Origin: a bacterium | Lineage (GTDB): Bacteria > Babelota > Babeliae > Babelales > RVW-14 | Reading direction: 5' to 3' | DNA length: 21,253 nt | Assembly: GCA_043822925.1 (NCBI GenBank) | Contig: JBDRBF010000084.1 | Span: 1 to 21,253, forward strand | Shown: positions 1-21,253 of the stretch, piece by piece | How positions within the stretch are numbered: the first letter of the stretch is position 1 | Layout of the letters: each line of letters begins with the position of its first letter | Notes under the pieces: generated by a model | The model's database searches: none | What the model was told of the DNA's origin: nothing | The model's input: the letters and a program-made list of their open reading frames with translations, nothing else | Position numbers and translations under genes: made by a program

Positions 1-94
1 TAATTTGTTCTGATCATGCATATGTGCGGGAGCAGTTGCTTGACTTGCATGTTTTATGATATTTGTTTAATTATTAAAAAATAGAAGATTTAAA

Positions 95-610
95 ATGCAT
101 ATGTATTTATTAAAAAAAATAACTCATATATTAATAACTCGTGTTTTATTTGTTTTTCTTAGTTTTTTTACGATGGGCTTGTTTGTTCAAGCTATGAAGT
201 TGCCAGAGCCTATGATAAAAACAGAAGAGTGTGATGCGCATCATGATATGTTTATAAGTGCTGTTAATAATAACCAGGTTACTATGGTTTGTTTGATGCT
301 TGAAGATCCAGGAGTTGTTAAAGAATTATCTAGCTTTGACAAATTGTATACGTTTGGCCGTGCTATAAAAAATAAGAATCAAGATATTGCGTGTAAAATG
401 CTTGGTACTCATGGTTTTATGAGTAACAGAACAGAAGAAATGTGTAATGTTATGAGTTGGGCATTTGAAGAAGCGGTAAGAAACAATCTTGATTTAGTCG
501 TTTGCCAGATGATTAGGAATGTTGAGTTTCGGGGTGGAGTTTCAAAAGAAAGTAAGCAGCGAGTAAAAGGTTTTTTGGCCAAACGTAAAGAGCAGTGTGA
601 AAATAATTAA
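95..610 (+). CDS. Hypothetical secreted protein with about 3 degenerate ankyrin-like helical repeats
   Basis: 171-aa ORF with a basic then hydrophobic N-terminus ending FVQA-M. Three similar units: FISAVNNNQVTMVCLML, FGRAIKNKNQDIACKML, FEEAVRNNLDLVVCQMI. The start could be 95 or 101. Confidence 0.6.
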   Translation: MHMYLLKKITHILITRVLFVFLSFFTMGLFVQAMKLPEPMIKTEECDAHHDMFISAVNNNQVTMVCLMLEDPGVVKELSSFDKLYTFGRAIKNKNQDIACKMLGTHGFMSNRTEEMCNVMSWAFEEAVRNNLDLVVCQMIRNVEFRGGVSKESKQRVKGFLAKRKEQCENN

Positions 611-780
611 AATATCTACAGATGGGGCAGCTCTATCGTCTTAACTTCTTGATTTATATAACTATTTGTTCTTGTGTTTTGTCTGCGTGATTTGTCATGA
701 TTATAGAAATCATGCGTGTATTGTACAAGTTGGGTTATATCTAATTTAAAGCATAGAAAAAGATGTAAGAAGGGAGAGTG

Positions 781-1626
781 ATGCAGATATCAGTAAAAAA
801 AATAGTGTGCGTGTGTCTGTTGAGCATGTTTGGGGTTACTTTTTTTGTTCAGGCATCCAAGAGAACACCGTCAGACCAGGGAAATAAAATATTTCCTAAT
901 AACCAGCCCCTGAATTTAAAATTAGAAGAAGATTCGGTCGGTGATACAGTAATAGGCATAAAAAAAGAAATTGGGCTGATGAACCCAGAAATTTTAAGTA
1001 AGTTTTTGCAATTGAAGCAATTGTCTGGAGAGCTGGGTGAAAATGGGGATCTGGGCCCTATTGTGAATAGCTCTGGTGTATTAAAGGGGTTGGAAAAATT
1101 AAAGAATTTGCGCGTAAATGGGCAAGATAGTGATAACTTAGCTCAAATTCTTAAAAAATTTATCAAGCATTTTAAGGGGATAGTGCAAAATTCAGCTATA
1201 GGTCAAAAGAATTCAATTTATACGCTTGTTTCATTTGTTTTAGATGAGAAAATAACGTCGAGCACTCCAAAAAGTTACGGTTCATTTATGGTTAAAGTGA
1301 TGGGGAGCCTTGTCGCTTTTGTGTCTATAGTATTATTTGCTTTTGAGATCGCAAAAAATTTTTATGTACCATTAAAAGATTATGCTTTTATATCTGATGC
1401 TGCTTATAAAATTTTACCTATTTTTGTTTTTATTGTGGGAACTAAGTTATTTTGGGATCAGTGTTGTTCTTGTTGTTCGAGTTGTAATCCTTTTATTGAG
1501 GAGCAAAGACGAAGAGATTATAGTTTACTTAAAGCTGCAAAAGAGCAATGGGATGAGTTTGGAGACGAAATAGGTATTGTGAAAGAAGGCCTAAGTTTGG
1601 TTGGGCTGCTAAATAAACAGAAATAA
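781..1626 (+). CDS. Hypothetical exported/membrane protein (signal peptide, two C-terminal hydrophobic segments, Cys cluster)
   Basis: GGAG at 773-776 precedes ATG 781 (GTG 778 also possible). Signal-like N-terminus ending FVQA. Hydrophobic stretches VMGSLVAFVSIVLFAF and ILPIFVFIVG, followed by CCSCCSSC. Confidence 0.6.
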   Translation: MQISVKKIVCVCLLSMFGVTFFVQASKRTPSDQGNKIFPNNQPLNLKLEEDSVGDTVIGIKKEIGLMNPEILSKFLQLKQLSGELGENGDLGPIVNSSGVLKGLEKLKNLRVNGQDSDNLAQILKKFIKHFKGIVQNSAIGQKNSIYTLVSFVLDEKITSSTPKSYGSFMVKVMGSLVAFVSIVLFAFEIAKNFYVPLKDYAFISDAAYKILPIFVFIVGTKLFWDQCCSCCSSCNPFIEEQRRRDYSLLKAAKEQWDEFGDEIGIVKEGLSLVGLLNKQK

Positions 1627-1639
1627 GTAAATTTGGACT

Positions 1640-1701
1640 TGGATCCCAGATCACTACTTCGCCCTACGTGGCTACGAAGTGCAGGCAAGTCTGGGATGAC
1701 A
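1640..1701. repeat. GACA-tagged palindromic (REP/RPE-like) repeat, copy 1, with a 34-bp element nested in its loop
   Basis: TGG-ATCCCAGA-TCA[34 bp]AG-TCTGGGAT-GACA. Removing 1654-1687 restores the 28-bp unit seen at 7753 and 15203. Confidence 0.8.
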
Positions 1702-1710
1702 AACAAAACA

Positions 1711-1740
1711 AAGCGGGGCAGTTTTTAAACTGCCCCGCTT
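1711..1740 (-). terminator. Intrinsic terminator of adk, possibly bidirectional between convergent genes
   Basis: Perfect inverted repeat AAGCGGGGCAGTTT-TT-AAACTGCCCCGCTT, followed on the minus strand by TGTTTTGTTT, just downstream of the adk stop. Confidence 0.85.
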
Positions 1741-1763
1741 AAACATAAGTTACGAGTCAAAAG

Positions 1764-2537
1764 TTATTTGTTAATTATTGTCTGCTTAAAATCAACAAAT
1801 ACTTCGTCAGGAGAGCCTTTAGGTTCGAAGTCGACAATTATTGTGCGAGCATTTCTGTAGAAACCTAAAAGATCATCTTTAAATTTAGCAAAAACGCTTA
1901 AGCGTTCACGAACGACTTGTTCGTCATCATCTTTTCTTTTGATAAGAGCTGAGCCGCATTTATCACAGACGTTTTCTTGAGCTGGCTTTTTACTGGTTAA
2001 AGAGTAAATAGCTTGGCATTTTTTGTTTTCACAAACAAGTCTGTTTGAAAGGCGTTGGACAATTTCTTCTTCAGGGACATTAAAGTTGATAACTTTAAAT
2101 GAGACGCTCGCAAAAGCTTTATCTTCTTTTAAGATGTTTTGGAGTGCTTCTGCTTGTGCTTTTGTGCGTGGGTAACCATCTAAAATAATATCAGTTTTTT
2201 TGTCTGCAATAGTTTGTTTGAGCCACTGGAAAACCATGGTATCAACAAGTTCGTCTGGTACGAGTTTGCCAGCATCGATGTATTTCTTAAGTTCTTTGCC
2301 AATTTCTGATTGATCCTGAATATGTTGTCTGAAAAGATTTCCGGTCGAGAGGGAGGTGAAGTTTAATTCGCTGATTAAACGTTCAGCCACTGTTCCTTTG
2401 CCACAACCAGGGGCACCAAAGAACGAGTAGAGATTGGTTGTCATAGTTTGATCTCCTGAAGATTTAAAGCAGCTTGGGAGCATGCTTACTGAAAGTAATA
2501 AAAGTGTGAAGAGTAAAAATTTGTTTTGAATTTTCAT
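1764..2537 (-). CDS. adk: Adenylate kinase (long type, Zn-binding LID) with an N-terminal lipoprotein-like signal peptide; alternative internal start at 2444
   Basis: P-loop GAPGCGKGT, STGNLFR, GKLVPDE, LDGYPRT, LID C-x4-C-x16-C-x2-C, RKDD...RL. Leader MKIQNK-FLLFTLLLLSVSM-LPSC. AGGAG (2457-2453) lies 8 nt before the ATG at 2444. Confidence 0.95.
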   Translation of the reverse strand: MKIQNKFLLFTLLLLSVSMLPSCFKSSGDQTMTTNLYSFFGAPGCGKGTVAERLISELNFTSLSTGNLFRQHIQDQSEIGKELKKYIDAGKLVPDELVDTMVFQWLKQTIADKKTDIILDGYPRTKAQAEALQNILKEDKAFASVSFKVINFNVPEEEIVQRLSNRLVCENKKCQAIYSLTSKKPAQENVCDKCGSALIKRKDDDEQVVRERLSVFAKFKDDLLGFYRNARTIIVDFEPKGSPDEVFVDFKQTIINK

Positions 2538-2555
2538 TATATTTCTTTCGGCTTA

Positions 2556-2592
2556 AATCTAGGATCCCAGATTTAAACTGGGATCCTGGATT
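2556..2592. terminator. Stem-loop between hppA and adk (terminator or mRNA-stabilising hairpin, REP-related core)
   Basis: AATC-T-AGGATCCCAG / CTGGGATCCT-G-GATT around ATTTAAA, starting 3 nt after the hppA stop. Only a weak U-tract follows on the minus strand. Confidence 0.65.
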
Positions 2593-2595
2593 GTT

Positions 2596-4587
2596 TTAAA
2601 ACGTTGCCAGTAAGAGTGAAATAACTGACATGAGTTTAATGAGAATATTAAGCGAAGGTCCGGACGTATCTTTGAATGGATCGCCTAATGTGTCGCCGAC
2701 TACAGCTGCCTTATGAGCATCTGAACCTTTGCCGCCGAAGTTTCCTGCTTCGATGTATTTCTTTGCATTATCCCATGCGCCACCACTATTTGCCATGGTG
2801 AGTGCAAGTACAACACCTGAAATAGTTGCTCCAGCTAAGAATCCACCAAGAGCCATGTTTCCATTAGATCTAAATGCTACTTTGATAACAATTGGAGAAA
2901 TAATGGTTATTACGCCAGGTAAAATCATTTCTACTAATGCTGCTTTTGTGCTGATATCGATGCAACGTTCATAGTCAGCTTCAGCTGTGCCTTCCATAAG
3001 GCCAGGAATTTCTTTAAATTGGCGGCGAACTTCGATAACCATTTGCCATGCTGCGCGTCCGACTGAACGCATTGTCATAGAAGAAATTAAGTATGGGAGC
3101 GTTGCGCCAAGAAATAGTCCGGTAATTACGATGGGATTTTTTAGATCAAGGACAAGTATGTGTGCTTGTTCACAGTATGCTGCAAAAACAGCAAGGGCAG
3201 CAAATACGGCGGAACCGATTGCAAATCCTTTACCAAGAGCCGCTGTTGTGTTGCCTAGAGCATCAAGTTTGTCTGTAATTTTTCTGACGTCTGGTCCAAA
3301 ACCTGACATTTCAGAGATACCGCCGGCGTTATCAGCTATCGGTCCGTAAGCATCAACAGTCATGGTGATACCAACAGTAGCAAGAAGTGCTACCGCTGCA
3401 AGTGATACGCCGTAAAGACCACCAAAAAATTGATGAGAAAAGAAAACGATCATTGCGATAGTACATACTGGTAAGACAATTGATTCGAATCCAATAGATA
3501 ATCCGTAGATTAAATTTGGTCCAGCGCCAGACTTTGATGTCTCGGCAAGTCTTTTAATAGGGCTGCCACTGGTGTAATAATCAGTAATAAGCCCAATAGC
3601 AATACCGGTTGCTGCGCCAAGAAAGATAGAGCCAAAGAGATTCATATCCATGTTCATGAACCACAGGTACCAGTAAGCGCCTGCGATAAAAAATGCTATG
3701 GCTACATAGGCTGCTTGATGAAGAATTAAACCTATTCTCAATTTAAAAATAAAAGATGAAGCAAGGCCAATAAGCGATGCAATAAGGCCAATTGCGCAGA
3801 GCATAATTGGTAACGATATATATTCTAATTTTCCTGTATATGCTGTCAGCGCAAGAGCTATAGAGGCAACGACAGATGTGATATATGATTCGAAAATATC
3901 GGCACCCATGCCGGCAGTATCGCCTACGCAATCCCCGACGTTATCAGCAATAACTGCTGGGTTACGTGGATCATCTTCAGGGATTCCCATTTCAACTTTA
4001 CCAACAAGGTCAGCACCGACGTCAGCCGCTTTGGTATAAATACCACCGCCAACACGGGCGAATAATGCGATTGAGCTGGCACCAAGACCAAAACAAGTAA
4101 GAATTCTGATAAAGACAATACTTTCAGATCCAACAAAGAAGTAGAATAAGAGGCCTAAGCCTAAAAGACCTAAACTTGCCACAGCAAAACCCATAACGGC
4201 ACCACCAAGTAATGCTGTTAAGAATGCTGGGCGTTCGCCATGGTCTTTGGCTGCCATTGTTGTAGCTTCGTTTGCTTTGGTTGCAGCTCTCATGCCGATG
4301 TATCCAGCAAAAAGAGAGGTTAGAGCTCCGCATGTATATGCGCAGGCAGAAGTAAGATCTATGGCTAGAAATAGAGCTATAAATGCAATTGCTATGACGA
4401 CAGCAAGAACAGAGTATTCTTTGCGCAAGAATGTCATAGCGCCATTACGTATGAGAAGAGCAATGTGTGCGGCTTTAGCATCTGTGCTCTTGTAGTTCGT
4501 AACTTTTTTAAATATAACAGCAGTAAAAAGAAGACCTATTGCTGAAATAGCAACAAATGTGATGAGATATAACGTTAGATCTATCAT
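2596..4587 (-). CDS. hppA: Membrane-integral cation-translocating pyrophosphatase, K+-dependent, probably Na+-pumping
   Basis: Signature motifs [92 protein letters not shown]. Start placed at ATG 4587 (MIDLTLYLI), with GGAG 9 nt upstream; 663 aa. Confidence 0.96.
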
Positions 4588-4757
4588 AAAACAAGACTCC
4601 CATGTAATAGAACGACATAAATTATGGATTATTAGACAAACGAATAGGTTAGACCACCAATAATAAAAATAGAAACGCTTTTTGTAAATAGGATTATGTA
4701 AAAAATTGTGGTTAGGTATCCGTTTGCAATAAACGAAAAAAATGAGCACTATAAACT

Positions 4758-4839
4758 CCCAGGCTTTGCGTGAAGCTACGTCGGGCGCGGCAGGGTGAGC
4801 GCTCATGCTGAGCCTGAGGCCGTCGAAGAGTCGAAGCAT
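4758..4839. repeat. GC-rich composite cluster of short palindromic elements in the hppA/bioY divergent intergenic region
   Basis: CTTTGC-N5-GCTACG...GCAGG (resembling the insert at 1654-1685), a central CAGGGTGAGC/GCTCATGCTG inverted repeat, and nested CTGAG...GTCGAAG motifs. Strong GC contrast with the flanks. Confidence 0.6.
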
Positions 4840-4862
4840 TTAGCTTAAGAAAGAGAATATAC

Positions 4863-5474
4863 ATGAAAACATTACGCTATTTTAATGCGATTATATCGAG
4901 TTTTAGCCGTTTTTTTTCTTCTGGCTTGGAAAGTAAGGGTCGTGCAGGTGCTCTAACGCGTATAATATTTGCCAGTTTAGTGCTTTCGTGGGTTTTTGCG
5001 CTGTGCGCACAGTTTCGTGTGTTTTTGCCATTTAACTTAGTGCCTATTTATATATTGCCTATGATTATTTTTCTTTCTGTATTTATGTTGGGCTGGACAG
5101 GTGTTTATTCTGTAATTTTGTATATAATTCAGGGGGTATTAGGGGCTCCATTTTTTTCTGGTGGAGATAGCGGGCTCATTGTTTTGGTTGGCCCTCGTGG
5201 TGGGTATATCTTTGGGTATACTATTGCTGCTGCATTTTTGGCTCTTGTGCGAAATTATAAAAAAGAGACTTTTATAATAAATCTGTTTAAAATATGGATC
5301 GCTCATTGCATTATGTTTTTGTTTGGACTTGTGCAATTGGCGTTTTTTGTTCCTGTAAATAGTTTGTTAATTATGGGTTTATACCCATTTATTATTGGTG
5401 ATTTTGTCTTAAAAACGGGATTTATACTCGTACTTTTGAAAAATAGTGTTTTGCAAAAATATCGTACAAAATAG
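4863..5474 (+). CDS. bioY: Biotin transporter S-component BioY (solitary in this window)
   Basis: 203 aa, hydrophobic. Motifs FLPFNLVPI, GAPFFSGG, GPRGGYIFGY and GLYPFIIGD..LK match BioY family patterns. No ECF A/T genes are adjacent. Confidence 0.85.
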   Translation: MKTLRYFNAIISSFSRFFSSGLESKGRAGALTRIIFASLVLSWVFALCAQFRVFLPFNLVPIYILPMIIFLSVFMLGWTGVYSVILYIIQGVLGAPFFSGGDSGLIVLVGPRGGYIFGYTIAAAFLALVRNYKKETFIINLFKIWIAHCIMFLFGLVQLAFFVPVNSLLIMGLYPFIIGDFVLKTGFILVLLKNSVLQKYRTK

Positions 5475-5507
5475 CGTAAAAGATTATAAAGACTATATGG
5501 AGTGGCA

Positions 5508-5535
5508 TTTACTCCGGATCGAGTCCTGGGTGATA
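5508..5535. repeat. GACA-tagged palindromic repeat, degenerate copy 2
   Basis: TTT-ACTCCGGA-TCGAG-TCCTGGGT-GATA, with the same 3+8+5+8+4 geometry as the other copies. Confidence 0.6.
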
Positions 5536-5578
5536 GGATTCAAAAATTTTCTATGACAAAAAAGAAAGAGGTTTTAAT

Positions 5579-6868
5579 ATGCCAAAGAATAAAATTAGCT
5601 TACTCTCTGCTGTTTTGATTTGTATAAATGTTGTTGTTGGAGCTGGATTATTTATTAATCCTCAGCATTTAGCTGTTTTTGCTGGGCCGTATGGTTTTTT
5701 TGGATATATTCTTGCTGCAGTAATTTTGTTGCCATTAATTTTAAGTATAGCCGAACTTACTCGTTTTCAGCCTGTTTCTGGTGGATTATACGTATATAGT
5801 AAAGAGTATTTGGGTTTGCCTATGGGGTTTTTGAGCGGTTGGAGTTATTTTATTGCTAAGTCGGTTTCGGCTATTTTTATTTTAAATATTTTTGTTGCGT
5901 ATATTCAAGCACGTATCCCTCAGATTTCTGATGTTCCAATTGTTTATTTAGATTACATAATTGTTGCGAGTGTAATAGCGCTTAATTCGATTGGCGTTTC
6001 AATTGGTGGGCGCGTACAGTATTTTTTTGTTTTTCTTAAGTTTTTGCCTCTTTTGTTTGCGTTTATTTGTGGTTTTTGGGCTTTTGAGCCAGGGTTCTTT
6101 TTTCCGGTGGCAGCTTTTCCAGGGTCTTTTTTCCAGGCAATTCCGCTTTGTTTGTTTGCTTTGGTTGGTTTTGAAGTTATTTGTAGCGTTGGGAGTCTTG
6201 TTGAGAATCCGACGGTAAATATTAGAAAAGCGATTATTTATTCATTTACAACAATCGTTGTGATTTGTCTTTTGTTTAGTTTAGCAAGTTATGGTGCATT
6301 AGGCATGTTGTTGACGCATTCAAACGAGACTCTTTTTTTGTTGGGGCAAAAAGTATTGCCTCAGTATCCATTCATAGCGCGGTTAATGAATGGCCTCGTT
6401 TTTTCATCTCTTGTGATTGGTGCTTTTTCTATATTAACCAGTAATTGTTGGAATTTACATACACTTGCTAAGTATGATCATTTTCCATTAAGAAACATAT
6501 TAACGAGAGTGAATAGATTTGATGTGCCATGGGTGAGTTTAATCATTGAAGGCATTATGGCGTGTATTATGATTACTATCACGACCGGGGCCGTACAATT
6601 GCGTAATATGTCAGTTTTTGTTCTTTTTATTTGTTATTTTCTTACAGCGCTTGCTGCGTACAGAGCTCTTGGTAGAGAGAAGGGTTCATCTCTTGCACGT
6701 TGGGTTCCATTGGTCGCTGCAGTTGGATGTGGATACGTGGTTGTTACTTGTCTTAAAAATATTATAGATTCTGGCCTATCTGTTTCTTTTTTAGTTGTTT
6801 TTATATTAGGGTGTGTATTATCTTTTGGTTGGACGATTTACAAGCGGTCAAAGAATACAGATTTATAA
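5579..6868 (+). CDS. APC-superfamily amino acid permease
   Basis: 429 aa with many TM segments. TM1 motif INVVVGAGLF, SGGLYVYSKEYLG...GFLSGWSY, TM6 FALVGFE. GAGG RBS upstream. Confidence 0.9.
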   Translation: MPKNKISLLSAVLICINVVVGAGLFINPQHLAVFAGPYGFFGYILAAVILLPLILSIAELTRFQPVSGGLYVYSKEYLGLPMGFLSGWSYFIAKSVSAIFILNIFVAYIQARIPQISDVPIVYLDYIIVASVIALNSIGVSIGGRVQYFFVFLKFLPLLFAFICGFWAFEPGFFFPVAAFPGSFFQAIPLCLFALVGFEVICSVGSLVENPTVNIRKAIIYSFTTIVVICLLFSLASYGALGMLLTHSNETLFLLGQKVLPQYPFIARLMNGLVFSSLVIGAFSILTSNCWNLHTLAKYDHFPLRNILTRVNRFDVPWVSLIIEGIMACIMITITTGAVQLRNMSVFVLFICYFLTALAAYRALGREKGSSLARWVPLVAAVGCGYVVVTCLKNIIDSGLSVSFLVVFILGCVLSFGWTIYKRSKNTDL

Positions 6869-6892
6869 GGTAATAAGAATCCCGGGTTCCTC

Positions 6893-8560
6893 TTATTTTT
6901 GTTCGATAATATCTAATGGCGCGAGCATTTCTTTGGGTATATTAAGCCCTAGAAAATTTAATATAGTTGGCGCGATTTGTGCGATACCCTGTGTGATTGG
7001 CGTTGGCGAGAGCTGGGTAAAATTTGTTATGTGCTTATTTTTATAGCTTTTGTTAATCAGGATAAATGGTACTGGGTTTAGTGTATGATTTGTTTTTGGT
7101 TTGCCTGTTTGCTCGTTAATCATTTGTTCAGCGTTGCCATGATCAGACGTGATAAATAAAGTTCCGTTGTGTTTTTCGATTATTTCCTGATATAAAATTT
7201 CTAATTGTTTCTCTAAGCTTTTGCAGGCAAGAATTGTTGCCGGTAAGTCTCCCGAGTGTCCAACCATGTCTGCGTTAGCATAATTTACCAAGTAAAAATA
7301 AGCGGGATCTGTATTTAAAGACTCGAGTATATGTCCGGTAATTTTGTCCGCAGACATTTCTGGGTGATTTATATAGTTTTTTGCTTTTATCGATGGGACT
7401 AAAACGCGTGTTTCATGTGGGAGCTGTTCTTCGCGCATGCCTTTGAAAAAGTACGTGACGTGGGCATACTTTTCTGTTTCGGCTATGCAAAACACTTGGG
7501 CGTCTGGTTTTTGTGTGCAAATTTCGTCTAAAAGTGTGTGATAAATATCGTCTTGTTCGAAGAGTACTGGGTTATTAAAGTTTTTGAATTCGTGTTTATA
7601 TCTTGTTGTTGTTATAAAAAATAATGGGCTGCATGATGTGGGAAATTCTTTAAATTCGGGGTTCAAAAAGCACTGGGCTAATTGCTGTGCTCGATCAGGT
7701 CTGAAATTAAAAAATATAACGCCGTCACCTGAAGATATCGTGCCGGGTTGATTGGATCCTGAAACAAGTTCAGGATGACAGTTTAATGGGCCTAGTAATA
7801 TTGGCTTTACAAATTCGTCAGTTATGCCGGCTGCATAACTGTCTTCAAGTGCTGCTTGCCACGTTAAAGCTTTAGTGGGGCTGTTTGTTTTTTCTGTCTG
7901 TTTTACTTTGCCAACTAGTAAGTTATAGGTTTCTTGTGTGCGTGCCCAGTTTGAGTCACGGTCCATGGCGTAAAACCGTCCGTGTAAGCTTGCTATCTCG
8001 CCACAATTATATTTTTTACATATATTTTCGAGTTTTTGTAAGTTTGCTTTGGCGTGCGTAGGTGCGACATCGCGACCATCAAGAAAGGCGTGAATATATA
8101 CTTTTTTTAGGCCAATTTTGCTTGCGAATTTTATAAGCGCATGCATGTGTTTTTCATGGCTGTGTACGCCACCTTCAGAAAGTAAACCCATAATATGTAA
8201 AGCGTGACCTGTTTCTTTTAGTTTGGTCAGATTTTGTGTGAGTATGGGGTTAGAAAAGAACGTATTATTCTCGATAGAATCGTCAAAGCGCTTCAAAACG
8301 CTTTCTATGACTCGTCCGGCGCCGATTGTTAAGTGCCCGACTTCTGAGTTGCCAATTACGCCTGGTAATAAGCCTACAAATTGGCCTTCGGCTCGCAAAA
8401 GCACGCTGGGATAGTCTTGTAGGAGCTTGTTGTATGTTTGCATATTGGCTAAAGCTATTGCATTTCCGTTAGTTTTTGAGCTGTAACCAAAGCCATCGAG
8501 TATTACAAGCATGTTTGGAGTATTTATTCTAGGGGATTTGAATGGTGTTTTAGGCGTCAT
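6893..8560 (-). CDS. gpmI: 2,3-bisphosphoglycerate-independent phosphoglycerate mutase, carrying an in-frame palindromic-element insertion
   Basis: Motifs LVILDGFG, GNSEVGH (phospho-Ser), FLDGRD, GRFYAMDRD, FNFRPDRA, AETEKYAHVT, NYANADMVGHSG, TSDHGNAE and NHT are all present. Confidence 0.97.
   Translation of the reverse strand: MTPKTPFKSPRINTPNMLVILDGFGYSSKTNGNAIALANMQTYNKLLQDYPSVLLRAEGQFVGLLPGVIGNSEVGHLTIGAGRVIESVLKRFDDSIENNTFFSNPILTQNLTKLKETGHALHIMGLLSEGGVHSHEKHMHALIKFASKIGLKKVYIHAFLDGRDVAPTHAKANLQKLENICKKYNCGEIASLHGRFYAMDRDSNWARTQETYNLLVGKVKQTEKTNSPTKALTWQAALEDSYAAGITDEFVKPILLGPLNCHPELVSGSNQPGTISSGDGVIFFNFRPDRAQQLAQCFLNPEFKEFPTSCSPLFFITTTRYKHEFKNFNNPVLFEQDDIYHTLLDEICTQKPDAQVFCIAETEKYAHVTYFFKGMREEQLPHETRVLVPSIKAKNYINHPEMSADKITGHILESLNTDPAYFYLVNYANADMVGHSGDLPATILACKSLEKQLEILYQEIIEKHNGTLFITSDHGNAEQMINEQTGKPKTNHTLNPVPFILINKSYKNKHITNFTQLSPTPITQGIAQIAPTILNFLGLNIPKEMLAPLDIIEQK
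7753..7780. repeat. GACA-tagged palindromic repeat, copy 3, inside the gpmI coding sequence
   Basis: TGG-ATCCTGAA-ACAAG-TTCAGGAT-GACA with a perfect 8-bp stem. 7780-7754 reads in the gpmI frame as CHPELVSGS (residues 261-269). Confidence 0.9.
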
Positions 8561-8612
8561 TTTTTGACTTTCTGGGGTTATAACGCTATGCTCAGTTCTT
8601 CAATTAAATACT

Positions 8613-8640
8613 TAGACTTTAGGTCGAGTTCAGGATGACA
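8613..8640. repeat. GACA-tagged palindromic repeat, copy 4 (left arm decayed)
   Basis: TAG-ACTTTAGG-TCGAG-TTCAGGAT-GACA. The last 14 nt (AGTTCAGGATGACA) are identical to copy 3. Confidence 0.7.
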
Positions 8641-8703
8641 CTTTGAAATTAAGTGTTTATGCCGTTTCTGTCTATAAAATCAGAATAAACTTTTTATATA
8701 AAT

Positions 8704-9249
8704 ATGCGAGGGAAAATGCAGGCTCTTCAAGTATTAAAACTAAGCAAAAAAAGAGTATTAAAGTTGGTCAAAAATACATACAAAATAGTATCTGTTTTTT
8801 TGTTGCTATTTTGCTTCACGGGGTCTGTGTTATTTTGTGATCTAAGCTCAGATAGCAATAAAAATGCTCCAAAGAGCACGATTTATATTTTGGACACTCG
8901 TAGTGCTGGGGGCTCAAATAGTCTTGCTATTGAGAGAGAAACGGAAGCAAATTTTGAAGATATATATAATGGGCTTGGTGGTGACGATATAGATATAAAT
9001 GTGATACCTGATGATTCAGATTTGAGTTTAGCAGCAAAGATAAAACTTGTATTTGCCTATGCAAAAATTGTGCTGAGCCAAGAAAAAGAGAATATTATAG
9101 ATCATATCGTTTCACATAAAGACATGTATTGTGTCGGGGCACTTGTTGTAACAGTGGTAGCTATAGCGGGTATTATACTTGTTATTATAAGTAACAAAAA
9201 CCGCAAGAATAACGAACAGAGTAAGAATGCTCAGAATAATAAGAAATGA
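8704..9249 (+). CDS. Hypothetical membrane protein (N-terminal signal/TM, acidic middle, C-terminal TM with basic tail)
   Basis: Hydrophobic segments IVSVFLLLFCFTGSVLF and VGALVVTVVAIAGIILVII, followed by SNKNRKNN. The start is uncertain (8704, 8716 or TTG 8764). Confidence 0.6.
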   Translation: MRGKMQALQVLKLSKKRVLKLVKNTYKIVSVFLLLFCFTGSVLFCDLSSDSNKNAPKSTIYILDTRSAGGSNSLAIERETEANFEDIYNGLGGDDIDINVIPDDSDLSLAAKIKLVFAYAKIVLSQEKENIIDHIVSHKDMYCVGALVVTVVAIAGIILVIISNKNRKNNEQSKNAQNNKK

Positions 9250-9286
9250 GTGCTGCTCAGGGCGGGGGCATTTAGGATAACCAAGT

Positions 9287-10132
9287 ATGAACGATATACA
9301 TAAACATATTTTTGCACTCTATGCCCCAGGGCTTTCAGCCGGGTGTGACGCGTTTGAAATTGGAGCTCCGTTTGAGTATAAAAACGAGCTCATGTGGCAA
9401 CGAATTGTGCGTATTTTGCGTTTGCGAGCAGGCGAGACAGTTACTCTTTTTGACAATACTTGCTCGATAAACGTTATAATTAGTGACCGTACGTTTTTAG
9501 ATAAAAAACAGATTAGTATTTCAGGCGTGCTTACGGCGTACTCAAGAAATCATATTTTATTCCCAGAAATTATTTTTTATCCGTGTATAACCAAGAGAGA
9601 TACGTTTGAGACAATCGTATACGCGGCAGCCCAGATGGGCGCGAGCAAGATTGTTCCGGTAATCTCTGAAAAAGTTCAGCGCGAGTTGGCTGGGCCTAAA
9701 GAATTGGACCGAATTCAAAAAATTATGATTGCAGCTTGTGAACAAGCTCGGCAGTTTGTTATTCCAGAATTTTGTGAGCCAATAAAGTTGGCTCAAGTCG
9801 CTCATCATGAGTTTATCGAAGGGGAGAGTTTTGGCGATGCCAAAATTTTACATAAAATATGTTTTGAATGCGACGGGGCGTCAATACGCGAGCTCGCTCA
9901 AAAGCTATCGAGTATTACGAGCGATAATAGCTTGAATGCTCAAGTTGCAGGAGCTCGAGAAATTCAAAGCATAAAAATATGCGTTGTTCAGGGGCCTGAA
10001 GGTGGGCTAACGGATAAAGAAGTTTCTTTTTTGCGATCTCAAAAGTTCGACATTTATGCTCTAACCCCAACGATTTTGCGCTCTCAAGATGCGGTTTTGG
10101 TTGGCCTGGGTTTTTTGCGAAGTTTTATCTAA
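9287..10132 (+). CDS. rsmE: 16S rRNA m3U1498 methyltransferase RsmE (SPOUT)
   Basis: RILRLRAGETVTLFD, AAQMGASKIVPVISE, AACEQA, GPEGG and ILRSQDA (a variant of ILRxETA). Confidence 0.9.
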   Translation: MNDIHKHIFALYAPGLSAGCDAFEIGAPFEYKNELMWQRIVRILRLRAGETVTLFDNTCSINVIISDRTFLDKKQISISGVLTAYSRNHILFPEIIFYPCITKRDTFETIVYAAAQMGASKIVPVISEKVQRELAGPKELDRIQKIMIAACEQARQFVIPEFCEPIKLAQVAHHEFIEGESFGDAKILHKICFECDGASIRELAQKLSSITSDNSLNAQVAGAREIQSIKICVVQGPEGGLTDKEVSFLRSQKFDIYALTPTILRSQDAVLVGLGFLRSFI

Positions 10133-10851
10133 TTCTTTTTTAACGCAAAATATTGCGTTTTCATGTAATTTGGCGTGATTCGGTTTACGATATCTTCTTG
10201 TTTTTGCCAAGCAGCATAACCCATGAGGCCAATTTGTTCTGCGTGGGCGGTTTGATTGGATTCAAGATTTGGATCTATTATCGTATTATTGCCTAAAGTT
10301 TGTAAAATTTCTGGTTCATGTAGTTTTACAGCGTTACCTGTAAATAAGATCTTTGTTTGTGCAAACGTTTGGGAGAGTTGCTCAAGTAAGAGTGTTATTT
10401 TTTCGCAGCTTTTTATGGGTAATTTTTGGTTTTGTGTGTCAGCTATCTCTTGAGCGCTATTAATAGAATAATAGACGTCGTTATTATAAGCGTTAAGTAT
10501 GCTTACTATTATGTCTGGGGTTTTATTTTTGAGACTTTGTTTGGTTTGAAGATAAAGGGCATCAAGGCCGTCAATGCCAATAAGGGGGGTTTTACGGGCA
10601 AAGCCAATGCCATTAACGCTTGCGATAATAACACGTAGAGAGGTAAAGGCTCCAGGTCCTTTATCTACGCAAATAAAATCTAGGTCAGAGAGCGCAAGTT
10701 TATGCGCAGATAAAAGTTCGTTGAGATAGGGGACCAGATAGGAGCTGGCCTTTGTTCCTGGTTTGACTATCGTCTGAACACAGTGTTGATTTTTGAAAAG
10801 TGCTATTTCCAGTTGGTTGTAACTGCCCTGGATGCTTATAAATATTGTCAT
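10129..10851 (-). CDS. tsaB: tRNA threonylcarbamoyladenosine biosynthesis protein TsaB (YeaZ)
   Basis: LDFICVDKGPGAFTSLRV (a variant of GPGSFTGLRI), PLIGIDGLDAL, LNAYNNDVY, FTGNA and C-terminal TPNYMK. Confidence 0.88.
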   Translation of the reverse strand: MTIFISIQGSYNQLEIALFKNQHCVQTIVKPGTKASSYLVPYLNELLSAHKLALSDLDFICVDKGPGAFTSLRVIIASVNGIGFARKTPLIGIDGLDALYLQTKQSLKNKTPDIIVSILNAYNNDVYYSINSAQEIADTQNQKLPIKSCEKITLLLEQLSQTFAQTKILFTGNAVKLHEPEILQTLGNNTIIDPNLESNQTAHAEQIGLMGYAAWQKQEDIVNRITPNYMKTQYFALKKN

Positions 10852-10853
10852 TT

Positions 10854-11039
10854 TTAGTTGTTATTCTGTTTTTTAATCTTTTGTCGTTGATAAAAGACGC
10901 TAAACGCATCGTCTTTTATTGTGCTTTCTCGTTTTTCTATGATCTTACCACAATTCAAGCACCGCCATCCTTCAAAGTTAATAAAGTGGTCAAAAAAGGA
11001 TTGCATTATCATTAGGCCACCACACTTCGGGCACTCCAT
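10854..11039 (-). CDS. Small Zn-ribbon protein (two CxxC motifs), directly upstream of tsaB
   Basis: MECPKCGGLM...GWRCLNCGK. Strong RBS AAGGAGAAGGAG just before the ATG. The stop lies 2 nt before the tsaB start. Confidence 0.85.
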   Translation of the reverse strand: MECPKCGGLMIMQSFFDHFINFEGWRCLNCGKIIEKRESTIKDDAFSVFYQRQKIKKQNNN

Positions 11040-11114
11040 TGTTCTCCTTCTCCTTTTTATGAAAAGTTGACCCTCGGAATTTTATTGTAAACAGTTTTGT
11101 GAACTTGTAAAAGG

Positions 11115-13313
11115 TTATTTAGCCAGCGGCATTTCTACTGGAAAATTAGCTATTTTTCCCTCCTCTTCTTCCTCATCTTCTTGAGCGTTGGTTGCTTTGC
11201 GTGCGTTTAATTGGCCTTTTATTTTTGCCAAGTTTTTTTGTTCTAAGGCTATTTTTGTTTTAGCATGAATATTTTGTAACTTGGTCGTTGCTTCTTGTTT
11301 TAATTGTTGAAATTGCTTTTGGGTATCATTAAGTTCAAAATTCTTTTTTTGTTGGATATTTTGAAGTTGTTTATGTGCAAGGTCAAGTTCTTGCTTTGTA
11401 TTATCTCTTATAATCAGTAATTCTTTTTCTGCCTGTTGTTGTAGGGCAAGTAGTTCGCTTTGGAGTGTTGCGTTTATAGTTTTTGATTGAGCTGTAATTT
11501 TGTGTGTTTCTTTTTTGATTTCTTCGAGTAATTCTCGTTCTTGTAAGAGCTGATTTCTGTCGGTTATAAGTTTTTGCCTGTCGTCCAAAAGAGTAGATGT
11601 TGTTTTTTGTAGTTCGATCTCTTTTTCAAGTAATGTAACTTTTTCCTGTTTGATTGATTTTTTTTCTTCTTCTAGATATTTCGTAATAGAATCTATTGTT
11701 TGTTGGGCTAAAGATTCTACCATTTGAGCTCTTTGTTCTGATTCTTGAGCCATTTTTTCTGCTTTTTGTGCTTTTATTTTGGTGGCTTTTAGATCTTGCT
11801 GGGTTAGCGTCAGCACTGTTTCTAGGTCGAGAGATGTTTTAGTTGATCCTTCAAGCTGCGTATTTAAATCTTGTTTTATAATATAATCTTTTTGTATTTG
11901 TTTATGGGCAGCTTTATTTTGTGCTTTTATTTGTTCTGCTTGTTCAAGTGCTTGCTTTGTAGCCAGTTCTGCTTCTAATTGTTCTGTTATTTTTTCTTGA
12001 AGGTTTTTTTTCGTTTGAGCGAGGCCTTGCTTTGTTTTATCGAGCTTTTGTTTAATGTGCCCAACTTCTTGTTCCAGTTTTTCAACTTTAAGATGGACTA
12101 CTTGGGTTGGCTTTGTTGCGTGTTGTTCAATTATAACATCAGGCAAAATGTTTGCCCGTTGTCTGAATATAACAGAAAATTCACCCAATTTTTTTCTGAC
12201 AAGAGCTGTTATTTGGTCTGATGGAATATTACGGTTTTGGAATATTGGATCTTGTATGAGGGCGTTTATTTCGTATAAAGCAGCCAGGCGTGTTTTCTTT
12301 TGTAAATCAGGGGTGAGTTTGACGGTTTTTGACATTTTGGCTAGATAGTTGTCAGCTGTTTTTTGAGCGGATACGATTTTTTGTAGTATTGCGTGTTTGT
12401 TTGCTATTTGGGCATACCCGGCATCAGATGTTTGATGGGTTGAGCGTAGGGTGTTATCAAACCATAAATTTTGATCAGAAAAGCGTTTAAGATAGTCTTC
12501 GCGTTCTTGTGGGGTTTCTGCAGAGAGAATAATATTTTTTATGAATGTTATGTTTTGATAAAACTGCTTGGACATTTCGTTTTTCCATTCAGGGGAGACA
12601 TTTTGCATGTCGGGCGACATGCTTTGTATGTTATTTTGTCTATCTTGGTGTATTTTGGTTTCATGTCTAGATAGTCCCATTATTGGTGCTTGTTTATATT
12701 TATAATCTGTATCGATGCTTTCATCTAGTTCTTGTGTTTCTGGTTCATCTGACTGGCCAAATTGTTTGGCTATGGCTTCTCTTTGAGCTTTGTTTTTTAA
12801 TTGTAATGCTCGTTCTTGGGCGTCTTGTATGATATCTAATGTTTTTACAGCTGCTTCTTTTTTGAGTTTAAATGATTCGATTTGAATGTTTTTGCGTAAA
12901 TCAGATGTGATTTGCTCTGTTTGATCGCGCATTTGGGCTATTTTCTCTTCAACGTTTTCATGAATTGCTTGAAGCTTTTTTTCTGTTTTTTTAGTGATTA
13001 AAGATTCTTTGTGGGCGATATCAGCATGTAATTTACTGACAGATTCTTCTGCTTCTTGTGTAAGTTTGGTTATTTCGGCATTTGTTTGAGCTGGTAAGCT
13101 CGGTACAATTATAGATGAGCCAAAGTTTGAGACTATTGTTGCAACTGGGTCTTGTTCTTCGTTAGATAGGTTTTGAGAGATCTCTTGAGAAGATCTGTAT
13201 TCGTGTTTTTTATGTTTTTTATGTTTTGCCTGAGCTTCAAAACTGTATAATACAAATATACACAGAGCAAATAGAGCAGTTATTGTACGCAAAAGATTAC
13301 ATTTTTTATCCAT
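11115..13313 (-). CDS. Secreted long coiled-coil protein of unknown function
   Basis: Signal peptide MDKKCNLLRTITALFALCIFVLYSFEAQA, then KHKKHKKHE. Extensive Q/E/K-rich heptad-like regions and an acidic EDEEEEEG near the C-terminus. Start placed at ATG 13313. Confidence 0.7.
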   Translation of the reverse strand: MDKKCNLLRTITALFALCIFVLYSFEAQAKHKKHKKHEYRSSQEISQNLSNEEQDPVATIVSNFGSSIIVPSLPAQTNAEITKLTQEAEESVSKLHADIAHKESLITKKTEKKLQAIHENVEEKIAQMRDQTEQITSDLRKNIQIESFKLKKEAAVKTLDIIQDAQERALQLKNKAQREAIAKQFGQSDEPETQELDESIDTDYKYKQAPIMGLSRHETKIHQDRQNNIQSMSPDMQNVSPEWKNEMSKQFYQNITFIKNIILSAETPQEREDYLKRFSDQNLWFDNTLRSTHQTSDAGYAQIANKHAILQKIVSAQKTADNYLAKMSKTVKLTPDLQKKTRLAALYEINALIQDPIFQNRNIPSDQITALVRKKLGEFSVIFRQRANILPDVIIEQHATKPTQVVHLKVEKLEQEVGHIKQKLDKTKQGLAQTKKNLQEKITEQLEAELATKQALEQAEQIKAQNKAAHKQIQKDYIIKQDLNTQLEGSTKTSLDLETVLTLTQQDLKATKIKAQKAEKMAQESEQRAQMVESLAQQTIDSITKYLEEEKKSIKQEKVTLLEKEIELQKTTSTLLDDRQKLITDRNQLLQERELLEEIKKETHKITAQSKTINATLQSELLALQQQAEKELLIIRDNTKQELDLAHKQLQNIQQKKNFELNDTQKQFQQLKQEATTKLQNIHAKTKIALEQKNLAKIKGQLNARKATNAQEDEEEEEGKIANFPVEMPLAK

Positions 13314-13501
13314 GGTTCTTCCCATTTTTTGATACAAATTATGGAAGATCAGATTCCCCTTTGTTTTGAGTATGGACTGAATCTTGTACTTTTTTCAAGA
13401 AAATATCAATTTGCAATAATTTAAGATAGTTTGAACTGGGTTATAGTAAATATTCGGTGTTGTTAAAATATGTGAAAATCTTAAAAAATAGGGTGAGTAT
13501 C

Positions 13502-15190
13502 ATGAATAAAAAGTATGTGTATTTTTTGTTTTTTTTATTTGGTATCGTCGCGATTGTTTCGCTCTTTTTTATCTCTCGTAAACCGGTTATTAAAAAAGAA
13601 GTTTTAGTAACTCAAGCTCCTGTTCATCGTATGACCATATTTATTCATGGAACTTTTAGTTCGCAAATGGGTTTATTAAGTTATTCAGAAGTCGTTCGGG
13701 ATAAAGTTAAGGGAACGCTTTATAAAAAAACTCAAAAGAAAATGCGCAAGGACCCTTCTTATTATGCAGGGCAACCGATCCAAGAAAAGGGCTTGGTTTC
13801 TATTATTCCAACGTTTGATCCGGCACAAATTGACAACAAAAAATATGCGGCATATCCATTAATTAAAGCGTATCAAATGGTTACTCAGGAGATCCAAAAA
13901 ACGAGTAGTTATAAAAATAATGAGATAAATTATTATTATACGTTTGGCTGGAGTGGTTTAATTAGCCAGTATCAGCGCCGCAAAGAGGCGGTTAGGCTTT
14001 ATAACACGCTTGTAGAAGAAGTCGAAAATTTTAAAAAGCGTGGAATAAATCCAAAAATTACGATTCTTACCCATAGCCATGGGGGTAATTTGTGTTTGAA
14101 TTTAGGTGCTATTGGATTTTTGTTAAATTCAGAGAAATTGATTTCTGGGGGTGTTTTTTCAGATATTAGTGACGCCAACGAATCTCTTGAAAAAATGGCT
14201 GAAATTTTGAAGGCGCTTTCATCTAAAGAAAATACTTGTTCAATTAAAGGCCAGCGTCATTATGATTATTTACCTGTTTTTAAAGATCTTATTATTGACG
14301 AGCTTATTCTTCTTGGGACGCCGGTGCAGCCTGAGACTCAATATTTTTGGAGTTTCCCAACGTTTAATAAGATATATAATGTGTATTCTGATGCTGATAC
14401 TGTTCAGGAAATGGACTGGGTTTCAACTAAAAAAAGTTCGAGCGATAAGCGCTTTATTGCGACTTCAGACAATAAAAAACTCATGCAAATTAGAGTTATG
14501 TATAACAGAGATCTTTCGCGTATGTTTGTGCGGACTGGTGTTCCTGGGAGTGTTGTTCCACCAATAAATCAAACAATAAATCAAGTAGTAACTCCAAGAG
14601 TGATGCAAAGTCTAACGAATACGCTTACGCCGGACCAGGGGCTTCAACCATTAGAGACTGAGAAGGCAGTGTCCAAAACGGATTCTAAAGTAATAGCTGC
14701 TAAAACAGTAGATTCTAAAAATGGGGTAAGTGGGGGAAAGACTAAAGGTCTGGGAATGCTTTTAGGAACTCTTGTTTCATATGCAAAAATTATTGCTGGT
14801 TCTAAGATTAGTCAGGACCCAGAGCATAAAGAATTATGGTTTGTTGCATGGGAAAATGACAAACTTCAAAATCAAGATAATAATACTGTGCAAACGCTTG
14901 ATATTTTGCCAACCGTTATATTTGTTCCATCTATTCTTGCGAGTCTTGATGCCTATAATTCTCAAGATACGAAAAAATTATATGCCCAAAAATTATATGC
15001 CCAAAAATTATATGCCCAAAAATTATATGATGTTGACGTGAATTTTGTGATAAATTCCGATTGTTTAAATATTCAGCTTATAAAGCATCAAGATAACGTC
15101 GTAAAGCAGAGTGTGCGTTTGCCATGGAGCATTATTGAACATATCAAGCAAGAAGTGCGTAAGTGGCGACCAGAGCAGATAGCCAAGTAA
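13502..15190 (+). CDS. Membrane-anchored or exported alpha/beta-hydrolase-fold (lipase/esterase-like) protein
   Basis: N-terminal TM. IFIHGT (oxyanion), YTFGWSG, THSHGG nucleophile elbow, LILLGTP, YSDADTVQ (Asp candidate), DPEHKEL (His candidate). GGTGA RBS before ATG 13502. Confidence 0.7.
   Translation: MNKKYVYFLFFLFGIVAIVSLFFISRKPVIKKEVLVTQAPVHRMTIFIHGTFSSQMGLLSYSEVVRDKVKGTLYKKTQKKMRKDPSYYAGQPIQEKGLVSIIPTFDPAQIDNKKYAAYPLIKAYQMVTQEIQKTSSYKNNEINYYYTFGWSGLISQYQRRKEAVRLYNTLVEEVENFKKRGINPKITILTHSHGGNLCLNLGAIGFLLNSEKLISGGVFSDISDANESLEKMAEILKALSSKENTCSIKGQRHYDYLPVFKDLIIDELILLGTPVQPETQYFWSFPTFNKIYNVYSDADTVQEMDWVSTKKSSSDKRFIATSDNKKLMQIRVMYNRDLSRMFVRTGVPGSVVPPINQTINQVVTPRVMQSLTNTLTPDQGLQPLETEKAVSKTDSKVIAAKTVDSKNGVSGGKTKGLGMLLGTLVSYAKIIAGSKISQDPEHKELWFVAWENDKLQNQDNNTVQTLDILPTVIFVPSILASLDAYNSQDTKKLYAQKLYAQKLYAQKLYDVDVNFVINSDCLNIQLIKHQDNVVKQSVRLPWSIIEHIKQEVRKWRPEQIAK
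14973..15029 (+). repeat. Perfect in-frame 15-bp tandem repeat (AAAAATTATATGCCC x3.8) encoding KLYAQ repeats
   Basis: Units at 14973, 14988 and 15003, plus a partial unit at 15018-15029, with no mismatches. Confidence 0.95.
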
Positions 15191-15202
15191 TTTTTAATGG
15201 AT

Positions 15203-15230
15203 TGGACCCTGAATCAAGTATAGGGTGACA
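15203..15230. repeat. GACA-tagged palindromic repeat, copy 5
   Basis: TGG-ACCCTGAA-TCAAG-TATAGGGT-GACA, 12 nt after the hydrolase stop. Shows a compensatory C-G pair where copies 1 and 3 have T-A. Confidence 0.8.
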
Positions 15231-15354
15231 TAAAATAGTGGCTTTTTTCTCGTGAAATTGTATCATAAAACTCACTTGATACTTGGTGTCATAATCAGTT
15301 AAGTCGCTTTTATATTAATACTTTTTGAATGTCTAGCTAAGGAGAAGGTTGCAC

Positions 15355-17856
15355 ATGTTTTGTTGCAAATTAAACGGATTTAGAATGAAGAGGGTTTCGA
15401 GGTTATTGATTGTTGTTGGGGTTGTTGGTTTTTTTGCGACACATAGTTTTTGTGGTGGCGAAGAAAAAGAGTCTCAAGAGTCTGCTTTATCACAAGATAG
15501 TGGGGGGCACGATTTTCTCGATACAAAAGAGGGGAAAAAGAGTTCGTATACTATTAAAAATATTATAGTCGAAGGTACCAAGTATACAAAAGAGGCGCTT
15601 GTTTTAAATAGTATTCCCTATAAAAAAGGCGATATTTTTGATGTGTTAAAAAGTGCTGAAGCGATTGATAATCTGTATGCTCTTGGTCATTATAATCAAA
15701 TTCGTATTGAAGGCGAAAAGCTGAGTAGTTCTGATATGAATTTATATGTTGTCGTTGAAGAGAAAAAGCTTCTTGCAGATCTTAAGATTTCTGGTAACAG
15801 AAAGATATCGACAAAAAAAATCAAAGAACAGTTAAATCTTGAAAATTTAAAAGCAATTGACGATGAAGTTTTGCGTCAAATTGCTCTTTCTATTAAAAAA
15901 ATATACAAAGAAGAGAACAGGCACTTTGTCGGGGTAAACACAAAGCTTATACCAGATAAAGAAAACCCAGATAAAGTAGTAGCCGAAGTTAAGGTTACTG
16001 AGGGTGCCTCTTCTTCTATTGCGCGTGTCCATTTTGTTGGAAATAAGCATTTACCAGATAGAGTCTTGAGAAATAAGATTTTTACACGGGAAAATTGGTT
16101 ACTCAGTTTTACAGATGGCGCCGGCGTGTATAAAGACAGTGAGCTGGATCTAGATAAGCATCGTATTATTTATCAGTATAAAGATCTTGGTTATCTCATG
16201 GCTAAAATAACAAAAACTGATGTAAAATTTTCAAAAGATAAAAAGAAAGTTGATATTACGTTTCATATTCAAGAAGGAGCTCGTTATATAATTAATAGCG
16301 TTAAAGCTCCAGGCGACGAGATATTTACAGAAGACGAAATTAAGCCTTTACTAGGACTGGAAGAAGGTAAGCCATATTCTCAAGGTAAAATTATAGCGAC
16401 GTTGAGCCGGTTACGTGATTTGTGGGGTATAAAGGGATACATCTATGCAGATGTCTATCCAGAAGTAAAGCCTGATGAAAAAACAAAAAAAGTGGATATT
16501 ACTTTTAATGTTGATCGTGGCAATAAGATGTACGCTAACCGTATTATTATATCTGGAAATACGATTACGCGAGATAAAGTTATTCGTCGTCGTATAGATA
16601 TTGTTGAAGGAGATTTAATTACGACGCCAAAAATGCGAAATTCGCAATCAAGCGTTGAATATTTAAGTTTCTTTAAACGAGATGGCGTTAACTGGAAAAT
16701 GCATCGTATAGATGATACAACAGCAGATCTTGAAATGAATGTTCAAGAAGATAAAACTGGTTCATTAAATTTTCAACTTTCTTACGGTACTGATCGTTAT
16801 AATCCAAGAAGATCAATAAAGGGGATGATCAGCGTAGAAAAACGTAATTTGTTTGGTCTGGGCTGGGATGCTGGCGGATTAATTGAAGCAAGTAGGCATC
16901 GTCTTAAACGTATAGAATCACACTTTTTTGATCCAAGTATTTTGGATAGTGATGTATCTGGAGCATTTAGTTTTTATAAGCGATGGGATGAATACGATCA
17001 ATGGCGTAACGTATCTCCTGCGCCGTTGCAAAAAGTTCTTGGTGTTTCAACTAAGTTTGGGTTTCAGTTGCCTCAAATAGATCCACGCTTACAGCTTATT
17101 TTGGGTGTAGGTATTGAAGATATTCGCAATAATCACCCACATGCTATTGGTGATTTAAGAAATATATTTGAGCCAATAGTTCGCCGTACTTTCCAAACAG
17201 GTTTTTATGACTGGGTCAGTGCAGAGCTTATAAAAGATACGCGTAATCATCAAGTTTATCCAAATCAGGGCTACAAAGTTGAACTCATAACCAGAGCTGC
17301 GTTACCTGTTATTAATCGTGAATTCGGATTCTTTAATATAGAAGCAGCACTCAGTACATATATGGCTTTGATTGGTTCTGATAGTCTCGTGCTGGCTAAC
17401 CGTGTAAAAATTGGCCGTATAGATTCTTTTGGTGGTAAGAATAAACATAATCAAAATTTTGCGGTGCCATATAAAGAGTTGTACCACATGGGCGGCCAGG
17501 GGACTATCCGTGGACATACATGGGGTGGCGTTGGGCCTGCTTGGGTGACTGGTGAGCCTCTTGGTGCTAAAAATATGATCCAGTGGAACACTGAGCTTAT
17601 TTTTCCATTAATTCCAGATTATTCTATGAAGGCACATTTATTCTATGACGCTGGTGCTGGCTGGAGTACCCCTTTATATAGCCAAGATGAGAATAAGTAT
17701 GTTAAGCGAAATAATTTTGATCTTCGTCACTCTGTTGGTTTTGGTATTAACTTGATGAAACCGATTCCAGCTAAGATTGATTGGGGATTTAAGCTTGATC
17801 GTAAACGGGGCGAATCGCCACATGAGTTTCATCTGGATATGAATTACGCCTGGTAA
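15355..17856 (+). CDS. bamA: Outer membrane protein assembly factor BamA (Omp85)
   Basis: Signal peptide; POTRA-type segments (IKNIIVEG, LKISGN, VHFVGN, IIISGNTITRDKVIRR); TGSLNF at the barrel start; RNLFGLG; DTRNHQVYPNQG; GGQGTIRGH (loop 6); FYDAG; C-terminal MNYAW. AAGGAG at 15339-15344. The start may be 15349, 15355 or 15385. Confidence 0.95.
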   Translation: MFCCKLNGFRMKRVSRLLIVVGVVGFFATHSFCGGEEKESQESALSQDSGGHDFLDTKEGKKSSYTIKNIIVEGTKYTKEALVLNSIPYKKGDIFDVLKSAEAIDNLYALGHYNQIRIEGEKLSSSDMNLYVVVEEKKLLADLKISGNRKISTKKIKEQLNLENLKAIDDEVLRQIALSIKKIYKEENRHFVGVNTKLIPDKENPDKVVAEVKVTEGASSSIARVHFVGNKHLPDRVLRNKIFTRENWLLSFTDGAGVYKDSELDLDKHRIIYQYKDLGYLMAKITKTDVKFSKDKKKVDITFHIQEGARYIINSVKAPGDEIFTEDEIKPLLGLEEGKPYSQGKIIATLSRLRDLWGIKGYIYADVYPEVKPDEKTKKVDITFNVDRGNKMYANRIIISGNTITRDKVIRRRIDIVEGDLITTPKMRNSQSSVEYLSFFKRDGVNWKMHRIDDTTADLEMNVQEDKTGSLNFQLSYGTDRYNPRRSIKGMISVEKRNLFGLGWDAGGLIEASRHRLKRIESHFFDPSILDSDVSGAFSFYKRWDEYDQWRNVSPAPLQKVLGVSTKFGFQLPQIDPRLQLILGVGIEDIRNNHPHAIGDLRNIFEPIVRRTFQTGFYDWVSAELIKDTRNHQVYPNQGYKVELITRAALPVINREFGFFNIEAALSTYMALIGSDSLVLANRVKIGRIDSFGGKNKHNQNFAVPYKELYHMGGQGTIRGHTWGGVGPAWVTGEPLGAKNMIQWNTELIFPLIPDYSMKAHLFYDAGAGWSTPLYSQDENKYVKRNNFDLRHSVGFGINLMKPIPAKIDWGFKLDRKRGESPHEFHLDMNYAW

Positions 17857-17882
17857 GAGTTTCTGTTATTGATGAGCCTAAA

Positions 17883-17924
17883 AACAAAAAGAGCGTCGGT
17901 TTTTAAACCGACGCTCTTTTTGTT
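17883..17924 (+). terminator. Intrinsic terminator of bamA
   Basis: Perfect inverted repeat AACAAAAAGAGCGTCGGTTT-TT-AAACCGACGCTCTTTTTGTT, with a U-tract on both strands. Confidence 0.9.
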
Positions 17925-18141
17925 AAAAACGAATTTAATGTGTAACATTTTGTGGCTTATTTCTAGGGGGACCCGTAAAAAAACTATAATAAATAGGTTT
18001 TGTTAGCCAAATAAGCTGTTTGCGCTTGTTTGAATGTGTTATTTGTGTTAATATTATTGCTATCTGTATTTTTATGTATTGTTTTTTATTGTTCTAAAAA
18101 ATGGTGTTCTGTAATTTTTCTTAAATGTGAGAGGTTATATC

Positions 18142-19881
18142 ATGAAAAAGTTTTTATTTATTTCAGTGCTTAGTCTTGTTTTATATACAAGCACAGGGCT
18201 TGATGTTTCTGCCATGCAAAATAATAGTGATGGTAATGCTATGCACGGCGATAAGCCGAGTAAGCATGAAAAGAAAGGCAAAAAGCATAAGAGTGAAGAG
18301 AAAAAAGAGCATTCAGAAAAGAAAAGACGAAAAAAATCTAAAAAGTGTGAAATTTGTCACTTGGTGCGAGATGGTGAGTTGGTAGAAACTGTTTTGCAAT
18401 GTTTCAAGCAAAATCCAGAAACAGAGAAAAATAAAGAACATTTTGTTCATAGCACTTGTCTGCAGTCATATACCCTGGGAAAAAAAGAATTTATAGCTCA
18501 GCATACAACGCCGGTTGTGGGGTGGCATTATGCTCCGTGTCCAGCGCATGTTGGTGGTGTCGAAAAGCTATGCGATGGCCAGCTACATATGGAAGAGGAC
18601 AGTGAGCAAATCGTACCGGTTTGTTCATTTTGTCGACTATCTGAAGAAGATAGCGTTCGCTTAAAGTCAATGCCGAATGAAAAATTTGAAGACCCGTGCT
18701 CGTGTTGTGGATGCAAGAGTGCCGTTCATTTTTCTTGTCTTGTAGTATGGATTGATCAATTGATAAAAAGAGGGGCAGAGGCTTGTTGTTCGTCAGTGCA
18801 GTGTCGTACAATAACTGATTGGGCACAGCGAATGAAATTGGCACAACAGGTAATTGGAAGAATTGAAAAAGTTTTGGGTGGACAGGGGCCGGAAAAAGAA
18901 ATGATGAAAGCCTATTTGCAAGATATCATTTTTAATAAAACCAAAGAAATGTCTGGTGCCGCGGGATTTTTATTGTATGCATATTTTGTAAGTGGCGGGC
19001 GGCTCAATACCCAGCTTACTGCTTTTTTTGAAGCTTTAAGGTTGGATGATTTGGATAAGTTTTTATTTGCGATGAATGGGTTGTTCGAATACGTTGGTAA
19101 ACGCATTAATAACGGCGATTTGCGGCCAATTTTGTTTTTGCAAAAAGAACAGGTAACGATTTATGACTTTTTTCTTGATTTTTACTCCCGCGATCAAGTT
19201 CGGATCTGCGAGGCGCTTCTATTTGCTCTTGAGGGAGAAAAACAGGAGATAATTGATTTTTTAATGGGCAATGAGTCTATTAAAAATGCGTTAGTGAATT
19301 ATTGTGAGCAGGATGGTGAGCAGGCATCTAGTATTTTGGGCGCTGCGCTTTGTGTCGGCAATACAGTATTTATAGATTTTGTGATTAATAATGAGACAAT
19401 AAAAATAGCAATTACTACTTATTTGGAGAGCAATGGCCAGATGGCATCGGCAATTTTAAGAGATGCTTTTTGTGCAAAAAAATTAGAGCTAGTTGATTTT
19501 TTGATGAGCAATAAGGCTATAGAAAGCGCGATGGCGAATTATTTGGAGGATGATGGCGATATGGCATCTGATATCTTGAGGTTTGCGCTTTATAAGAATA
19601 AAACAGAACTTGTTAGCCTTTTGATGAGCGAAAAGACAAAGTTAGAAATGCTTAATTATTGTAAACAAGATGCAAAGAGGGCGTTTGATCTTTTGTTCTA
19701 TGCGATTGGGGCTGAATGTACAAATGTTGTCGAATTATTAATAAAGAGTTCTATTTTTTTAAATCGAGACGATCTTGAAAAGATTTACAAAACTGCTGAT
19801 AAAATGCGAGATGCTGAAAAGAAAACTCAGATAAAAGCATTGATACAAGAGCGCATAAAACAGATCGATGGTAATTTGTGA
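18142..19881 (+). CDS. Secreted tandem RING-finger (RING-H2-like + RING-CH/RINGv-like) protein with an NLS-like segment and 40-aa helical repeats; candidate E3 ligase effector
   Basis: GAGG RBS. Signal peptide ending VSA-M; KKRRKKSKK; CEIC...C...HFVHSTCL...CP...C; CSFC...PCSCCGCKSAVHFSCLVVW...CCSSVQC; five C-terminal repeats. Confidence 0.75.
   Translation: MKKFLFISVLSLVLYTSTGLDVSAMQNNSDGNAMHGDKPSKHEKKGKKHKSEEKKEHSEKKRRKKSKKCEICHLVRDGELVETVLQCFKQNPETEKNKEHFVHSTCLQSYTLGKKEFIAQHTTPVVGWHYAPCPAHVGGVEKLCDGQLHMEEDSEQIVPVCSFCRLSEEDSVRLKSMPNEKFEDPCSCCGCKSAVHFSCLVVWIDQLIKRGAEACCSSVQCRTITDWAQRMKLAQQVIGRIEKVLGGQGPEKEMMKAYLQDIIFNKTKEMSGAAGFLLYAYFVSGGRLNTQLTAFFEALRLDDLDKFLFAMNGLFEYVGKRINNGDLRPILFLQKEQVTIYDFFLDFYSRDQVRICEALLFALEGEKQEIIDFLMGNESIKNALVNYCEQDGEQASSILGAALCVGNTVFIDFVINNETIKIAITTYLESNGQMASAILRDAFCAKKLELVDFLMSNKAIESAMANYLEDDGDMASDILRFALYKNKTELVSLLMSEKTKLEMLNYCKQDAKRAFDLLFYAIGAECTNVVELLIKSSIFLNRDDLEKIYKTADKMRDAEKKTQIKALIQERIKQIDGNL
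19192..19743 (+). repeat. Degenerate 120-bp (40-aa) intragenic tandem repeats, ankyrin-like
   Basis: Units start at 19192, 19312, 19432, 19552 and 19669, e.g. DGEQASSILGAAL..., NGQMASAILRDAF..., DGDMASDILRFAL... Confidence 0.85.
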
Positions 19882-19945
19882 TTCTAATTAAGAAAAAGAG
19901 TACCAACGCGTATAGTTGTTAAAATTAAAAATTATAGTCGAAGTT

Positions 19946-19983
19946 AAAAAAAAAGGCCGGGGAATTCCTGGCCCTTTTTTTTT
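19946..19983 (+). terminator. Intrinsic terminator after the RING protein gene
   Basis: A9-GGCCGGG-GAATT-CCTGGCC-C-T9 (one G-U pair in the stem). Confidence 0.85.
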
Positions 19984-20120
19984 AAATATATGGCTTTTTT
20001 GCTTGAGAAGCGCTTTTTCTTATGTTAGAGTTTGCAGCTCTTTGTAGCTGCTTATTATAAAGAATTAGTTGTTTTATTGTGTGAGAAATTGGCCTGTTTT
20101 TATGTATCGGAGAAGATATC

Positions 20121-20996
20121 GTGAAAAGTATTTTTAAGAACGTGTTATTTGTCGTTTTGTGTTCTTTTGTTTTATTAGGATCCGGTGCTTTGCTTGCTAT
20201 AAAAAGAGATATTACTCCTGAGGCTTTAGCCCTCTCCTTCTTTTCAACTAAGAAACAGGCCACAGCGATGGTTCAGGAAGCTTTTACTAAAGAAGATTAT
20301 GATGTAATTGATCATTTAATGAGTAGCTTTTTGTTTAGAGATTGTCTTATTGCCGCTGTAAATGTTTTGGGTGATGATGGCGAAGTGGCTTTTAATGCTC
20401 TTAAGTGGGCGGTTGAAAGAGGTGATCAGGTAGCTCAGGATTTGCTTTTGGAGGATGAAGATGCTCGATTGGCGATAGAAAGTTTTTGTAATTCGAACTG
20501 TGTATCAGAGGATGTTGAGGATATTGATGAAATTTATAATGCTGGGCGTGCATATGAACTATTGTGTTTAGCAAGAGAGAAGAAAAATAAAAAGATTGAG
20601 TCCTTAGTGTTTGAATTTTGTTGTAGTTTGAGCGGTGGATCTGATAAGGCAGTATACGTTATTGTGAGTGAGTCAATTGAGAAAAATAATATCGATATGT
20701 TTAAGTTTTTAAAGTCCTATAGCTGTGTTCGAGAAATGTTACAATTTTATTTTTGTGGTAATCAAGATTGTGCGGTTGAGATTTGTCTCAGGGCTATCGA
20801 ACAAGCTAATTTCGGAGCACTCGAGTATATTTTCTCTCTTAAAGATGTTGTTTATTTAGATAAAGATTTTAGGGCGATGATTGCTAAGGCTAAAGATTTA
20901 CAGGTTGTCGCTGAAGAAAAAGTTTTGAAAATTATTAAACGTATTCGTCTTCAAGCGTGTAGACAAATGTTAATGCAAGCTCGGACAGGAAAGTAG
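20121..20996 (+). CDS. Secreted ankyrin-like helical-repeat protein, probable paralog of the C-terminal half of the upstream gene
   Basis: GGAG at 20109-20112 before the GTG start; signal peptide. Repeats DDGEVAFNALKWAVERGDQVAQDLLL and NQDCAVEICLRAIEQANFGALEYIF resemble the 40-aa units upstream. Confidence 0.65.
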   Translation: MKSIFKNVLFVVLCSFVLLGSGALLAIKRDITPEALALSFFSTKKQATAMVQEAFTKEDYDVIDHLMSSFLFRDCLIAAVNVLGDDGEVAFNALKWAVERGDQVAQDLLLEDEDARLAIESFCNSNCVSEDVEDIDEIYNAGRAYELLCLAREKKNKKIESLVFEFCCSLSGGSDKAVYVIVSESIEKNNIDMFKFLKSYSCVREMLQFYFCGNQDCAVEICLRAIEQANFGALEYIFSLKDVVYLDKDFRAMIAKAKDLQVVAEEKVLKIIKRIRLQACRQMLMQARTGK

Positions 20997-21034
20997 ATTC
21001 TCTGCCTTTTTTGTTTTGCTTATTTAGTTGAGTG

Positions 21035-21253
21035 TTAAATTTTTGAGTTATCTTCTGTTAGCCAGGCGATCGTATTATTGTGAATAATTTTTAGTCCTAC
21101 GGCTTGGTATTCAAGCATTTTGGTTGGACGAGATACCCAGTTAATAATATCTTCTTCCCGTAATAAAAACCCAAAATTGGCGCAAGACAAATATTCATAT
21201 AATTGTTCTTGGCGCACTGAGATAATTTTGTATGCTGTCTTTGGTAAATTGTG
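21035..21253 (-). CDS. Glycosyltransferase family 4, C-terminal fragment (5' end outside the window)
   Basis: The frame is open to the window edge (HNLPKTAYKIISVRQEQ...). GFLLRE...SRPTKMLEYQAVGLKII matches the GT4-type PxKxxEYxAxG motif. Confidence 0.75.
   Translation of the reverse strand, partial: HNLPKTAYKIISVRQEQLYEYLSCANFGFLLREEDIINWVSRPTKMLEYQAVGLKIIHNNTIAWLTEDNSKI

Follow-up and report, generated by a model that had tools for sequence, protein, structure and literature searches.

Adenylate kinase (Adk) is a textbook cytosolic housekeeping enzyme. The adk gene studied here raises the question of whether one bacterial gene can serve two compartments: its reading frame opens with a hydrophobic leader of lipoprotein type, and a second in-frame ATG, preceded by a strong Shine–Dalgarno (SD) motif, lies where an Adk would normally begin. 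The gene is part of the window, i.e., the whole 21,253-nt stretch of DNA that was analysed, which belongs to a Dependentiae MAG of 1.52 Mb in 86 contigs, 37% GC and 92% complete. The encoded protein is probably an ordinary Adk that carries an unusual, conserved targeting signal and a second start, and we put at about 0.55 the probability that the gene is a two-start adk, giving rise to an exported, membrane-anchored isoform and to a cytosolic one, as the comparisons below suggest.

The identity of the enzyme is given by its catalytic domain. Pfam ADK (PF00406) covers residues 40–230 (3.2e-42; 144.6 bits against a cut-off of 26.8), and ADK_lid (PF05191) matches as well (6.5e-11; 42.4 bits against a cut-off of 26.6). 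Long-type bacterial Adks with a four-Cys zinc lid (PDB 5g3y, 1zin, 1p3j and others) have the same catalytic domain, aligning with query residues 39–253 at E values of 7e-44 to 2e-36, and share with it the P-loop, the NMP-binding region, the lid cysteines and the arginines. Invariant across the clade of the present Adk are, among others, R70, R124, R162, R166, R212, D203/D204 and C169/C174/C191/C194. The solved enzymes begin about four residues before the start of the alignment and have no leader, whereas the present gene is longer at its N-terminus by 31 codons that look like a signal peptide and, in a further difference, sits outside secY-adk-map. The Cys4 lid is preserved in every Adk class compared, and a loss of lid cysteines was not seen in the exported-type Adks, so nothing in the core marks periplasmic life. 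A search of the ESM Atlas returned generic Adk clusters only, and the named homologues are assigned to 'Candidatus Dependentiae' or 'Babeliales'.

Reading of the minus-strand frame confirms the leader described in an earlier note on this DNA, namely MKIQNK, a hydrophobic stretch and LPS-C23 (Table 1). The N-terminus runs from M1-K-I-Q-N-K6 through the hydrophobic residues F7 to M19 and L20-P21-S22-C23 to FKSSGDQT and M32-TTNLYSFFGAPGCGKG, and codons 1–32 occupy exactly 2537-2442. ATG1 lies at 2537-2535, with GCCGAAAGAAATATA just 5' of it; the weak context claimed for this start holds, in that no SD-like motif is present 5' of ATG1 (GAAAGAAATATA) by the criteria used. The AGGAG claimed to precede Met32 is found at the spacing given, 8 nt. 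Met32 had also been taken as the normal Adk start, with which both the PDB alignment and the recorded starts of two homologues concur: residue 5 of the solved Adks aligns with query residue 39, which places Met32 three residues upstream of the normal N-terminus, and P0002 (MTTQVYSFFG) and P0005 (MTTTIYSFFG) are recorded from the same position as MTTNLYSFFG here.

Table 1. Features of the adk locus, in window coordinates
Feature	Position	Strand	Basis or remark
Intrinsic-terminator-like hairpin just past the adk stop	1711..1740	minus	13-bp stem followed by a T run
adk ORF from ATG1	1764..2537	minus	257 codons plus stop; ADK Pfam match
Adk catalytic core: P-loop GAPGCGKGT, NMP-binding region, Cys4 lid	1848..2420	minus	Pfam and PDB alignment
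ATG2 (Met32 codon), candidate start of a leaderless cytosolic isoform	2442..2444	minus	homologue starts and PDB alignment
Linker codons 24-31 (FKSSGDQT), from Cys to Adk core	2445..2468	minus	direct reading
AGGAG Shine–Dalgarno motif within the linker, 8 nt 5' of ATG2	2453..2457	minus	direct reading
Lipobox-like L20-P21-S22-C23; Cys23 codon TGC at 2471-2469	2469..2480	minus	direct reading
Codons 1-19: n-region MKIQNK (two Lys) and hydrophobic h-region FLLFTLLLLSVSM	2481..2537	minus	direct reading
Intergenic hairpin between H+-PPase stop and ATG1	2556..2592	minus	15-bp stem with one mismatch, 7-nt loop, no T run
H+-translocating pyrophosphatase gene, 5' of adk	2596..4839	minus	Pfam H_PPase 1.6e-241

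The leader follows the pattern of bacterial lipoproteins processed by Lgt and LspA, with a basic n-region (K2 and K6), an uncharged hydrophobic core (F7–M19) and a small residue before the Cys at position 23. The usual lipobox consensus is [LVI]-[ASTVI]-[GAS]-C; Leu at −3 and Ser at −1 match it, whereas Pro at −2 does not. This proline, rightly called non-canonical in the earlier note, is found in 3 of 145 relaxed lipoprotein-like N-termini of the genome, yet the motif [LF]-P-[AGSM]-C recurs in the Adk leaders of relatives (LPAC, FPAC, LPGC and LPMC). A further departure from bacterial lipoproteins is the passenger, a normally cytosolic housekeeping enzyme. The charge of the leader is +2 on the N-terminal flank versus 0 over the 15 residues past the hydrophobic run, which fits an N-in orientation. 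LspA (1.8e-30) and Lgt (1.6e-41) are both encoded in the genome, above their Pfam cut-offs, and BamA (POTRA and Omp85), a marker of an outer membrane, is encoded in the same window at 15349-17856. LolA was not found, and the best Lnt match (21 bits) falls under its cut-off, neither result being proof of absence in a genome that is 92% complete. As described in parts of a published study (PMC6561590), a cultured Dependentiae member is bounded by an inner and an outer membrane with a periplasm, and 44% of the CDS in a Dependentiae genome carry putative signal peptides, so signal-like N-termini are common in the phylum.

The arrangement of the two starts is unusual by the standards of the genome itself. 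In a crude set of its ORFs, with motifs sought 4–12 nt upstream of the ATG, an SD-like motif of any kind precedes 41.5% of 1026 first ATGs versus 4.2% of 6047 deep internal ATGs, and the AGGAG type precedes 90 (8.8%) versus 13 (0.2%) of them, respectively. First ATGs with no SD-like motif, such as ATG1 of adk, make up 58%. An ATG with a strong SD within the first 80 codons is present in 178 ORFs; ten of these have an in-frame ATG 18–60 codons upstream with no stop between, and the extension is hydrophobic in four of the ten, adk among them. The combination of leader and internal SD/ATG seen in adk is rare in this genome, and is more than chance.

A single PF00406 match makes this the one adk of the genome; the search for a second copy returned nothing besides 1764..2537. 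On contig C8, secY is the immediate neighbour of map and adk is missing there, indicating that adk has left its canonical site. Dependentiae are described, in parts of PMC4776705, as energy parasites with ATP/ADP translocases, and a search of the present genome for NTT/Tlc translocases found five NTT/TLC open frames. All five lie on contigs C55 and C83, in line with the earlier statement that the window itself holds none. The Ndk of the genome has no leader, and a periplasmic nucleotide module was not seen in this respect.

To judge by its distribution, the putative leader is not peculiar to this gene. PF00406 is found in 243 of 261 Dependentiae genomes (303 matches), and leaders were classed by a simple rule of our own making, not by a trained predictor (SignalP, LipoP). 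Drawn from 150 of the 303 matches, and hence as a lower bound, the count comes to an N-terminal leader on the Adks of at least 44 of the 261 genomes, from at least 27 genera and at least 7 GTDB families; at least 27 of these genomes have a lipobox-type Cys and at least 17 have a Cys-less membrane-type helix. Among the matches listed, 52 have an open frame of at least 245 residues, of which 51 were read and 50 parsed, G117 (L076) being left out. The figure of 44 is made up of the listed matches and three genomes outside the list, minus G112, whose 'leader' was dropped as an artefact: its open frame, at the canonical site, runs into the 3' end of secY.

A sample of 40 related genomes contains nine Adks with a hydrophobic leader ending in Cys (LPSC, FPAC, LPAC, LSGC, LSIC, LPAC, CSGC, LASC and IITC), none of them linked to secY. 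Among the best 120 database homologues, the P-loop lies at least 28 residues from the N-terminus in 48. Classical cleavable signals immediately precede the Adk core in another two copies, G172:C5 and G177:C163, with the cleavage site between VAWA and HKEIL in the former and between SLQA and HKEIL in the latter. In metagenomes at large, leaders are present at 2 of 80 Adk loci, L090 (Dependentiae-like GC) and L098 (51% GC); the group of P0002-P0007 is absent among these 80 loci, all of which are at most 46% identical to the present Adk.

Leader-bearing and leaderless Adks tend to occupy different sites. Thirteen leaderless Adks are in secY-adk-map by Pfam scan, three more have the same ORF layout and four lie elsewhere, whereas all nine leader-bearing Adks of the sample, like another 18 loci of this kind that were scanned, are situated outside this site. 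The neighbours of leader-bearing adk vary, with secA in family f7, an AMP-forming ligase gene twice (L012 and L018) and others elsewhere; no NTT gene lies beside it at the loci examined. Both kinds of Adk are present together in 14 genomes, the second copies being above the Pfam cut-off.

The trees point in the same direction. In a FastTree of 174 rows, most leader-bearing Adks fall into one clade of 62 rows (SH-like support 96), and the corresponding clade in a quick IQ-TREE of 99 rows has 43 rows (SH-aLRT 89). This main clade comprises families f1, f5, f7, f20 and f21; leaderless Adks from these genomes fall outside it, each with its own family, and the two copies with cleavable signals nest in the main clade among lipobox and helix forms. 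A third group of lipobox Adks is found in families f3 and f4. The present Adk lies outside the main clade, in a 10-row group (SH-aLRT 95) that includes P0003, P0004, P0007 and P0013 with canonical lipoboxes, P0019 with a cleavable-like signal, and P0002, P0005, P0010 and G037, which are recorded as leaderless. The starred branches force at least six changes of the lipobox label. Because the backbone of the tree is unresolved, several gains of the leader, or one old gain followed by many losses, are both possible.

The internal start recurs in the relatives too. Of 43 leader-bearing genes, 18 have an internal ATG at the usual starting point of leaderless Adks, 6–15 codons ahead of the P-loop, and an SD-like motif lies 4–12 nt upstream in 16 of the 18, against a background of 4.2% at internal ATGs in the present genome. 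The motifs of the 16 are AGGAG (twice), AGGAGG, GAGGA, AAGGA, AGGA and otherwise AAGG or GAGG; of the remaining two genes, one (in G170) has GAGG at about 13 nt and the other (in G003) has no SD. The linkers of relatives are unconserved in sequence but keep a Gly codon two to four codons before the internal Met, and their leader ATGs, unlike ATG1 here, often have a strong SD. With 'no second adk' resting on single searches of incomplete genomes, a second adk is lacking in 15 of the 18 genomes with an internal ATG, whereas for the 24 genes with no internal ATG it is present in 14 and lacking in ten (Fisher p = 0.011, or 0.046 when each genus is counted once, kin not being independent). G208, whose second copy is an 83-residue fragment, was left out of this comparison. 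The pattern fits the idea that the old start may have been retained in genes that have to provide the cytosolic enzyme as well. The recurring leaders and the retained internal SD/ATG thus back the two-isoform proposal of the earlier note at the level of sequence.

We envisage the two-start gene as follows. The genome's only adk would have moved out of secY-adk-map, with a Sec-type, lipoprotein-like signal added before the original start. From ATG1, which has no SD and is probably weak, a 257-residue precursor would be made, whose hydrophobic leader would insert N-in/C-out. Cleavage and lipidation at Cys23 would follow, or, should LspA act poorly on LPS-C, the leader would be kept as an anchor, and the Adk domain of the long form would then be on the periplasmic face of the inner membrane. 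From ATG2, the putative ancestral start with AGGAG 8 nt upstream, an ordinary 226-residue cytosolic Adk would be made. The outer isoform would equilibrate adenine nucleotides (2 ADP = ATP + AMP) near the ATP/ADP translocases, in the manner of AK2 between the two mitochondrial membranes, and such equilibration is its most likely role. The use of both starts, and the export, lipidation and function of the long Adk, are what we infer for this gene.

The likeness to mitochondria can be taken further, if tentatively. It is possible, though on balance doubtful, that Dependentiae have a counterpart of AK2: an outer-face Adk beside NTT would turn exported ADP into ATP and AMP, with the ATP re-imported; signals of the lipobox, signal-anchor or cleavable type would have been acquired by the enzyme repeatedly; and one mRNA with two starts would supply both compartments where the cytosolic paralogue has been lost, the present genome being such a case. 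If true, the parasite would harvest both phosphoanhydride bonds of host ATP. The AK2 of the intermembrane space and its yeast equivalent Aky2 resemble this proposal, by inference, in the placement of an Adk next to an ADP/ATP exchanger, with a membrane on either side; in yeast, Aky2 is located in the intermembrane space and partly in the cytosol, from one gene, as stated in part of a review (PMC2680645). Unlike the present Adk, AK2 and Aky2 are eukaryotic and are imported with no lipoprotein signal, and no homology is implied beyond the Adk fold. The net flux of nucleotides, moreover, would run in the opposite direction in an ATP-importing parasite.

An alternative that we consider unlikely is that only the Met32 product matters and that the 31 upstream codons are what is left of an Adk that used to be exported, or an extension of it that is translated weakly, the gene now being that of an ordinary cytosolic enzyme. 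The strong SD at ATG2 and its lack at ATG1, together with the unusual Pro at −2 of the lipobox, would be expected of such a gene, and a sole adk has to serve the cytosol. The nearest homologues, P0002 (67–68% identity) and P0005, are moreover recorded leaderless, from MTT, as called proteins. For the conservation of leader Cys and internal RBS/ATG, proposed as a check in the earlier note, the outcome is mixed: it is seen in part of the phylum, with leaders in at least 44 genomes, an internal ATG in 18 of 43 genes and an SD in 16 of the 18, and does not extend to the recorded forms of these two homologues. What may be a decayed leader is seen in G037, of the same clade: it reads GTG-KYTIFLLSFLAEG, a stop codon lies immediately 5' of it, and the ATG further downstream has AAGGA at a spacing of 7 nt. 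Against decay in the present gene, however, its leader is intact throughout: it has a start codon (ATG), two lysines and a hydrophobic core of 13 residues, its Cys comes after a small residue, and no stop interrupts it. An open in-frame ATG extension is found in just 10 of 178 comparable genes, and other members of the clade have canonical leaders (LLLSGC, LFLAGC and LFQGC). In addition, DNA contig X3 from another sample, which spans 2364-2632, differs at one base, 2588 G>A, in the intergenic hairpin and outside the leader. We note that X3 is the one contig among those of other samples to cover the leader.

The converse alternative, in which the working enzyme is the full-length Adk, whether exported or anchored, and the internal ATG/SD is an uneroded relic of the fusion, is improbable for this gene. 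It would leave little or no cytosolic Adk and imply a reliance on nucleotide transporters, for which the five NTT paralogue frames of the genome could be adduced. In its favour are ten genomes (G011, G016, G017, G153, G154, G158, G159, G057, G058 and G172) in which a leader-bearing adk is the sole adk and has no usable internal ATG; either cytosolic Adk is dispensable there, or the leaders do not take the enzyme out of the cytoplasm. A simple two-isoform model leaves these ten genomes unexplained. In genus g12, in addition, a second adk is seen only in G022, on a very long branch (0.96-1.02), as if decaying. A relic, however, would not be expected to keep SD-like motifs at 16 of 18 internal ATGs amid unconserved linkers, nor to cluster in genomes with no second adk, and AGGAG-type motifs are otherwise strongly avoided within genes here (0.2%).

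A different orientation of the leader is suggested by the Cys-less helix class, in which the mean charge is +2.0 after the helix versus +1.5 before it and the flank past the helix is the more positive in 17 of 35 sequences (extreme cases are MD...KTRK and MNK...KKKTK). By the positive-inside rule, a more positive flank past the helix leans to a cytoplasm-facing domain in this class. That an uncleaved anchor holds Adk at the inner membrane on its cytoplasmic side, by the translocases and the H+-PPase, so as to convert AMP and ATP into exportable ADP, would account for these charges, for the sole-adk genomes with no internal ATG, and for the position of adk downstream of the H+-PPase gene here and beside the AMP-forming ligase genes in L012 and L018, but is very improbable, since the small residue and Cys that end the hydrophobic run in at least 27 genomes have no role in such a topology, the copies with cleavable signals fall inside the same clade, a separate leaderless Adk is present in 11 of 16 helix-class genomes (G208 left out), which argues for a different compartment, and the charges of the present leader favour N-in.

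If real, a conserved and encoded export or anchoring signal across many genera of an ATP-importing phylum would suggest that energy parasitism includes nucleotide reactions in the periplasm, and would be a convergent parallel to mitochondrial AK2. If the two-start reading holds, the gene would also offer a clear example from nature of how a single bacterial gene can supply two compartments by way of two starts. The secreted Adks of pathogenic bacteria likewise act outside the cytoplasm, as is proposed here. To our knowledge, no signal peptide or lipobox can be recognised in them, and they are the usual cytosolic enzyme after its release from the cell; in the present Adk, by difference, the targeting signal is encoded and conserved. 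Secreted Adk is called a virulence factor in several pathogens in part of the review cited above (PMC2680645). In the main texts searched, we found no paper on an Adk that bears a signal or resides in the periplasm, be it from Dependentiae or another organism; supplementary lists of predicted secreted proteins could include Adk. The term 'adenylate kinase' is absent from the Chromulinavorax, Babela, TM6 and Babelota papers searched; in the searched parts, PMC4776705 makes no mention of adenylate, signal peptide, lipoprotein or periplasm, and PMC6561590 none of kinase.

The surroundings of the gene add a few details on its expression. The H+-PPase gene is possibly co-transcribed with adk; its Pfam match begins at residue 101 of the ORF, so that its true start is probably later than shown in Table 1. 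No sigma-70-like promoter was found in a scan of 1650-2750, which is not in itself evidence of co-transcription. The intergenic hairpin, considered as a member of a repeat family, is single-copy in this genome, and the predicted mRNA fold of 2400-2620 gives no clear message on the accessibility of the SD of ATG2. Metatranscriptome run X9 yields a single 167-nt contig that covers 2301-2467, with its last 21 nt oddly inverted; it stops short of ATG1, and contigs of this kind cannot show starts.

As an observation in its own right, gene callers are split on these loci: close homologues are recorded from the leader in some cases and from the internal Met in others, and the feature is easily missed.

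The whole-genome adenylate kinase (Adk) closest to the window's own among those with an ordinary, leaderless N-terminus belongs to a related Dependentiae genome (locus L011, genome G037). Upstream of its core, the sequence reads GTG-KYTIFLLSFLAEG, in a frame that is cut by a stop codon just ahead of it, and an AAGGA motif lies 7 nt ahead of the downstream ATG. The stretch from this GTG looks like a decayed leader, i.e., a remnant of an N-terminal export-signal-like extension. In four genomes of one GTDB family (f7; L169, L170, L171, and L173), secA is located directly upstream of the leader-bearing adk, on the same strand.

Classical cleavable signal peptides, placed directly before the core, are carried by two third Adk copies, L208 (contig C5 of G172) and L209 (contig C163 of G177), and end in VAWA|HKE and SLQA|HKE, respectively. 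An adk pseudogene with several stops is present on contig C13 of G172, and no intact leaderless adk was found in that genome. Adk L098, from a metagenome contig, has an LLAAC lipobox followed by a linker that is Cys/Pro-rich and Gly/Ala-rich; since the GC content of its source (51%) is unlike that of Dependentiae, exported Adks may also occur in other lineages.

Features of the window around adk and elsewhere
Feature	Position	Strand	Description
ORF	95-610	+	171 residues
ORF	778-1626	+	282 residues
Intergenic hairpin	2556-2592		between the H+-pyrophosphatase stop and the upstream adk start (ATG1); stem of 15 bp with one mismatch, loop of 7 nt
H+-pyrophosphatase ORF	2596-4839	-	~100 residues ahead of the Pfam match start
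BamA	15349-17856	+	three POTRA stretches and Omp85

The intergenic hairpin is unique in the genome (G000) and has no T run, and a G-to-A change at 2588, in a DNA contig from another sample, makes its stem perfect. The neighboring H+-pyrophosphatase probably begins farther inside its ORF, at a Met close to MIDLTLYL.

A 'degenerated envelope' has been described for the phylum (PMC4776705), yet the presence of BamA shows that an outer membrane exists in this organism. The two plus-strand ORFs, for which Pfam gave no match, may encode paralogous secreted proteins, because both N-termini are signal-peptide-like and end in ...FVQA. Outside the window, three more genes of the same genome (on contigs C66, C58, and C46) are possibly further two-start genes or cases of miscalled starts: in each, an ATG with a strong Shine-Dalgarno-like motif follows a stop-free in-frame extension that is hydrophobic and has an ATG of its own.

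Follow-up and report, generated by a model that had tools for sequence, protein, structure and literature searches.

A highly divergent, signal-peptide-bearing candidate RING-type effector with two putative zinc fingers and ankyrin-like repeats from a probable Dependentiae bacterium

The Dependentiae parasitise protists; they are widespread and have hardly been cultured. RING-CH fingers are defined by a C4HC3 order with C-x-C, a His seven residues later, and H-x2-C-[LI]-x2-W. In canonical RING-H2 fingers, 1-3 residues separate ligand 3 from ligand 4, and PHD fingers typically have a Trp two positions ahead of ligand 7. Within the same lineage or lifestyle as the protein described here, a RING finger protein of Babela massiliensis has already been noted and called a potential E3 (PMC4378268), the ankyrin proteins of Babela and Chromulinavorax that carry signal peptides are regarded as secreted into the host (PMC4378268, PMC6561590), and the annotation of Cardinium CAHE_p0026 describes a RING ubiquitin ligase bearing ankyrin repeats (PMC5698495). 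The accessible text of the Dependentiae genome papers mentions at most one RING protein, and their supplementary tables may list more. For Legionella pneumophila LubX, it was reported that the first U-box alone binds the E2, with the second serving substrate binding (PMC7542358).

Here, the window (the whole 21,253-nucleotide stretch of DNA that was analysed) was examined around a gene for a protein designated P0001, in which a signal peptide is followed by a lysine-rich tract (residues 38-68), a RING-H2-like module (D1, residues 69-144), a RING-CH-like module (D2, residues 161-221), and five helical repeats of about 40 aa. The basic tract, D1, and D2 all lie where the preliminary description had placed them, with the motifs it had reported, and the signal peptide and repeats are likewise real. 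The features are as follows.

17890..17925, + strand: terminator-like hairpin 3' of bamA, 10-bp stem AGAGCGTCGG/CCGACGCTCT, 8-nt loop, T-rich tail (read from sequence)
18129..18134, + strand: Shine-Dalgarno-like GAGAGG, about 7-8 nt 5' of ATG 18142 (read from sequence)
18142..19881, + strand: P0001 gene, 579 aa, stop codon included (open frame with translation)
18142..18213, + strand: Sec-type signal peptide, residues 1-24, MKK, h-region FLFISVLSLVLY, VSA/M (sequence and hydropathy)
18253..18345, + strand: polybasic tract K38-K68 (KPSKHEKKGKKHKSEEKKEHSEKKRRKKSKK), NLS-like (sequence)
18346..18588, + strand: D1, RING-H2-like candidate Zn module, C69 C72 C87 H100 H103 C106 C133 and H136 or C144, with H149 spare (pattern, alignment)
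18622..18804, + strand: D2, RING-CH (RINGv)-like candidate Zn module, C161 C164 C186 C188 H196 C199 C215/216 C221, with W203 and R222 (Pfam, PDB sequences)
18805..19182, + strand: helical linker, residues 222-347, no recognised family (Pfam)
19183..19779, + strand: five ankyrin-like helical repeats of 39-40 aa, residues 348-546 (repeat alignment, Pfam)
19955..19982, + strand: intrinsic-terminator-like hairpin GGCCGGGGAATTCCTGGCC (19955-19973), then T9 (terminator consensus scan)
20121..20996, + strand: paralogue of the repeat module, 291 aa, N-terminal hydrophobic segment, without Zn modules (BLASTP, phmmer)

With the RING-CH fingers of KSHV K3/MIR, the MARCH proteins, and yeast Doa10, D2 has in common the C4HC3 order, C-x-C with a His seven residues on, V-H-x2-C-L-x2-W, and a hydrophobic residue placed between its first two cysteines. 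However, P0001 lacks the TM helices that follow those fingers (one amphipathic repeat helix is at threshold), the last pair of D2 is C-x4/5-C rather than C-x2-C, extra cysteines occur at 189 and 191, and the protein carries a Sec signal peptide and a second finger upstream and is encoded in a bacterial genome. LubX resembles P0001 in having two RING-class modules in tandem, but its U-boxes are zinc-free, it is a type IV secretion substrate, and it has no ankyrin-like repeats; the divided roles of its U-boxes can serve as a model for how D1 and D2 might share the work. The RING1 domains of RBR ligases (parkin, HHARI, and HOIL-1L) are large RINGs with long loops, like D1, and gave the top matches to the D1 model (Z 4.8-4.6, rmsd 2.4-2.9 over 54-69 residues), a likeness that is weak and biased by the alignment used. 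In contrast to RBR ligases, P0001 has no IBR or Rcat module, and an RBR reading of D1 and D2 was ruled out since the Pfam scan of P0001 returned no IBR.

Locus, distribution, and RING proteins of relatives

The source genome (1.5 Mb, 37% GC, 92%-complete) probably belongs to a small-genome intracellular bacterium of the Dependentiae/TM6. The start codon ATG 18142 was preferred over a GTG at 18127 because of the placement of the GAGAGG element. The terminator-like hairpin after bamA (a direct reading, absent from the output of the terminator consensus scan), the gene's own Shine-Dalgarno sequence, and the hairpin at 19955-19973 followed by T9 together mark the P0001 gene as a free-standing unit. 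It adjoins bamA in a variable gap between conserved genes and has no counterpart in four relatives whose bamA loci are otherwise syntenic. Thus, given its own terminators and the missing counterparts, adjacency to bamA looks incidental; a functional link between the two genes was considered and ruled out, because the two have separate transcription signals and synteny is missing in these four relatives.

Searches for homologues recovered P0001 alone, whether in a word-indexed library of 5.8 billion proteins (lengths 318-1014 aa), by phmmer with residues 60-245 against 1.84 billion representative proteins, or across 41 genomes (the source and 40 relatives), where only the source genome matched. 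Likewise, 269 pattern matches on JGI metagenome contigs included no relative. Contigs from four further metagenome runs, belonging to four studies, contain the identical sequence.

RING fingers are found across the order alone, with ankyrin or LRR repeats, or in tandem. Among 201 genomes of the order, 49 have matches of the RINGv type, as judged by a single Pfam model, and in 25 the score exceeds the cut-off; 14 control genomes have none. Among the recovered RING fingers of relatives, 56 of 59 match zf-RING_2, and a signal-peptide-like N-terminus precedes 44 of the 55 RING ORFs with a complete N-terminal end. A profile built from these 59 fingers found six other RINGs in the source genome, whereas P0001 was not recovered at E<=1. 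The source genome has at least four other RING proteins and encodes RING-H2, ANK+RING, and IBR-containing proteins, the latter including a protein on contig C66 (IBR_1, 42.1 bits). RING-type fingers, ankyrin or ankyrin-like repeats, and signal-peptide-like N-termini are common to P0001 and RING ORFs of its relatives; P0001 differs in that most of their fingers are canonical and in a repeat period of 40 aa instead of 33 aa. The preliminary description had regarded the design of P0001 as unusual; this view found no support, as RINGs behind a signal peptide, RINGs combined with ankyrin repeats, and RINGs in tandem are seen repeatedly among relatives as well as in the source genome. Judged by its sequence, P0001 appears to be a highly divergent orphan of a kind that is already known and with an architecture that is common in the clade.

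The two candidate zinc modules

The 153 aa from residue 69 to residue 221 include 16 Cys and 8 His, compared to a genome-wide Cys frequency of 1.5%. A RING-CH-type regular expression matched P0001 alone among 1247 open frames of at least 150 aa, and a loose RING-H2 expression matched, in the source genome, only P0001 and a genuine RING-H2 protein encoded on contig C14. The Cys/His pattern therefore exceeds chance expectation. Both D1 and D2 line up with the 59 fingers from relatives, the register being kept at CxxC, C, HxxC-L, and the final pair; a joint alignment of D1 and D2 to these fingers was discarded, as MAFFT split each RING between the CxxC of D1 and the remainder of D2. Internal duplication is undetectable, since D1 and D2 could not be aligned by BLASTP at E<=100. 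For residues 64-235, every named feature neighbour listed from the ESM Atlas is a RING family (0.90-0.81). Six of the ten structural matches listed are clusters with RINGv in 92-100% of members, the other four being zf-RING_2, SWIM/zf-RING_2, or ZFPL1 B-box/U-box clusters, with TM scores of 0.29-0.40 that are all under the bar and a model mean pLDDT of 0.57. Both kinds of neighbour serve as leads only. An AF2 model of residues 64-245 made without an alignment was unusable (pLDDT 33), and a predicted complex of D1, D2, and four Zn scored 0.00, a value that, without controls and with an uncertain partner fold, is uninformative either way.

For D2, the motif reads C161-x2-C164 ... P-C186-S-C188-C-G-C191 ... 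V-H196-F-S-C199-L-V-V-W203 ... C215/C216 ... C221, in which C161, C164, C186, C188, H196, C199, and W203 follow the C4HC3 order with C-x-C, His seven residues on, and H-x2-C-[LI]-x2-W. Pfam RINGv (PF12906) matched D2 alone with 23.7 bits (E 5.4e-5) and, in a six-frame scan of the genome, with 22.1 bits, both above the gathering cut-off of 21.6; the pass is borderline, however, because P0001 as a whole reaches no more than 15.1 bits (E 0.027), short of the cut-off. The match spans HMM positions 1-44 of 47 and leaves the terminal C-x2-C unmatched, the corresponding pair in D2 being C-x4-C or C-x5-C (C215/C216 to C221), outside the RING-CH definition of C-x2-C. Against PDB sequences, D2 gave four matches at E<=10, none significant and all RINGs (K3, 0.058; Doa10, 0.19; RNF24, 0.19; c-MIR, 6.5), three of which are RING-CH and none PHD. 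A comparison with the RINGs of relatives by hhalign gave E 8e-4, with 5 of 200 shuffles at or above the D2 score. PHD_4 reached only 11.9 bits on D2 (E 0.22) against a cut-off of 30.6, and the position two residues upstream of C215/216 is not occupied by Trp. A hydropathy scan of P0001 detected no TM helices after the RING-CH module, only the signal segment and a borderline repeat helix at about residue 397.

A natural variant of D2 is available from one groundwater run, in which a diverged contig (depth 2) has 29 differences over 18592-18800. Nine of the 29 fall outside the changes listed, which run from 18628 to 18770 and affect 15 codons, 5 synonymously and 10 nonsynonymously. No change is listed at C161, C164, or C188, C199 and W203 are unchanged, and the codons of C186 and H196 are changed synonymously only, while the non-ligand C191 is replaced by Tyr and F163 by Ile. 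C215/216 lies inside the contig beyond the last listed change (18770), and C221 lies outside it. The contig therefore retains every candidate D2 ligand in its listed part. D2 is best read as a RING-CH/RINGv-type finger, an assignment that is supported by the profile and PDB matches and that agrees with the preliminary description.

D1 (18346-18573 from C69 to C144) has the motif C69-x2-C72 ... C87 ... H100-x2-H103-x2-C106 ... C133-P ... C144, with the spacing C69-x2-C72-x14-C87-x12-H100-x2-H103-x2-C106-x26-C133-x2-H136 (or C144), which fits the C3H2C3 order. It departs from RING-H2 in the 12-residue gap between ligands 3 and 4 and in an atypical last ligand (a His or a distant Cys), but stretched gaps also occur in some RINGs of relatives, e.g., L048 with x7. 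D1 (residues 60-153) matched no Pfam family at E<=10, zf-RING_2 (PF13639) included, and no PDB sequence at E<=10. Its hhalign comparison with the RINGs of relatives gave a probability of 40% and E 3e-4, a level reached by none of 200 shuffles; the score of 19.57 is barely above the shuffle maximum of 19.53. An AF2 model of D1 built on the RING alignment has a moderate overall pLDDT of 66.5, with a beta-hairpin and helix at 73-83 for residues 64-113 and values of about 52 beyond. In VIA-align, nearly all of the 50 matches listed for this model are RING-type E3 domains, including parkin RING1, listerin, HOIL-1L, and HHARI (Z 4.8-3.0), but these likenesses are weak (Z<5) and circular, because the alignment used for folding consisted of RINGs; Foldseek returned no PDB match at E<=0.001. 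D1 has Ile71 and Pro134 and lacks both the helix Trp and a basic residue after the last ligand. At the level of motifs, I71 and P134 in D1 and F163, W203, and R222 in D2 are indications of possible E2~Ub binding and ubiquitin transfer. The earlier assignment of D1 as a RING-H2-like finger is weakly supported, by the hhalign result and a moderate AF2 model, with no Pfam match. The proposed Pfam comparison of RINGv and zf-RING_2 with PHD favoured RINGv for D2 and assigned D1 to no family.

Repeats, export, and alternative readings

The repeats, delimited by [NT]Y[CL][EK] anchors, matched Ank_2 (PF12796) with 26.2 bits (E 1.2e-5), just below the cut-off of 27.3 and with a period of 39-40 instead of 33 aa, and DUF3447 with E 0.0011. 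Their ESM Atlas feature neighbours are ankyrin clusters (0.94-0.92), and their structural neighbours are PPR, HEAT, and TPR clusters, all under the bar; structural matches for the C-terminal part, again helical-repeat clusters under the bar, start inside the linker (query residues from 240-280). Tandem Repeats Finder detected no DNA-level repeat within the gene, and a BLAST self-comparison of the P0001 C-terminus gave no internal matches. Within the genome, the protein encoded at 20121..20996 matched P0001 by BLASTP (E 3e-6 and 5e-5) and phmmer (E 1.1e-4). An ORF on contig C6 that emerged from a jackhmmer search with the P0001 C-terminus was disregarded as drift; on inspection it looked like an ATPase/nuclease-type protein.

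At the N-terminus, MKK, 12 hydrophobic residues, and VSA/M make up the signal peptide, with a Kyte-Doolittle mean of 2.57 (12-residue window). The polybasic tract K38-K68 contains 17 K/R in 31 residues, ranking fourth in density among 1086 genome ORFs of at least 150 aa, and is taken here to match mono- and bipartite NLS patterns (KKRRKK; K47K48-x11-KKRRK). Other signal-peptide proteins of the source genome also carry polybasic tracts. The genome encodes three secretins and three GspE-type ATPases; DsbA, DsbB, and VirB4 were not found in its 92%-complete assembly.

Several readings of these features were weighed, of which the most favoured, at about even chances, is that P0001 is a Sec-exported, host-directed, RING-type ubiquitin-ligase-like effector. 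Alternatively, D1 and D2 could be non-catalytic binding fingers (PHD-like or treble-clef) of a scaffold or "nucleomodulin" directed to the nucleus, with chromatin, ubiquitin, or a different host protein as its binding partner. The strong NLS-like tract directly before the fingers would suit such a role, as would the atypical final Zn pair of D2 and the missing Trp and basic residue in D1; moreover, four of eight weak matches in a PDB search with the whole of P0001 are double PHD fingers of KAT6A/B (E 0.86-4.6), PHD_4 is present at E 0.22, and C189-x-C191-x4-H196-x2-C199 can also be read with PHD spacing. However, that spacing needs C191, which is Tyr in the natural variant, D2 alone matches RINGs and no PHD in the PDB, RINGv beats PHD_4 by about 12 bits, H-x2-C-L-x2-W is a RING-CH feature and the PHD-typical Trp is missing, and the ESM Atlas neighbours are RING families, making a PHD-like scaffold unlikely.

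Export itself invites a different explanation, namely, that P0001 is a bacterial envelope or extracellular protein whose Cys-rich region is disulfide-bonded or metal-binding, its likeness to RINGs being convergent. An exported protein would not be expected to carry Zn fingers, the evidence for RINGs is borderline, and the gene, whose product has a Sec signal peptide, directly follows bamA; that adjacency looks incidental, though, and the failure to find DsbA or DsbB in the 92%-complete genome, the signal-peptide-like N-termini on canonical RING-H2 proteins of relatives (44 of 55), and the ankyrin-like repeats, which point to a eukaryotic target, render an envelope function very unlikely. The absence of homologues from two very large protein libraries, 40 relatives, and the JGI metagenome contigs, together with the position in a variable gap, would be expected if P0001 were a fast-evolving orphan ORF or a decaying gene with no present function, but this is scarcely credible given an intact 579-codon frame at 37% GC with a Shine-Dalgarno site and terminators, the same sequence in four further runs from four studies, and a variant that keeps the candidate ligands in its listed part, with synonymous changes at two of them.

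Proposed role and implications for Dependentiae

If P0001 is indeed a host-directed ligase-like effector, its cleavable signal peptide, evident from the sequence, would carry the unfolded protein across the inner membrane; a periplasm lacking DsbA and DsbB would keep the 16 Cys of the Zn modules (residues 69-221) reduced; and a secretin/GspE-type machine or vesicles might then hand the protein to the host cell. In the host cytosol, D1 and D2 would bind zinc as cross-brace RING fingers. D2 would be the likelier docking site for E2~ubiquitin, with the hydrophobic F163 (Ile in the variant), the helix W203, and the basic R222, whereas D1 may support D2 or bind substrate, like the second U-box of LubX. 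The five ankyrin-like repeats would select the host substrate, and the polybasic tract could target the nucleus or acidic membranes, which is the least certain step. A more specific scheme, in which the two fingers form a single-chain RING-H2/RING-CH pair with an inactive D1 that packs on and activates a soluble D2 in the manner of heterodimeric RING E3s, delivered by Sec and a secretin pathway instead of an injection system, and directed by the bipartite NLS to the protist nucleus, is regarded as quite unlikely. As a ligase, P0001 is a borderline prediction from sequence.

P0001 adds a very divergent RING-type candidate ligase to the host-manipulation toolkit of the Dependentiae, and the accompanying survey shows RING fingers with signal peptides to be common throughout the order. 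If active, such proteins would mean that Dependentiae deliver classical zinc RING ligases via the Sec pathway, raising the question of how Cys-rich zinc fingers stay reduced and reach the host. Should the single-chain RING-H2/RING-CH reading prove true, P0001 would be the first soluble RING-CH ligase and the first nuclear E3 effector described for Dependentiae, and, more broadly, RING ligases with Sec signals would constitute a large, so far uncatalogued effector class of the order.

Layout and setting of the P0001 gene

The 579-aa protein P0001 is encoded by an open frame on the + strand that starts at 18127 or 18142 and ends at 19881; a GAGAGG at 18129-18134 precedes the ATG at 18142, from which the product of 579 aa is counted. 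A hairpin after the upstream bamA gene and a terminator-like hairpin downstream make the gene its own transcription unit. The positions and motifs previously given for the basic tract and for the two Cys/His-rich candidate zinc modules, D1 (upstream) and D2 (downstream), proved exact when the sequence was read again.

Features of the P0001 locus (window positions; residues counted from M1 at 18142)
11115-13337, - strand: large ORF upstream of bamA, 740 aa
13457-15190, + strand: large ORF upstream of bamA, 577 aa
15349-17856: bamA, upstream of the P0001 gene, with five POTRA stretches and an Omp85 domain (Pfam)
17890-17925: hairpin after bamA, 10-bp, GC-rich, with a T tail, read from the sequence
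Residues 1-24: signal peptide, read from the sequence (MKK, hydrophobic core of 12 residues, VSA followed by M)
18253-18345: basic tract K38-K68, K/R at 17 of 31 residues
18346-18573: D1, with C69-x2-C72, C87, H100-x2-H103-x2-C106, C133-P and C144
18622-18804: D2, with C161-x2-C164, P-C186-S-C188-C-G-C191, V-H196-F-S-C199-L-V-V-W203, C215/C216 and C221
Residues 348-546: five repeats of 39-40 aa
19955-19973: terminator-like hairpin, then T9, downstream of the P0001 gene
20121-20996, + strand: repeat-module paralogue, 291 aa, with an N-terminal hydrophobic segment and without zinc fingers

Residues 69-221 (153 aa) hold 16 Cys and 8 His, with Cys at 1.5% genome-wide. Among 1247 open frames of the genome containing the window (G000), the P0001 frame is the sole match to a RING-CH-type regular expression, while a loose RING-H2 expression matches only this frame and a true RING-H2 protein on contig C14. 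The basic density of K38-K68 ranks fourth among 1086 G000 ORFs of at least 150 aa. Other G000 ORFs with signal-peptide-like N-termini hold extreme polybasic tracts, with up to 20 K/R in 31 aa (e.g., C24 (-) 8448, C8 (+) 69800, C2 (+) 95418, and C31 (-) 908), which raises the possibility that the P0001 tract is an element for targeting or binding that recurs among the organism's exported proteins. Within the lysine-rich tract, positions 18295-18336 align partially, with small gaps, to contigs of metagenome runs X3 and X5 that derive from other, far more abundant organisms (depth 73), which looks like low-complexity AAG/AAA-rich cross-matching and not variation of the P0001 gene.

Assignment of the two zinc modules

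D2 had been called a RING-CH finger, and this call holds at a borderline level. The Pfam family RINGv scored a sub-threshold 15.1 bits (E 0.027) in a scan of whole P0001, 23.7 bits (E 5.4e-5, HMM positions 1-44 of 47) when D2 was scanned alone (residues 154-245), and 22.1 bits in a six-frame scan of G000, the latter two lying above the gathering cut-off of 21.6 bits. PHD_4, at E 0.22, was the only other family for D2 alone. Matches of D2 to PDB sequences at E<=10 comprised KSHV K3 (0.058), Doa10 (0.19), RNF24 (0.19), and c-MIR/MARCH8 (6.5). Each of the four is a RING, and three belong to the RING-CH type; no PHD is among them, and no match is significant by itself. RING-CH fingers are spaced as C-x-C, seven residues, then H-x2-C-L-x2-W; D2 has the same spacing, but its terminal pair, C-x4/5-C, departs from this type. 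Against an alignment of 59 relatives' RING fingers (A1), D2 reached an hhalign probability of 24% (E 8e-4), a score that 5 of 200 shuffles reached. As judged from its sequence, D2 is thus consistent with a RING-CH-type finger.

An alternative assignment of the D2 ligands follows PHD spacing and takes C191 as a ligand; KAT6A/B double PHD fingers were among the matches of whole P0001 to PDB sequences (E 0.86-4.6). Natural variation bears on this choice. A contig of run X4 (depth 2) spanning 18592-18800 carries 29 differences, and the 20 listed alter 15 codons, 5 synonymously and 10 nonsynonymously; the listed changes end at 18770, so that C215/216 lie beyond them though inside the contig, while C221 lies outside it. 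C161, C164, and C188 are untouched by these changes, C186 and H196 show synonymous ones only, and C199, L200, and W203 are as in P0001. C191 becomes Tyr, which disfavors the PHD-spaced reading, since that reading requires this residue, and F163 becomes Ile, the common E2-contact residue of RINGs. The unaligned upstream end of the contig, LCDGQLHKE, keeps C144 and H149. This one contig at depth 2 supports the RING-CH ligand assignment over the PHD-spaced one. The P0001 gene was also found letter-identical in contigs of four more runs from four studies (groundwater or biofilm metagenomes), where no single contig piece covers the full gene.

For D1, the earlier proposal of a RING-H2-like finger gains from its register with the relatives' RINGs and is weakened by the result of the Pfam scan, in which no family matched at E<=10. 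PDB sequences likewise gave nothing at E<=10, and D1 and D2 share no detectable similarity. D1 aligned to A1 by hhalign with a probability of 40% (E 3e-4) in the register CxxC / C / H-x2-C-L; none of 200 shuffles reached its score, yet the best came to 19.53 versus 19.57, and these controls leave little margin for the scores of either module. The A1 profile, run over G000, found six other RING sites, with P0001 absent at E<=1. AF2 gave a pLDDT of 33 without an alignment; with D1 aligned to the same 59 fingers (A2), the mean rose to 66.5, with residues 64-113 at 73-83 (beta-hairpin and helix) and the rest at ~52. Foldseek returned no PDB match to this model at E<=0.001. Comparison with 48,161 chains by VIA-align, where Z <8 may reflect a common arrangement, gave rows at Z 4.8-3.0, nearly all RING-type E3 domains (including parkin RING1, listerin, HOIL-1L, HHARI, AO7, FANCL, APC11, RNF4, and TRAF). 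Because its alignment held RINGs only, the model indicates compatibility with a RING fold and not independent proof; a stretched RING-H2-like finger is plausible but unproven.

In the ESM Atlas, neighbors of residues 64-235 by features were RING clusters, mostly giant-virus (0.90-0.81), and by structure RINGv clusters made up 6 of the 10 rows listed (TM 0.29-0.40 overall); these serve as leads only to a RING relationship. By features, the closest clusters consist of small RING proteins from Nucleocytoviricota, viruses that share protist hosts with Dependentiae, a lead to the origin of these fingers that carries no evidence of transfer.

RING proteins in the genome and across the order

G000 comprises 1.52 Mb in 86 contigs (37% GC, completeness 92%, contamination 3.2%), and genomes of relatives range from 0.7 to 1.8 Mb. 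The nearest relatives of its BamA are MAG proteins, one labeled Candidatus Dependentiae (54% identity) and the remainder 'bacterium' or 'uncultured Pseudomonadota'. On the basis of these labels and of genome style, G000 is assigned to a probable Dependentiae-like bacterium with an intracellular life. Its genome encodes further RING proteins, including, on contig C66, a candidate for an RBR-type ligase in a bacterium.

Other RING proteins of G000
C14: RING-H2 protein (zf-RING_2 48.4 bits)
C36:1111-3531, - strand: 807-aa ankyrin protein (Ank_2 147 bits, then two A1-profile RINGs), with a third Cys-rich motif by eye
End of C36 / start of C61: second ankyrin-RING protein, apparently split; the translated ends overlap
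C66:894-2477 (L064:454-2037), + strand: protein of 528 aa, with a hydrophobic segment at the N-terminus, a RING1-like finger (zf-RING_2 22.3 bits, sub-threshold), then an IBR domain (IBR_1 42.1 bits)

Across the order, RINGv matched at E<=0.01 in 49 of 201 genomes (25 above cut-off) and in 0 of 14 controls. Besides G000, 48 genomes matched, and loci were retrieved for 39 of them (L010-L059). These loci gave 59 ORF rows that carry 64 RING domain rows between them; in two cases the ORF row is a truncated copy of an ORF that is whole in an overlapping locus. The aligned fingers are ordinary RINGs, as zf-RING_2 matches 56 of 59, and RINGv matches 43 as well (E<=0.001). By a crude hydropathy criterion, with no predictor, 44 of 55 N-complete RING ORFs have a hydrophobic, signal-peptide-like N-terminus (43 of 54 once an ORF counted twice is removed). 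Several join a signal peptide, a RING, and ankyrin repeats, such as three adjacent genes at L059:1705-5402; two carry tandem RINGs (L026:1-1956 and L046:1-2238), and the repeats of one L022 ORF look leucine-rich by eye. The preliminary description had regarded the architecture of P0001 as unusual; this view was abandoned, since signal peptide with RING, RING with ankyrin, and tandem RINGs recur in the clade and both the lineage and the genome itself are rich in RING proteins. P0001 would thus be one more RING-type protein, the most divergent, of a RING-rich lineage.

Locus variability and putative role

The C-terminal part of P0001 scored 26.2 bits for Ank_2 against a cut-off of 27.3, and E 0.0011 for DUF3447; its ESM Atlas neighbors were ankyrin clusters by features (0.94-0.92) and generic helical repeats (PPR, HEAT, TPR) by structure. 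Similarity to the ORF at 20121-20996 (BLASTP E 3e-6, phmmer E 1.1e-4) is confined to the 40-aa repeat module. Four relatives lack both genes at bamA loci that are syntenic in other respects, and there the same gap is filled by different ORFs, also secreted-looking. This variable content points to an effector-like spot, and a bamA-linked function of P0001 was rejected. The gap extends from bamA to a conserved - strand gene at the window's end, which may, by eye, be a glycosyltransferase. The 740-aa and 577-aa ORFs, for which no Pfam family was found at E<=1 except a weak Abhydrolase_1 (0.072), also adjoin bamA in relatives' loci L002-L005 (29-42% sequence identity).

Three secretins and three GspE/PilB-type ATPases were found in G000, and VirB4, DsbA, and DsbB were not found in this 92% complete genome. 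This outcome fits a predicted export through Sec in which Cys-rich proteins would remain reduced, with putative delivery to the host; work on Babela and Chromulinavorax takes the same view of signal-peptide ankyrin proteins (PMC4378268, PMC6561590). The Babela paper (PMC4378268) also describes a single RING finger protein, which it regards as a potential E3, and the accessible Dependentiae genome literature mentions a RING domain only for Babela, with supplementary tables that may list more. A full-text search for Dependentiae, RING, and ubiquitin gave nothing relevant, and among the 15 of 214 matches listed for RING-CH, bacterial, and effector, there were papers on host MARCH proteins and no bacterial RING-CH effector. 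Published descriptions from elsewhere cover two U-boxes with divided roles in Legionella LubX and the RING-type effectors Lpg2370 and MavM (PMC7542358), as well as a RING and ankyrin protein in Cardinium (PMC5698495).

The effector interpretation proposed earlier stands in part: the signal peptide, D2, and the ankyrin-like repeats fit it, while D1 is unproven and the architecture is not unusual. With its signal peptide, basic tract, and ankyrin-like repeats, P0001 suits the role of a putative host-directed, E3-ligase-like effector, for which nuclear targeting and catalysis are putative as well. P0001 is a very divergent protein of a kind already known in its clade: RING-finger ORFs, mostly with signal-peptide-like N-termini, are widespread in the order, of which the Dependentiae literature searched, as far as its accessible text goes, names at most one RING protein.
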